A DNA stretch of 64,000 nucleotides from an uncultured Planctomycetaceae bacterium (lineage in GTDB: Bacteria > Planctomycetota > Planctomycetia > Planctomycetales > Planctomycetaceae): assembly GCA_963815195.1 (NCBI GenBank), contig CAWFGE010000015.1:731227-795226 (forward strand). The letters run 5' to 3'. Below the pieces are notes generated by a model. It made no database searches, was not told the origin of the DNA, and worked only from the letters and a program-made list of their open reading frames with translations. Of this stretch, positions 1-64,000 are shown in pieces (positions within the stretch are counted from its first letter, which is position 1; every line of letters starts with the position of its first letter). A program made the translations under genes and the position numbers.

Positions 1-930
1 GGCCCGGAACCGCCCACGAACAACGCTCCGCTCCGCGAAGGCAAGGGCCGGATTTACGAAGGCGGACAGCGCGTGCCGCTGATGATTCGCTGGCCCGGCA
101 AAATCGAGCCGGGCTCGATCACCAATGCCGTCGCGGGGCCGATCGATCTTTATCCGACGATCCTGGATGCGTTAGGCATAGCCAAACCCAAGTCGCAGAT
201 CATCGATGGGGAATCGCTGCTCCCGGTGCTCACAAACACCGGCGGCCTCAAACGCAAAGCCTACTTCACCTGGTTTCCGCATTTGATTCCCGCGGTCTCG
301 GTTCGGTGGGGCGATTGGAAACTCATCCGCCGGTTCGAGCCTCATCCCGACTATCCCGAGGTCCGCGAACTCTATGATCTCAAAAACGACATCGGCGAAA
401 CCCGCAATCTGGCCAAGGAGATGCCGGACAAGGTGAAAGAACTCGACGTTCTCATCGACCAGTTCGTGAAGGACACGGGGGCGCTTTATCCCAAACCGAA
501 CCCCGCCTTCGCGGAAACAGACATCACCGCCGGCCTCGTGCCCCGGAAGTGCAAGCTCGCCAAAGCCCGAGGCGCGATTCGCGTCGTCGGCGAAGGCCGG
601 CTGCCTTTCCTCGGCACCGCGGGCGGGAAACTCAGCGGCCCCGTCACGCTCAAACTCATCGCCCGCAGCACCGCCGGCGGCGAAGGCCGGCTCCAATGGA
701 AAACCAAGACCCAGGAAAGTTTCCCGAGCACCGGGCAGACCATGCCTTACAAACTCCCCGCCGGCGACGACTGGCAAGAGATCGAGGTCACGCTCCCGAT
801 CCAAGGGGACGCGGGAGTCATCCGCCTTTACCTTCCCGCCGAGGACACCGCCGTGGAGCTTCGGTCGATTCGCTACACGGATAAAACCGGCCGCAGCAAA
901 ACCTGGGATTTCTCGGGAATCGCGCCCTGA
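1..930 (+). CDS. Sulfatase (5'-truncated by window) with extra C-terminal domain
   Basis: Frame open from base 1: NNAPLREGKGRIYEGGQRVPLMIRWPG, IDLYPTILD, WKLI, ELYDLKNDIGE, all sulfatase C-half motifs. Confidence 0.9.
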   Translation, partial: GPEPPTNNAPLREGKGRIYEGGQRVPLMIRWPGKIEPGSITNAVAGPIDLYPTILDALGIAKPKSQIIDGESLLPVLTNTGGLKRKAYFTWFPHLIPAVSVRWGDWKLIRRFEPHPDYPEVRELYDLKNDIGETRNLAKEMPDKVKELDVLIDQFVKDTGALYPKPNPAFAETDITAGLVPRKCKLAKARGAIRVVGEGRLPFLGTAGGKLSGPVTLKLIARSTAGGEGRLQWKTKTQESFPSTGQTMPYKLPAGDDWQEIEVTLPIQGDAGVIRLYLPAEDTAVELRSIRYTDKTGRSKTWDFSGIAP

Positions 931-1217
931 GATTCCGAATCCACGCCGTCGCAGCCGTCGCGGAAAGCCAGCCCTTTCTCGTGCATGCCGCTTTGATACA
1001 TTGAAGGGCATTGATGCGTTTCCACGGTATGTGACTTGAAGTGCGCGAAAATCTTCTTTTGACCAAAACTGGACCTTGACATCTTATTTCCCGCCGGGTT
1101 ATGCTCGTGGAAATTGGATGCGTTGGTCCTGTTAAGCGGCCGCGCGTGGTCTTGGTTGGGTGTGCCCCTCTCTTTCGAAAGGATGAGCCATGATGAGAAG
1201 TTTTTCGCTGCGCCGGA

Positions 1218-1739
1218 TTGACGGCGGTGGTGTGCTTGACGCTGTTGACGACCGGTTGGATTGTGTCCGCGGAGCCGGCGAAGAAAAAGGAAAAAACTCA
1301 GCCTCCCAAAGCCGCGGTGGAGCGGACCCGCAAGACGGTGAAGATGCTCGACGACGTTTACAAGTCCGCGATCGTGCTGATCACCGACAAATATGTGAAT
1401 AGTGAAAAGGACTATCCCGCGGGAAGCGCGGCCATCGATTTGTTCGCCGCGATCCAGAAGAAAGGCTGGCACGAAGTCCGGCTGCTCGATGTCACGGGCG
1501 AGCCTTACGATCCCGAAAACGTCGCCAAGGACACCTTCGAAAAAGCCGGCGTGAAGCAGATGAAAGCCGGCAAGGATTATTACGAAGAAATCATCCAGAA
1601 AGACGGCAAGCCCTACTTGCGGGCGATGACCCCGGTTCCGGTGGTGATGCAGAAGTGCGTCATGTGCCACCCGCACTACGCCGATGCCAAAAAAGGCGAA
1701 GCCATCGGTGCCGTCAGCTATACGCTGCCGATCGAGTAG
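1218..1739 (+). CDS. Exported c-type heme protein (DUF3365/Tll0287-like)
   Basis: Hydrophobic N-terminus; single CVMCH heme motif near the C-terminus followed by GEAIGAVSY. True start may be ATG 1190 via an indel. Confidence 0.75.
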   Translation: MTAVVCLTLLTTGWIVSAEPAKKKEKTQPPKAAVERTRKTVKMLDDVYKSAIVLITDKYVNSEKDYPAGSAAIDLFAAIQKKGWHEVRLLDVTGEPYDPENVAKDTFEKAGVKQMKAGKDYYEEIIQKDGKPYLRAMTPVPVVMQKCVMCHPHYADAKKGEAIGAVSYTLPIE

Positions 1740-1746
1740 CCGGCGT

Positions 1747-3210
1747 TCAATCCGCTGTTTGCAACCGCCCGGCGACGGCGTCCATCGTCGGGCGGTCGGC
1801 GGCTTCGCTGGCGAGCATTTCGGCGAGCAGCGGCCGGAACGGGGCGGGCGCTTGGGCGGACAATTCCTCCGCGAGCGCCTCGCTTTGCAAGTGCACTAAG
1901 AGTTGGATGACATTGTTTTCCACAAGCGCCCGCCGCCCGGTGAGCATTTCAAACACAATCAGGCCCAGGGAGAACACGTCGCTTTCCGGCGATGCGGCTC
2001 CGCCCGTGGCTTGTTCGGGGGACATATAGGCCGGCGTTCCGGTGAGTCCCAAGGCGTTCGGGTCGTTCTCCAATAATGTGTCTTCCACATTGAAGGGATA
2101 TTGATCAATCGTGGTGGTGCGGTTGTCCTCGTACGCGAGTTCGCTTGTTTCAGGCATGGCGGGACCGGTCGCGGCGCGGTAGGTGCGGGCCAGGCCGAAA
2201 TCCAGAATCTTGACAAGATCGTTGGGCAGGACGATCACATTGGCCGGCTTCAAATCGCCGTGCACGATATTTTGCTGATGGGCCGCCGCCATTCCAGAAG
2301 CGATCTGGCCCGCGAGCGAACCCACCCGTTTGGCCGGGAGAGGCTGTTTTAGAACTTCGGTCAAATGCTGGCCGGAGAGCAATTCCATCGCGATGGAGGG
2401 CACGCCGTCTTCCTCGTCGACCGAATACACGGTGCAGATGTTGGGATGCGACAGGCGGGCCGCGGACCGGGCTTCGGCAAGCACGGCTTCGCGGGAGGTG
2501 GCGAGTTGGCGTTTGAGGATCTTGATCGCCACGTCGCGTTCGAGCCGCAGGTCCCACGCCGCGAACACGCTCCCGAACGTGCCGTCGCCGATCCGCCGGC
2601 GAATCCGGTAATGCCCCAGCACCTGGCCGGGTTTGAGGACGGCTTCGGGGTCGAGCGTGCCGTCGGCATTGGTCCACGAAGCCGGGCATAGCCCGCCGGT
2701 TTGGAGGGCATCGAGCACGCGGAGCACTTCGGAAGGACTGCGGCCCACGTTCAAGTTGTGGATCACCGCATATTGCAACACGCCGGCCGGGTCGATCACG
2801 AACAGGCCCCGCAGCGCCACCTGTTTGTCGCCGTCCCAAACGCCGAACGCCCGCGCCGCCTGGCCTTTGGGGTCCGACGCCAACGGGAATTGCAGCGGTC
2901 CCAACCCGCCTTCGTCGCGAGGCGTCTCCAGCCATTCCCGGTGCAGGGAAAGCGAATCCACGCTCACGCCCAGAATCTGGCAGCCGCGTTTTTGAAAGTC
3001 CACGTATTGAGCGCTGAAGGCCACGAGTTCGGTCGGGCACACGAAGGAGAAATCGCGGGGATAAAACAGGAGGATCACCCAGTCCCCGGCGAAATCGGAC
3101 AGCCGGACCGTGCGCGGGCTGGGACTTTTCCAATCGACGCATTCCAGCCCAAAATCCGGTGCCTGATGATTGACCACTCCCGCCACCGCCTGTCTCCCCG
3201 TGTCCGCCAA
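1747..3210 (-). CDS. 2-Cys peroxiredoxin (AhpC/Prx1-type)-Ser/Thr protein kinase fusion
   Basis: FYPRDFSFVCPTE, GGLG, LCPASW, then GDGTFG, VAIK, HGDLKPAN, DFG, GTPAYMSPEQ in one frame. Confidence 0.9.
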   Translation of the reverse strand: MADTGRQAVAGVVNHQAPDFGLECVDWKSPSPRTVRLSDFAGDWVILLFYPRDFSFVCPTELVAFSAQYVDFQKRGCQILGVSVDSLSLHREWLETPRDEGGLGPLQFPLASDPKGQAARAFGVWDGDKQVALRGLFVIDPAGVLQYAVIHNLNVGRSPSEVLRVLDALQTGGLCPASWTNADGTLDPEAVLKPGQVLGHYRIRRRIGDGTFGSVFAAWDLRLERDVAIKILKRQLATSREAVLAEARSAARLSHPNICTVYSVDEEDGVPSIAMELLSGQHLTEVLKQPLPAKRVGSLAGQIASGMAAAHQQNIVHGDLKPANVIVLPNDLVKILDFGLARTYRAATGPAMPETSELAYEDNRTTTIDQYPFNVEDTLLENDPNALGLTGTPAYMSPEQATGGAASPESDVFSLGLIVFEMLTGRRALVENNVIQLLVHLQSEALAEELSAQAPAPFRPLLAEMLASEAADRPTMDAVAGRLQTAD

Positions 3211-3424
3211 ATGTTAAAAAGGTCCGGCTCCCGGATTTTTCCGTCACTCGATTTTAGCGAGTTTCCGGCCGCGGTACAGATGTTGGGATCGCAGAATCAG
3301 GGCAGAATCTTGAAAGCCAGGGTAAACCGTATCATTCCTTCGCCCGAAGCGCAAATTTAGAAGTTGCGACTTTTAGCTGCGAAGCGGCGGCTGCAGATCG
3401 CCTTGGGCAGTAAGCCCAAGGATC

Positions 3425-3863
3425 TCAACCGAAGCGGATCGACCACAGGGTAAGGAGCACCAAAGGCACGTGCAGCGAGACGATGAGCCAGAACACGATC
3501 TGAAATTTGAGCTTTTGCGTCTTGTGCCGAAATGTCCGCTGGCCGATGAGTCCGCCCGGCCACCCGCCGAGAAACGCGAGCCATTGCAGCGTGGCTTCGG
3601 AAATCCGCCAGCGGTCCAGGGCGGCCCGGCGTTTGTCCAATCCGTACGCCGTAAAACACAGCACGCTTCCCAATACCGTCGCTCCCAAATACAACCCGAC
3701 CAGCCAAGGGCAACTCAGCGAATCCCAGCCGACGAGCCACACAAAAGAGCAGCGTCGCTACCGTCAGCCAGCCCGCGCTCCCCCACAAAACCCAGCGGCC
3801 GATCTTCCGCCGCCAGGCCTTCGGCAACGCCGCGTCTTTCGAGATCACAATATCCTGCGCCAT
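3425..3863 (-). CDS. DUF1294-family membrane protein (indel near 3745)
   Basis: YGLDKRRA..WRISEATL..GGWPGG..FRHKTQK signature; N-terminus lies in another frame across a T-run. Confidence 0.8.
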
Positions 3864-3967
3864 CAGCGGAGCCCCGTCTCCGAAGCGTAAGTGTCAATTG
3901 CTTAAACATCCCATTGTCGGGATTTTTCCCCGAAAGTCGAGTGCGTTTCGGATTCTGAAACGATTTA

Positions 3968-4083
3968 GAGCCGCGCACGAAGTCAGCGGATTGAATCGTG
4001 GATCCCGCTTACTGCGTGCGCGGCTCTTTTCTTCGTTTCGGATCCCGCTTACTGCGTGCGCGGCTCTTTTCTTCGTTTCGGAT
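3968..4083. repeat. REP-like palindrome (GAGCCGCGCACGAAGTAAGCGG family) with exact 40-bp tandem duplication
   Basis: 4001-4040 is identical to 4041-4080; inverted partner at 3968-3990. Confidence 0.85.
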
Positions 4084-4092
4084 TTCGGGTTT

Positions 4093-5795
4093 TCACGACC
4101 GGCGGTTGTTCAAGCGTTGGCGGTAATACTTCAGTCCGGGCAGGAAGAAGCACAGCGCGGAGACGATGCCGAACAGCGTCAGGCTCAAATTGGGGATGCC
4201 GTATTTTCGCGAGAGCATCGGAAACAGCGCCATCGGCAGCGCGGTGAGGAACAACGCAACGGCCTGAAAATAAAACATGCCCGAGAGGATGCCCGCTTTC
4301 ACCAGGAACACCATCCCGGAAATCAACCCCAGGACAGGCGAGAGTTCGAGCACCGGGAGGCCGAGGATCCATTCCACGAAATAAAGCCCGGTGTCCGCAA
4401 CCATGCTCGCCGCCCAGACGTGGGCGATTTGGCGTTCGACAAAGGTAATTGGGCCGGACCGCCGGCGGAGGTTCCAGAAGATCGCCGCCCAAATCCCCAA
4501 CCCGACGCACCACAGGCCCATGTAAGGCAGCCGCGATTCGATGTCCCGCAGTTCCATCCAATTCGTCACGATGGAGAGCCCCAACAGCACGAGGGCGTGC
4601 CACATCCATAATAGGCCCCAATTTTCGAGGACGCCCGCGTGATGCGTCTCGCGAAAGGCCCGGCTGAGAATTTGCGAAAACTGCGACGACCGCACCGAAG
4701 GCGTTTCGTGATTCTGCACCGCCCGCAGGTCCGCTTCCAAATCCGCCGCCGACGCGTACCGCAAGTCCGCCGGCTTTTGCAGGCACTTGAGTGCGATCAT
4801 TTCCAGATCGGGATCGGCGGTCTGGTTGAGCCAACGCGGCGGCAACGGATCCTGCTCGAGAACCAAGAGCACCGTATCCAAAGGCGAAGCCGCCTGAAAC
4901 GGCGCCCGCCCGGTGAGCATCGCGTACAAGACCGCCCCCAGGCTGTAAACGTCGGTGCGGGCGCTGAGTTCGCCCCGCTGGCCCGCGGCTTGCTCGGGGG
5001 CCATGTAGCCCGGCGTTCCCAGGATCGCCCCGCTTTGGGTCAGGCTCTGGGCGAACAGCGATTCCCCCGGCTCGCCGCCGTCCGAGGCCACCCGCTTGGC
5101 CAGGCCGAAATCCGTCACATAAGGCCGGCCCTGGTGGTCGATCAACACGTTGGAAGGCTTCAAGTCCCGGTGCAACACGCCCTGGCGATGGGCCTCGGCG
5201 ATCGCGTTGCAGATGGGGATCAAGAGTTCGATCGCCTCTTTCGTCGATAAGGGGCCGTCCACCAACCGCCGGGCGAGCGTCGTGCCTTCGACGAGCTTCA
5301 TGCTGAAAAACGGATGGCCGTTCTGCTCGCCGACTTCGTAAACCGGGACGATGTTGGGATGATTGAGCCTCGCGGCGGACTCGGCTTCCGCGCGGAACCG
5401 CCGGACATCCGTGGGCGTCGCCAAATCGGACCGCAGAATCATTTTGACGGCGACGATCCGGCCCAAGCTGATCTGCCGGGCGCGAAACACCACGCCCATC
5501 CCGCCGCGGCCGATTTCCTCCAGGAGTTCGTAATCGCCGAACCGTTCGCCGACGGGATTTTGAACGGAAGCCCGCGCCGCGGACGAAGCGGGCAGCATCT
5601 CCGGCGAGCAGATTTGCGTGGGGGCGCTCCGCCCGCGAAACTGCCGAAGCCCTCGGCGATCCTCGCGGTCGCGTACAACTCCCGCAGTTCGCCCGCGAGT
5701 TCGGGATGCTCCGCGCTCACCGCGGCCCAATCCGGCTCCTTCGAACCGGCCAAGAGTTCCTCCAGCACATTCGCCAATCGCTCTTCATGCTCCAT
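4093..5795 (-). CDS. Ser/Thr protein kinase with C-terminal multi-TM region (indel near 5620)
   Basis: GRGGMG, VAVK, HRDLKPSN, DFG, GTPGYMAPEQ; planctomycete-type N-terminus (HPELAGELREL) in the adjacent frame. Confidence 0.9.
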
Positions 5796-5954
5796 GTCGA
5801 ACGTCCACCCGCAAACCCCTCTTCGTTCGTCCGCGATCGTAACAATTTCGGCGAATGCTGGGGGCTGTGGCCGAGAGAGAAAAAACTCACACGGCCCCAG
5901 GCCTCGAATCTCCTTTTTTAATCTCCAAGAAACACACCATGCCAGGCACACAGC

Positions 5955-5990
5955 AAAAAAGCCCTCTGGGACGCACCAGAGGGCTTTTTT
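5955..5990. terminator. Intrinsic (bidirectional-type) terminator downstream of rpsU
   Basis: AAAAAAGCCCTCTGG-loop-CCAGAGGGCTTTTTT. Confidence 0.8.
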
Positions 5991-6014
5991 ATTACCTATC
6001 AATGCCGGTTATGG

Positions 6015-6215
6015 TCAGCCGTTGATTCCTTGGAGTTGAGAAATCCGGGCGCGGCGTTCGGCCCGGCGGCGGGAGCGGCGTTTCGTGTCGCTCGGCTTTT
6101 CATAATATTCGCGCCGCCGCATTTCTTTTTTGATTCCTGCGTGTTCCACCAACTTCCGAAACCGCTTCACCGCATCTTGGACCGATTCGTTCTCTCGCAG
6201 ACGCAACTTAACCAC
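6015..6215 (-). CDS. rpsU: 30S ribosomal protein bS21
   Basis: [27 protein letters not shown]. Confidence 0.95.
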
Positions 6216-6430
6216 AAACGGCTCCTTAACTTAAAATCACTTTGAATCGTCACGAAAAACCTCCCACCAATCGAGCCAGTTGACGAAAATGCAGGCCTCG
6301 TCAAAACTGCCAAGGCGCACACAACATGCGCCAGACGGGAATCGTCTCCGCCAACTATAGCAAATGGAGGGGAGATTGCAAATCTCCCGCAGCGAAGTTG
6401 TCCGCGTTGTTTTCGAGTTGGCCGGATGGC

Positions 6431-7780
6431 CTATCGTCTGTCTGAACTCGCCGGCGGCTGGGACTTCGAGCTGTCGCGGGAAAGGCGGGCGGCCGGCCAA
6501 TAGATGATCAGCACCGTCGCGATCGCGGCGGCGGCGATGGAGAAAAAGCCCCTGTAGTCGGCCCGCGAGGGGTCGTCCAGATGAAAATGCTGCCCCAACT
6601 TCCCCGCCAGCAGAAAGCCGATGGGCATCGCGACCCCCATCGTCACGAACGCGAACAGGTTCTGCGCGCTCGCCCGCAAGTCGGGCCGGCATTGGCGGTC
6701 GACGTACAACTGGATCACGATCACCAGATACACGTGGCACACCCCATGCAGCCCAATCCCGCAAAGCACAAGCCACATCGGAGTATCAATCGCGAACAAC
6801 GTGTACCGCACGACCCAGGCGAGCATGCCCAGCGCAAACGTGGCTTTGAGCTTCAACTTTCTGAGGCACAAAGGCAAGAGGATCAACGCGGGAAATTCGG
6901 AAATCTGGCCGACGGTCATCACGGCCGGCACCCAATGCCCGCTGATCCCCGCATTCTCCAGCAGCAGGGGCACCGCATAGCTGTAGGCAGGCACGATCAC
7001 CGCCAGGGCGAAACTCACGGAAATCATCAACGTGAACTGCGGGTTTTTGAACATCGACAACGTTTCGAGCGGGGCCACTTTGCCTTTCGACTTGCCGGTC
7101 CGTAAAGGCGGCGTCGCGGGCAGCAGGATGCAAAAGCTGCTCAGCATAAACGACAAAATCGCCGCGATCCGGAACGAGTCGGCACTCGTGGGCCGGCCGA
7201 ACCGGCTCAGAAAGGCTTGGTATTCGTCGATGATCGCCCGCTGGTTCGGAAAGTTTGCATACAGCCACTTGAGCGCATCGTCCTGTCCCAGCCACAAGGA
7301 CAACACGACCCCCGAAAGCACCCAGCCCACCGTGCCCCAGATGCGGACTTTGCTGAATTGCGAATCGGGATCGGGCAGATGCCGAAACGAGAGCGAACTC
7401 GCCAAGGGGATCGTGGGGAAATAGGCGACGGCGTAAATCGACACCAACAGCAACAAGACGGCGAAGTTGTCCTGCGTCTCGCGGTGGATTTCCGCGGCCA
7501 AAGGGACGCATAAAAGCGTCAAGCCCCCGACCAGATGGGCCATCGCCAGGTATTTGTTGCTGGACAGCCAGCGGTCGCAGATCTGCCCGACAATGAGCGG
7601 AGCGGCAAGCAGGCCGACGGCGGAGACGGCCATCAGTTGCCCGAGCTGCTCCGAGCTGACCTGGTGTTCGGTGAAGTACAAGGGCAGATAGGTGAGGATG
7701 GCCCCGGTAATCCCCCATTCGAGCGCCCACAGCACCGAAAGCCGCCATCTCAAATGCCAGGGCAGGGCTTCAGACATCAC
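6431..7780 (-). CDS. MFS transporter, nucleoside:H+ symporter (NupG/XapB-like)
   Basis: FSKVRIWGTVGW, GQISE, GLHGVC, RASAQ motifs; many TM segments. Confidence 0.8.
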   Translation of the reverse strand: MMSEALPWHLRWRLSVLWALEWGITGAILTYLPLYFTEHQVSSEQLGQLMAVSAVGLLAAPLIVGQICDRWLSSNKYLAMAHLVGGLTLLCVPLAAEIHRETQDNFAVLLLLVSIYAVAYFPTIPLASSLSFRHLPDPDSQFSKVRIWGTVGWVLSGVVLSLWLGQDDALKWLYANFPNQRAIIDEYQAFLSRFGRPTSADSFRIAAILSFMLSSFCILLPATPPLRTGKSKGKVAPLETLSMFKNPQFTLMISVSFALAVIVPAYSYAVPLLLENAGISGHWVPAVMTVGQISEFPALILLPLCLRKLKLKATFALGMLAWVVRYTLFAIDTPMWLVLCGIGLHGVCHVYLVIVIQLYVDRQCRPDLRASAQNLFAFVTMGVAMPIGFLLAGKLGQHFHLDDPSRADYRGFFSIAAAAIATVLIIYWPAARLSRDSSKSQPPASSDRR

Positions 7781-7857
7781 GCGCGAAATCTCCCGAGGCC
7801 GAGTTGTCCCACCTTATCGAACGCACAATCTGGGACTTGGGATCACGAGAAACCGCC

Positions 7858-9251
7858 TCACCCGTCCAAGGCCCCGCTGTGCCGCTCTTTGGGATCTTCG
7901 GGAACGTTCTCCGCATACGCATCCGCGACCTCGCCCTCGCTGACCGCGGCGATTTTGGCGTCGTCATGGAAGAGCACCAAAAACAGGACCATAATCACCC
8001 CCGCAAAAATGGCGCAGAACTGCCAAATCGCGTCCCAGTTGTAGGTGTGGAGCAGTATTTCGCTATCCTGTTTGTTGGCGTTGACGACGCGCTGCATGAT
8101 TTGCGCCCCCAAACCGAGCCCGATGCCTTGCGTCATCAGCACCAAAAAGCCCTGGGCCTGTCCGCGAATGTGCCGGGGGGCCTTCTTATCCACGTAAATC
8201 TGTCCCGTCACGAAGAAGAAGTCGTAGCAGATCCCGTGCAGAATAATGCCGAACAGAATCATCCACTTCACGCCATCGTCAGCCGCAAGGGAAAACAGAC
8301 CGTACCGCACTACCCAGGCCAGCATGCCCGCGAACAGCATCCATTTCACGCCCAGCCGGGCAAAAAACAGCGGCATCACGAGCATGAAAAAGATTTCGGA
8401 CATCTGCCCGAAGGACATGTTGAACGCCGGGTCCTGAAAACCCGCATGATTCACGAACACCTGGGCAAAAGCATAATACGCGGCGAGCGGAATGCAGATC
8501 AAAAGCGAACTCATCATGAACATGAAGAACGACCAGTTCTTCATCAACGCCAGCGAGTCCAGTCCGAGAATATCGCCAACGGTGGCCTTCTGACCCGCGG
8601 ACGGTGGCGGCGTGTGGGGCAGGGTGAAGCTGTATACTCCCAACGCGATCGCTGCGCCCCCGGCAATCTAGCAGCGTGATGGGCCTGTTCGTCCGCGTGC
8701 AAAACCCGGCTCACAAGAACATTGGCCACGATCCAGCCGATCGTCCCGAACACGCGAATCAGCGGGAACTGTTTTTCCGGATCGGTAATGTTGTGAAAGG
8801 CCAGCGTGTTCGTCAGCCCCAGCGTCGGAATGAAGCAGAGCATGTGAGCGAGCAAAATGCCAACGAACGGCAAATGCGCGGGATTGATCCAGTACTCAAG
8901 AGCCTGCTTTTGCGGATCGATGCCTTGGGCTTCCAAGTCCTTCGCGATCGCGGCCCAATTCTCCACAGAGAGGTCGGCCATCATCGGGGCGAGCAGCAAT
9001 GCGATGCCGCCCAGCAAGTGCATCGCCCCCAACACGCGTTCGGTGGCGAAATAGCGGTCCGCAATCATCCCTAAAAAAAACGGCGAGATGATGGCAGCGA
9101 TCGGTCCCACGGTATAGACCCAGCCGATCGATTCCGCCATGCCCAGGGCGGTCATGTAATTTCCCACGGTCACATACCAAGAGCCCCAGATGAAGAACTG
9201 CAGGAACATCATCACGGACAGGCGCGGGCCGACGGCGGCGGGTTGGGACAT
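7858..9251 (-). CDS. MFS nucleoside permease (NupG-like), split by indel(s) near 8640-8680
   Basis: RLSVMMFLQFFIWGSW, FPLIRVFGTIGW, GQMSE, LHGICYDFFF in two overlapping ORFs. Confidence 0.85.
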
Positions 9252-9528
9252 GGCAGCTTCCTTCGGTTCAATGGCGGTCGTTCAACGGGTGCAACAGCCG
9301 AATTCCCGGTTCGGAAAAACAAGGATTCGCTGCCGTGATGATGCCGATTCCCCGGCCATTGGGCAACCGTACCGCACCGGAACTCCCGAAAAACCCCGGC
9401 GTTTCTGCGATTTCGCCCGACCCGCAGCCGCAACACCCGCCCAACCCCGCGCCGGATTGCATTTGCCTCCGCAGCCTGCCATCATTTCCCGTGACATTGA
9501 TAGTTAAACCACGACAACGGAACCGACG

Positions 9529-11502
9529 ATGATGAGTCTGGCAGAGCCTTCCACTTGGAACGACGCCGATGCGGAGTTTCTCAAGCAAATCCCCTGGACC
9601 GCCGAGGCGGAGCCGGCTTTGACCAAGGCCGCGGCGAAAGGCGATCTCAAAGGCTTCTGGTCCGAGTTGACACAAACCGGGTTCGGCCTGGGGCCGCGGG
9701 CCTCCCGCAAAAAGGTTCACGATCGCCGGTACGCGGCTGCGATGTCCTTGTGGTCGCAAGCCTCCTTCGAGCAAACGCCGACCGAAGCCCGGCTCGCGGG
9801 CGTTTGGACCGAGATTGCCCAGCGGTTGGACGCGGCCCGGTTGGCGGCGGCTTCGCATCAAACTTCCAAGAAAAACAAAACCTCGCTCCAGAGCAAAAAC
9901 GGCCAGGCCGGGAAGTCCGCGATCAAACTCCCGCGAAAGCTCGTCTCGGCACTCGGAAACTGGCTGGAATCGGCCGCGGGCCAGGCCCCGTCCGCTTGGG
10001 AACTTTTGATGCTCGCCGACCTGTTGCGGCAGGCGGGCGATTCGCTCCCGGCCAAGGTCGGCGTTCCGCTCTGGCGGCGCGGCTTGACTGCCTTTGGCTC
10101 GTGGGCCGACCTCGCGGAGCACGAAGAACCGGCGGAGTTCCAGGCGATCGACGCTGGCGAATTGCCGTGGGTTTTGGGCGTGCTGTTTTCCCACATCCAA
10201 GGGGCCGAGTCGCTTCGCGACCGCGGCCGGCAGACGCTGCGAAAGCTGCTCGACGACGACACCGACACCGATGGCACTCTGCGAGCCGAGGAGATGCAGC
10301 GCGTGAGCTTGTGGCTGCCGCCCTGGGTCCGGGCCGCGGAGTGGGCGTATGCGGCGGAACGTTCCCTGTGGGGCGAAACGATGGGCGAGCGTTTTCGGTC
10401 ATTGATCGAACGCGTGGCGGCGTGTTATGCCGGGGACGGGCATTGGGCGCTCGATCAAACCGCCGGCCCGCACGCGCTTCCGATGTTATTGACCGCTGCC
10501 CGGCTCGCGGGCGTCTCCAAAAAAGAATGGCCGCTCAAGTTCCTGTTGGACGTGGCGGAGGCTTCGCCGGAACTCTTGGCGGGGGCGGAATCGCGCATCA
10601 AACATTCCGCGAAGCTCAAGACCTCCCGCCGGCGGGCCGCGGAAACGGACGCGGACGCGATCGTGCAGCAGTCCGACTGGGCCCGCGTCGCCTGTTTGCG
10701 AAACCACGCCGGCCGCGATGCGGACGTGTTCGCGATCGCGCATCACCGCCCGCTGCCGAACATCGATCTGTCGATCCTGGGCCACGGCGTCATGAAGGGC
10801 CCGTGGGAGTTGGAGGTTTCGATCGACGAAGCGCCGGTCAAACTGCCGGGCGAATGGACCTGCGTGTGCTGGCACAGCGATGCCGACGGCGATTATCTGG
10901 AACTGCAACACACGATCGATGAGAACCGCCGGATCGAACGCCAGGTGTTCTTGTCGCGGCCTGAGCATTTTTTGGTGATGGCCGACTGCATCTCCGGCGC
11001 GGCCGAAGGCGTGATCGATTACACCGCCCGCTGGCCGCTCGTGGAAAACGCCCAAGTCGCCCGGCACGAATCCACCCGCGAACGCGTGGTCAGCGTCGGC
11101 GATGTTTCCCTGCGCACCTTCCCGCTCGCTCTGCCCGACGACGTTTACCAGAGCACCTCGGGAAGTTGGGACCTGGCGGAAAAGGGTGAAACGACTTTAG
11201 AACTTCGGCAACAAAGCGTGGGCGGATTGTATGCTCCGGTCGTCTTCGATTGGACGCCCGCCCGCCAAAGGAGCTACGCCGACTGGAAAACCCTCACGGT
11301 CACCGAAAACGGCCCCAAGGTCAAAACCGACCGGGCCTCGGGGCACCGCCTTCGCATCGGCAACCATCAACTCCTCATCTACCGCAGCCTGGCCCCCAGC
11401 GAAGAACTCCGCACCGTCCTGGGCCACCACACCGGCCACGAAACCATCCTCGCCCGCTTCGACAAATCCGGCGACGCGAAACCGCTGTTGATCGTGGAGT
11501 GA
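9529..11502 (+). CDS. Conserved hypothetical protein, possible heparinase II/III-like C-terminal domain
   Basis: 657-aa ORF with genome-typical codon usage; C-terminal beta-rich WTCVCWHSD..RIERQVFL region recalled from planctomycete proteins. Confidence 0.55.
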   Translation: MMSLAEPSTWNDADAEFLKQIPWTAEAEPALTKAAAKGDLKGFWSELTQTGFGLGPRASRKKVHDRRYAAAMSLWSQASFEQTPTEARLAGVWTEIAQRLDAARLAAASHQTSKKNKTSLQSKNGQAGKSAIKLPRKLVSALGNWLESAAGQAPSAWELLMLADLLRQAGDSLPAKVGVPLWRRGLTAFGSWADLAEHEEPAEFQAIDAGELPWVLGVLFSHIQGAESLRDRGRQTLRKLLDDDTDTDGTLRAEEMQRVSLWLPPWVRAAEWAYAAERSLWGETMGERFRSLIERVAACYAGDGHWALDQTAGPHALPMLLTAARLAGVSKKEWPLKFLLDVAEASPELLAGAESRIKHSAKLKTSRRRAAETDADAIVQQSDWARVACLRNHAGRDADVFAIAHHRPLPNIDLSILGHGVMKGPWELEVSIDEAPVKLPGEWTCVCWHSDADGDYLELQHTIDENRRIERQVFLSRPEHFLVMADCISGAAEGVIDYTARWPLVENAQVARHESTRERVVSVGDVSLRTFPLALPDDVYQSTSGSWDLAEKGETTLELRQQSVGGLYAPVVFDWTPARQRSYADWKTLTVTENGPKVKTDRASGHRLRIGNHQLLIYRSLAPSEELRTVLGHHTGHETILARFDKSGDAKPLLIVE

Positions 11503-11613
11503 GAACGCTTGGCTGCGATGGAACGGACAGTGAGGGATTTCAACATTTCCCTCGTTTGCGCTTCGGGCGAATGAATGATGCGGTGGAGCGCGTTCGGGCT
11601 GATAAACCGTGAA

Positions 11614-13873
11614 TCATTCGGGTTGCTTGCTGGCCGGGGCGAGCGGGCTTGGGATCGGGAATTGCTGCAGTTGGGCGCCGATGGTGCGGGGGGTGGGTTT
11701 GAGCGAACCGATCACCGAAGCCAAAGCCGAGGCGAGCTGCGGGTTGCCGGCATTGGGGACGGCGGCTTGAATTTCGCGGACCTGGTCGGTTGTCAACAGC
11801 AAACTATGCCGCTGAATGTGGAACGCCAATTGGATCGCGGCCAACTCGCGAAGCGGAATCGGATAGACCGCATTGACGGCCACAGCTTCCAAGCGGCGTT
11901 GGGCGGTCTTCGTGGGGATCGCCGCGAGGGCTTGGAGGGCGTTGACGGCGATGTCGGGGTTTTCGATCGATTGGCTCAGCGCTTCTTCCGCCGAGGCGAT
12001 GTCGAAAATGTCCGTGCGGTGGCTGCTGGTGATGTGCGCGAGCCAATACGCCGCCGCCGAGGCCTGGGCCGCCCGCTCTTCGGGCGAGAGCGGTTCCGAC
12101 TGGAGCCCGTTCAAAAACGGCTCGACCTGCTCGCGAAAATAATCGAGCGTCAGCGATTCGCGGAAAAATCCCGTCAAAGGCGTTCGCTTTAAGACTCCCT
12201 GGACGCCGGCCTCGGCCCACTCGGGACCGAAGATCAAAATCGGCAGGCTGGCGGTGCGGGCGTCTGCACGGAAATTCGCGATCGTCTGCGAGAGATCCCA
12301 ATTGGTGACGTTGGCCTGGATCGCGACGACTTCCACATCGTTCCGCTGAACCGCGGCTTTGAATCCCTCTTGCCCGGTGAGCCGCGTGATGGGCTGGCCG
12401 CGAAATCCCAACTGCTGGAACAAGCCGGCCACGTTGTTGGCCCGCTGGCTGTTGGGATCGATCACCAACACCGCCGGTCCGCCGCTGTCGCCCAGGGCCC
12501 GCGTGAGCGTTTCCACGACCCGGCCGGACCCGGAGAACTCGCGGTCGGGGTCGAGTTGGAGCACCGTCACCGCCGCGGCAAATTGCACGCGCGGGTCGGG
12601 ATAATTCGAGCGCGGCCAAGATCGGCGAGCGCTCCGCATTGGTGCCGAAGAGCTGAGTGCGGGTGGCGATTTGGCCCAGTGCCTGGAGGCTTCCCACCGC
12701 GGCGAGCACGTTGCCGTTCTGCAGAGCCAGATTCAGCGTATCCGACACCAGGCCGGCTCCGCTTTGGAGGGCCAATTGAAACGCGGTTCCCGGTCCGGTG
12801 GGCAGCGGGGCGTTCCAGCCCGCGCGGTCGAGCGCATTGGCGAGGGCGAAGCCCAGGAACAGGGCCTGCGTTTCCTCATCCTCCGGCGACAAAGCCAACG
12901 CGTCGCGGGCCAACTCCGCCCCGCGGTACAGCGAAGCCGCCTTGGGCGTCATCTCCACGGGGACGACGCTCTGATTTTGCGGGTCCCAGGTCCAGATCGT
13001 GACGGCCTCTTGGCCGTCTTTCATGGTCCACGGGTAAGCGTAGCAAAAATGCTCCAAAGCGGACTGCTTGAGTTTCGCCGGGGCTCCGTACGGCGTGACT
13101 TGCAGCGGCCGCCCGCGCTCGGGCTTGAGCAGCCGCGTCAAAGCGTTCCGGGCGGTCTCGCGCAGTCCCGGAGGTTCGTTCGGACCAAACGCGGGCCGCC
13201 AGAGATAAGGCACAACGTCTTTGCCGCCCACGTAGCCCAAGACGTCCGCAGCCGCGCCGCGAATTTCGTTGTTCGGGCTTTCCAAGGCCCCCAACAGCGG
13301 CGGGATCGCCTGTTGGCCCATCTGCGCCATGCCCAGGATGATCGCGCTCTGTTCGCCGCCGGTGGACGTCGCCGCCTGTTTGAGCATTTCCGGCACCACG
13401 ACCGGTCCCGCACTTCGCAGCGAGGCGATCGCGACCGCCCGGTCCCGCGGAGTGCCGGCGAGGTCTTTGATGAGCTTGTTGATCCGCGCTGGATCGGCGG
13501 CCCGCTTGCGGAAAGCCGCTGTGATCTTTTCGTAAAGCGTTTTCGACTCCGGCTGCAAATCGCGGTCGGCGGCCATCTTCAAAAAGACCGCCGGTCCGTA
13601 TTTGTCGCGAACCTTGAGGAGCGTGGCTTCGTCGGGGTTCGCGTTCAGAAATTGGCTGATATATCGTTTGGCCAGACCGGGCCGAGCGAGACGCTGCATC
13701 AGCACCGCCGCCTCCATGGCTTCCTCGGGGCTCTGCGGCTCGATCAACAGCGGAGATTCTTCGGGCAGTGGCATCGGGGCGGCGGGCGGTTGGGCCGGAA
13801 CCCGCTCCACCCGGCCGAACACGCCCCAGAGGGCGAGAGCCATGAAAGAGATTCTCCCCGACATTTTCAGCAT
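11614..13873 (-). CDS. Exported HEAT-repeat protein with receiver-like domain (indel near 12610)
   Basis: Signal peptide; HEAT-like repeats (AIPPLLGALE..IRGAAADVLG); VLVIDP..TASLPILIF receiver-like segment. Confidence 0.7.
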
Positions 13874-14013
13874 TCGTTCAACTCCCGCATCTCGATTTCC
13901 CCCCTCGCCGACGCCGTGGGGAGCGAGGACTGAGGCAGCCCGGCCATTTTATGGTAGAGTCCCGGCCCGCCTTTGTACAATGAGTTTTTGCTGTTTTCTC
14001 TATTTTGGCTGTT

Positions 14014-14601
14014 TTAACATGTGGACATGCCGTTTGAATAGACGGCAGTCTCCGTAACGACCGTATCCAAAGGCACATCATGGGGTTCGGTCGGAACGCG
14101 GGGGACGATTTGACACTCGAATCCCAGCCCGATTTTAGCAATTTCGGGCCGAATTTGGCACAATAAGCGGTCGTAAAACCCGAACCCATGCCCCATCCGC
14201 CCTCCGCAGCGATCGAACGCCACGCCTGGCACGATGAGCAGATCCAGTTCGGCTGGCAAGATCCGCCGATCCGGCAGATTTCGGAGATCGGGCGCGGGTT
14301 CCTGAATCCCAAACCGCCCGCAGCCCAGTTCGTTCAAATCCCGCAGCCAAAACAGTTCCAACTCCCGCCCCGCGCAAAAAGGCACCGCCAACCGTTTCCC
14401 GGCCTCGAGCGCTTCGGACAGCCCCGACCTGGTGCGGACTTCGCTGCGGACATCCACATAAAACAGCACGGTCCGGGCCGCTTGATACGCCGGCAGCGAA
14501 AACACCCGTTCCAAGATCCGCCGCGAAACGGCGTCCTTGTCGGCCTGGGCGTCCCGCCGCGACAGCATCTCCGCCCGCAATCGGCGTTTCTGGTCTTGCA
14601 A
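14014..14601 (-). CDS. ygfA: 5-formyltetrahydrofolate cyclo-ligase
   Basis: KRRLR, RSEV, FGIQEP, DLLIVPGVAFDRCGGRMGHGFGFYDR, EPHD. Confidence 0.92.
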   Translation of the reverse strand: MQDQKRRLRAEMLSRRDAQADKDAVSRRILERVFSLPAYQAARTVLFYVDVRSEVRTRSGLSEALEAGKRLAVPFCAGRELELFWLRDLNELGCGRFGIQEPAPDLRNLPDRRILPAELDLLIVPGVAFDRCGGRMGHGFGFYDRLLCQIRPEIAKIGLGFECQIVPRVPTEPHDVPLDTVVTETAVYSNGMSTC

Positions 14602-14611
14602 GCGGAGGTTC

Positions 14612-15700
14612 CTATTCGGCAGTGCCTTTGAGGATTTTCAGCGTTTGGGCGGCGTCGGTGCGGATGCGGATTTCGGGGTGGCTTTCCGCGATCGGCTCCA
14701 CCAGCTTCTTCAGTTCGTCTTTCTGAGCGTCGGACCATTCGCCGTTGAGCTTTTGCACGGCTTTGAGGGAGTTCTGCAGGCTCACCAACTCCATCCCGCT
14801 TTGCCGGGGTTTGTCGGCCGCTTCCTTGAGGACGCTCCGAAACACCGGCCAACCCGCGGTCGACGACTGCCGCGCGAGGCCGATCGCCGCGTTCACCTCG
14901 ACGTTGCGGTCGCTGTCGCTGAGCATGACCTCCAAACGTTGCCGGCTTTCCTCGGAGGGCAACAGTCCGAGCACAAACGCCCCCATCTGCCGGAACACGG
15001 GCTCCGATTCCTTGGAGACCGCGACGACATCGTCCAACAGCGAAGGAATCGTCACCAAATCTTCCATCAACAGCGGGCGGTTTTCCGCTTCGGACCGCTC
15101 GGCGGTGCGATGGGCGATGAGCGAGATCGACCGCAGCGCCTCCAACCGCACGCCGCGGTCTTTGTCGTTCGTGGCCAACATCAATTTCTGGAGGGCGGGG
15201 ATGACCAACTCCGGCTGATCCATCAAGCCGAGCGCCGTCACGAGGTATTGTTGCTGGTTGAGCGATTTTTCCCGCGGGATGTCGGCCTTTTGTTGCTCTT
15301 CGAGAACATCCAGCAAGGCCTTGGCGATTTCGGGATTTTGGGCGAGGTGTTGGCCGTCCGGGCCGCGGTCCTGATCGACTTTGAGCAACTGGGCCAACCC
15401 AATCGCCGCCCGCCAGCGGCGATGTTCGTTGGAGTTCCGCAGCTCCATCACGAGCGTTCGCCAATCCTGCTCGCCGGAGGCCATCCGCCCGAACAAGGCA
15501 TACACGCCGATGATGGCCCCCACGATCAACATGGGGATCAAAAACAACTGCACGATGAACCCCGCCGAGGGCGGCTCGACGGGCGGCAGGTCTTCGATGC
15601 TCCGCGGGCGAGACGGTCCGCTCGGCTTTGTTTCGGCAAACAAATCGTGGCCGCCGGTTTGGGACGCGGGGTTTTGGGCGTGGGGATCAAATTCAGACAT
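14612..15700 (-). CDS. Membrane-anchored HEAT-repeat protein
   Basis: TM segment QLFLIPMLIVGAIIG followed by HEAT-like repeats. Confidence 0.7.
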   Translation of the reverse strand: MSEFDPHAQNPASQTGGHDLFAETKPSGPSRPRSIEDLPPVEPPSAGFIVQLFLIPMLIVGAIIGVYALFGRMASGEQDWRTLVMELRNSNEHRRWRAAIGLAQLLKVDQDRGPDGQHLAQNPEIAKALLDVLEEQQKADIPREKSLNQQQYLVTALGLMDQPELVIPALQKLMLATNDKDRGVRLEALRSISLIAHRTAERSEAENRPLLMEDLVTIPSLLDDVVAVSKESEPVFRQMGAFVLGLLPSEESRQRLEVMLSDSDRNVEVNAAIGLARQSSTAGWPVFRSVLKEAADKPRQSGMELVSLQNSLKAVQKLNGEWSDAQKDELKKLVEPIAESHPEIRIRTDAAQTLKILKGTAE

Positions 15701-15840
15701 TGGGAAACCGTGGGGTTATGGAGTTTTCAATTGTCAGCCGGAACGCGCGAGCGTCCGGTTGTTGCAATGAACCGGGGGGGACCACCCTGCGGGTGGTGCC
15801 CCCCGGCGGCTCATCAAGTCTAGACGCGGTATTGCGAGGG

Positions 15841-16464
15841 TCAACTCTGGGTGCGGAAGGCCTGCCGCAACGCCTCGTAATCGGCGGGCGTGTCCAGATC
15901 GGTCAAAACGGCCGGATCGTCGATGGACACCTCCTCAATCGTAGCCCCTGCGCTATGAATCAGCCAGTTCAACCCGCGATCTTTCGGGATGCCCGGCAAC
16001 TGATCCGCGAGTTTCCACGAAAAGATCGTGGGATGCCCGCGCCGGCCTTGGCATGTCGGGATGAGAATCTCCGCCCGCGTGGTTTGCCAGGCGGCGAGCA
16101 TCTGGTCGATCACCGCGACCGAAAGCACGGGATGATCCGCCGGCACGAGCAACCAGCCGGCGTCGTCTTTCGGATCAAACCGCTCGGCGATCGCGGAAAT
16201 GGCGTATTGCACGCTGTCCCGCATTTCCGGCGGGTCGATTTCCGGCTGGATGGCCCAGGCCCCGGACGGATCGACTTCCGCGCGCAATTCGTCGTCCGAC
16301 CGCCTGAGCACCACGGCCCGGCAGCGGACCTGCGGCCGATCCAGCGCTTCGAGCAGCCGGGCGAGCACGGTTTTTTCGCCCAGCGGCAAAAGCAACTTCG
16401 GCCGCCCCATCCGCCGGCTCAGGCCCGCCGCCGGGACCACGGCATAAATCTCTCGTTCGCTCAT
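15841..16464 (-). CDS. MocA/YgfJ-like nucleotidyltransferase
   Basis: PAAGLSRRMGRPKLLL, PADHP, RRGHP, DLDTPADY. Confidence 0.88.
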   Translation of the reverse strand: MSEREIYAVVPAAGLSRRMGRPKLLLPLGEKTVLARLLEALDRPQVRCRAVVLRRSDDELRAEVDPSGAWAIQPEIDPPEMRDSVQYAISAIAERFDPKDDAGWLLVPADHPVLSVAVIDQMLAAWQTTRAEILIPTCQGRRGHPTIFSWKLADQLPGIPKDRGLNWLIHSAGATIEEVSIDDPAVLTDLDTPADYEALRQAFRTQS

Positions 16465-16524
16465 TTTCGATCGGGGATTAGAGGAATGAAAGCATGTATG
16501 TTTCAGAAAAGTCGGTAGGACTTG

Positions 16525-16604
16525 GGTGGCACGCCCCCGAGCCCCAGCGAAGCGCGTGGCCATTACAAAGACCACGCCCTTCGTGCCTCAGGGCGTGCCA
16601 CCCA
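16525..16604. repeat. Palindromic repeat GGGTGGCACG...CGTGCCACCC; inverted second copy at 34084-34163
   Basis: Terminal inverted repeats; ACCACGCCCTTCGTGCCT here is the reverse complement of AGGCACGAAGGGCGTGGT in the other copy. Confidence 0.8.
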
Positions 16605-16766
16605 TCCCACTCACCCCCTTGAAAAATAGACCAAATATTTTCCACCTGCTTTCGTGAAACACACACAATTCAAGCAGCACGCGCCCGGCTGCTTGCAGCG
16701 TTTCACCACGGCGGCTACGCTCTAACCGGCGCTCTTGAACTTTGACTCAACACACGGACGCGGACG

Positions 16767-17531
16767 GTGCGAATTTTACTGACCAATGACGACGGGATCC
16801 ACGCCCCCGGTTTGCGGGCGTTTGGTGATGCGCTCGCAAACGCCGGCCACCAAGTGCAGGTCGTGGCTCCCGCGCTCGAACAGAGCGGCGTGGGGCTGTC
16901 GATCACCTACTTGCATCCCTTGATGGTGGATGAGGAATTTCGCGACGGAAAACATTTCGGCTGGGCCGTGCATGGCAGCCCCGCCGACTGCGTGAAGCTC
17001 GGCATGCTCGAATACTGCAAGCAGCCGCCCGATCTCGTCTTGAGCGGGATCAACTCGGGATCGAACGTGGGCATCAATGTGCTTTATTCCGGGACCGTGG
17101 CGGGGGCGATCGAGGGGGCGTTTTACGGGGTCACCTCCATCGCCGTCTCCCAGGCCACGCGCACGCCGCCCGACTATCACCGCACGGCGGAAATCGCCGT
17201 GGACCTGATCGATCAAATCCTCAGGGCCGCACCGAAAGCCGGGTCCCTGTGGAACCTCAACTTTCCCGAAAGCGAGCCCGGCCCGCCCCGGGGCGTAAAA
17301 GTCGTGAAGATGGGCGTCAAACGCCATTCCGACGTGATGGAAAAACGCGAAGACCCCAGGGGCCGGCCGTATTTCTGGAGCGGCCTCGACCCCATCAAAA
17401 ACCACGCCATGGAACCGGGCACCGACCTTAAGGAACTCTCGGAAGGTTATATCACCCTCACCCCACTCCACTTCGACCTGACCGAACCGCGGACCGTCAA
17501 TCACCTGCAACAACACCCTTGGCGGCTATAA
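16767..17531 (+). CDS. surE: 5'/3'-nucleotidase SurE
   Basis: RILLTNDDGIHAPG, GSPADCV, SGINSGSN, YSGTV. Confidence 0.95.
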   Translation: MRILLTNDDGIHAPGLRAFGDALANAGHQVQVVAPALEQSGVGLSITYLHPLMVDEEFRDGKHFGWAVHGSPADCVKLGMLEYCKQPPDLVLSGINSGSNVGINVLYSGTVAGAIEGAFYGVTSIAVSQATRTPPDYHRTAEIAVDLIDQILRAAPKAGSLWNLNFPESEPGPPRGVKVVKMGVKRHSDVMEKREDPRGRPYFWSGLDPIKNHAMEPGTDLKELSEGYITLTPLHFDLTEPRTVNHLQQHPWRL

Positions 17532-17553
17532 AAATCGAATCGGCGAAAAAGCG

Positions 17554-18513
17554 ATGACGTTGAGTAACAGTCTTACGCGTGCAAGACAACGACCGATCCA
17601 GGGGGTTTTGCCCGTCGTGCAGACTCCCTTTTTGGATTCTGATGAGATCGACTTCGCGTCGCTTCGCCGGCAGGTGGAGTGGGCGTTCGATCTGGGGGCG
17701 GACGGCGTCGGGACGGGGATGGTCTCCGAGGTGTCCAGATTCACGGCGAAGGAACGCTCGGAACTGACACACAAACTCCCGGAGTTCGCGGCCGGCCGCG
17801 GGGCGGTGTTTGTCAGCGTCGGCGCGGAAAGCAGCCGGCAAGCGGTGCTCTTTGCCCAAGAAGCCGAGGCCGCCGGCTGCGACGCGGTGATGGCCGTGCC
17901 GCCGATGACAGCCGCCGTTTCATCGGGTCAACTCAAAGATTATTTCCGGGCGATCGCGGACAGCGTGAATCTCCCGCTGATCGTGCAAGACGCCTCCGGC
18001 TATGTGGGGCAGGCGATTCCGCTTTCGGTGTGCGTGGAATTGCTTGGGGAATATGGGGCGGAGAAGATCTTGTTCAAACCCGAAGCCGCCCCGATCGGTT
18101 CGAACCTTTCGGACCTGCGAGACGCCGCCCAGACCGGCGGCTTCTGCGCAAAGATTCTGGAAGGCTCCGGCGGGATTTTTTTGGTGGACAGTTTTCGGCG
18201 GGGGATCGTGGGCACGATTCCGGGGATGGATCTTTTGGACGGCATCGTCGCCCTCTGGCGGGCCCTCGAAGCCGGCGATGAAGAAACGATTTACCGGCTG
18301 GCGTTTCCGATCAGCGCGATCGTCGCCCTCCAGATGCAAGCCGGGCTCGACGGGTTTCTCGCGATCGAAAAGCACCTGCTGGTGAAGCGCGGCGTCATGC
18401 CGACGGCCCGCCGCCGCCAGCCCAGTCGTTGGGAACTCGATCCCGAAACCGCCCAAGAGACGGACCGCTTATTCGCCCGCCTGGAAGATGCTTTGCGTAC
18501 CTCCGGCCGTTGA
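17554..18513 (+). CDS. Dihydrodipicolinate synthase/NAL-family aldolase
   Basis: GVLPVVQTPF, DAVMAVPP, IVQDA, FKPE (Schiff-base Lys). Confidence 0.8.
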   Translation: MTLSNSLTRARQRPIQGVLPVVQTPFLDSDEIDFASLRRQVEWAFDLGADGVGTGMVSEVSRFTAKERSELTHKLPEFAAGRGAVFVSVGAESSRQAVLFAQEAEAAGCDAVMAVPPMTAAVSSGQLKDYFRAIADSVNLPLIVQDASGYVGQAIPLSVCVELLGEYGAEKILFKPEAAPIGSNLSDLRDAAQTGGFCAKILEGSGGIFLVDSFRRGIVGTIPGMDLLDGIVALWRALEAGDEETIYRLAFPISAIVALQMQAGLDGFLAIEKHLLVKRGVMPTARRRQPSRWELDPETAQETDRLFARLEDALRTSGR

Positions 18514-18573
18514 TATTCTCCGTGTCGTCCGTGCCTGCGTGGTGTCCCTTTTTCCTGAAAAGGCTTGCATAAA

Positions 18574-19380
18574 ATGCGTTTCCTGTTTTGCGCTTTGACC
18601 TTCTTCGTTCTGATTCACGATGCCATTGCGGAAACGCCGAGTCTGCGAACGCAGGTGGTTTTGGCGACGTATCGGCTCGAGCATCCGAAAACCAGCGGCA
18701 CCGCGTTTGTGATCCATCGTTTCGACCCCGCCGACCAGGAACAGAAGGAATGGCTGCTGGTCACGGCGGCTCATGCCTTTGAAAAGATGAACGGCGACAA
18801 GGCGACTCTCGTGCTTCGAAAACGCGAAACCGACGGCGAATGGGCCGCGGCACCCTTTGAACTGAAGATTCGCGACGGCGAAAAGAAACTCTGGCATCGG
18901 CACCCGAAACACGATGTGGCGATTCTGCGTCTCCCGAAATCGATCCCGGCGGAGACGGCTTCGCTGCCGTTGGATGTCCTGGCGGATACCGAGGATTGGC
19001 AAGCCCATCCGCCCGATCCGGGTTCGTTCGTCCGCTCTGTGGGCTTTCCGCATGCCGCCCACTTCAAGCCCAGTTCGGCTGGGTTTCCGCTGACCCGCCT
19101 GGGCTGCCTCGCCAGCTATCCGCTCAAGCCTTTCGAAAAACACCCGACGTTTCTGGTGGATTACAACGTGTTCGAAGGCGACAGCGGCGGCCCCGTCTAT
19201 TGGGAACCGCCGGCGGACGGTTCGACGGGGCTCAAAATCATCGGCCTCGTCCACGGCCAGCATTTCCTCGACGAGAAGTACGACCTTATTTACCAAAAGG
19301 GCCAGATCCGCAAACGCCTGGGGATGGCGATCATCACGAATTCAGAGGCCATCTTGGAAACGATCAAAACTCTGCCGTGA
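18574..19380 (+). CDS. Exported trypsin-like serine protease
   Basis: Signal peptide; triad motifs VTAAH, HDVAIL, GDSGGP. Confidence 0.85.
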   Translation: MRFLFCALTFFVLIHDAIAETPSLRTQVVLATYRLEHPKTSGTAFVIHRFDPADQEQKEWLLVTAAHAFEKMNGDKATLVLRKRETDGEWAAAPFELKIRDGEKKLWHRHPKHDVAILRLPKSIPAETASLPLDVLADTEDWQAHPPDPGSFVRSVGFPHAAHFKPSSAGFPLTRLGCLASYPLKPFEKHPTFLVDYNVFEGDSGGPVYWEPPADGSTGLKIIGLVHGQHFLDEKYDLIYQKGQIRKRLGMAIITNSEAILETIKTLP

Positions 19381-19686
19381 AGCGGGAAACGGCAACTTTT
19401 CGCATCATTGAAAAATGCCGCAAGGAATTCTCCGCGAATCGCCCCCGTGCTGCCCTTATCGACCGGCAAGGGCTGCCCTGCCCCGTTTTGGAAACCTCTT
19501 AACACCGCGGGCGAAAGATACGGTCGCGGATTCGTCGAATCGTCCGATACCGCCCATCCGCCGGAACACTTCTAATTCTCTGTATCACGCTCATCCAGGT
19601 GCGTCCTAAATTCCGTGCGAGATTTTGCCCCGGGCCGGCACGCCGATTGAGCGGAACCGATTTAGTTTTACGGAACGGGCAAGATC

Positions 19687-20496
19687 ATGCGAATGAAGTT
19701 TTGGAAATCCTGGGCGATCCAATGCTTTATCAAGTGCTTGAAAGAAATGTCGCTCGGGTCCGCGGTGCGGTTTGTCCGGCTTCAACAGGGGGGCCTCTTC
19801 GGCGATGTCTTGGAAATGAAATTGAATGGAAAGATCCAGGGCGTCGTCGCCATCCGGACGTTCGGTTCCGACGCCGACACGATGCGAGAAATCTGCCTGC
19901 TGGGCGTCTATGACCAAATCTGCAGCCGCGTTCCTTCGGCCAAGTCGATTGTCGACCTGGGCGCGAACATCGGCCTCGCGACCCGGTTGTTTGCCGCGCG
20001 GTATCCCGCGGCGTCCATTGTCGCCGTCGAACCCGATCCGCAAAACTTTGCAATGCTAAATCGCAACACGCATCGCCAGATCGAACAAGGAAGGTGCCGG
20101 CTGATTCACGCGGCGATCTGGGATAAAGACGGCGATGTGAGTCTCCAACCGTCGGAAGGCGAAGGACAATTCGACTCTGTCCGAACGACCGAAGCCCAGG
20201 AATCGGGATCCCGGGTCCGCGCCATCACGATGGAAACGCTGCTCAATGAAACCGGGTTGGAGCAAATCGACATTCTGAAAATCGACATCGAGGGGGCGGA
20301 GGTCGAGCTTCTGCGGTCCGCCCCCAAATGGCTGAATCGCGTGCAATCGATCGCCGCGGAGTTTCACGGCGCGAGCCGGAGGGAATCCGGGTTTGATGAC
20401 CTGATGCAAAAGAACGGTTTCCATATTGTCGAGGGTTCGGTTCACACCGTCATGGCTTTAAGAAATCGGCTTCTCCCAGATCAAGCCGCCGCCTGA
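19687..20496 (+). CDS. FkbM-family methyltransferase
   Basis: IVDLGANIG, VEPDPQN, LKIDIEGAE. Confidence 0.9.
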   Translation: MRMKFWKSWAIQCFIKCLKEMSLGSAVRFVRLQQGGLFGDVLEMKLNGKIQGVVAIRTFGSDADTMREICLLGVYDQICSRVPSAKSIVDLGANIGLATRLFAARYPAASIVAVEPDPQNFAMLNRNTHRQIEQGRCRLIHAAIWDKDGDVSLQPSEGEGQFDSVRTTEAQESGSRVRAITMETLLNETGLEQIDILKIDIEGAEVELLRSAPKWLNRVQSIAAEFHGASRRESGFDDLMQKNGFHIVEGSVHTVMALRNRLLPDQAAA

Positions 20497-20519
20497 GATT
20501 TTTTCATTGAGGCTCCGCG

Positions 20520-21413
20520 ATGCTCGTCAGCGCCGTGATTCCAACGTTTAACCATGCCCGTTATGTGTGCGAAGCCGTGGAGAGTGCGCTCGCTCAACGC
20601 GATGTCGCTATGGAAGTGATCGTCGTGGATGACGGGAGCACCGACGACACGGCCTTGCGCCTGTCCGCCTATCAGAATCGGATCCAGTCCATCCGCCAGG
20701 AAAACCAAGGCCTGTCCGCCGCTCGGAATGCGGGAATCCAAGCCTCCCGCGGCGATTGGATCGCCTTTCTGGATGCCGACGACCTTTGGCACCCCCTTAA
20801 AACCTTCGTGCAAATTCATGCGGCCGTGCGCGCTAGGAGCGGCGTGTGCGTCATCGGGTCGCTTTCCGCGCGGGAACTCCCAGCCGTGCTCGATCCGCAA
20901 CCGGCCGTCGAGCCCTTGGACGTGAGAACCTTGCTCTTAAAGACGCGGTTCGGACCTTCGGGAGCGATTGTCAAGCGCGAATGTCTGGAAAAAATCGGCG
21001 GCTTCGACGTGCAACTGGGCCCTGCATCGGATCGAGATCTGTGGCTGCGATTGGCGGCCGAGTTTCCCACCGTCCGCGTGCTCAGCCCCTGCTGGTGGTA
21101 CCGCGAGCATGCGGGGCAAATGAGTAAAAATGCCTCGAAAATGGAAGCCGACTATGACAAAGTCTTGGAGAAATTCTTTCGCAATCATCCGGAATACAGC
21201 GAATTTCGCGACATGGCCTGGAGCTACTCGTTGATGGATTCCGCCATTTGCCACCGCGAATGTGGAAAAACACAAAAGGCGCTCGTCTTAGCCGCCCGGT
21301 CGATGTGGCGTTATCCCAAATCCCTTTCGCGCGGCCCTTTGTTTCGGTTGAAATTCCTCGCTCGAACTCTTGTTCCTAAGAACGTGTTGGGAAACCTGAG
21401 CGGTAGGCGCTAG
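20520..21413 (+). CDS. Glycosyltransferase family 2
   Basis: VSAVIPTFN, VVDDGSTD, GLSAARNAG, AFLDADD. Confidence 0.92.
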   Translation: MLVSAVIPTFNHARYVCEAVESALAQRDVAMEVIVVDDGSTDDTALRLSAYQNRIQSIRQENQGLSAARNAGIQASRGDWIAFLDADDLWHPLKTFVQIHAAVRARSGVCVIGSLSARELPAVLDPQPAVEPLDVRTLLLKTRFGPSGAIVKRECLEKIGGFDVQLGPASDRDLWLRLAAEFPTVRVLSPCWWYREHAGQMSKNASKMEADYDKVLEKFFRNHPEYSEFRDMAWSYSLMDSAICHRECGKTQKALVLAARSMWRYPKSLSRGPLFRLKFLARTLVPKNVLGNLSGRR

Positions 21414-21980
21414 CCTCCGGCTTTGATGAAATCCTATTCACTAAATCAACGCCGGCGGCTAGCCACCCAGAGGGTACCCGGCCGCTCACGATTTTGATCG
21501 AATTCAAAACCTTGGCGCTGCAACGGTTGCTTGCCAAGCGACGGCAGAGCTGTGGGCTTTGGAAGATCGACGCCCGATCAGAACCTCCCATCGCTTCGCA
21601 ACCCAGGTTGACAAGCAACCTGGGCCACCCTGCACCAAAAGAATTTAGGGCCGAAGGCCCGGCCCTATGTCAGCCCGGGGCAAGCGCAGCGCCGCCCTGG
21701 GTTACGAATGATGAATGAAACACAAGCCCCAACGGGGCGGCCCTATGTGGCAACCTTCTCCGGTTGAGGACCGCCCGGTTGAGGACCGCCCCGTTGGGGC
21801 TTTTGCACTTTGTTAGTTCCCGTTCCCCAGGGCTGCGCCCTTATAGGATTTGCTGAGGGATGGATCGGCCGCGGGAGAGGGCGGGGGGACGCAAGTCTCT
21901 CCCCACGGACTCTTCCGCGCCGGAGCCGATCCAGCGCCGTTTTTTTCCTGTTTTTCCAGCCCCAACTTTGAGAGGATCAA

Positions 21981-22158
21981 AATCAGGCACGCGTCGCCCC
22001 GCTACGAATCGTGCGCCCCATCGCTTCAACGATTGAGCCCAGACTTTCGAGCGGGACGATGCTCTTGGGAACCAACGAATCACTCCAGATGATGACGCCA
22101 AAACGTCTCGGACTATAAGGTTTTCGCCCGCTCCCAAGATCGCGTGCCCTTTTTGATT
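21981..22158 (+). ncRNA. Predicted IS110 bridge RNA (the transcript probably starts near 21855 and includes a 5' hairpin)
   Basis: Closing stem GGCACGCG/CGCGTGCC; target loop with TGCGCCC (22012-18) and AGCCCAG (22036-42); donor loop with CAGATG (22086-91) and CTATAAG (22113-19). Confidence 0.82.
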
Positions 22159-22188
22159 GTGTTTCACTTTAACAGGAGACGATCCCCC

Positions 22189-23473
22189 ATGCACTCGAAT
22201 TTGCTCGACCCCAATGCCTGTGTGCTGATCGGCCTCGATTGGGCCGACCGCGAACATGCCGTCTGCCGGCTGCTTCCCGACGGCGGAACCGAACACCGGC
22301 AACTCGAACACACGCCCGAAGCGATTGCCGACTGGCTCGCCGGCCTGCGGAAGCAATTCCCCGGTCGCCCGATTCGGATCGCGTTGGAGCAAAGCCGCGG
22401 CGCGCTGATGAACGCGCTCCGCCGTTTCGCCGACCTGGAACTCGAACTGTATCCCATCAATCCCAAGCAGCTGGCCCGCTATCGGGACGCGATTCATCCT
22501 TCGGGAGCGAAATCCGATCCAGACGATGCGCAGCTCTTGGCCCGCTTTCTGCAAAACCATCAGGAGCAACTCCTCCCGTTCGTGGCGGACGATCCCGAAA
22601 CCCGCCGCCTGGCCGAGTTGTCCGAACTTCGCCGCAAGCTGGTCGATGACCGCAAAACCCTTGTGCAGAAGCTCGAAGGCACGCTCAAGCTGTATTTTCC
22701 GCAACTGCTCGAATGGTGTGCCGGCAAGAGTCGCCAACCCCTGTTGCTCGCCGTGCTTCGCCGCTGGCCGAGCTTGGGCGATCTTAAGCGGGCTCATCCC
22801 AAAACGCTGCGCACGTTCCTCGCCGAGCATGGCCTGCGGAACCCCGACCAGCAAACCGAGTGGATCGACAACGTCCGCCCCGCCACCCCGTTGACCGAGG
22901 ATGCCAGTTTGATCGAACCCCGCGCGATGTACGCCCAAAGTCTCGGCCGGCAAATCGAGGAACTGAACGAGGCCATTGCCAAATTCGAGAAGCAACTGGA
23001 CGAGGCGACCACCGCGCATCCCGACCACGAACTGTTCCGCTCGCTGCCCGGTGCCGGCGACGTCCTCACGCCGCGACTCATCGTGGCGATGGGCTCCGAC
23101 CGGGACCGCTACCAAGACGCCGGGGACGTGCAATCCAAAAGCGGCATCGCCCCGATCACCAAGCAAAGCGGGAAGACCCGGCTCGTGTTGTCGCGAATCG
23201 CCTGCCCCAAATTTCTCCGGCAGACATTCCACGAGTTCGCCGACCAGGCCCGCCGCTGGAGCGATTGGTCCCGAGCGTTCTATCAAATGAAACGCGCAGG
23301 CCGGCATGAGCCACCACGCCGCGGTCCGCGCCTTGGCCTTCAAATGGATTCGCATCATCTTTCGGATGTGGCAAACCGGCACCCCTTACTCGGAAATGAA
23401 GTACCAGGAACAACTCACAATCAGAAACAGCCCCGTCTGGAATTTATTGGAAACAACAACAGAAACCACCTGA
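22189..23473 (+). CDS. IS110 DEDD recombinase/transposase (indel near 23298)
   Basis: GLDWA, IALEQ, KSDPDDA, SLPGAG, GIAPITKQSGK; shifted frame continues HAAVRALAFKWIRIIFRMWQ to TGA 23473; AGGAG RBS. Confidence 0.92.
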
Positions 23474-23712
23474 AACCCACTTGAAAAAACCTCAGATGTC
23501 TGGGCTGACATAGCGCCGGACCTTCGGTCCTTTTTCCGTAATTTGGAACGACTGAAATTCCAAGACCGCTTACTTCGTGCGCGGCTCAGTCGCTTTTTGT
23601 CATGTCCGGGTTTTCAAGAAACCGGGCGGGGTGGCTGGGGTCGGTTTGTCGAAAGGTGCGTGGCTTCAAGAATACGCTGGATCGACAAACTGCCCCCAGT
23701 CGTGCCGCTTCT

Positions 23713-24991
23713 TCAACCGTTCCCCATCCGTTCCCGCACCAACGCCAGGGCTTCCTCGTGTGTGTGGATTTCGCCGTTGAGTTGGGCGTCGCGGACGGTT
23801 TCCAGAAGGTCTTTGAACTCGGGGCCCGGCTCGAGGCCCAGGTCGATCAAGTCCTTGCCGGTGATGAGCGGCGGGGGGTTCAGTTCCTCGGGCGGGGTGT
23901 TTCGAAGGTATTCTTCGCAGAAGATCACCGGCCCCAGATCGAGGTCTTTGGTGATGCGCTCGACCCGCATGAGCTTCAAGAGGTCCACGGTCAACCGCTG
24001 GGCCAGGAGCCTCTTGAGTCGGCAGAGCGGAAGCTGCGGCGCATCGTCCAACGCCCGCTGATGATCCAACAGCCAGGCGATATCGTCGGTTTCCTGATTG
24101 GACAGCCGCCAACGCTGGCCCAGTTCGGCGGCGGTTTCCGCGAACTTGACTTGATTCGGCAGCGCATGCCAGAGCACGGCGGCCGCGAGTTCAAAACTCG
24201 GGGCCTGAAGGAGATGCAACATGTGCAGCGTCCGCTGCCATTCCTCCGCGGGAGCTTCGTCCGCCGATTTGGGCAAGATGGGCCTTAGTTCCGGGAGGAT
24301 GATCTCCAAGAGGCCCGCCTGCTGGGTCAACTGCATGCCCCGGGCGCGGTGCTCGTTGGTGAGCATCTTTCGCAGGCTCTTGCGTGATCCGCTCGGCACT
24401 CACGACGGTGAGTTGATCCGCCATCTCGCGGACGGCCGACGCGGTGATGGGGTCCAGTTCGAAATCGAGATTGGCGGCGAAGCGGACGGCCCGGAGCATT
24501 CGCAGCTTGTCTTCGCGGACGCGGTCGTGCGGATCGCCGATGGCGCGGACGATGCCCGCCCCCAGGTCGCGCTCGCCGCCGACGTAATCGAGCACCTGCT
24601 GAGCCAGGGGATCGAAGAACATGCCGTTGATGGTGAAGTCCCGCCGTTTGGCGTCTTCCTCGGGGGTGGCGAAGGTGACGGACTCGGGCCGCCGGCCGTC
24701 GAGGTACGGACCTTCGGTGCGGAAGGTGGCGACTTCCACATCCGCCACGCCCCGCGGACCGCGGACGACGATTACCCCGAAGCTCGCTCCGACGGCGAGA
24801 GTCCGGCGGTGGCCGAAGATTTGACGGACTTCCTCGGGCCGGGCGTCGGTGGCGACGTCATAATCCTTGGGGACCCGGCCCAAGAGATAGTCCCGCACGC
24901 ACCCGCCCGCCCACAGCGCCTGATGTCCCGCCTGCTTCAGGCGGCTCACCACTTCGCCGGCAAACTCGCGATTGCGGTCGGTTGGGGGCAT
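23713..24991 (-). CDS. cca: CCA tRNA nucleotidyltransferase/poly(A) polymerase family (indel near 24375)
   Basis: AGGCVRD, KDYDVAT, EVATFR, RRDFTING, EDKLRMLRAVRF, ERI. Confidence 0.88.
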
Positions 24992-25019
24992 CGCGGCAAC
25001 TCCTCCAAAATCTCACATT

Positions 25020-25165
25020 GAGGCCACAGAGGAGCAAAGGCAAGACAGGCGGAACATTTCGCCGACTCTCGGCGGCCAAACACTTTGTGGCCTTTGCACC
25101 TCAAAAACAGCCTCATTTCCGAATGAGCGACATATCGATGAGAACGCGCCCTTTACCGTTTGACT
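25020..25165. repeat. Partial relative of the 36392-36629 MITE
   Basis: 25020-25100 is similar to the reverse complement of 36470-36552; ends TTACCGTTTGAC, resembling the TIR end TTACAGTTTGAG. Confidence 0.65.
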
Positions 25166-25256
25166 GTATTCCAACACCGCCGGGCTCACAATGATGAGAC
25201 ACCGCCCCCGGCGGTGCGTTCGCTCGCTCCGTCACCGCTTTGGAGCCGGGCGAGGT

Positions 25257-27203
25257 TCACAACTCAATCTGCACGCCGATTTCGACGATGTTTTCCGGCG
25301 GGAGGTTGAAGTAGGCCGTCGCGGTTTGGGCGTTGTCGGACATCCACAAAAACAGGCGTTTTCGCCAACTGGCCATTTCGGGGTGGTCGCCGATGACGAG
25401 GGTCTCCCGGCCGAGGAAAAAGCTGATGTCCTTGGCGGCGAGGGCGTCGCGCAGCGTCGGCTGGGCGATTCTCGCGAGATCGCGGGGCACGTCGGGGCCT
25501 TCCATGAATCCGTAAGTCAGTTCGATCCGCCAGCAGCCTTCGCCGATTTCCTCGATGACGACGCGGTCTTTCGGGCGGACGTGCGGAACTTCCGCCGTGG
25601 CGACGCACAAGAGCACCACGGTTTCGTGCATGATCCGGTTGTGCTTGATATTGTGCCGGAGCGCCGGCGGCGTGCCGATGGGATTGCCCGACATAAAAAT
25701 CGCCGTCCCCGGCACGCGCATGGGCGGATCGGACAACTGCTCGGCGAGAAACAAATCGATGGGAACGAGGCGTTCGCGGAGCCGGCCCGCGAGGATTTGC
25801 CGCCCGCGCCGCCAGGTGGACATCAGCGTGAAGACGGTCCCCGCCACCAGGAGCGGAAACCAGCCGCCGTCGTGGATCTTGAGCAGATTCGCCCCCAGAA
25901 ACGAGAGGTCGATCACAAAAAACACACCCGACACCAGGATCGCCACGGGCAGGCTCCAGTTCCAACGCGACGTGACCAACAGGAAAAACAGCACCGTGGT
26001 AATCACCATGGTGATCGTGATCGCGACCCCGTACGCCGCGGCCAATCGGCTCGACGATCCAAATCCGATCACGAGCGCAATGCAAGCGACCATCAAGGCC
26101 CAGTTGATCGAGGGAATGTAGATTTGCCCCATCTGCTCGTGGGAGGTGTGGCAGATCAGCACGCGGGGGCTGTAGCCGAGCTGGACGGCTTGCAGCGTCA
26201 GCGAGAACGCCCCCGTGATCACGGCCTGCGAAGCGATCACCGTCGCGACCGTGGCCATCAACACCAATGGGTAGAGCGCCCAATCCGGCGCCATGCGGTA
26301 GAACGGGTTGACCGCGGCTTCGGCGGGATGGGGATGGTTGATCAGAAACGCCCCCTGGCCGAAATAATTCAAGAGAAGCGCGGGCAGCACGATCGAAAAC
26401 CACGTGAGGCGGATCGGCGGGGCTCCGAAGTGGCCGATGTCGGCATAAAGCGCTTCCCCGCCCGTGACGACCAGAAACACCGTCCCCAAAATCACAAACC
26501 CCGCAAACCCGTTCATCAGAAAGAAGTCGAAGGCATGCACCGGATTGATTGCCCGAAATACGCTGGGGTTGTCGAGGATATGCGACACGCCCAGCACCGC
26601 CATCGTGATGAACCACACAAAAATAATCGGACCGAACACCGTGCCCACGCCCGCCGTCCCGCGGGACTGGAACAGAAACAGGCCGACCAGAATCCCAATC
26701 GTGATCGGGATGACAAACGGCTCGAACACGTGCGGGGCCGCGACGTTCAAACCCTCGATGGCGCTCAGCACCGAAATCGCCGGCGTGATCATGCCGTCGG
26801 CATACAAGAGGGCCGCGCCGAACAAACCCAAGAGCACGATGGCTCCGCGCTGCTTGGCTTCGGTGCCGCGGATTTGCGAGGCCCCCTGGATCGGCGTCAC
26901 CAACGCCGCGAGCGAAAGGATCCCGCCTTCGCCGTTGTTATCGGCCCGCAAAATGAAGATCAGGTACTTGATCGAAATCACGATCAACAGCGACCAGAAT
27001 ATCAGCGAGAGCACGCCCAGGATGTTCGCCGGCTCGAGCGGGGAAATGGCGTGTTCCCCGTGAAAGCATTCCCGGATCGCATACAACGGGCTGGTGCCGA
27101 TGTCGCCGTAGACGACTCCCAGCGAAGTGACGGCCAACAGGAATAATTGGCGCCCCGTGAGAGCCTGAGAGGATTGGGACTCGGATTCAGGCCGATCAGT
27201 CAT
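25257..27203 (-). CDS. kup: Potassium transporter Kup
   Basis: LGVVYGDIGTSPLY, GEGG, ITPAISVLSA, TGGEALYADIGHFG, GQIYIP. Confidence 0.96.
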   Translation of the reverse strand: MTDRPESESQSSQALTGRQLFLLAVTSLGVVYGDIGTSPLYAIRECFHGEHAISPLEPANILGVLSLIFWSLLIVISIKYLIFILRADNNGEGGILSLAALVTPIQGASQIRGTEAKQRGAIVLLGLFGAALLYADGMITPAISVLSAIEGLNVAAPHVFEPFVIPITIGILVGLFLFQSRGTAGVGTVFGPIIFVWFITMAVLGVSHILDNPSVFRAINPVHAFDFFLMNGFAGFVILGTVFLVVTGGEALYADIGHFGAPPIRLTWFSIVLPALLLNYFGQGAFLINHPHPAEAAVNPFYRMAPDWALYPLVLMATVATVIASQAVITGAFSLTLQAVQLGYSPRVLICHTSHEQMGQIYIPSINWALMVACIALVIGFGSSSRLAAAYGVAITITMVITTVLFFLLVTSRWNWSLPVAILVSGVFFVIDLSFLGANLLKIHDGGWFPLLVAGTVFTLMSTWRRGRQILAGRLRERLVPIDLFLAEQLSDPPMRVPGTAIFMSGNPIGTPPALRHNIKHNRIMHETVVLLCVATAEVPHVRPKDRVVIEEIGEGCWRIELTYGFMEGPDVPRDLARIAQPTLRDALAAKDISFFLGRETLVIGDHPEMASWRKRLFLWMSDNAQTATAYFNLPPENIVEIGVQIEL

Positions 27204-27302
27204 CTGCTGGGAATTCTGAACTGAAGGAGAACCGGTTCCACGCCTCGCGCGGAACGTCCTGGCAAAACGGGCAAAAAACAAGGAACTCCAGGAAGCCGCA
27301 CT

Positions 27303-28919
27303 CTAGGGGTTTTTCACCCCGGAGACAAGGTTGTCCTCGTGGACCGCATGGGCCGATTTCTCGGCGAGGGCGGCCAGGTTCTCCATCAAAGTGTGAATCT
27401 GAATCCGTTCGTCAGGCGAAATGATCTTGTCGGCGCTCGGGTAGCCGAAGCAGGCGGTTGCGGTCTGGCTTTGGAAGTGATGGTCGAGGATTTCAAAGTG
27501 GTCGGTGGTCATCAAGTTCGGGTGCGGCACGCCGCAGGCCCGGCAGAGTTGCAGAAGCTCCTTGCGAAGGGTCACGATGTAATTCGCGAGCCGGGCCGAC
27601 TTGTGGGTGGGATCGAGGCCGCGCATCAGCCAGCGGTTTTGGGTGGCAATCCCGGTGGGGCAGTGGCCGGTGTGGCAGCGCTGGGCCTGGATGCAGCCGA
27701 TGGCGAGCATCGCCTCGCGGCCGACGTTGATCATGTCGCAGCCCAACCCGAAGGCGAGCAGCGACGTTTCCGGAAAGCCGAGCTTCCCCGACCCGATGAA
27801 GACCACCTTGCGGTGCAGCCCCGCTTCGACAAACATTTGAAACACCGCGCTCATCGCGCGTTTGAAGGGCATGGCCACGTGGTCGGAGAACACCAAAGGT
27901 GCCGCCCCCGTCCCGCCTTCGCCGCCGTCGATCGTGATGAAATCCACCCCGCGGTCGCCGGCGGACATCTTGTCGATCAACTCCGACCAGAAATCCATCT
28001 GGCCCACCGCGGCTTTGATGCCCACGGGCAGCCCGCTGGCGTCGGCGATCCGCTCCACGAAATCCAAGAGCCCGTCCACATCGTGAAATTCCCGGTGGGC
28101 CGCCGGGCTGATGCAGTCCCTCCCCAGCGGGATGCCGCGAATTTTGGCGATCTCGGGAGTGACCTTCGCCGCGGGCAGCACGCCGCCCCGCCCCGGCTTC
28201 GCACCCTGGCTGAGCTTGATTTCAATCGCCCGGATCGGATTGGCGCGGGCGACTTCCAAAAACCGAGGCAGCGAAAATCGCCCGTTCTCGTCCCGGCAGC
28301 CGAAGTAGCCCGTGCCGATCTGCCAGATGAGCTGCCCGCCTTTTTGATGATAAGGCGAGACGCCGCCTTCGCCGGTGTTGTGCAGGCAGTCGGCGATCCG
28401 ACTGCCGCGATTGATGGCTTCGATCGCCGGGCCGCTCAGCGAACCGAAGCTCATCCCGGAAATGTTGACCACGGAATGGGGCCGAAACGCCTTGGCCCGC
28501 CCGCGATGTTCGCCCACAACTTTCGCGCACGGGATGCGGTACAGCGGATCGTAATTGGATTCGCCCGGCATCGGATCGGACAGCGGGAACATCGATTGGC
28601 GGATGATGAGATAGTTCGGCTCGGTCTCCAGGTCGTTGTCCGTCCCGAACCCGAAGTAGTTGTTTTCCTTTTTCGACGAGGCATAGATCCAGGTCCGCTC
28701 GTCCCGGCTGAAGGGCCGCTCTTCGTTGTTGCTCGTGACGATGTACTGCCGAAGCTCCGGGCCGATGCTTTCGAGCAGATAGCGAAAGTGCCCGATGAGC
28801 GGAAAGTTGTGTAAGATGGCGTGCTTCCGCTGGATCACATCGTACAGAAATACCAAGATCACCACCGCCGCCACGAAACTGATCAATCCATTCATGCCCA
28901 TGAACGCCACACTCGCCAA
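27303..28919 (-). CDS. FMN-binding glutamate synthase family protein
   Basis: MSFGSLS, NTGEGG, IEIKLSQGAKPG, DGGEGGTGAAP, CIQAQRCHTGHCPTG. Confidence 0.93.
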   Translation of the reverse strand: MASVAFMGMNGLISFVAAVVILVFLYDVIQRKHAILHNFPLIGHFRYLLESIGPELRQYIVTSNNEERPFSRDERTWIYASSKKENNYFGFGTDNDLETEPNYLIIRQSMFPLSDPMPGESNYDPLYRIPCAKVVGEHRGRAKAFRPHSVVNISGMSFGSLSGPAIEAINRGSRIADCLHNTGEGGVSPYHQKGGQLIWQIGTGYFGCRDENGRFSLPRFLEVARANPIRAIEIKLSQGAKPGRGGVLPAAKVTPEIAKIRGIPLGRDCISPAAHREFHDVDGLLDFVERIADASGLPVGIKAAVGQMDFWSELIDKMSAGDRGVDFITIDGGEGGTGAAPLVFSDHVAMPFKRAMSAVFQMFVEAGLHRKVVFIGSGKLGFPETSLLAFGLGCDMINVGREAMLAIGCIQAQRCHTGHCPTGIATQNRWLMRGLDPTHKSARLANYIVTLRKELLQLCRACGVPHPNLMTTDHFEILDHHFQSQTATACFGYPSADKIISPDERIQIHTLMENLAALAEKSAHAVHEDNLVSGVKNP

Positions 28920-29029
28920 AGAGTCAAACCGGAGGGGTTTCTGGCAATTATCGCGATTTTCCCGGCGATTTGACAGGCCACCGCGGCAATTCGGCCGGCG
29001 GCGCGCGGCGAACGTTCTGGCACAATTGA

Positions 29030-29086
29030 CCGCTTACTTCGTGCGCGGCTCATTTCGCAATAAGAGCCGCGCACGTAGTAAGCGGA
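29030..29086. repeat. REP pair (GAGCCGCGCACGAAGTAAGCGG family)
   Basis: CCGCTTACTTCGTGCGCGGCTC...GAGCCGCGCACGTAGTAAGCGG; other copies near 23566, 36311, 36642 and 40829-40899. Confidence 0.85.
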
Positions 29087-29111
29087 AACGTGGCGGAAAC
29101 GTGGCCCATCT

Positions 29112-30116
29112 TCAAAACCAGCGGCGTTTGTCGACGAGCGTGATCGGGTCTTCGCCTTGGACGAATTGGCGGATGTTCGCCAGCAGCGTTTCCAAATGCC
29201 GCTGGGCAACCCGCGGCGAAGCGGCGGCGACGTGGGGCGTGATGATCACGTTCGCCATGTCCCACAGCGGATGATCGGCAGGCAGCGGCTCTTCCTCGAA
29301 CACGTCCAAAGCCGCCCCCGCGATCTCGCCGTTCTGTAAAGCCGCGGTAAGATCCGCCAGATCGACAATCACCCCGCGGCCGATGTTGATCAGCCGGGCC
29401 GACGGCTTCATTTGCTGGAACTCTCTCGCCCGAAACAGCTTCTCCGTCTCGGGCGTATGCGGGGCGGCGATGACCACGAAGTCGCTTCGCTCCAGAAGCT
29501 CGGGCAAGCGGTCGGTCGTCCACACGTCGAGCATCAAATCATCCACAGATCGGCACACGGGATCGACGCCCAGGAGCTGCATCCCGAACGCCGACGCCCG
29601 CCGGCAGATTTCCTTGCCGATATGCCCCACGCCCACGACGCCCATTGTGCAATCGCTCAAATGCAGATGGGCCCGGTCGATCGAAGTCACATGTCCGGGC
29701 CCGGCGGCGAAGGTGCTGCGGGCCGACTCCCCGCCCACGGGTTCCCAGCGGTGCTCCTGCTGCTGCCGGAGATAGAAGCACAGATTCCGCGCGAAGCACA
29801 ACACATAGCCCATCACATGGTCGGCGATCACATCGGAAAACAAACCCCGCATGTTGCTCAATCGGCAGGGATGCTCGATGAGGTCGGGAAACAGGTAATG
29901 CTCCAAACTGGCCGTCGGCGATTGCACCCATTCGAGTTTGGTCGATGCCCGAAGCAATGCCGGCGTCAGCTTTCCAAAAAACGCCTCGGCGTCCGCGATT
30001 TCCTTAAGCGCCTCGGCTTCGTCCCAGGCATTGACGACATGCATCGGCCCGGCGGCTTCCTCGATCTTTTGCAACCGCTCCTCATCCACGGCGGGAAACA
30101 AGACCATCTTCGTCAC
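29112..30116 (-). CDS. D-2-hydroxyacid dehydrogenase
   Basis: GVGHIG, PHTPET, INIGRG, LDVFEEEP, ITPHVA. Confidence 0.92.
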   Translation of the reverse strand: MTKMVLFPAVDEERLQKIEEAAGPMHVVNAWDEAEALKEIADAEAFFGKLTPALLRASTKLEWVQSPTASLEHYLFPDLIEHPCRLSNMRGLFSDVIADHVMGYVLCFARNLCFYLRQQQEHRWEPVGGESARSTFAAGPGHVTSIDRAHLHLSDCTMGVVGVGHIGKEICRRASAFGMQLLGVDPVCRSVDDLMLDVWTTDRLPELLERSDFVVIAAPHTPETEKLFRAREFQQMKPSARLINIGRGVIVDLADLTAALQNGEIAGAALDVFEEEPLPADHPLWDMANVIITPHVAAASPRVAQRHLETLLANIRQFVQGEDPITLVDKRRWF

Positions 30117-30268
30117 AGCGGCTCTTTTCTGGTTGATTTGCAAAAGTGAACGGAAAGGAACATGCCGCCGATTAAGAAATCGCGAGGACCTCAAAAACCA
30201 CCGGCCGCTTGCGTCTTGCCGCTCATTTTTGAAAGACAAAGAGTTGGACTTGGGGAACGATCTCTAAA

Positions 30269-31984
30269 CTAAAACGGCGGTTGGGCTTCGTTTAAGGCGC
30301 GGACGGTTTTGGCGATGCCTTGCATTTGAGGGAGCGGGATCACGGTTTTCGCGTGGAGGCCGTGGTTTTCGACTTTTAACGCGCAGCCCGCAAACGACGG
30401 CTTGCCGCGGATGTCTTCGATCGTCTTGGCTTCGAGCGGGACGGGCTGGCCGGCTTGGATCGCCAAACCGAACCCGTTCGCGATCACGCCGGGAATGTCC
30501 ACCAGGCCGATCAGATTGGCTTCGTCCAGCAATTGCTTCCGCGCGGCTTGGAAGGCTTCCTGACCGCCGATGTTGTTTTTTCCGTTCGCGGCGTCGAGCG
30601 CGGCCTGCATGTCCGCCTTCGTGCCGCCCATCGTTTGCACCATGCGGTCCTTGAGATAAATCGCGCGGGTCGCCATGCCGTCGGGACCGTACATCGCCTT
30701 GATCATTTCCCCCTGCATTTGGGCCGCGGGATTGTTCGGGTCGAATTTGTAATTGATCCGCGTGACGTCGGCCTTCTGATTGCCGAAGGTTTCGGCGTTC
30801 GGTTCGTATTTCATCTCCATCGTCATCCCGTTGTAGGTCGTGTTGGACATGAGTTCGCCGCTTTTTTTCGCGAGTTTGCGGACGGATTCGGGATCTTTCA
30901 TATCGAGAACCGCCGACATTCGCAGCACCCCTTCCTTGAGATCGCCCAAGCCCAGCGACATCGCCATCGATCCGAATTTGAGCTTTTCATACTCGGCCAC
31001 GAGGTCTTTGACCTGCTTTTCCTTCACCGTGTCGCCTTGGGCGTAAGCGTTCAACGACATCTTCAGGCTCCATTGGACGAGCGAATTCGTATCCATTTGG
31101 ACCGCTCCGTAACCCAACTTGTCGGCGGGCAACTGATCTAAAAGGGCCAAGGCGGACGGTTTGTGTTTGGCGATTGCCTGGGCCGTCTCGGACTTTTCGC
31201 CGAAGTCCGCGTATTCGCTGATCGAGATTTGCGAATCGGTCACGCCTAGCCCGCAGGTCCAGCCCTGGGAATCTTTCACGCCTTGAACCAGACCCTTGAA
31301 CGCGCTGGCGTACATGTCGGCGATGGTTTTCATATCGACGCCGCTTTGCTGGGGCGGCACGAGGTTGGGCATCTGCTCGATGAAACCATTGACTTGCTGG
31401 ACGCCCTGATCGAACGGGCCTTGGTAGATTTTCAGAATCTCCGGCACGTTGACGAACAGCGACAAATCGCCTTCGTCCCACACCGCCTTCCCGGTGGCGT
31501 TGAGGAGCATGGAAACGCCCGCCCCTTGATTGCCGAGCTGAGTCTTGATCTTTCCGGCCGACGGGGCGTGGTCGGTGTAGATCACCCACTTCTCGAACGT
31601 CTGGAAGGTTTGATCGCCCATGACGGCGCTCTTCATGGCGTCGGCATCGGTGGCGGGAATGGCGAACACCACGCCCGGATCGCCCTCCGCGTTCGGAAAC
31701 ACGCCCACCCACCAATCGCTGTTGAGATCGACCCCTTTGAGCGAAGGATTCGAGATCAGCGTGCCCAGCAAAGGCGTCGCGAGCTGCACCTTGACGCCTT
31801 CTTTGCGGTCCACCTTCACCGCCAAGGCCCCGGCGGTTTGCAGAGTTTTCTGAGGCGACTTCAACCGGAGCAGCACGCCCGTGTCCTTGGGAAACGCTGA
31901 GATCGGACTATCCGCCGCCGTTAAGGGAAGCGTACCGAGAAAACTCAAAACCAGCGCGATCGAAAGGCTTCGGAACATCAACAT
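30269..31984 (-). CDS. Exported hypothetical protein
   Basis: Signal peptide MLMFRSLSIALVLSFLG; long ORF with strong codon bias. Confidence 0.7.
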   Translation of the reverse strand: MLMFRSLSIALVLSFLGTLPLTAADSPISAFPKDTGVLLRLKSPQKTLQTAGALAVKVDRKEGVKVQLATPLLGTLISNPSLKGVDLNSDWWVGVFPNAEGDPGVVFAIPATDADAMKSAVMGDQTFQTFEKWVIYTDHAPSAGKIKTQLGNQGAGVSMLLNATGKAVWDEGDLSLFVNVPEILKIYQGPFDQGVQQVNGFIEQMPNLVPPQQSGVDMKTIADMYASAFKGLVQGVKDSQGWTCGLGVTDSQISISEYADFGEKSETAQAIAKHKPSALALLDQLPADKLGYGAVQMDTNSLVQWSLKMSLNAYAQGDTVKEKQVKDLVAEYEKLKFGSMAMSLGLGDLKEGVLRMSAVLDMKDPESVRKLAKKSGELMSNTTYNGMTMEMKYEPNAETFGNQKADVTRINYKFDPNNPAAQMQGEMIKAMYGPDGMATRAIYLKDRMVQTMGGTKADMQAALDAANGKNNIGGQEAFQAARKQLLDEANLIGLVDIPGVIANGFGLAIQAGQPVPLEAKTIEDIRGKPSFAGCALKVENHGLHAKTVIPLPQMQGIAKTVRALNEAQPPF

Positions 31985-32205
31985 GGGGAATCCTCGCAGG
32001 ATGAGTGGATTGTGATTCGTCCGTACCGTCGAGTGTAACGAAACCCGACCTGCTGCGGATCGGAGAATTCCCGAAGAATTCCCCCGTTTCCGTGAAATTC
32101 CCGAAGAAAAGGGACCACGAAAGACACGAAACACACGAAAAAAAGAGTGGAGGGAACACTGATCTTCGCTCATCAGCACGAATCATGCGAAGCCTTACTC
32201 CTTCC

Positions 32206-32386
32206 CTCGTTCCCAAGCTCCAGCTCAGGAATGCACTGATCGCCAGACTCTGCCTGGCTACGTGTGGAGCGTCGGGCGGCTCGCATTTGTGACGACGGAG
32301 CTTCAATGGGGTTGATCGGATAATGAACGCGGTGCGAAGCGGAGCTTCGCGAGAGTGCGTGCCCAAGCTGGAGCTTGGGCACGAGG
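32206..32386. repeat. Palindromic repeat CTCGTTCCCAAGCTCCAGCT...AGCTGGAGCTTGGGCACGAG
   Basis: Terminal inverted repeats, flanked by an outer ACCACGAAA-ACACG inverted pair (about 32113 and 32495-32511). Confidence 0.8.
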
Positions 32387-32525
32387 AGTGGATCAACCAG
32401 GGATTTTACCGCCGCAAGGGGAGGTCAAAGAGCGCGGACAAGATATTCTTTAACACCGTGGCCGTTCCCCCTGACTATCCGGAAGAACCTTGTTCCGTGT
32501 GTTTCGTGGTCCCATTCCAGAAAAG

Positions 32526-33917
32526 TTAAACGGTGGGATTGAGTTCGCGGATGGGTTTGCCGCGTTCGACGAGGTACCGCGGGCGGCCGGCGTTGTCGGC
32601 GAGGGCGGTTTCGCGGCCGTCGATGCCCAGGTGTTGATAAATCGTCGCCGCGACGTCTTCGGGATGCAGCGGCCGATCGGCCACGTAAGCCCCCTTGTCA
32701 TCCGAAGCCCCGATGACCTGGCCCATCTTCAAGCCGCCTCCGCCCATGAGCACGCTGAAGGTGTGCCCCCAATGATCGCGGCCCGCGGCGGAGTTCATTT
32801 TGGGAGTCCGCCCGAACTCGCCCATCGCCACGACCAAAGTTTTTTCATAAAGCCCCCGGTCGATGAGGTCGCGAATCAATGCCGCGATCGCGCGGTCGGT
32901 CGGGGGTATCAGCAGCTTCGCGCCCTTTTCGGTGGCATAGCGGTTGGCGGTGCCGTGGTGGTCCCAGGGCTGGGTGTTGACGGTCACGAACGTCACGCCC
33001 CGTTCCACGAGCCGGCGGGCCAACAAAGCCGACTGACCGAACGTGTGCCGGCCGTAGGCGTCCCTGAGCGCCGCGGGTTCTTTGGAAATGTCGAACGCGT
33101 CCCGCACGGCCTGGCTGCTGAGCAAATTGAACGCCGCCTGTTGGTGCGCGCTCATGTTGTGCAATTTCTCATCGGCCCGCTGCCGGTAGTCATCGATCGT
33201 CTGCAAAAGTTCCCGCCGGTGCTCCAAGCGGGAGAAGGTCAAACCCGACGCCAAGGACAGATCGCGGACGCGGAAGTCGGCTTCGTTGGGATCGGAGTTG
33301 ACGACGAAGGGATTCGCCGCCCCGCCCAGATAGGCCGCGTAGTGAAAGATATTGTCCGTCCCGCCCCGCAGATGGGGGACCGCGGCGTAGGCGGGCATGC
33401 CGGGAACATTCGGCCCGCGAAGATGGGCGGTCGCGGAACCCAGCGCGGGCCGGCGTTGGATTTTGTTGTCGGGCTTGTTGAAGTCCGGGCCTTCAAAGCC
33501 GGTGAGCATCCAATGGTTGCCCTTGGTATGGTCGCCCGTGCCGTGGTTGACGCTGCGAAGCACGGCCAACCGGTCGGCGATCTTCGCTTGCTCGGGGAGC
33601 ATCTCGCTGAACTGGATGCCCGGCACGTTCGTGGAGATCGCTCCGAACGGCCCGCGAAACTGCGAGACCGCATCGGGTTTGGGATCCCAGGTTTCGTGAT
33701 GCCCCGGTCCGCCGCTCATCCACACGAGGATCACGCAGGTGTCCGCGGTGGGATTCGCGGAAATGTGGGACAGGTCCTTCCGAGAAGCCGCCTCGGATCT
33801 CAGCCGCAGGAAATCCGCCAAGGTCAACCCGCCCAACCCCAGCAGCCCGGCTTCGACGAAGCTGCGGCGTGTCAGGCCTTCGCAATCAATCGCGGCGTCT
33901 CCGGTGACTCGGAACAT
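32526..33917 (-). CDS. DUF1501 family protein
   Basis: TRRSF N-terminus, WMSGGPGHHETWDPKP, LLARRLVERGV, WDHH, GEFGRTP, GRDHW. Confidence 0.93.
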   Translation of the reverse strand: MFRVTGDAAIDCEGLTRRSFVEAGLLGLGGLTLADFLRLRSEAASRKDLSHISANPTADTCVILVWMSGGPGHHETWDPKPDAVSQFRGPFGAISTNVPGIQFSEMLPEQAKIADRLAVLRSVNHGTGDHTKGNHWMLTGFEGPDFNKPDNKIQRRPALGSATAHLRGPNVPGMPAYAAVPHLRGGTDNIFHYAAYLGGAANPFVVNSDPNEADFRVRDLSLASGLTFSRLEHRRELLQTIDDYRQRADEKLHNMSAHQQAAFNLLSSQAVRDAFDISKEPAALRDAYGRHTFGQSALLARRLVERGVTFVTVNTQPWDHHGTANRYATEKGAKLLIPPTDRAIAALIRDLIDRGLYEKTLVVAMGEFGRTPKMNSAAGRDHWGHTFSVLMGGGGLKMGQVIGASDDKGAYVADRPLHPEDVAATIYQHLGIDGRETALADNAGRPRYLVERGKPIRELNPTV

Positions 33918-34472
33918 AACCGTTCATCCCTTGAAAATGACAACGGAAACCGGCATCAAAAAACCTGCCTGAGTATATCCATAAATATCGGCCGATGAAA
34001 GCCGAGAGGCCTTCTCAGCGAACTTCGAGCGTGTCTCACGAAAGAAGGTGGAAAATGACTGGACGTATTTTTCAAGTGGATCTGGGTGGCACGCCCTCAG
34101 GCACGAAGGGCGTGGTCTTGGCAATGGCCACGCCCTTCGCTGAGGCTCAGGGACGTGCCACCCAAATTGGCCCATGACCTGCTTTCGCGATACGCCCGCG
34201 CGAACTTCACTCGAACCATTCGGTCCGCAGAATCGCGACTTTTTGGGCTTTTGGATTTCAATAAGTGCATAAACTTCAGTCACTTCTTGCGATCTCGCGG
34301 TTTCCCAAACCGGCTTGTGGCGCAAATAACCCGGGTCATATCGAGGGACCGAACTTTTGGGGCCTTCGGCCGCAGGCCGTTGGGGAGTTTTCAAACGCTT
34401 TTGCCCCCACTATGATTGAACTCGCGCCGCTTCCAGGTTCCTCCCCTTCTTTTTCAAACAGGATGATTGAGC

Positions 34473-35069
34473 ATGGGCACTCTTCCCAATGCCTTGGAGC
34501 ATCGGCAGGCCGACCATCCGATCGATGCGCTGTTCCTCCGCCGCTGGTCGCCGCGGGCGATGACGGGCGAGCCGATTTCGCAGGATGAGCTGAATTGCCT
34601 GTTCGAGGCCGCTCGCTGGGCCCCGTCCACTTACAACGAGCAGGAATGGCGGTTTTTGTATGCGCACCGAGGCACCCCGCATTGGCAGACGTTTTTCGAT
34701 CTGCTGGTGGAAGGCAATCAAGCCTGGTGCAAAAACGCCGGGGTCTTGTGCGTGGTGGCGTCGCATCAGGTGTTCGAGCGCAACGGCAAACCCAATCCCG
34801 TGCACACGTTCGATTCCGGGGCGGCGTTTGAAAACCTCGCCCTCCAGGGAACGACGATGGACCTTGTCGTGCATGGGATGGCGGGCTTCGACCGCGGCAA
34901 GGCCCGCACCGATTTGCAGATTCCCGACGATTACGAAGTCGAAGCCATGTTCGCCCTCGGCCGGCCCGGCGACATTGACAGCCTGCCCGAGGAACTCCAA
35001 GAACGCGAAGTTCCCAGCGGCCGAAAACCCATCGCGGAAATCACCTGTGAAGGCCCCTTCCGTTTCTAA
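34473..35069 (+). CDS. Nitroreductase family protein
   Basis: RRWSPRA, AARWAPSTYNEQEWRF, HGMAGFD, RKP. Confidence 0.92.
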   Translation: MGTLPNALEHRQADHPIDALFLRRWSPRAMTGEPISQDELNCLFEAARWAPSTYNEQEWRFLYAHRGTPHWQTFFDLLVEGNQAWCKNAGVLCVVASHQVFERNGKPNPVHTFDSGAAFENLALQGTTMDLVVHGMAGFDRGKARTDLQIPDDYEVEAMFALGRPGDIDSLPEELQEREVPSGRKPIAEITCEGPFRF

Positions 35070-36273
35070 CCGATTGTTCGTCGGGAATTTTGCTTTCGAG
35101 CACGAACTGTCGGCTCGCCAATCGACGCGACATTCCGACCGCATCGCCTTGGAACTGGGTTCGGTGTGGTTGAGCATCGCCCGCGAAAACGATGGGCTGT
35201 GGATGCCCGAACCCCCGGACGCCGAGTTCTCCGAACACTCGTCGGCCCAAGGGTTTCCGGCGGTTCATTTTCTGGGAAAGGAAGCGGAACTCGCGGAGAT
35301 TTTGAAACACCGGCGGCTCGCGTGTTGTCCCTGGGGCTGGTCGGCGGGAATGAGGCATTGGGCGGAGAAACATCGGCTGGAAGTCGATGCCCCGCCGGTT
35401 TCGGCCGTCGCCGCCGCCAACTCCCGGCGGTTTTCGTTTGGACTGGAATCGGAGCTGGGCATGGGTCTTCAGTCGGCGGCTCAAATCGGGACTGCCGCCG
35501 AATGCGAAACCGCCCTCGCACAGTTTTCAGCGGATCGGCCGTGGGTTCTCAAAAGCGAGTTCGGCATGTCAGCCCGCGAACGCCTGTTGGGAATGGGACC
35601 GAGCCTTTCCGCGGCTCACGCGGCCTGGGCCGGGAAACGTTTCGCAGCGGGAGAAGTTTTGATTTTGGAGCCTTGGGTGGAGATATTTCGAGAAGCCGGG
35701 CTGCAGTTTGACGTGCCTCGCTTGAAAGAAGGGGAACCGCGACTTTTGGGCGTCACGCCGCTGTTCACGGATCGGTCCGGAGTGTATCGCGGCAGCCGAT
35801 TTGATCCCGCGGCCGAGTCGGAATCCGACTGGTCCGAAGCGGTTCAAATCGGCCACATCGCGGCCGAACGCATCCAGAGTTTGGGATACTTTGGACCCTT
35901 GGGCCTCGATGCGGCTTGGTATCGCGATGAGAACGAAGTCGCCAAACTGCGGCCGCTCCAGGACATTAACGCCCGCTGGACCATGGGTCGGTTGAGTCTG
36001 GGGTTTCGCTCGCGATTGGCGGAAAACGAAGCCGGGGCCTGGCTGCATCTCCGCTGCCCCGCGAAAACACCCGCCGACGCCCGCGATTGGTGGACCGCCT
36101 TGGCGAAGGACCTGCCGACACAAACGCGGCTCGTCCGCACATCGCCGATCACCACGGGGCATCAAGTCACCCGGCACGGAACGGCTTTGGTGATCGCCAG
36201 CGATCCCTCGATTCTGCAATCAGCCGTTCGCCAACTGCACTCGGCGGAAGCGACCCGCGGATCACTCGACTGA
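35066..36273 (+). CDS. ATP-grasp-like hypothetical protein (start uncertain)
   Basis: WVLKSEFGMSARE, EPWVE, YFGPLGLDA, LQDINARWTMG resemble ATP-grasp motifs. Confidence 0.65.
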
Positions 36274-36391
36274 TACGAGTTTTTTCAACCACGAAGACAC
36301 GAAGAACAAAGAGCCGCGCACGAAGTAAGCGGTCGCGCACGAAGTAAGCGGTCGCGCACGAAGTAAGCGGTCGTGCAACGTTGCGACTTTA

Positions 36392-36629
36392 CTCAAACTG
36401 TGAGCGATGTTTGCATTTTTCTGAAAGGCCTTGCGGATAATAGGCTTTTTTTAGGAGCAAAGGCCACATAGAAGCAAAGGCCACAAAGTGTTTCGCGGCC
36501 GAGAGTCAGCGAAGCCCGCCGCCTGCCCTTCCCTTTGCTCCTCTGTGGCCTTTGTGGCCTTTGCCCCTTAAAACCGACTCATTTTGATAGAAGCCTCATT
36601 AAAAGAGAACACATCGCTTACAGTTTGAG
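36392..36629. mobile_element. 238-bp MITE with 19-bp TIRs and 7-bp target-site duplication
   Basis: CTCAAACTGTGAGCGATGT / ACATCGCTTACAGTTTGAG (1 mismatch), flanked by GACTTTA at 36385-91 and 36630-36. Confidence 0.82.
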
Positions 36630-36720
36630 GACTTTATGAAACCGCTGACTTCGTGCGCGGCTCCTCTGTGGCCTTCGTGCCTTCGTGGTCAAATCTTTTC
36701 CTATCACCAAGAGACATGAA

Positions 36721-37428
36721 ATGCTGTTTGGTTTGTTTATTGTCGGCACGGATACGGATGTCGGGAAGACGTTTTTGACCGCGCGGATTGCCCGGCAACT
36801 TTTGGAAGACGGGGTTTCGGTCGGAGCTTACAAGCCGGCTTGCAGCGGGGGTGAACTCGGCGAGGACGGCTCGTGCCGCTGGGCGGACGTGGAGATTCTC
36901 GCCGAGGCCTTGAAGCACCGCTTTCCCCGCGATCGGATCTGCCCGCAAACCTTTCGGGCGGCATTGGCACCGCCGGTCGCGGCTCGGATCGAAAACCGCC
37001 GGGTCGATTCGAAATTGTTGATCGAGGGCGTGGATTGGTGGAGCGACCGCGTGGAGTGTTTGCTCATCGAAGGCGTGGGCGGGCTGTTGTGTCCGCTGAC
37101 CGAATCCTGGAGCGTCCGCGACCTCGCCGAGCGGTTGCGGTTTCCGCTGTTGGTGGTCGCCCGTCTGGGGCTGGGCACGATCAACCACACCTTGCTCACC
37201 GTGGAAGCGGCTTTGCAGCGGGGTTTGCAAGTCGCGGGGATCGTGCTGAACGAATCTCAACCCGGCTCCGGCAGCGAGGCGGGCGAAACCAATGCCCGCG
37301 AAATCGCCGAGCGGTGTCCTGTTCCGGTCCTGGCGGTGATCGGTCATCGTCAATCCGCCGGCTTGCGTCTGCTGTCCGAACCGTCCACAATAAATTGGCG
37401 GAGCCTTTTCGGGCCGGGTGCGTCCTGA
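36721..37428 (+). CDS. bioD: Dethiobiotin synthase
   Basis: GTDTDVGKT, YKP, IEGVGG, LGTINHTLLT. Confidence 0.95.
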   Translation: MLFGLFIVGTDTDVGKTFLTARIARQLLEDGVSVGAYKPACSGGELGEDGSCRWADVEILAEALKHRFPRDRICPQTFRAALAPPVAARIENRRVDSKLLIEGVDWWSDRVECLLIEGVGGLLCPLTESWSVRDLAERLRFPLLVVARLGLGTINHTLLTVEAALQRGLQVAGIVLNESQPGSGSEAGETNAREIAERCPVPVLAVIGHRQSAGLRLLSEPSTINWRSLFGPGAS

Positions 37429-37458
37429 AACGATCGTTTAAGGGATTGCCCCACAATT

Positions 37459-37520
37459 GAGCGGCTCGGCGCTAGCCGCCGGTTTGGTTGACTCGACCGG
37501 CGGCTAGCGCCGGGCCGCTC
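37459..37520. repeat. REP palindrome (GGCGCTAGCCGCCGG family)
   Basis: GAGCGGCTCGGCGCTAGCCGCCGG...CCGGCGGCTAGCGCCGGGCCGCTC; relatives at about 21398-21488 and 48773-49113. Confidence 0.8.
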
Positions 37521-37551
37521 ATAACAAACGACAAGAAATTCGGAGCCGGTG

Positions 37552-39138
37552 ATGGCCTTTGAAATGAGCTGCGCGAACTGCGAAGGGCGGTTGATGGTGG
37601 AAACCTTGGGAATTGTCGTGGCGTGTCCCCATTGCGGGACGCACCTGGCCATTCCCTCGGAAATTCCCGGGGGCAACGACGTGGAATCCGCCTCGAACGA
37701 CGATCGGGAGGTGGATTCCGATTCCGATTTCGAGTCCAATTCCAAGTCGACGTGGGTGGCGACGGTGCATGCCGACGACAGCCCTTCGTCCTTTCCCGAT
37801 TTTTCCGGTTCGGGCTCGGCGGGCGACAAGTCCGCTTCGGAATCGAACGTGCTCGTGTCGGAGCCGGAGCTGGGAACGGAGGCGGAAGTCCCTTCGGCGG
37901 TGGAGGTCAAGGATGCCGATCCCTCGGCGGTGATGCGGGCGATTGTGACCGATTCCCAGATCTCCGAGCCGATCAGCAGCTTCCCGGTCCTGGGAGACGC
38001 CAAACCGCAACCCGCGCCCCAAACCGAGACCGCAAAGAAATCCGAACCAGAAGCCCCGCCGCCGACGGCCGAGGAATCGCCTGCAAGCGCGGCGGAGAGT
38101 TCCGAAGTAGCGGAGACGGCGTTTCCCGTTTTGGGCGAAAGTTCGGCGGCCGACTCGTCCCCGGCGATGCCCGCGATTGTGACGGATGCTCGGGAAGACG
38201 AGGAAGCGGACGCCGGCTTTCCCGCGCTGGAGGATGCTCCCCCACCCGCGGCCGCCCCGAAAGCCGCTTCCGCCGCAAAGCCCGCCCCCGCCCCAGCGGC
38301 GGAAACGAAGCCTGCCAAGCCGGCTCAGGAACCGGCTCCCGAGAAAAAAACGTCGGTGTATAACTCCGTGTTCTCCCGGCGGGGGAAGGTGATTCCCAAA
38401 CCGGTGTTTCAAGCGTGGGTGAGCTACACGATTCTGCTCACCGGCGGGCTGGCGATGGCGATTTATTACATCTTCTCCACGCCCACGAGCAATCTGGAGA
38501 GCCTGCCGGACGTAAAACCCAAGGAAACGAAAACGGGGCAAGTCGAGCGGATTCTCGTTCCCGAAAAAGCCGCGATGCCGCCGGGCCACACGCTCGCCCT
38601 CCAGGAGACGCAGCGGTTTGGGAACATCGAAGTCACGCCGGTGAAAGTCACGCGGGGCGAGTTGCGGTTCGTGCATTACGCCGACAAATCCCGCACGAGG
38701 GAACCGGACGGACCGGTGCTCAAGTTGTGGGTGAAGTTCAAAAACGTGTCCAAGAATCAGACCATTTCGCCGTTGGACAACGACCTGTTGTTTTTCCGGA
38801 GTATTCGCGGCGACCGCAAAGTGGGGGCCTGGGCCAACAATTTCGTTTGCAGAGCCGACGACAAGTCCGAGAAGGGCGACATCGTTCTGGTCTACGATCA
38901 TCTCACCACGGGAGACTACGACCTCAAAGGCCAGAACTTGGACACGAAGCTCAAGCCGGGCCAGGAAGTCACGATTTACATCCCCTCCGAGACCGGGCTT
39001 CTCGAAAAACTGAAGGGCGCTCTCGTGTGGCGGGTGCATTTTCGCAAAGGGTACTCCCCCCAAAACTATGGCGTGACCACCGTGTTTGAAGTGGCGTTTC
39101 CCAGCGACGCGATCCAACCCGAATCCTCCAAAGCCTGA
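37552..39138 (+). CDS. Membrane protein: N-terminal Zn ribbon, acidic low-complexity linker, TM helix, beta-rich C-terminal domain
   Basis: CANC...CPHC; S/E/A/P-rich linker; WVSYTILLTGGLAMAIYYIF. Confidence 0.7.
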   Translation: MAFEMSCANCEGRLMVETLGIVVACPHCGTHLAIPSEIPGGNDVESASNDDREVDSDSDFESNSKSTWVATVHADDSPSSFPDFSGSGSAGDKSASESNVLVSEPELGTEAEVPSAVEVKDADPSAVMRAIVTDSQISEPISSFPVLGDAKPQPAPQTETAKKSEPEAPPPTAEESPASAAESSEVAETAFPVLGESSAADSSPAMPAIVTDAREDEEADAGFPALEDAPPPAAAPKAASAAKPAPAPAAETKPAKPAQEPAPEKKTSVYNSVFSRRGKVIPKPVFQAWVSYTILLTGGLAMAIYYIFSTPTSNLESLPDVKPKETKTGQVERILVPEKAAMPPGHTLALQETQRFGNIEVTPVKVTRGELRFVHYADKSRTREPDGPVLKLWVKFKNVSKNQTISPLDNDLLFFRSIRGDRKVGAWANNFVCRADDKSEKGDIVLVYDHLTTGDYDLKGQNLDTKLKPGQEVTIYIPSETGLLEKLKGALVWRVHFRKGYSPQNYGVTTVFEVAFPSDAIQPESSKA

Positions 39139-39188
39139 TGTTCCTGTCCTCCAATCTCCTTGCCGCAGGTAAATTGATAGAAAAAAGG

Positions 39189-39274
39189 GTGCCACTGGCA
39201 ACTTGTTGCCAGTGCCTTTGCTTAGACGGCTTTGCGGGATTCAGAAAGCACTGGCAGCAAGCTGCCAGTGGCAC
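39189..39274. repeat. Palindromic repeat GTGCCACTGGCA...TGCCAGTGGCAC
   Basis: Double hairpin with terminal inverted repeats. Confidence 0.75.
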
Positions 39275-39347
39275 ACGAAAAACCAAATCCTGCTTGAAAC
39301 AAGCCGATTTGTAACACCTCAACTTCCCCGCGATCTCGAGTTTGTTG

Positions 39348-40847
39348 ATGTCTCCGATTCCGCCGCTGTTCGACCGCATTCCCGAGAACCTGCTGGTTCC
39401 GCTGGCTTCGCCCTTGAAGCCGTTGTATTGGGAAACGCTCGTGGTGGCGTATGAATTGCATCAGGCGGCGGATCAATACGAAGTCGCCAAGGAAACGCTC
39501 CTGGACCGCGTGGAAGATCATCTCTTGGAACGGGAAACCGACCACCGATCGCTCGCGGACGAATCGTTTTCCGATCCCGACGCCTTGGGCGAAGAGCCGG
39601 CGGACTTGTCGGATCGGCGGCTGTTGGCGTGGCGGCTGCTCCGGCAGCTCGAGCGCTGCGGCTGGTTTGAATACGAATACCGCCGGGATCAGGGGGCCGT
39701 GTTAAGGTTCCCGGATTACGCCAGCAAACTCATCGCCGCTTTGGAAGAAACCGCCCGCGGACGCCGGCCCCGCGTGAAAGGGCTCGCTTATAACGTCAAG
39801 CAGATCCTGACCGATGCCGAGGAGCAGCGGAGCGATCCCGGCTTCGTACTTTATCAAGCCCGCGATGCGGTGGCGGCGTTTTTGCGGGAACTCAAAGTGC
39901 TGCGGGCGAACATCGGCCGCTACGTGGAAAAAGCCGCCGAGCGCGAGCACGTTCGCGATTTGCTCGCGCTCCAGATGAACGACTTCTGGCCGAAGGTCGT
40001 CGAGCCGAGCTATCAGCAGTTCAAGACCAGCGACAACGTGCTCCGGTTTCGCATGGAGATTCTGGATCGGCTGGAGGAACTCGCGAACGATCCGCTGTTC
40101 GTCCAGGAAGCCGCCGCCCGCGTGGAAGCCGAGGAACATCTCGATCCCGAACACGCCAAAGCCCGCGTGCACGAATGGCTCGACGAGATGGGTTTGGAAA
40201 TCCGCGCGCTCGACGAACTCATCGAGGAAATCGACGCCCGGCACGCCCATTACGCCGGGCTGACGCTGCAGCGGATCCGCCATCGCCTGCACCGGAACGA
40301 AACCACCGAGACCCGGCTCGTGGATATGATCGGAAGGCTCCAGGCTCTCCCCGACTCCGCCGAGGACCTCTGGGAGGATTTGCTCGAAGCCTACCGCGTG
40401 CAAGTCGTCGGCGAGGATTCGCTGTATCGCGTCCCGAGTGCCGCGGAACCTCACGAGCCCGAACCCCTGCCGACCGAAACCTTGTCCGAAGCGGATCGGC
40501 AATCGCTGCTGTCACAGGCCCGCGAAACCTTCAGCAGCCCCGTGTCGCGGGACACGATCTTCGCGGAGATCAAGCACCTTTTGGAAGACCGGGATACCGT
40601 CGATCTGGCCGACTTGCCGATGGCGGATGATCTCGAGTTCCTCCGCCTGATCTCGCTGCATTCCTACCGGTACGATGCCTCCGCCCCATATGAAATGGAA
40701 ATCGACGAAGACGCCCCGCCGGTGCGCTCCGGCTCCTACGTCTTTCGCAACGCCCGCCTGATCCCCAAGAAATCAAAGCCGGACATTGAGGAGTTACCCA
40801 CAGAGAACACCGCCCGGGGTGGCAGACCTGAGCCGCGCACGAAGTAA
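39348..40847 (+). CDS. jetA: Wadjet JetA/MksF-like kleisin (DUF5716-like)
   Basis: LFDRIPENLLVPLAS N-terminus, LRQLERCGWF, FKTSDNVLRFR; lies upstream of jetB/jetC-like genes. Confidence 0.75.
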   Translation: MSPIPPLFDRIPENLLVPLASPLKPLYWETLVVAYELHQAADQYEVAKETLLDRVEDHLLERETDHRSLADESFSDPDALGEEPADLSDRRLLAWRLLRQLERCGWFEYEYRRDQGAVLRFPDYASKLIAALEETARGRRPRVKGLAYNVKQILTDAEEQRSDPGFVLYQARDAVAAFLRELKVLRANIGRYVEKAAEREHVRDLLALQMNDFWPKVVEPSYQQFKTSDNVLRFRMEILDRLEELANDPLFVQEAAARVEAEEHLDPEHAKARVHEWLDEMGLEIRALDELIEEIDARHAHYAGLTLQRIRHRLHRNETTETRLVDMIGRLQALPDSAEDLWEDLLEAYRVQVVGEDSLYRVPSAAEPHEPEPLPTETLSEADRQSLLSQARETFSSPVSRDTIFAEIKHLLEDRDTVDLADLPMADDLEFLRLISLHSYRYDASAPYEMEIDEDAPPVRSGSYVFRNARLIPKKSKPDIEELPTENTARGGRPEPRTK

Positions 40848-41132
40848 GCGGTCTTGGGTTGCCTGAATCTCTGAAAGCCGCTTACTTCGTGCGCGGCTCT
40901 CGAAAACCAAACCCAATTTTTGAGTTTTTTTGGAAGGACTGAAGTTCCAATGGAATGTCAAGAAAACAACTGCAACATAGTGACAAAAAGCGAGCAGATC
41001 AACCTGCGGTCGGTGCCCGGGTAAGCCCCCTGGTCATGTTGAGTCTCTCAAAAGTTTAAATTATTTTCTTGGCGATCCAATGAATGACGAAAACTCTTGC
41101 GAATCAGATAATCGGCTTTATGGAAGTTTTTA

Positions 41133-41337
41133 CCGCGAAGCGGTTAGATAGCAAAGCCCAGGGTCGCGAAGCGCACCCTGGGTGAGCGTGGTTCCAAGAC
41201 CTCGTTTACGCCGAAGGCGTTATACAACGAGCTTGTCTAACGCCTTCGGCGTAACGCAATATATTTCGAATCGAAACCCAGGGTGGCGCGGCTGCGCCGC
41301 TGACCCTGGGCTTTGGGATGTAACGCCTTCGGCGTAA
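41133..41337. repeat. REP/BIME cluster (TACGCCGAAGGCGTT and CCCAGGG..CCCTGGG units)
   Basis: Three CGCCGAAGGCG-type units and two CCCAGGG/CCCTGGG hairpins. Confidence 0.8.
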
Positions 41338-41369
41338 AAAAGCGTCAAATACATTTTGAGGAAAATGAA

Positions 41370-42002
41370 TTGTCAGAAACCGAATGGCTGAGAAACTGGA
41401 TCGAACTCGACGCCGCCCGGCAGGAGCAGTTGGGCATGGCGATCGGGACGCTTTTGGACCGCGGGTTTGTGCTCAAAGGCCCGGCCACGGATCCGGATGC
41501 GGACTATCGGCTGTTGGATCATCACGAGCACGCAGCGCGGGGCTACTTGCGGATGATGGGTTGGGACCTGCGGATCGACCGCGTGGGCGGGTTCGTCCAG
41601 GCGGTGCATCCCGAAGGATACGGGCGAGTCCGGTTGGGGAAAAACGCGTCGCTGCTCTTGTGCGTCTTGAGGCTGCTCTATCAGCAGCGGGCCGGCGCCA
41701 CCGCCTGGGACGCGGAGGCGTTGGTTTCCGTCAGCGACATTCAGGAAGCCTATCTGCTCCATTCCGGGGCGGATCGGCCGTTCGCCAAGAGTTTTCTGGA
41801 GACCACGCTCAGGCGGTTTCATCAGTTGGGGCTGGTCGCCTTGCCGAGGCCGTTTGATCCCGAACCCGACGTCGTTCTGGAATTGCTTCCCACGCTGGCG
41901 GCGGCTCTGCCCGATGCCGCCCTCGAACGCGTCGCGGCCCGCATCGATGACTACTTGAAACCCGCCGAGACAAGTTCGGCCAACGGAGAGGACGAATCGT
42001 GA
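41370..42002 (+). CDS. jetB: Wadjet JetB/MksE-like protein (DUF4194-like)
   Basis: About 210 aa; YLRMMGWDL, SLLLCVLRLLY; GTGA overlap with the SMC-like gene. Confidence 0.75.
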   Translation: MSETEWLRNWIELDAARQEQLGMAIGTLLDRGFVLKGPATDPDADYRLLDHHEHAARGYLRMMGWDLRIDRVGGFVQAVHPEGYGRVRLGKNASLLLCVLRLLYQQRAGATAWDAEALVSVSDIQEAYLLHSGADRPFAKSFLETTLRRFHQLGLVALPRPFDPEPDVVLELLPTLAAALPDAALERVAARIDDYLKPAETSSANGEDES

Positions 42003-45000
42003 AACGCCTGAAACGGATTGGGCTCATCAACTGGCACCGCTTTACCCAGCACACGTTCGATGTGGAAGGGCATCTGCTGTTGATGGGCGACAACGGCAGC
42101 GGGAAATCGACGATTCTCGACGCCCTCCAAGTCGGTCTCGTCGGCAATATGCGCTCGGTGCGGCTGAACCTCGCGGCCAACGAAGGCGGCGACCGCAGCC
42201 TCAAAAGCTATGTGCTGGGACTCGTCGGCGGCGGCACGAACGGGCAACCGCCGCGCACGCTGCGGAAGAACGCGACCGCGTACATTCTCCTCGAATTCGG
42301 CGATAGCGAATCGGACGAGTCGCTCGTTTTGGGCACGGTGATCGACGCCCACGCCGACGGCCGGTCTCCCGACAAAGAGCATTTCATCGCCAAGGATGCG
42401 CATCTCGAAGATTGCCCGTGCCTCGACGCCAACAACGCCCCGCGGACCGTCCGCGAGTTCAAGCGGGAAATCCAGCAGCACAAAAACATCAAACGCTACG
42501 CCCGCGTGGAGGAATATCAGCAGGCGTTGCTCCGGCAGTTGGGTGGGCTTGATCCCGAGTTCTTCCGGCTGTTCGTCAGTGGGATGGCGTTTCGGAAAAT
42601 CCGGCATCTGCGGGATTTTGTTTATGATTTTCTACTGCCGGAAGCGTCGGAAGTCCAGGTCGCGAGCCTCCGCGAGGCGGCCGAAAAATATCGGCAACTC
42701 CACGAGCTTTCAAAAGAAGCCGAGGCCCGCATCGATTTGTTGGACCGCATCGTCGCCAATGCCCAAACCGCGACCGCGAGCCGGAAGGAAGCCGACGGGC
42801 TCAGGTGCCTGATCGAACGCGGCCATCTTGCGAGCTCCGAAGCCGCCGCCCGCACCGCGGCCGACAACCAGGCGAAGTTTCAAAAAGAATTGGCCGAGGC
42901 GACCGAACAGCACACGCACGCCGAGGCCGCCCATCAAACCGCGCGGGAGACATTGACCCGCCTGCAGCACGACCTCGCCGCCCACGAAAAGCAGACCGCA
43001 GCGCTCGCGGTGGAGAACCGCGTGGAGCGGCTGGCCGATCAGATTCGGCACGAGAACAAAGGCAGCGAACGCTTAGAGCAGGCGCTCCGGGCTTCGCGAA
43101 CGGCACTCGCAGCCTGGCAGCGTTTGCTGGAAGAACCGGCCGCGCTGCAAACGGCGACTCATGGCAAACCCAAGACCTGGCGGGAAGAGCTTGCGGAATC
43201 CTTCGGGCCGGAGGCCGCGATCCGTTTGGAGGATTTCGACGGCCTCGCCGCGGATTGTCTCGCGGGGGAGATTCCGCCGCCGGACCGCAAGAACTTCGTC
43301 CGCCGCGTCGCCGAGGATTGGCCTGCAATGGGGCATTGGCTCCAAAGCCGGCGGTTCCAGGTGGAAGCGATTCTGTCCGATTTTCAAACCGAGCGGCAAG
43401 CCGCGCACGAAGAACTGTTGGACCTGCACCAAGGCCATCGCCCGCTTCCGCCGGGACTGATGCGATTGCAGCAGCAACTCGAAACGGCGGGCGTCTCCTC
43501 GTCGGTGTTTTGTGAAGTGATCGAAGTTTCGGACCCGGCGCTTCAAGAACTCATCGAAGCGGTCCTCGGGCCGCGGCGGTATGATTTGCTCGTTCCGCCG
43601 GAGTTGTTTGAAACAGCTCTCAGCGTGTTCCGGGCGGCGGAGGAATCGGAGGCGTCGCCGTTCGGCCTGGTGGAGACGCCGCGGTTGATGCGATCGAGCG
43701 TTCTGCCCGCGGAGCGGTCGCTGGCCCAGGCGATCGACACTCACCACGCGCTGGCCCGCAAATACGCCGACGCCGTCTTGGGCCGGGCGTTTGCCGTTTC
43801 GGATCTTTCGAGCGAAGACGCCCAATCGCTCGACGGCCATTCGCTGGCGGTGGCCGAAGACGGATTGGTACGGCAGGGGTTTGCCATCCGCCGATTGCCC
43901 GCGGCGGCCGATCATCAAACCTGGCAGATCGGGGGCGGCGGATTGTCCGGCCGGCGGGAGGCTTTGCAAAACACACTCAAGGACTTGCGGAGCCGGATTC
44001 GGCGGCTGGCCGAGCTTCGCGGTCAACTCCAGACCACGCACGAGTTGTTCGACCGCGGCCGGCGCGGGCCGGAACTCTTGGCGGAGGATTACGAGCTGCC
44101 CGCGAGGCTTCAGGACATCCGCCAGGAATACGCCCAGGCCCGCGAGGAATCCGCCGCACTCCGCGAAAGCGACCTGGGCGAGCTTCGGCAAATGGTGGAA
44201 GTCGCCGAGGAAGCCGAGCACCGGGCGGCCAAGGAACTCAAGCTCGCCTGGGGCCGGCAATGTGTGGCGGAGCAGTCTTTGAAGACCTCCGAAACCGCGC
44301 TGGCCGAGGCGAAGCATCGCCTTGCGGAAGTCCGAAGCGCCTACAAATCGCATTGGGCCGCGGATTCCGAGATCGCCGTTCATTGCGAAACGATTTTCGC
44401 CGAGCAGGCTTCGGACACACCGATCGACGACCTGGTCCGCGGGTGGACCGAACAGCTCAATTCGCTCCAAAAGAGCTTCAGCGAGCGGCACGACGATGGG
44501 GTCAGGTTGCGGACCGAATACAACAACCGCTTCCAGTTCGCGGCGGACTGCATTGCGGAGGACATCGCGGAATATGCCGACGAGCGCGAGCGGTGGGTCG
44601 AGTCGGAGCTGCCCCGTTACGAATCGCAGTTGGCGAACGCCCAAGAAACCGCCCGGCAGGTGTTGGAGGAGGAAGTCATCCATCGGCTGCGGGAACGGCT
44701 GCGGCAGGTGGAACGGCAGTTCCGCGAACTGAACCGGGCTTTGGAGGGTTTGGATTTCAGCGGCCGGCGGTATCGGTTTACGTATGCGGTCCGCCGGGAG
44801 TTTCAGGCGTTTTACGACATGGTGGTCGCGGCCGAGGCGATTGCCGACGAGCCGCTGCATCAATCCGACTGGCACGCCCGGTTCGCGGAAGGACCCTTGA
44901 AGGATTTGCTCGACGATGTCCTAGGAGCCGGCGGCAACCGGGCTTTGGCGAATCTGGAGCACTGCACCGACTACCGGGCCTATTTCGATTACGACATCGA

Positions 45001-45445
45001 GATCACCGAAGCCGACGGCACGCAGCACGCCTTCAGCCACGTGGCGGGTTCCGGTTCCGGCGGCGAGACGCAAACACCATATTACGTCGCGATGCTGGCA
45101 TCGCTCGCGCGGGTCTATCGCACAAAAGCCGCCCCCGGCAGCCGAGCCGCGCTCGTGGCGTTTGATGAGCCGTTCCAGAAGATGGACGAGTCCAACATCG
45201 CCGCCACGCTCGAACTCGCCCGCCGATTGGGATTGCAGGTGCTCCTCGCCGCCCCCAAGGATCGCTGCCATCAGCTCCTGCCCGCGATGGGCACCGCGAC
45301 GTGCCTGTTGGTATTAAGAGACGGCAACCGCGTGCTGGTGGAGCCGTTTCAGCGGCTGGGCGAAGACTGGGACTCAGCGGCTGCCGCCCCGGATATTCCC
45401 GACGCCCGCCTGGTGATGCCCACGAAACCGAAGCAGGTGAAGTGA
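41999..45445 (+). CDS. jetC: SMC-like ATPase JetC/MksB
   Basis: LINWH, GDNGSGKST, long coiled coils with central hinge-like region, SGGETQ, LVAFDEPF. Confidence 0.85.
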   Translation: MKRLKRIGLINWHRFTQHTFDVEGHLLLMGDNGSGKSTILDALQVGLVGNMRSVRLNLAANEGGDRSLKSYVLGLVGGGTNGQPPRTLRKNATAYILLEFGDSESDESLVLGTVIDAHADGRSPDKEHFIAKDAHLEDCPCLDANNAPRTVREFKREIQQHKNIKRYARVEEYQQALLRQLGGLDPEFFRLFVSGMAFRKIRHLRDFVYDFLLPEASEVQVASLREAAEKYRQLHELSKEAEARIDLLDRIVANAQTATASRKEADGLRCLIERGHLASSEAAARTAADNQAKFQKELAEATEQHTHAEAAHQTARETLTRLQHDLAAHEKQTAALAVENRVERLADQIRHENKGSERLEQALRASRTALAAWQRLLEEPAALQTATHGKPKTWREELAESFGPEAAIRLEDFDGLAADCLAGEIPPPDRKNFVRRVAEDWPAMGHWLQSRRFQVEAILSDFQTERQAAHEELLDLHQGHRPLPPGLMRLQQQLETAGVSSSVFCEVIEVSDPALQELIEAVLGPRRYDLLVPPELFETALSVFRAAEESEASPFGLVETPRLMRSSVLPAERSLAQAIDTHHALARKYADAVLGRAFAVSDLSSEDAQSLDGHSLAVAEDGLVRQGFAIRRLPAAADHQTWQIGGGGLSGRREALQNTLKDLRSRIRRLAELRGQLQTTHELFDRGRRGPELLAEDYELPARLQDIRQEYAQAREESAALRESDLGELRQMVEVAEEAEHRAAKELKLAWGRQCVAEQSLKTSETALAEAKHRLAEVRSAYKSHWAADSEIAVHCETIFAEQASDTPIDDLVRGWTEQLNSLQKSFSERHDDGVRLRTEYNNRFQFAADCIAEDIAEYADERERWVESELPRYESQLANAQETARQVLEEEVIHRLRERLRQVERQFRELNRALEGLDFSGRRYRFTYAVRREFQAFYDMVVAAEAIADEPLHQSDWHARFAEGPLKDLLDDVLGAGGNRALANLEHCTDYRAYFDYDIEITEADGTQHAFSHVAGSGSGGETQTPYYVAMLASLARVYRTKAAPGSRAALVAFDEPFQKMDESNIAATLELARRLGLQVLLAAPKDRCHQLLPAMGTATCLLVLRDGNRVLVEPFQRLGEDWDSAAAAPDIPDARLVMPTKPKQVK

Positions 45446-45954
45446 CTCAGGGCCGAAGGCCCGCGCGCGGTGATCTGCAAATCGTCAATACCAGCCGCGC
45501 CAGGCCCGGAGCACATAGCCGCTCAGGGTGCGGATTGTCCAGACGGCGCAGATCGACATAAACAGAATCGAAGCGCACACAAGGAAGGCCAGAGTATTTC
45601 CCACAATGCCCTCGGCGGGAATCACCGCGTCCTCGATCTTTTCGAACTGCATCCAACCGATGCCCGCGACGAGCACGGCGGTCACATCGGACCAACGGAT
45701 GTCTTCGTGGGGATTCATGGGGGTGTCGCGCATGGCCGCCTTCTCTCCAAAGAGTTCCACGTTCGCTTGCCCGTGTCATGTTCAGCCCGATCGAGCCGTT
45801 TAGGTTCGGCTCAACTCTTTTAGTATAGGCAGGCGGGCAGCCGGATCTGCAAACAATTTTTGACTTTTTGAAAACCGTCTTGGAATTCCCCAGGGATGCT
45901 GTCAGAATACGGCTGACATCTCTCTCAGAGCCATTCCACAAACAGGACGACGCC

Positions 45955-46887
45955 ATGTTCGCTCTTTCTTCGCGGTTCCGCGTTTGTGTCATGTTGGGTG
46001 TCAGCAGTGCGGCTTTGGCGCTCATCGTTTGGGCCTGCCAGCCGCCGGCAAACGCCGAGGAGGACGATGACGCGCCGATCGCAGCCCCGGCCGGTCCCCA
46101 AGCGCAGCTGCTCGCCGACATCGACGATGCGATCGCCCAATTGGAAAAGGGCCACGTCGAAGCATTTATCGACCGCTACATGCCGGCCGAGGAACTCCGC
46201 AGACTCCGTCAAACGGGACGCAAAAACCTCATCCTCGAGAACATCAAGAAATCCAACGGCCAGTATGAGAAGGTGTGGCTGGCGAGGCTCAAGGCGCTCC
46301 GCAAGGGGAAGATCGAATTCCTGGATGCCGATAAGTCGCTTGCGAAAGTCGTCGGCGATCCCAACAGCGGGTTCGCCACGTCGAACTTTTTCCTGGTCGA
46401 TCCCGCCGACGAAAAGATTCCGAATTACCAAGGGTTTTCGGGCGATCTCCAACAGGCCGCGGGCAAAGCGGTCGTCGCCTTGGAACAGCGGGATTATCCA
46501 TCGTTCGTCGAGAACTTCTATCCCCCGTCCGAACTGAAAGCCGCCACTTCCAAAGAGGGAATGCAGGCCCTGGAAACCCGCTTGAAGGCTTGTCCGGAAA
46601 TGGCGCAGCAGATGATCGCGGACCTGAAAGCCATCCAGAAAATGGAGCCGAAATACGACGACCAGAAAACCGCGGCCACGTTCGAGATCCCGGTGGGCCA
46701 ATCGAAGACGAAGACGCGGACGGTTCGCTTCGAGATCGCCGGGACGTGGCGGATGGCGGACACGGGCAAGCAGATCCGCCGCGAGATGTACAAGCAATCG
46801 CAGCAGCCGCCCCAGGGAGCCCAGGAAGAATTGACGACCCGTTGGGAGCGGATCCGCGATCACTGGCGACTTTACGATGACAAATAG
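45955..46887 (+). CDS. Exported hypothetical protein with internal repeat
   Basis: Signal-like N-terminus; repeated A..QLE....F...Y.P..EL module. Confidence 0.7.
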   Translation: MFALSSRFRVCVMLGVSSAALALIVWACQPPANAEEDDDAPIAAPAGPQAQLLADIDDAIAQLEKGHVEAFIDRYMPAEELRRLRQTGRKNLILENIKKSNGQYEKVWLARLKALRKGKIEFLDADKSLAKVVGDPNSGFATSNFFLVDPADEKIPNYQGFSGDLQQAAGKAVVALEQRDYPSFVENFYPPSELKAATSKEGMQALETRLKACPEMAQQMIADLKAIQKMEPKYDDQKTAATFEIPVGQSKTKTRTVRFEIAGTWRMADTGKQIRREMYKQSQQPPQGAQEELTTRWERIRDHWRLYDDK

Positions 46888-46903
46888 ATTCCGGAGGCGC
46901 GCT

Positions 46904-47806
46904 ATGCACAACACCTTTCGTCACCGCCGCGGTTTCACGCTGATCGAGCTTCTGGTCATCGCGGCGATTGTCATCATCGGCATAGCGCTCGCGTTGCCCG
47001 CCGTCCAATACTCCCGCGCCCAGGCCCGGCAGAACATCTGCAGAAACAACCTGAAGATGCTCGCCATCGCGCTTCACAATTATCACGATATCTACGCCGA
47101 GTTTCCCCCAGGTTGGGTGGCCCATGTCCCCGCCGCGGGAAATGGTGCTCGCCTGGGCTGGCCGGTGTTTATCTTGCCGATGATGGACTACGCCCCGCTT
47201 TATAAGCGATTTGATTTTGAATCCCCCATGCCGAAAGCCGACGCGAATGTGAACGGGGCGAAGATTTTTCAAACCGTGATCAAGGAATACCGCTGCCCGG
47301 CCGATTCGACCTCGGCGACCAATCCCATGCGCGGCGATTACGGCACGTCGAACTATTCCGGCAACCATGGAAACGTCCCGTTGCCGCGGTGGGCCGCGGG
47401 CCGGCGAACGGCGCACTGGCCCGGCCAGGCGGACACGCCCAAAGACGCCAACGGGGTGATGTATTATAATTCCAGCGTGCGAATGCGCGACATGATCGAC
47501 GGGCCGTCCAATATCTTTCTCGTGGGCGAACGCTCGGTGACGAGTGCGGCGGGGATCTGGCCGGGCGTGGGATCCAACGAGTTCGAAAACGACGCCGTCA
47601 CCGATTGCAGCCATGCGTCGCGGTTGAACAAGTCGCCGACTTCGTTTTCCAGCGGGCACGCCGGCGGGGCGAACTTTTTGATGTGCGATGGGGCCGTGCG
47701 TTTCGTTCAGGACGACATCGATTCCCAATCCTTGGACACGGGCGACCTTGGGACTTACCAACGGCTCGCCAACCGCCGCGACGGCAAGGTCGTCGGCGAT
47801 TTTTGA
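46904..47806 (+). CDS. DUF1559 prepilin-type N-terminal cleavage/methylation, H-X9-DG protein
   Basis: RRGFTLIELL, CRNNLK..ALHNYHD, YRCP, HAGGANFLMCDG. Confidence 0.93.
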   Translation: MHNTFRHRRGFTLIELLVIAAIVIIGIALALPAVQYSRAQARQNICRNNLKMLAIALHNYHDIYAEFPPGWVAHVPAAGNGARLGWPVFILPMMDYAPLYKRFDFESPMPKADANVNGAKIFQTVIKEYRCPADSTSATNPMRGDYGTSNYSGNHGNVPLPRWAAGRRTAHWPGQADTPKDANGVMYYNSSVRMRDMIDGPSNIFLVGERSVTSAAGIWPGVGSNEFENDAVTDCSHASRLNKSPTSFSSGHAGGANFLMCDGAVRFVQDDIDSQSLDTGDLGTYQRLANRRDGKVVGDF

Positions 47807-47825
47807 TGAAGGGAAACCCGGCACG

Positions 47826-48738
47826 ATGGAAAACTCAATCCGCGCGGCCGCTCCTCGCCGCGGTTTTACGATGATCGAAATGTTGGTCGTCGCGGCGATT
47901 GTGATCATCGGCATCGCGCTCGCGTTGCCCGCCGTCCAATACTCCCGCGCCCAGGCCCGGCAAAACATCTGCAAAAACAACATGAAGATGCTCGCCATCG
48001 CGCTTCACAATTATCACGACACTTACAAGGGCTTTCCGCCCGGTTGGGTGGCCCATGTCCCGACCGCGGGAAATGGCGCTCGCGTTGGTTGGCAGACTTT
48101 TATCTTGCCGCAGTTGGATCACGCCCCGCTTTATAAGCGGTTTGATTTTGAGTCCCCCATGCCGAAAGCCGACGCGAATGTCAACGGCATGAAACTTTAT
48201 CAGACGGTGATCAAGGAATACCGCTGCCCGGCCGATTCGACCTCGGCGACCAATCCGATGCGCGGCGATTACGGTACGTCGAACTATTCCGGCAACCACG
48301 GAAACATTCCGTTGCCACGATGGGCCGCGGGCCGGCGAACGGCGCACTGGCCCGGCCAGGCGGACACGCCCAAGGACGCCAACGGCGTGATGTATTATAA
48401 TTCCAGCGTGCGAGTTGCGCGACATGATCGACGGGCCATCGAATACCTTTCTCGCGGGGGAACGCTCGGTGACGAGTGCCGCGGGGATCTGGCCGGGCGT
48501 GGGCTCCAACGAGTTCGAAAACGACGCCGCCACCGATTGCAGCCACGCATCGCCTTTGAACAAATCACCCACATCCTTTTCCAGCGGGCACGCGGGCGGG
48601 GCGAACTTCGTGATGGGCGAGCGGCCGCGTCGTTTCATTCAGAACGGCATCGATTCCAAATCCTTGGACACGGGCGAGCTGGGAGTCTTCCAGCGGCTCT
48701 CCAACCGCCACGACCGCCTGCCAGTCGGCGATTATTGA
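47826..48738 (+). CDS. Second DUF1559 paralog (indel near 48415; DG motif altered)
   Basis: RRGFTMIEML; highly similar to the upstream copy; HAGGANFVMGER. Confidence 0.88.
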
Positions 48739-48772
48739 AAACGTGGGGCTGAAGAAATCTGCCGACCAAATT

Positions 48773-49113
48773 AGCCGCAGGGCGCTAGCCTCCGCGATTC
48801 AAGGCCGGCGGCTAGCGCCGAGCCGCTCAGAAATCCCGAAAATGTGAGCGGAAGGGCGCTAGCCCCCGGCCGTTTCAGTGAAAACTCCGCGATTCAAGGC
48901 CGGCGGCTAGCGCCGAGCCGCTCAGAAATCCCGAAAATGTGAGCGGAAGGGGCTAGCCCCCGGCCGTTTCAGTGAAAACTCCGCGATTCAAGGCCGGCGG
49001 CTAGCGCCAGCCGCTCAGAAATCCCGAAAATGTGAGCGGAAGGGCGCTAGCCCCCGGCCGTTTCAGTGAAAACTCCGCGATTCAAGGCCGGCGGCTAGCG
49101 CCAGCCGCTCAGC
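48773..49113. repeat. Tandem REP array of 94-95-bp units (3 full plus partial)
   Basis: CTCCGCGATTCAAGGCCGGCGGCTAGCGCC recurs at 48790, 48885, 48979 and 49073. Confidence 0.92.
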
Positions 49114-51749
49114 GGTTCTTTTGCACTTCGCGCTCGAGCTCTTGATACTGGGAGCGAAGCTCGGCATTCCCGAGTTGGGGATAGAGCAGCCGGGTCACGC
49201 CGACGAGCTTTCGGCATTCCTCGGTTTGGCCGAGTTTCCAGCACAGCCGGGCCACCTGATACCGCGCTTCCAGCCACTCGAGCGCTCCCCGGCTTGGCTT
49301 GGGATTCCATCTCCCGCCAGAGGTCTTTCGCCTTGGTCATCGACGCCCGGTTCTCCGTCTCCGCCAGAAGCGCCGCGATCCGCCTTTTGAGCGCCCGGTT
49401 CTTGGGCTGGGCCGCGAGCATTTGATTGTAAATTTTGAGGGCGTCCTCCGTGCGATTGGACGCGAGATACGCCTGGGCCCGGCAATGGTCGAGCCGTTCT
49501 CGCTCATCGGGGGCCAGCTGGTCCCGGCGGCGGTTGAGTTCCTCCGCCGTTTGCAGTTGCAACTCTCCGAGTTTCCGCCGGGTGCCCAGGTTGGCGGACT
49601 TGGCGACTTGCATCAAGCCGTCCATCACGCCGAGCACGTCCTCGGTGCTGCTGTCGCTGAGTTCTTTCACCAGCATCTCGGCCCGCCCCGAAAGCCCCTG
49701 CCCCGCGAGTGACACGATCCGCAATTGCCGGGCGGTTTTCAAAATGCGGTTCCACTCGGCGGTGTCCGCGGCGGAGGTTTGGGCGGATTTCTGCTGCGTC
49801 CCGCTGACGAGAATCCGCTCGAGTAGACCGTCGGCCCGCGAATAATCCGGCGTGGTCCGCGTCAGTTGCAGCCGCGCGAGGATCAGCCCCACGTCCGCTT
49901 GCTGATGATCGAGCGGCCGGGGTTCTTCGGGATAGGTCTTCATCAACTGCCCGAGTTCCGCGGCCGCGGCGTTGTCCCATTCCGCGGTCTTTTCCCGGAG
50001 AGCCGGCTTCTGGGCGTCGTCGGCCGTTTCTTCCAGTTCCTCCAAACGCTTGAGGACTTTTTCATAACAGCGGGCGACAGCGATTTGGGCCTGGGGGCCG
50101 CGGCGGTGAGCGGCTGGCACTTCGCGGTACGCCTTGAGAGCCAGCGTCACCTGCCGGCGCTGCTCTTCAAACGCCCCCATCATCCAATACGCATCGCCGG
50201 CCGTTTCGTGATCGGGGTAGGTTTCGACATGATCGGCGAGCGCCTTCGTGTAACTCTCCCGGCGGGGCTGGGTCGGCATTTCGTCATACAACTTGCCCAG
50301 GCAATAGGCCTCCAAGAGATGGGCGTTCGCAGCGCGCGGGTTTTGGGGAAAGTTTTTCGCGAGTTGCTGAAAACTCGCCTCGGCCTCGGCGAATTTTCCG
50401 GTTTGAAGCAAGATGGATGCCTTCGTGTAACCGAGCTCAAACGCGATGTCCGGCTTGTTGTTTTTGAGGGCGAGATCGGCCGCGAGAGCATAATCGTCCA
50501 CGGCGGCCTTCGTCTCACCGGCCGCGTACCGGGCTTCGGCCCGCCGGAGGAGTTCCGCGACCTGGCTGCCGTACTTCCGGGCCTTTGCGAGTTGCTCCCA
50601 GGCGAACGCCGCGCGCGCCCCCCAGTAGCCGCCGATGTCTTCTTCGGTCTTTTCGACGGACGATTCGATTTGTTTGAGCAAAGCCTCGGCGGTGGCGGCG
50701 TCTTGTTTTTTCTCCGCGATCTCCCATAAGCCGATCAAGACTTTGATGTTCAAAAACGCCAATTCACCGGTGGCGGGCGAACGTCCCCGGCGGTATTTCT
50801 GGAGCAAGTCCGCCGCCTGGGGAAGCTGCCCCTGGGCCAACAGCCAGCGGATCCGCTCCGCGAGCAGGTCGGGCTGGAGTTCTGCGGGAGGATGCTCTTC
50901 TTCGATTTCTTTTAAGAGCAGATCCGCCCCGGTGAGGTCGTCCTGCATGCGGTGGTTTTCCGCCAGCCGGATTTTCGCGGGCAGCTTGAAAGGATCGCCC
51001 GGCCGGGCCTCGCTGAGAAGTTCCAGCCAGCGGGCGGCTTCGCGAAGCGCCGCGGGCCGTTCGGGGGAAAACTCATCGACGGCCTTCGCGAGTTCCTGAA
51101 GCGTCACCGCCAGGCGAAACCGCACCTCGGCGTGCAGGTCGTGGACTTCATAAGTCGCCAGCTCGTCCGGGCCGCGCTGTTTCTTCATCGTGAGCCGGCG
51201 GTGTTCCTGGGCCAACGCCGACTCCAAAGGCTTGAGCCGGTCCAAACCCGATTTCAATTGGGCGGTCGTTTGCCGGCGGAGCGCTTTGTCGTAGGGATAC
51301 AAATCCAACTGCCCGCGCAAAAACTCGCCGCGGAGGGCCGGCAGGAAGGCCCGCTGCACATCGAGCAGCAACCGCCGGGGATGCTTCGCGAACTTCACGA
51401 GGGCATCGTCGATCACGCCTTCCGCGAGTTGCCAATACTCCGCGTGCTCGTCGCCGGAGGTGAACCGGGCATGCTCGGCGTACGTTTTCGACAACTCGAC
51501 CGAAACCTGGATTTGCTCCGCCGGGGACAAGAGCCGATCCGACAGCCGATCGAGGCCGAACTGCTCCGCCACGCTGAACAGCCGCCGCTGCCTGAGCTGT
51601 TGAAAATACCGCTCCGTCTGCGGGTCCTGCCCGTGGGCCTGGGAAAGCCAGGCCATCAGCCCGACGGCGATTCCGCAAACGAGCATGAACCCCCGCCCGA
51701 GGGAGCCTCGCCCAGAGATAAGAAACGGTGAAGGCCGGAATCTCGACAT
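49095..51749 (-). CDS. Large exported TPR protein (probable indel near C-terminus)
   Basis: Signal peptide; TPR/BamD-like repeats (AEASFQQLAKNFPQNPRAANA). Confidence 0.8.
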   Translation of the reverse strand: MSRFRPSPFLISGRGSLGRGFMLVCGIAVGLMAWLSQAHGQDPQTERYFQQLRQRRLFSVAEQFGLDRLSDRLLSPAEQIQVSVELSKTYAEHARFTSGDEHAEYWQLAEGVIDDALVKFAKHPRRLLLDVQRAFLPALRGEFLRGQLDLYPYDKALRRQTTAQLKSGLDRLKPLESALAQEHRRLTMKKQRGPDELATYEVHDLHAEVRFRLAVTLQELAKAVDEFSPERPAALREAARWLELLSEARPGDPFKLPAKIRLAENHRMQDDLTGADLLLKEIEEEHPPAELQPDLLAERIRWLLAQGQLPQAADLLQKYRRGRSPATGELAFLNIKVLIGLWEIAEKKQDAATAEALLKQIESSVEKTEEDIGGYWGARAAFAWEQLAKARKYGSQVAELLRRAEARYAAGETKAAVDDYALAADLALKNNKPDIAFELGYTKASILLQTGKFAEAEASFQQLAKNFPQNPRAANAHLLEAYCLGKLYDEMPTQPRRESYTKALADHVETYPDHETAGDAYWMMGAFEEQRRQVTLALKAYREVPAAHRRGPQAQIAVARCYEKVLKRLEELEETADDAQKPALREKTAEWDNAAAAELGQLMKTYPEEPRPLDHQQADVGLILARLQLTRTTPDYSRADGLLERILVSGTQQKSAQTSAADTAEWNRILKTARQLRIVSLAGQGLSGRAEMLVKELSDSSTEDVLGVMDGLMQVAKSANLGTRRKLGELQLQTAEELNRRRDQLAPDERERLDHCRAQAYLASNRTEDALKIYNQMLAAQPKNRALKRRIAALLAETENRASMTKAKDLWREMESQAKPGSARVAGSAVSGGPAVLETRPNRGMPKARRRDPAALSPTRECRASLPVSRARARSAKEPLSGWR

Positions 51750-52144
51750 GAAAATTTATGTTCCCTGGGAATGGGAAAAAGAACACCTGCCTCTCCAGCG
51801 TAGGACAATCGCCGTTTCCAAGGCAAGAGAGCTTCCGTCGGCAGGCTTCGTATCGGACCATCTGCTGAACTTTTGGGTTTTCTGATGATCCGCTCTACGC
51901 GCCGCTCACCTCAGCGCGGAAACCGAGGTGTTTCCCGTCTGCAAACAACGCCGTGGTGTGCTTCACGCGGCTGCGTTGGGGGGCTTTGCTCAAACCCACG
52001 GGCGAGGAGCTTCTGGAAACCTCGCGCTTCGCGATGACTGGCGGGCTTTAACGCGCTCCGAGCGGGAGCAAAGGGAACAGCACGGCAGCCGGGTCCCCCT
52101 CACCGCCGGCTCGTTTTTGTAATGTCGAGCACGGGTGCACGAAA

Positions 52145-52481
52145 TCACAACTCGTGCTTCCGCTCGCATTCGATGCAATACGCCGCGTAGGGGATGGCGG
52201 TCAAGCGGGCTTTGGGAATCTCGGCGTCACAATCGATGCACCGGCCGAAGGTTCCGTCCTCGATCCGTTTGAGCGCGGCATTGATGGCGTGGTAGGTGGC
52301 TTCTTCGTTGTGCTCGAGGGCGAGTTCCCGATCCAAACCCTCGCTCGGCTCCTGGTCGTGTTCGCCGACGGGCCGAACTTCTTCGGGCAGGGCGTCCCGG
52401 CTGGCTTGAATCTCCTCGCGCACCTCGTCTCGCATTTCGAAAAGCCTGTTCTTTGAACGCTTGAATCTCGCCTTGTTTCAT
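52145..52481 (-). CDS. DksA/TraR C4 zinc-finger protein (indel near 52440)
   Basis: ALKRIEDGTFGRCIDC..IPKARL..IP..YCIEC. Confidence 0.88.
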
Positions 52482-52520
52482 GATCGAACCTTTCCCGTCG
52501 GTGTCGTAAAGAGGGATCCT

Positions 52521-53090
52521 TCAGGTCATGCGGTCATCCATGAGAAAAGCGGCCCCCGCCACGACCGTCGTCCAACGCCCGTCGGGCTTCACAATGGCGG
52601 ATTGGGTGATGTTCGAGGTATTGACGATCTTTCCCGAAATGGTCCAAAGCTCTCGTTTCTCGTCCCAGGATTGCTGTTCGTCGAACTCGACGCCGAGGGT
52701 TGAAGCCAGCATGGACGCGGCCAGGTCTTCCGCGTAATCTCCCGCCTCTTTGGCCGTTTGTCCGAAGCTCTCGTGCTCTGACAGGTAGCCGTGCATCTGC
52801 CGATCGCGGGGAATCGCCATCCCCACGGACGCCGCCAACATGCGGTGCGGTTCGTTCGAGTCTTTGCGGGCCAGCACCACGAACACAATCTGCCCCGGCT
52901 GCAACTGGCTTTCGCCTTCGAAACGCGGGATGCTCCGGCAGCCGGGCGGCAAGATCGACGACACGGGAACAAGGTTATAGCGGCCCAGTCCGGCGTCGCG
53001 AAGCGCCAACTCAAACGACTGCAAGCGCTCGCGATGCACGCCGACGCCTTTCGTCAAAAACACCTGCTTCGGAACAAGCGGTTCTCGCAT
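52521..53090 (-). CDS. pdaD: Pyruvoyl-dependent arginine decarboxylase
   Basis: SFELALRDAG, NLVPVSSILPP (Ser-Ser self-cleavage site), GYLSEH. Confidence 0.88.
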   Translation of the reverse strand: MREPLVPKQVFLTKGVGVHRERLQSFELALRDAGLGRYNLVPVSSILPPGCRSIPRFEGESQLQPGQIVFVVLARKDSNEPHRMLAASVGMAIPRDRQMHGYLSEHESFGQTAKEAGDYAEDLAASMLASTLGVEFDEQQSWDEKRELWTISGKIVNTSNITQSAIVKPDGRWTTVVAGAAFLMDDRMT

Positions 53091-53155
53091 CGGTTTGGGG
53101 GATGACTCCTGAAAGAGGCTTTTTTTCGGCAACGGCGTTATCGGCGGCGCGGAGG

Positions 53156-53359
53156 TCACACGTCGTACGTCTCGCCGTGGTCCAGACAGACGGCGGCCGT
53201 GGACTGGGCCAATGGATAGAGTGAGAGCAGCACCCCCGCCGCTCCCGCGATCACGAGGCCGACATTCACGTTCGATGCCGATTGCGACAGGAAGACATGC
53301 GTCTGGGCAATGACATCACCGGCCAGCACTGCGCCGCTGAAAAAAAGCCGCTTCATCAT
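53156..53359 (-). CDS. Small membrane protein
   Basis: 67 aa, hydrophobic, in operon position. Confidence 0.4.
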   Translation of the reverse strand: MMKRLFFSGAVLAGDVIAQTHVFLSQSASNVNVGLVIAGAAGVLLSLYPLAQSTAAVCLDHGETYDV

Positions 53360-53407
53360 CGAGACTCCCTGAAGGTTCTAAGAAGAGTACAAAACCAAAG
53401 CGAAAAC

Positions 53408-53647
53408 TTACGCGGATTTCGCGCCCGCTCCAACGATGTGGGAGTGATGTTCGACCACAAAGGCGACGTGGCAGGTGGCGCGGTATTCGCTGATCTTGCC
53501 GCCTTCCACGTGGGCGGTGTGATGCACAACGTCCACACCGGTGATGTGCCGCAGCGATTCGGAGGCTTCCGACACGACCTGCTGGACCGCGTCTTCCCAG
53601 CTTTTTTTCGACGTGCCCACGAGTTCAACCACTTTGACAACGGACAT
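53408..53647 (-). CDS. Dodecin
   Basis: KVVELVGTS..SWEDA, ISEYR...VAF. Confidence 0.9.
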   Translation of the reverse strand: MSVVKVVELVGTSKKSWEDAVQQVVSEASESLRHITGVDVVHHTAHVEGGKISEYRATCHVAFVVEHHSHIVGAGAKSA

Positions 53648-53755
53648 GAGAGTCGACTCCGTCTTCTTAAAGGTTGGAGAAAACGACTCGGTTTCCTTTT
53701 TCCCCTGTGCGGCCGATGGGAAACCGAGTCGTGAAAAACACGATGTTGCGCCTGT

Positions 53756-54230
53756 TTATTTCGCTTTCACGGTAATTTTTTGCGTCTTGGCTTTTTCGGC
53801 TTTGGGCAGTGTGATGTTCAACACGCCGTTGGAATACTCCGCGTCGACGTTCTTGTCTTGGACGTCGCAGGGCAGCGTCATGGCGCGGGCAAACGTGCCG
53901 ACGCGGCGTTCCGTGCGGTGCCAGGTCTTGCCTTTTTCCTCGCGCTCTTCTTTGCGTTCGCCGGTGATCTGCAGCACGTTCCCGCGAACTTCCACGTTCA
54001 CGTCTTCCGGTTTCATGCCCGGCAGATCGACTTTGACCTGGATCGCGTCGTCGGTCTCCGAAACATCGAGGGACGGGCGCAGTTCGCCGCCGGACAATTG
54101 GCCGCCATCAAACTCGCGCGAGAAGTTTCGAAATCAAGTCGTCCATGTGCTGTTGCAGACTGCGGAACGGATCGCGGTCGAAAAAGCGTCCGAGTCCGCC
54201 CGCGGGTCGTTGTGATAGTTCGTTGGCCAT
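53756..54230 (-). CDS. Hsp20 small heat-shock protein (indel near 54125)
   Basis: DVSETDD, DLPG, GERK, ER..G.F.R, AEYSNGVL.ITLPK; N-terminus DPFRSLQ in the adjacent frame; AAGGAG RBS. Confidence 0.9.
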
Positions 54231-54432
54231 GGGGATGCTCCTTGAATGTCTGGGTCGTTGCGGGAGAATTCGGCGCCAAGGAAGACTCCCGGTTCTCCAT
54301 TGGGATTGCCGGAACGCCCGGCACTTGATGTCTCACATTTCATCCATCGGCCCGCCCGGTTTTGCAGGGCCTCTTTCTTAAACTTTTGAAATCGCGGTTT
54401 CTTCCGTCAATCCGGCAAAAACCGGCCTTTCG

Positions 54433-54660
54433 TTAGGAAATTCCATGAGCCGGCAGATGCAACGCAAAACCTTCCCCGGCGGCCGGCCCTTTCGCCGCGG
54501 TTGAAATCTGGCTCTCGATCAGTTCCGAGCGGAGCACCCGCACATCATCCGGGCAGGTGATGCCGATGCGGACGCGGCCACCATTTACGGCGAGGACTTT
54601 CAATTCGATTCCTTCGCCGATCATAATCCGTTCGCCTAGTTTTCGGGTAAGCACCAACAT
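54433..54660 (-). CDS. csrA: Carbon storage regulator CsrA
   Basis: MLVLTRKLGERIMIG..VRIGI..P..V.VLRSEL. Confidence 0.92.
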   Translation of the reverse strand: MLVLTRKLGERIMIGEGIELKVLAVNGGRVRIGITCPDDVRVLRSELIESQISTAAKGPAAGEGFALHLPAHGIS

Positions 54661-54719
54661 GTTTCGAACTTCCTTGTGTGAGGTGAACCGGCGTCTGGGA
54701 ACGGCCGGTCTGCGGGGAG

Positions 54720-54998
54720 TCAATAGCCCAGGTTTCGCACCGTGCGCTGGGCCAAAAAGGCCAGCTGTTCGAGAGTGGCATGATCGTAAAACGGCAGATG
54801 CCGGATCATCCTCTCCCGAAACAGCGGGATATCCGCGGTGCGGATCACGGCGATCAGTTCGTCGCCGTCCATCTGCCGAATGTCCGCCTGGGACAACTCG
54901 GCCACGGCGCTCATGGTCCAATCGGAATCGCGGGATTCCGCAAGGTCTTTCGTCGCGGTTTCGCTCGGTTGTGGTGTTTTCGCGAGGATGTCGAACAT
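54720..54998 (-). CDS. Small hypothetical protein
   Basis: 92-aa ORF in operon position. Confidence 0.55.
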   Translation of the reverse strand: MFDILAKTPQPSETATKDLAESRDSDWTMSAVAELSQADIRQMDGDELIAVIRTADIPLFRERMIRHLPFYDHATLEQLAFLAQRTVRNLGY

Positions 54999-55045
54999 GG
55001 GGTCGATTCTCCAGAGGTCAAACGAAGTTCGAGTGAAGATTTGAT

Positions 55046-55315
55046 TTAGAATTGCCGGATCACGGTGATTTCATTGGTCAACAATTCGACGCCCTCCACG
55101 CGTTTGACGGCTTCTTGAGCGACTTGCTTCTGGTAATAAGTCGAAACCGAACCGCACAGGATCACCCCGCCTTCCTCCACTTCGACCCAGATCTGCTGAA
55201 GCTCCGCATAACCGGTGTCCCAGAGGGCCTTTTGCACCTTCCTTAATAGGGCGGCTTCCGTCGGAAGGATGTCGTCGAGGGTGGATCGGGGCGGGATCGC
55301 AGTCGCGGAGTTCAT
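55046..55315 (-). CDS. BON-domain protein
   Basis: VILCGSVSTYYQKQVAQEAV..VEGV...NEITV. Confidence 0.85.
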   Translation of the reverse strand: MNSATAIPPRSTLDDILPTEAALLRKVQKALWDTGYAELQQIWVEVEEGGVILCGSVSTYYQKQVAQEAVKRVEGVELLTNEITVIRQF

Positions 55316-55518
55316 CGGGGCCTTTCCTTTCCAATCGTGCGGGAATTGAAAATAAAAAAGCCCCTTTGGCGTTCGGCCGAAAATCCGGCCAGACGCCAAA
55401 GAGGCTTTCATCGCCAAAAAAAAATCCTCCACCGCACCATTTGCAGAGAAGGACAACAACGCCTTGTTGGGCCGTTCATCAGCGCCAACACCCACAGATT
55501 AGCCAAACGAAACCTGAA

Positions 55519-55548
55519 TTGCAATATCCGTTTTCAAAGATATTGCAA
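55519..55548. promoter_or_regulatory. Perfect 10-bp inverted repeat, candidate operator in divergent intergenic region
   Basis: TTGCAATATC-N10-GATATTGCAA. Confidence 0.45.
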
Positions 55549-55786
55549 AAAGATTTCAAGCGGTTTTCCCTCGATCCGAGCCGCTGGATGGGCTAAAAGG
55601 CACACGGCATTCACGGTCAAACTCGTCCATCGCGATTTCCTCCGGCTGCCGTGTTGTCTGGACGATCCCGGTCCAATGGGTCGAAGCCACACGGAAGCGA
55701 TCATTGAAGCCGATTCCGCAGGCGGCTAGAGTGAACGTGTTGATCGCCGCGACTCGTGCGTTTCTCTCCCATGCGAAGGTCCGTTT

Positions 55787-56885
55787 ATGACATCTGAAAT
55801 CAATCTGTATAGCGACACGGTCACCCGGCCGACGCCGGGGATGTACCGGGCGCTCTGTGAAGCGGAACTCGGTGACGACATGTCCGGCGAGGATCCCACC
55901 GTCAATCGGCTCGAAGCCCGCATGGCGGAATGGTTCGGCAAAGAGGCCGCGGTGCTGGGTTGCTCGGGGACGCAGACCAACCAGATGGGCGTGCGGGCGC
56001 ACTGCGATCCGGGGGATGAATTGTTGATCGAACGCACGGGGCATATCGCGAACTACGAAGCCGGGGCCCCGGCGGTGCTCAGCGGCGTCTCTTGCCGGAC
56101 TTTGATCGGCGAAAAAGGCATGCTTGATGTGCCGGTCGTGGAAGGCATGATCCGCGCAACCGATCAGCACTTGTGCCGGACCCGCCTGCTCTGCCTCGAA
56201 AACACGACGAACCTCGGCGGCGGCCGGGCCTATCCGCTTTCGCAGCTTCAGGAACTCAAACAGTGGGCGAGCGAAAACAAGCTCAAAGTCCATCTGGACG
56301 GGGCCAGGTTTTTTAACGCGGTAATCGCCCGCGGTTATTCGCCCCGCGAAGTGGCCGACTGCGTGGACACCGTTTCGATGTGCTTTTCCAAAGGCCTGGG
56401 CTGTCCGATGGGGTCGATCCTGATCGGTTCCGCCGAGGAAATCGCCCGCGCCCGGCGGGCCCGCAAACAGTTCGGCGGGGCGCTGCGGCAGGCGGGGATC
56501 ATCGCCGGGGCCGCGGCTTTATGCATTAGACAATCACATCGACCGCCTCAAAGAGGACCACGACAACGCCCGCTTGTTGGCGGAGAGAATCGCCGAGATC
56601 GAGGGCTTGCGGATTTCGCTCGATGACGTGGAAACCAACCTCGTGTTTTTTGAAATCGATCCCGAACTGGGCACCGCGGCCGATCTCGCCGCCCGCATGA
56701 AAGACCGCGGCGTTAAAATGGGAGCACTGGGCCGGCAACTCGTGCGGGCGTGCACCCATCTGGACGCGAGCCGCGATCAGGTGCTCGAAGCCGCGGACCG
56801 GTTGGCCGATTGCCTCAATTCTTGGCATGCCGAGAAAACCAACGCGTCTGCGGATGTGACCAGTGCTTACCGCTCGGATTGGTAA
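55787..56885 (+). CDS. ltaE: Low-specificity L-threonine aldolase (indel near 56520)
   Basis: SDTVTRPT, GDD..EDPTV, LENT, HLDGAR, CFSKGLG, VETN. Confidence 0.92.
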
Positions 56886-57228
56886 GCGGTTCGGATCGAT
56901 AGTCACCAGCCCGAAGCGCAAGCGAGGGGTTTTGAACAAGTTATGATCGCTGGCTCGTGCTGCGGGTTGGTTTTCCGGATCATTCTCAACCCCCGTGGCG
57001 GAATTGCCGATATTTTTAAGGAACCCTCCACGGAATTGAGGGGAGGGTTCATTTGCATTTTCTGCTTTGGCGCATGACGGGGCTGAGCAGACTTGTACGC
57101 AAGTATCGGCTATCGACATGTCCCGTCAAAATCAGCCCCGGTTGAATCGATCCTCCCATTTGCGGTATGATGATTGCGAAGGAGACTCTGTGTCTTCTTC
57201 CGACGACCGCGACGCAGGGAGTGCCGAG

Positions 57229-57522
57229 ATGCACATCAACGGCCTCGGATCGGTTCCAAACCTCTCTTCTTCATCAAAACCCCCCGCTGCCAACCCCTCG
57301 GAATCCTCAAAGACCTCGGAGACAAACCGTCCCGCGGATCAGGTGGAGATTTCGGCGGAGGCTCAACCGGCGGACGGGGAGTCGGCTCCCGGTGTGCGCG
57401 CTCGGCGGTTGGCTCAGATCAAACAAGCGATCGATGCCGGCGAGTATGAGACGCCGGACAAACTCGAGGCCGCCCTCAGCCGGCTGTTTGCGGAATTGAA
57501 TCTGGACGATGAGGACGAATAA
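57229..57522 (+). CDS. flgM: Anti-sigma-28 factor FlgM
   Basis: DQVEISAEA, R..RLAQIKQAI..GEY. Confidence 0.78.
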   Translation: MHINGLGSVPNLSSSSKPPAANPSESSKTSETNRPADQVEISAEAQPADGESAPGVRARRLAQIKQAIDAGEYETPDKLEAALSRLFAELNLDDEDE

Positions 57523-57667
57523 TAAGGCGTAGCGGCGGCCTATAGCCGCCGAGTTTGGCGGGAAAAGAAATCGCCCGTCGGCGGTTGGAAGCCGCCCCTA
57601 CGCACAGATTTCCGTTTTTTCAGAAGGACTTTCGTTGGCAGTGGACGTGAAAGCAGAGGGTCAGTCC

Positions 57668-58165
57668 GTGAGCGAACTTGAATCGGTGGAAGTGGCCGTT
57701 GCTCCGAGCGACAAATTCCAGGAATACCTGGCAACCCAAGGGATGCGGCTCACGCAGGAGCGGTCGATTATCGTGGAGGACGTGTTCTCGCAGCACGAAC
57801 ATTTCGATGCCGACCAGATCGTCGAACGCCTGACGCCGCAAAAAGGCGGCCGGCGGGTGAGCCGGTCGAGCGTGTACCGCACGCTGACGCTCCTGGAAGA
57901 AGCGGGCCTCATCCGCAAAGTCGCCCGCACCAACGACCGGGACGTTTACGAGCACGACTACGGCTATCCGCAGCACGATCACTTAATTTGCAGCGAGTGC
58001 GGCGAGTTGATTGAATTCTACAACGCGGACATTTCCCGGTTGTTGGAGAAGATCGCCACCGAGCAGGGATTTCGGATGACGGGGCATCGGCTGGAAGTTT
58101 ACGGCCGCTGCCAGTCGTGCAGCAAACCCCAACGCCGTCGCAACCCCAAGTTGGATCTGCTTTAA
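57668..58165 (+). CDS. Fur-family transcriptional regulator
   Basis: RLTQER, SVYRTL, HDHLICSECG, GRCQSC. Confidence 0.92.
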   Translation: MSELESVEVAVAPSDKFQEYLATQGMRLTQERSIIVEDVFSQHEHFDADQIVERLTPQKGGRRVSRSSVYRTLTLLEEAGLIRKVARTNDRDVYEHDYGYPQHDHLICSECGELIEFYNADISRLLEKIATEQGFRMTGHRLEVYGRCQSCSKPQRRRNPKLDLL

Positions 58166-58239
58166 CGATATCCAACGCGCAACCGGGCGGAGGAATCGCC
58201 GCCACTTCGCCTCGCAATTCGCCAAATCGGGCAAGAGCG

Positions 58240-58695
58240 TTACGACTCAGGATCGATGTTCCGACTTGCGCTGACAACCGCACGGAAAACTCGCCGGTTC
58301 GCTGCAGCCAAGTTCCGTAGTTTCAGTTCGTGCTCCCAAAAACGCCATACCGAGAATCCGTCAGACCTGAGTTGCCGACGATATTTGTTGTCGCGGCGCC
58401 TGTTGCGTTGAATCTTTTCCTTCCAGTAGTTGCGATTCGTCTTCGGAATATGCCCATGAGTAGGGCATGCGTGAAAAAAACACCCATCGAGAAACAACGC
58501 CAACTTGATTGACGGGACGTAAACGTCCGGCGAACCGAGAACATGCGAGGCATTGCTCAGAACTCGTTTGCGTGATCCAACTTCAGCTCGAACAGCCTCT
58601 CGTACAAGTTCGATCAGACGCAGTTCGGGCTTGGTGCCAGAACTGCGGATTTTCGCCATAATCTCGCTTCGCTTCGACGGTGTGAAAATATCCAT
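58240..58695 (-). CDS. vsr: Very-short-patch repair endonuclease
   Basis: DIFTPSKRSEIM..IRS..TKPE, GSPD, FLDGCFFH, YW..KI..N..RD, WEHE. Confidence 0.92.
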   Translation of the reverse strand: MDIFTPSKRSEIMAKIRSSGTKPELRLIELVREAVRAEVGSRKRVLSNASHVLGSPDVYVPSIKLALFLDGCFFHACPTHGHIPKTNRNYWKEKIQRNRRRDNKYRRQLRSDGFSVWRFWEHELKLRNLAAANRRVFRAVVSASRNIDPES

Positions 58696-58785
58696 TCTTG
58701 CTACAATTCCCTCAAGTTAACGCAATGGCAGTTCCGAATTGCTGACAAATGAGCACACTCTTCCGGTTGAAAAGAAGTTGGGACC

Positions 58786-59764
58786 GTGACGATAAATGCA
58801 GTCTATTCTGGAATTTCACTTTTTGCTGGATGCGGGGGATCCGACCTTGGTATGGCCGCCTCAAGGGTGGAGCCCATTTGGGCAAACGAACTCAATGAGA
58901 CGGCTTGCCAGTTATACGAGAATGTGACGGGTTTTGGTCACATGCAACAGGGCGATGTCGCGCAGGATCGACAAATTCCCTAAGGCCGATATTCTCGCAG
59001 GCTGCTACCCGTGCCAGGGCTATAGCCAGGGGGGGCGTCGAAAACAGGACGACTCCATTAATTTCCTCTATCAACACTTTGATCGTGCCTTAAGACAAGT
59101 TCGGCCCAAAGCATTCGTCGTCGAAAACGTCGATGGTATGCGATTCGCACAGAACACGCCACTTCTGACGAATCAACTGGTCCGATTCCGCTCTGCCGGA
59201 TACATCGTAATGCACAAGATTCTCGACGCGAAAGACTATGGGCTTGCACAGGACCGAAAGCGTCTGTTTCTCGTTGGGATCCGCTCCGGTGAACGAAAGC
59301 GCTTTATTTTCCCCGGGCCGACACACGGAGTTTCCGGCGGACGGCCATGTGAAACTCTCAAATCCACAATTTGGCGGCTACGGAATGCCCCTCCCGACAG
59401 CTACAATCAAGAGCCGTTTCATTGGTATTATCTCTCGCGAAACCGGCGGCGTACCTGGCGCCAACAATCACACTGTATTGTTGCCCATTGGCGGCATGTC
59501 GGGCTGCATCCGGATTCACCGCCGTTACGGAGAATTGGAGCAGACCATTGGGAATTCACCCGTTCTGGCAACGCGAGGCGATTGAGTTACTTGGAATGTG
59601 CGGCTCTTCAGGGATTCCCAAATCCCCATGCATTCAACCACGGGTCCGTTAGACAGCGATTTCGGGCCATTGGCAACGCTGTTCCCCCACCGCTATTTGC
59701 TGCAGTCGCAACAGCTTTAGTCCAGCAACTTGAGGAGCGAATAATGTCTGCGCCTCGGACGTGA
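58786..59764 (+). CDS. DNA (cytosine-5) methyltransferase (indel near 58960)
   Basis: SLFAGCGG, YPCQGYS, ENV, QDRKR, IGNAVPP. Confidence 0.92.
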
Positions 59765-59834
59765 CGACTGAGTCTTGTCGCCGAATTGCAACACTCGGGA
59801 AGAGGAAATACATAAACGCAATGGGAGGCCGGAC

Positions 59835-59935
59835 GTGGCCAAGAAAAAAACGACGAAACCAGCGAACCCACCGAAAGCCGCGAAAAAGGCGGGGACAAAA
59901 CATTCAGAAGAAGATGGCAAGGTAGGTTATTATGA
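59835..59935 (+). pseudogene. 5' fragment of a gene interrupted by the IS4-like element
   Basis: GGAGG RBS, GTG start, AKKKTTKPANPPKAAKK..., runs into the IS end. Confidence 0.55.
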
Positions 59936-61340
59936 CCACCCCTTTCAACATGTCACTTACCCCTGGATTTGGCCAGGGTTCGCGCGGTGGAGATATGGTG
60001 ATTCCGTTTGCCGCTCTTTTTTCGAGGCTGTGGTTTTTTCGGCCCGCGTTTCTTTTTGGGGTAACGCGTCAGGTCGATGCGTGTAGCGAGTCGCACCAAC
60101 TCGCTCGCAAGTTTTCGAGTGACATGATTTGATAGCCTTCCCAGGTTTCGGCGTCCACGGCAATGTTCATGCCCACCGTCGTGGCAGTCACGTCCTGCGT
60201 CAGGTGGTAGTCCGACAGTTCTTCATCGATCGTTTCTTCACCGTGAACCGATCGCAGCGCCGCTTTCACCACGGCATAGGTGTTATAAGCCAAAACCGCC
60301 GTGGCGAAGGCGAACAGCGCCGCCTTGGGGTAGCCCAGCGTCTCCACTTCGCAGCGCAACACCTCGGTCAGAGTTTGGAAGGCTTCTTCAATCGTCCAGC
60401 GCTTGCGATACAGAAAAGCCACTTTTCGCGCATTGGCGACTTTGACAGGCAAGTTGGTCAGGATGTGAATCTCAGTGTCACCATTCTCTGTGGGCGTATC
60501 CAATTGGATGGTGATCCGCCGGACTCGCAACGTCTCTTCACCCTGGGACAGCTCGGCCGACTGCTCGAAAACAACACCCGTTTCGATGCGTCCGATGCGT
60601 TTCCGGCGACCGACGAGTTTCCAGGTGAGTGTCGAAGCGTGTTGGCGAATGACAAAGTAGGCCGACTGCTTGACAATTCCAAACAGAAACTTGGTCGTGC
60701 AGAAGTTCCGGTCGGCGATTGTCACTGTCTCGGCCCGGATCCATTCCAGAAGCTCCGGCAGAAGCGAACGTTCCTGGGCATGGCCGTCTTCACACGGAAG
60801 CAGTTCCGAAATCAGATCCCACTGCGCGTCCAGAAGCGCCAAGGTCTGGCCGGGCAAAGGGCCTTCCCGCGTGACGCGCAATTCCGCCAGCCGATGCTCG
60901 GTCGCCGCCAAATGATTCCCATCCAAATACTGCACGTGATAGCCCGGCAAAAGTTCGCGGCACGCTCCCGGCATGGAATCGATGACTTGAGCCGCGTCCT
61001 GGCTCGTTTCCCGGATCATCGTCGCCGAAAGGCCGGGTTCCAGACGGTTCAACTTGCCATAAAGTGCGGCCGGCGAAACCGCCAGTTGCTCCTTGGCCGC
61101 CAAGTACCCGGCATGGACCGACTTGTGCGTCCGCGTCGCCACGCCCATCATCAGGGCCACCACTTGCGAAAACAGCAATTCTTTCTCGTATTGTCTCTGC
61201 GAAGCGTCGGCGAAAATCTCATCCAGGCGATCCGGCGACACAAGATTCTCGAGCGTCGCTCGAACCATCACTGCTGCTGGACATTGTTCCACAAAACGAT
61301 CAAGCACAGCGTCGGGCCACATCCTTGCCGCCTCCATAAG
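59936..61340 (-). mobile_element. IS4-family element, left end missing
   Basis: Right end CCACCCCTTTCAA; no matching inverted repeat upstream of the transposase. Confidence 0.75.
59953..61322 (-). CDS. IS4-family DDE transposase (indel near 60110)
   Basis: LDGN, IADRNF, YRKRWTIEEAFQ; shifted frame ends RGPKKP..HISTARTL, TGA 59953. Confidence 0.88.
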
Positions 61341-61370
61341 GTTTGATACAACAATCCCTGTAGAAGCGAC

Positions 61371-62128
61371 TTATAGCAAAAATCTAACAAAAACGAAAAA
61401 ATTCGCAATATCTTCAAAACGGTCAGCTCCGGGATACCCTCAACGAATTCAGGGTCGATTAAGTAAGCGGTTTCGCCATCATCCGAAAGCATGATGTTAC
61501 CAGGATGAAAATCACCATATGAATTAACACCAGAATAGTCTTTCAGATAATAGGTTAAAAACGAAACACCAAATGTTTGAAGTTTTTGTTTACGATCTTC
61601 AGAGATTGGCAATCCTTGGATCATTTTATACAAGAGACCCGAGTAACGCTTAATCATTACAGGATTAGAATAAGGAGAATGAAAGGTTGCTAAGGCATTA
61701 CCAGCTAATCTCAGTTTAATAATATTTTGTAAAGGTGATTCAGCAAAGGACTCACCATCAATGCCTTCATAGACAATAAAATTACCTCCAGCAGAAAAAA
61801 TTTGAGGGATATGAACACGTGGATTATTCTGAATACGCTTCATAAGCCAATCGTTAATAGTAACAAGCTTTTGAGCTTCTTTTTGGTCAGTAAATTCCTT
61901 AATGGCCAAACTGCCCTCAAATGGTCCTTCATCAGTATTGAATTTTACCTTTAATAAGAGAATACCTGTTTTACCTAACTTGGTCAGACTGAGGATTTGT
62001 TCTAGAACCAGGAATTTTGGTGTCAAACCGAGTTTTTGGCGAGCTATTTTATATCCGAGTTTATGAGTTTCAATAAATTCAGACATGATTTCTTGCATTC
62101 TATTTCTAATACGGATTCTTGAAGACAT
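61371..62128 (-). CDS. Aminoglycoside/choline phosphotransferase-like kinase in AT-rich segment (indel near 61430; 3' end uncertain)
   Basis: AIKE, LATFH, YGDFHPGNIM, LIDPE, then GADRFEDIANF in the shifted frame. Confidence 0.7.
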
Positions 62129-62712
62129 GGTGGTACCAGTTGGAACTGTTAAAACAGATAACAAAGATTTTTGCTGGATTAATAAAATTGTCAAAATTTT
62201 TTACGAATATAACGTAAACAAAGCTTGATTATAATAAACTAAAGAATCAGATACTTAATGCTATTATTTAAAATATTTTAAATCTAATTTATTTAATTTT
62301 TGAGTTATTAAAAAAATTATTAGTCCAATTACAAAAAAATGCCTTCTTGTATTTAAAGCTAGCATAAATCATAGGACAAAAAATGAAGAAAATCTTACAA
62401 ACAACAATTAAACAAAAAGAAACCTAAAATAAAGAATGAAATATCCATCAAAAAGGTCTTACTCAAACAGATGCAAGAAAGAGTGGAAACAAAGGTAAAA
62501 AAAAAAATAATCAAAGTTCTAAGTCAAAAAATGAATTTCTTTACTTTTTGATTTAAATCGATAAATGAAAGTCTTTGGAAAAATAACTAGTTAAAAAGAA
62601 AGCTTTAAAAGCGATACAGAATGGGATAGCCAGTAAGCTGCCTGTAGGTAAGTTAGTTAGTTAGCTTAGCCAAAGGACAGCTTCAAAGAAAAGGCTAATG
62701 GAGAACAAAATC

Positions 62713-62919
62713 ATGCCCGGTTCCTTCGCAAATGCAAAAGTCGAAAAGCTCATAAGAGATGCAGGTGCACAAAGAGTAAGTGCAGATGCAGTAGCAAAAA
62801 TGAACGAGGTTTTAACAGATTATGGAATGAAAGTTGCAAAATATGCCGTAGAAATTGCAAAGCATGGCGACAGAAAAACCGTAAAAGAAGAAGACGTAGT
62901 TTTGGCTTCTCAAAAATAA
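62713..62919 (+). CDS. Archaeal histone (HMf-like fold)
   Basis: A.VEKLIRDAGAQRVSADA...AVEIAKHGDRKTVKEED; GGAG RBS; T-run after the stop. Confidence 0.93.
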   Translation: MPGSFANAKVEKLIRDAGAQRVSADAVAKMNEVLTDYGMKVAKYAVEIAKHGDRKTVKEEDVVLASQK

Positions 62920-63818
62920 TTAGATTTTCGTTCAATTTTTTTTCTTTATTCTAGCTTAACTAAGGAAATTTATCTAAACCTACTGTAATAAAACATTTTT
63001 TATATTTATAATACCCTTTTCTGTTTTCAAAAACGAATTCACTAATTAGTAGTAAATCAATATAGAAAAAGCTAATTTATTTATCTTTATTGATAGTGTC
63101 TTGTATCGAGAATTGTTTTTTACAGGTATGAAGGTAAAACAATTTATGATGGATAACTAAGATGAATCCTATGAGAATTACTTAGCTGAGAATTACTAAT
63201 TTTAATTGTTTGGAACAATTGGTTATTGGAAAAAAGCTAGCTAAGAGATTCTAAATAAGAGAAAAGAAAAACAGTACGATTTTTTAACAATATTCAAACT
63301 GAAGTCGGTTCTAACCTAATCCTTATTCTAAAATAAAATCCCTTTTTAATAGCTCAATACAAAGCTTTTATGAATAGAAATTCAGGATACAAAATTAAAC
63401 AAAAAGAGAAAAAAAAGGATAATATAATAGAAATAACAGATTTCATTTTAATTAGAAATAAAAAACAGAAAAAGGACATTAATGTAATAGAAAAAAGCAA
63501 GTTAAGAAAGACAAGAAAAATTCACAAATAAAAAAAACCCATATGAAAAACTTGACTAGATTAAAAATACAACATCAAAAAATGCTACAGCCATGAAAGC
63601 AACTAGGGTCTTACCAAAATATTAAACATGATTCTAGAACTCAAAGTGATTATCAAAACAAAAAGGTTTTTAAAAGGCACTGCCCAATATGCAATTAACT
63701 TTCAATAAAAATGCTGAAACTTTAGGTTAAAAAAGTATAAACCTAACTTCAAATAAAATTGAATAGGCAATTTGTGAAAGTTACAAAATATATCTGTATA
63801 AATAAGGAGATATTAAAA

Positions 63819-64000
63819 ATGGCCGGAAAATTTGCATCAGCAAAAGTCGAAAAATTGATCCGCTCAGCCGGAGCCCACAGAGTTAGCGCAGACGCCGTTG
63901 ACAGACTTAACGAGATTTTAACCAACTATGGTACCGATCTTGCAAAATACGCAGTTGAGATTGCCAGACACAGTGGAAGAAAAACTGTTAAGGAAAACGA
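63819..64000 (+). CDS. Second archaeal histone (runs off window; absent from ORF track)
   Basis: MAGKFASAKVEKLIRSAGAHRVSADAVDRLNEILTNYGTDLAKYAVEIARHSGRKTVKEN; AGGAGA RBS. Confidence 0.93.
   Translation, partial: MAGKFASAKVEKLIRSAGAHRVSADAVDRLNEILTNYGTDLAKYAVEIARHSGRKTVKEN

Follow-up and report, generated by a model that had tools for sequence, protein, structure and literature searches.

Bridge RNAs were predicted for thousands of orthologues by Durrant et al. 2024 (PMC11208160), and IS621 from Escherichia coli (PMC11208160, PMC11208158, PDB 8wt6-8wt9) is the system with which we compare the present locus throughout. Its recombinase couples a DEDD RuvC-like domain to a Tnp domain with a catalytic serine and acts at a CT core; its RNA stems from a long left end, with the target loop first and the donor loop second, and has 5' guides with the sense of the top strand and 3' guides complementary to it (PMC11208160). 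In addition, donor T7 is paired by a handshake A that follows the right target guide and target C7 by a handshake G that follows the right donor guide (PMC11208158), and insertion occurs into a REP-like palindromic repeat (PMC11208160). ISPpu10 from Pseudomonas putida has all its copies in one conserved intergenic repeat, and a GC-rich extension 5' of its target forms a stem-loop (10.64898/2026.03.19.712850). Elements of the IS1111 group (seekRNA / right-end bridge RNA) belong to the same recombinase family and follow the same RNA-guided logic, but their RNA comes from a long right end and their subterminal inverted repeats are longer (PMC11208160).

Each of these IS621 traits recurs in the locus described here, which lies in a stretch of 64,000 nucleotides from an uncultured Planctomycetaceae bacterium (the whole stretch analysed is called the window below). 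Based on fold, guide words and covariation, we consider it very probable that an IS110-group insertion sequence (21840-23501) has its bridge RNA gene at 21981-22158, with IS621-type guidance of both target and donor. Departures from IS621 include a recombinase of 427 aa rather than ~326 aa and of distant kinship (phmmer E 2e-7, mainly over the C-terminal domain), a covarying closing helix that encloses both stem-loops, a right target guide of 7 nt as opposed to 4 nt in native IS621 (10.64898/2026.08.31.748434), a left donor guide that is not paired with the core and a longer left end with a ~70-nt 5' hairpin. Compared with ISPpu10, the use of one conserved intergenic repeat is shared and sequence and host differ; the hairpin at the target is, in our case, read from sequence alone. 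Unlike the IS1111 group, the RNA sits in the left end, the right end spans 26 nt and the inverted repeat 3 bp. A cluster that includes ISCfr13, ISCps4, ISCps5 and ISEsa2 (Supplementary Table 1 row 373, PMC11208160) has, by eye only, the motifs ALEQSRGAL, PSGAKSDP.DA, SLPGAG, SGIAPV and CPKF.RQTFHE in common with our recombinase.

Supplementary Table 1 of PMC11208160 contains 31 rows from Planctomycetes, the 13-nt target word (see below) was not found in the searchable part of the supplements to that paper, and we found no published full text that joins 'bridge RNA' with 'Planctomycet'. As to mechanism, it is well supported that the element provides a further example of the one described in 2024 and no new one. 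Bridge recombinases are under development for the programmable insertion, excision and inversion of DNA, with natural orthologues of differing properties as raw material, and here the complete set (intact recombinase from two other copies, RNA, donor and target) is available from the genome. Three features, namely the 7-nt right target guide, the pairing of both target-loop handshake nucleotides with the donor and the location of the target in a hairpin, resemble changes that, according to the IS621 papers, raise activity or specificity.

The element, its recombinase and its copies

Every sequence-level criterion that could be tested supports an assignment of 21840-23501 (Table 1) as an IS110-group bridge recombinase element, because of its domains and catalytic residues, CT core, end lengths, two-loop RNA, guide-target covariation and handshake guides. 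The CT core borders the element at 21840-41 and 23500-01 and is present once in the empty site, there are no long terminal inverted repeats, and a long left end (347 nt), which harbours the RNA, is combined with a short right end (26 nt). By eye, a 3-bp subterminal inverted repeat (CCT...AGG) flanks the donor word, for which relatives have ACT...AGT or CT...AG. The recombinase matches PF01548 (DEDD_Tnp_IS110; E 2.8e-25) and PF02371 (Transposase_20; E 7.1e-14). D17, E67, D110 and D113 align to the DEDD residues of IS621 and are invariant in 21 of 21 sequences, S327 aligns to IS621 S241 (PDB chain numbering offset +2) and is a serine in 20 of the 21, and all five catalytic residues precede a frameshift that breaks the window copy.

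Table 1. Features of the element and its target junctions (positions refer to the window)
Feature	Position	Strand	Remarks
Whole IS110-group element	21840..23501	+	both CT core copies included; body 21842-23499; 1660 bp with one CT counted
Left target half CTGCGCC and core CT	21833..21841	+	identical in 5/5 copies; 21834-40 equal to left target guide
Left non-coding end, 347 nt	21842..22188	+	begins with right donor half TATAG (21842-46)
-10-like TAGGAT	21844..21849	+	17 nt after right-end TTGAAA once ends are joined; putative promoter of circular form
Long imperfect hairpin, ~70 nt, then U-rich tract (21939-45; seven Ts)	21861..21933	+	fold of 21842-22188
Putative bridge RNA core (closing helix around target- and donor-binding stem-loops)	21981..22158	+	covariance model, structure covariation
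Closing helix, 5' strand	21986..21990	+	pairs with 22144-22148; compensatory changes in 5/5 pairs
Target-binding stem-loop	21991..22062	+	outer helix 21991-22008 / 22046-22062, inner helix 22020-23 / 22030-33; 96% and 82% of cells paired
Left target guide TGCGCCC	22012..22018	+	sense of target top strand (equal to 21834-40); would pair with bottom strand
Right target guide AGCCCAG (22036-42) and handshake AC (22043-44)	22036..22044	+	guide is reverse complement of 23500-06; AC complementary to donor positions 6-7 (GT, 23498-99)
Donor-binding stem-loop	22063..22139	+	outer helix 22063-71 / 22130-39; compensatory changes in 9/9 pairs
Left donor guide CAGATG (22086-91)	22083..22091	+	equal to 23493-98; with one extra C, CTC[C]AGATG versus right-end word CTCAGATG
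Right donor guide CTATAAG (22113-19) and handshake GT (22120-21)	22113..22121	+	guide is reverse complement of 21840-46; G22120 complementary to target position 7 (C21839)
IS110 recombinase gene	22189..23473	+	frame of this copy lost at codon 370 of 427 through an extra A (23298)
Right non-coding end, 26 nt	23474..23499	+	-35-like TTGAAA (23481-86), left donor half CAGATGT (23493-99)
Core CT and right target half GGGCT	23500..23506	+	identical in 5/5 copies; reverse complement of right target guide

The host genome (8.87 Mb, 25 contigs, 59.7% G+C) has five copies with the same ends: the window copy, C13:491043, C18:85781, C19:222847 and, with an internal deletion, one in C13 near 1055041. Their bodies are 99-100% identical, the bridge RNA region is identical in all five, and beyond these copies no PF01548 genes were found in the genome. 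When metagenome contigs were compared with 21600-23700, a contig joint was seen that leaves out exactly 1660 bases. We considered such element-skipping joints as candidates for an empty window locus; owing to mismatches in the flanks they probably represent other copies of the repeat. Upstream of the element lie genes for an FkbM-type methyltransferase (19687-20496) and a family-2 glycosyltransferase (20520-21413); the element occupies an intergenic repeat downstream of both and interrupts no gene. An antisense open frame of 513 aa (21841-23382, minus strand) and a frame of 80 aa over the RNA were taken as by-products of high G+C and set aside.

Fold, guides and handshake of the RNA

Searching 5.8 billion sequences with the intact recombinase retrieved >7,700 homologues at E ≤ 1e-20, the nearest 69% identical, and we retained 80 related loci with 41-59% identity, mostly from Planctomycetota, Acidobacteriota and Verrucomicrobiota assemblies. 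A single-sequence nhmmer search (query 21981-22158) places an RNA homologue directly upstream of the gene in 35 of the 80 loci, and a covariance model, made from a 22-sequence alignment with a specified 45-pair structure, finds the RNA on the coding strand upstream of the gene in 70; most of the ten loci without a match are truncated upstream or have partial genes. Within the 64-kb window the model has a single match (21979-22160, 151 bits). An Rfam 15 scan of 21000-24500 with E up to 10 returned matches at chance level only and none over the RNA, where no family came to E 0.1.

In the alignment, 91.7% of the cells of the specified structure are paired as opposed to 33-40% once partners are slid by 1-3 columns, 31 of the 45 pairs are changed on both sides, and none of 500 shuffles attains any of these measures; the RNAalifold consensus from the same 22 sequences has compensatory changes in 26 of 37 pairs. 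Helices placed by covariation are 21986-90/22144-48 (closing), 21991-22008/22046-62 (loop 1) and 22063-71/22130-39 (loop 2), so that the two stem-loops with internal loops typical of IS621-type bridge RNAs are supported by covariation. The minimum-energy fold of 21981-22158 (-62 kcal/mol, z -3.4) likewise consists of a closing helix and two stem-loops with an internal loop in each. Thus, the two-loop layout put forward in the initial annotation is found in the fold and in the covariance model alike, and the loop stems it named, CCCGCT/AGCGGG (21998-22003 / 22050-55) and TCTTGGGA/TCCCAAGA (22063-70 / 22132-39), are present. Its closing stem of eight pairs (21986-93/22141-48) stands in part: five base pairs are upheld by covariation and the other three belong to the stem of loop 1, where 21991-96 pairs with 22057-62 within a total of 17 bp.

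The same annotation had assigned TGCGCCC to the left target, AGCCCAG to the reverse complement of the right target, CAGATG (6 nt) to the left donor and CTATAAG to the reverse complement of the right donor, and all four correspondences are exact at the positions given in Table 1, the four words being spread over two loops in the published order for IS621-type RNAs. In 200,000 shuffles of the 178 nt, all four never co-occurred and at least three did so in 6. The guides of the target loop comprise 7 nt on each side, with the second core base mismatched in the 5' guide (C opposite core T). In the donor loop, the right guide extends over 7 nt with the core among them, and the left one offers 6 contiguous nt (9 with a one-base bulge), leaving donor position 7 and the core unpaired; the left donor position 7 of IS621 is reported to tolerate mismatch (PMC11208160).

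Across the alignment, conservation extends to the scaffold, the second loop (ACT-CAGATG ... CT-ATAAGG) and the ends of the element (CTCAGATGT-CT-TATAG); in the first loop both sides vary among relatives. Such a variable loop 1 next to a conserved loop 2 has been reported for IS621 relatives (PMC11208160). In a hand-mapped set, the left guide matches its own left flank by at least 6 nt exactly in 13 of 15 elements versus 9 of 210 cross pairs, the two misses aligning by eye with one internal mismatch, and the right guide matches the reverse complement of its own right flank in 13 of 14 versus 5 of 182 cross pairs. A set mapped automatically, with ends called on the covariance-model alignment (including some errors in end-calling) and one row per distinct guide pair, gave 31/40 for own against 54/1560 for cross pairs on the left and 22/29 against 20/812 on the right. 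By eye, the register of the core within the 5' guide moves by one base among relatives. Guide-target covariation, which had been proposed as a check, is therefore seen, and the claim of an IS110 bridge recombinase ortholog with a target specificity of its own holds as far as sequence can tell: the element does appear to have its own specificity because its target-binding loop is unlike those of all relatives examined.

Nine loci from one Verrucomicrobiae assembly (L064-L079) have identical guide words. The left flanks of seven end in AATTTTCG; the other two share a different flank (AGCAAGTCCG), which may stem from a mis-called end.

According to PMC11208158, once strands have been exchanged, positions 6-7 of the other DNA are paired by the two nucleotides that follow each 3' guide, and handshake pairing with cognate DNA blocks the reaction. 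In the window, the AC of 22043-44 complements the GT of the donor (23498-99) but not the CC of the target, so the target loop can pair both of its handshake nucleotides with the donor; the donor loop can pair one of its two with the target. Of 16 elements, all can pair the first handshake nucleotide of the target loop with donor position 7 (both partners are changed in three), and 15 can pair that of the donor loop with target position 7 (both partners are changed in one); in none is the first handshake nucleotide of either loop complementary to its cognate DNA. Independently, and on a small scale, the clade alignment confirms that guides covary with their targets and that the handshake positions covary as well.

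Taken with the precedent of IS621, these data suggest the following mechanism. The RNA, presumably made from a promoter assembled across the joined ends, would fold as two stem-loops held by a short closing helix. Guides in loop 1 would specify the insertion site, a word in the 8-bp hairpin of a REP-like repeat, with the left target guide having the sense of the left target and pairing with the bottom strand, and guides in loop 2 would do the same for the junction of the element's own ends. As in IS621, the DEDD/serine recombinase may act as an RNA-bound tetramer that brings circular element and target together for strand exchange at the CT core, the chemistry presumably being that of IS621. 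Following top-strand exchange, the two nucleotides behind each 3' guide would pair with the non-cognate DNA in a handshake.

The REP-like target repeat and an insertion outside it

All five genomic copies occupy one 16-nt word, GGCTGCGCC-CT-GGGCT, which indicates site-specific insertion, and the flanks that they have in common (...cccagggctgcgcc-CT-gggctgacat...) are part of a REP-like repeat whose right arm has 90 matches in the genome by fuzzy search, including the 5 at element copies. In uninterrupted repeat copies the two flanks are joined via a single CT. One of these (C7:81744) matches 40/45 and 44/45 flank bases, another (C12:900511) contains the exact 16-mer, and the 13-mer TGCGCCCTGGGCT is present twice uninterrupted and five times occupied. 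The target reconstructed in the initial annotation is therefore real. By eye, the target word of uninterrupted copies is located within an 8-bp hairpin, CCCAGGGC-TGC-GCCCTGGG. Similarity between the flanks of the five copies extends over only ~200-310 nt on the left and ~30-140 nt on the right (78-96% identity). Judged by this pattern, the five copies are separate insertions into copies of a composite repeat, because their flanks are alike only over the repeat length and the element bodies are 99-100% identical.

Central hairpins of the composite repeat (window 21630-21839 and 23502-23555) fall into two classes, of which the element uses the short (cccagggc-tgc-gccctggg) and not the long (cccagggcggcgctgcgcttgccctggg). 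At its end the repeat has a terminator-like hairpin (GGACCTTCGGTCC) and then Ts, and an inverted repeat unit lies 150-200 nt upstream.

A region that immediately precedes the ribosome-binding site and start codon (ATG at 22189) of the recombinase gene might be thought to act only as a structured 5' leader that controls translation or stabilises the mRNA, with incidental matches and with specificity set by the protein. We regard this as extremely unlikely, since four words would not co-occur by chance (compare the shuffles above), the words of loop 1 vary with each element's own flanks across relatives, and the handshake positions covary with the other DNA partner; a role as a leader would in any case not exclude one as a guide. 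That the recombinase picks its target mainly by recognising the hairpin in the REP-like repeat, with little contribution from the RNA, draws on the position of the target word within the 8 bp and on the specificity that a target stem-loop is reported to add for ISPpu10 (10.64898/2026.03.19.712850). However, the published effect of the stem-loop comes on top of RNA pairing and does not replace it (10.64898/2026.03.19.712850), and relatives with different loop-1 words occupy different sequences, which leaves this option very improbable as well. We thus favour guidance by the RNA, with the loop-1 words as the probable main determinants of the site.

As for the expectation that other copies should not be inserted at unrelated sites, all five genomic copies agree with it by residing at the cognate word, but the single full copy of a sister genome does not. 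Of 40 related genomes, one (G001, same genus) has a full copy, 95% identical (locus L100 = G001:C25:390886-392539, minus strand), whose RNA differs from that of the window at two positions, both outside the guides, so that the guide words are identical. Its site (ggcgcaagc-CT-tatggtc) matches neither target guide even though G001 has three empty cognate 13-mers. The right side, CTTATGG, shows one difference from the donor word CTTATAG, at a position where the guide U could pair with G; simple arithmetic puts the probability that 4 of 5 bases agree at a random CT site at ~1.6%. The boundaries of the copy are drawn from element-end identity alone: a search of G000, G002 and G003 for the empty orthologous site gave only multi-copy matches far from the junction for the left side and none for the right.

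One-arm "half-match" off-target insertion has been described for IS621, with right-donor-only events as the commonest class, and this mode has so far been reported only for IS621, in cell-free reactions and re-analysed editing data (10.64898/2026.08.31.748434). It is quite possible, if somewhat short of probable, that the G001 copy is a natural insertion of the right-donor-only half-match type, in which the 3' guide of the donor loop was matched and the target-binding loop not at all. If true, the half-match mode would also shape where such elements land in wild genomes, even with cognate sites free. We read the site as one off-target event that fits the published mode and does not overturn RNA guidance. 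Elsewhere in G001 (L105 1501-1700, G001:C30), a related copy has decayed to a 3' remnant, 86% identical over 140 nt, whose right end CTCAGATGT is followed by CC-GGGCT, the cognate right target with a mutated core.

A putative junction promoter and the state of the window copy

In 12 of 12 relatives with both ends mapped, we noted by eye a TTGAC or TTGAT in the right end, 17-18 nt before a TATAGT or TACAGT of the left end. Across the junction of the window element this becomes TTGAAA-N17-TAGGAT, a match to the consensus only. With the two boxes at opposite ends, a promoter-like site would exist only once the ends are joined, and a promoter scan of the linear, integrated state (21700-23700) found no sigma-70-like site. 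None of the sequencing runs listed as containing the element is recorded as RNA. The -35-like box of the window is 2 nt nearer to the right end than in the 12 relatives, and its left end has TATAGGAT in place of TATAGT; use of TAGGAT as the -10-like hexamer keeps the spacing at 17 nt, an apparent compensating shift.

Between this putative promoter and the RNA sits the hairpin at 21861-21933 with its U-tract. In the closest relatives, too, the 5' part of the left end forms a long hairpin, albeit of different sequence, and the segment 21861-21945 could be a 5' stem-loop of the family that has grown long or, alternatively, an attenuator.

The RNA gene of the window copy is intact, and its recombinase gene has an extra A that is absent from the four other copies and replaces the last 57 residues of the 427-aa protein. 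If the frameshift is real, the copy would depend on two intact copies elsewhere in the genome. C13:491043 and C18:85781 are free of indels with respect to the intact frame, the former translated through residue 424 of 427 and the latter one substitution away; given these two, a frame-repaired recombinase is unnecessary. The remaining copies are damaged, C19:222847-224500 by a 2-bp deletion at window 22412-13 and a 1-bp deletion at 21883, C13:1055041-1056395 by the loss of 301 bp (window 22790-23090) and of a single base at 22533.

Whether the extra A is an assembly error, in which case the window copy would be intact and autonomous, bears on this dependence. Its absence from four of five copies is in line with such an error, and so are metagenome contigs that run over the element without it, although these contigs collapse all copies. 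An assembly indel is a live alternative because the nearby gene for a CCA-adding enzyme, probably essential, is split by a 1-nt shift (near 24375) as well. On the other hand, the A at 23298 lies outside any homopolymer run, and decay of copies is plausible because C19 and the second C13 copy carry independent deletions. On balance, we hold an assembly error to be rather less likely than genuine decay of the window copy. The gene for the enzyme (CCA-adding enzyme / poly(A) polymerase family; 23713-24991, minus strand) appears as two overlapping frames, with the PolyA_pol head in 24191-24991 and the remainder in 23713-24399, and is either a pseudogene or the product of an assembly indel.
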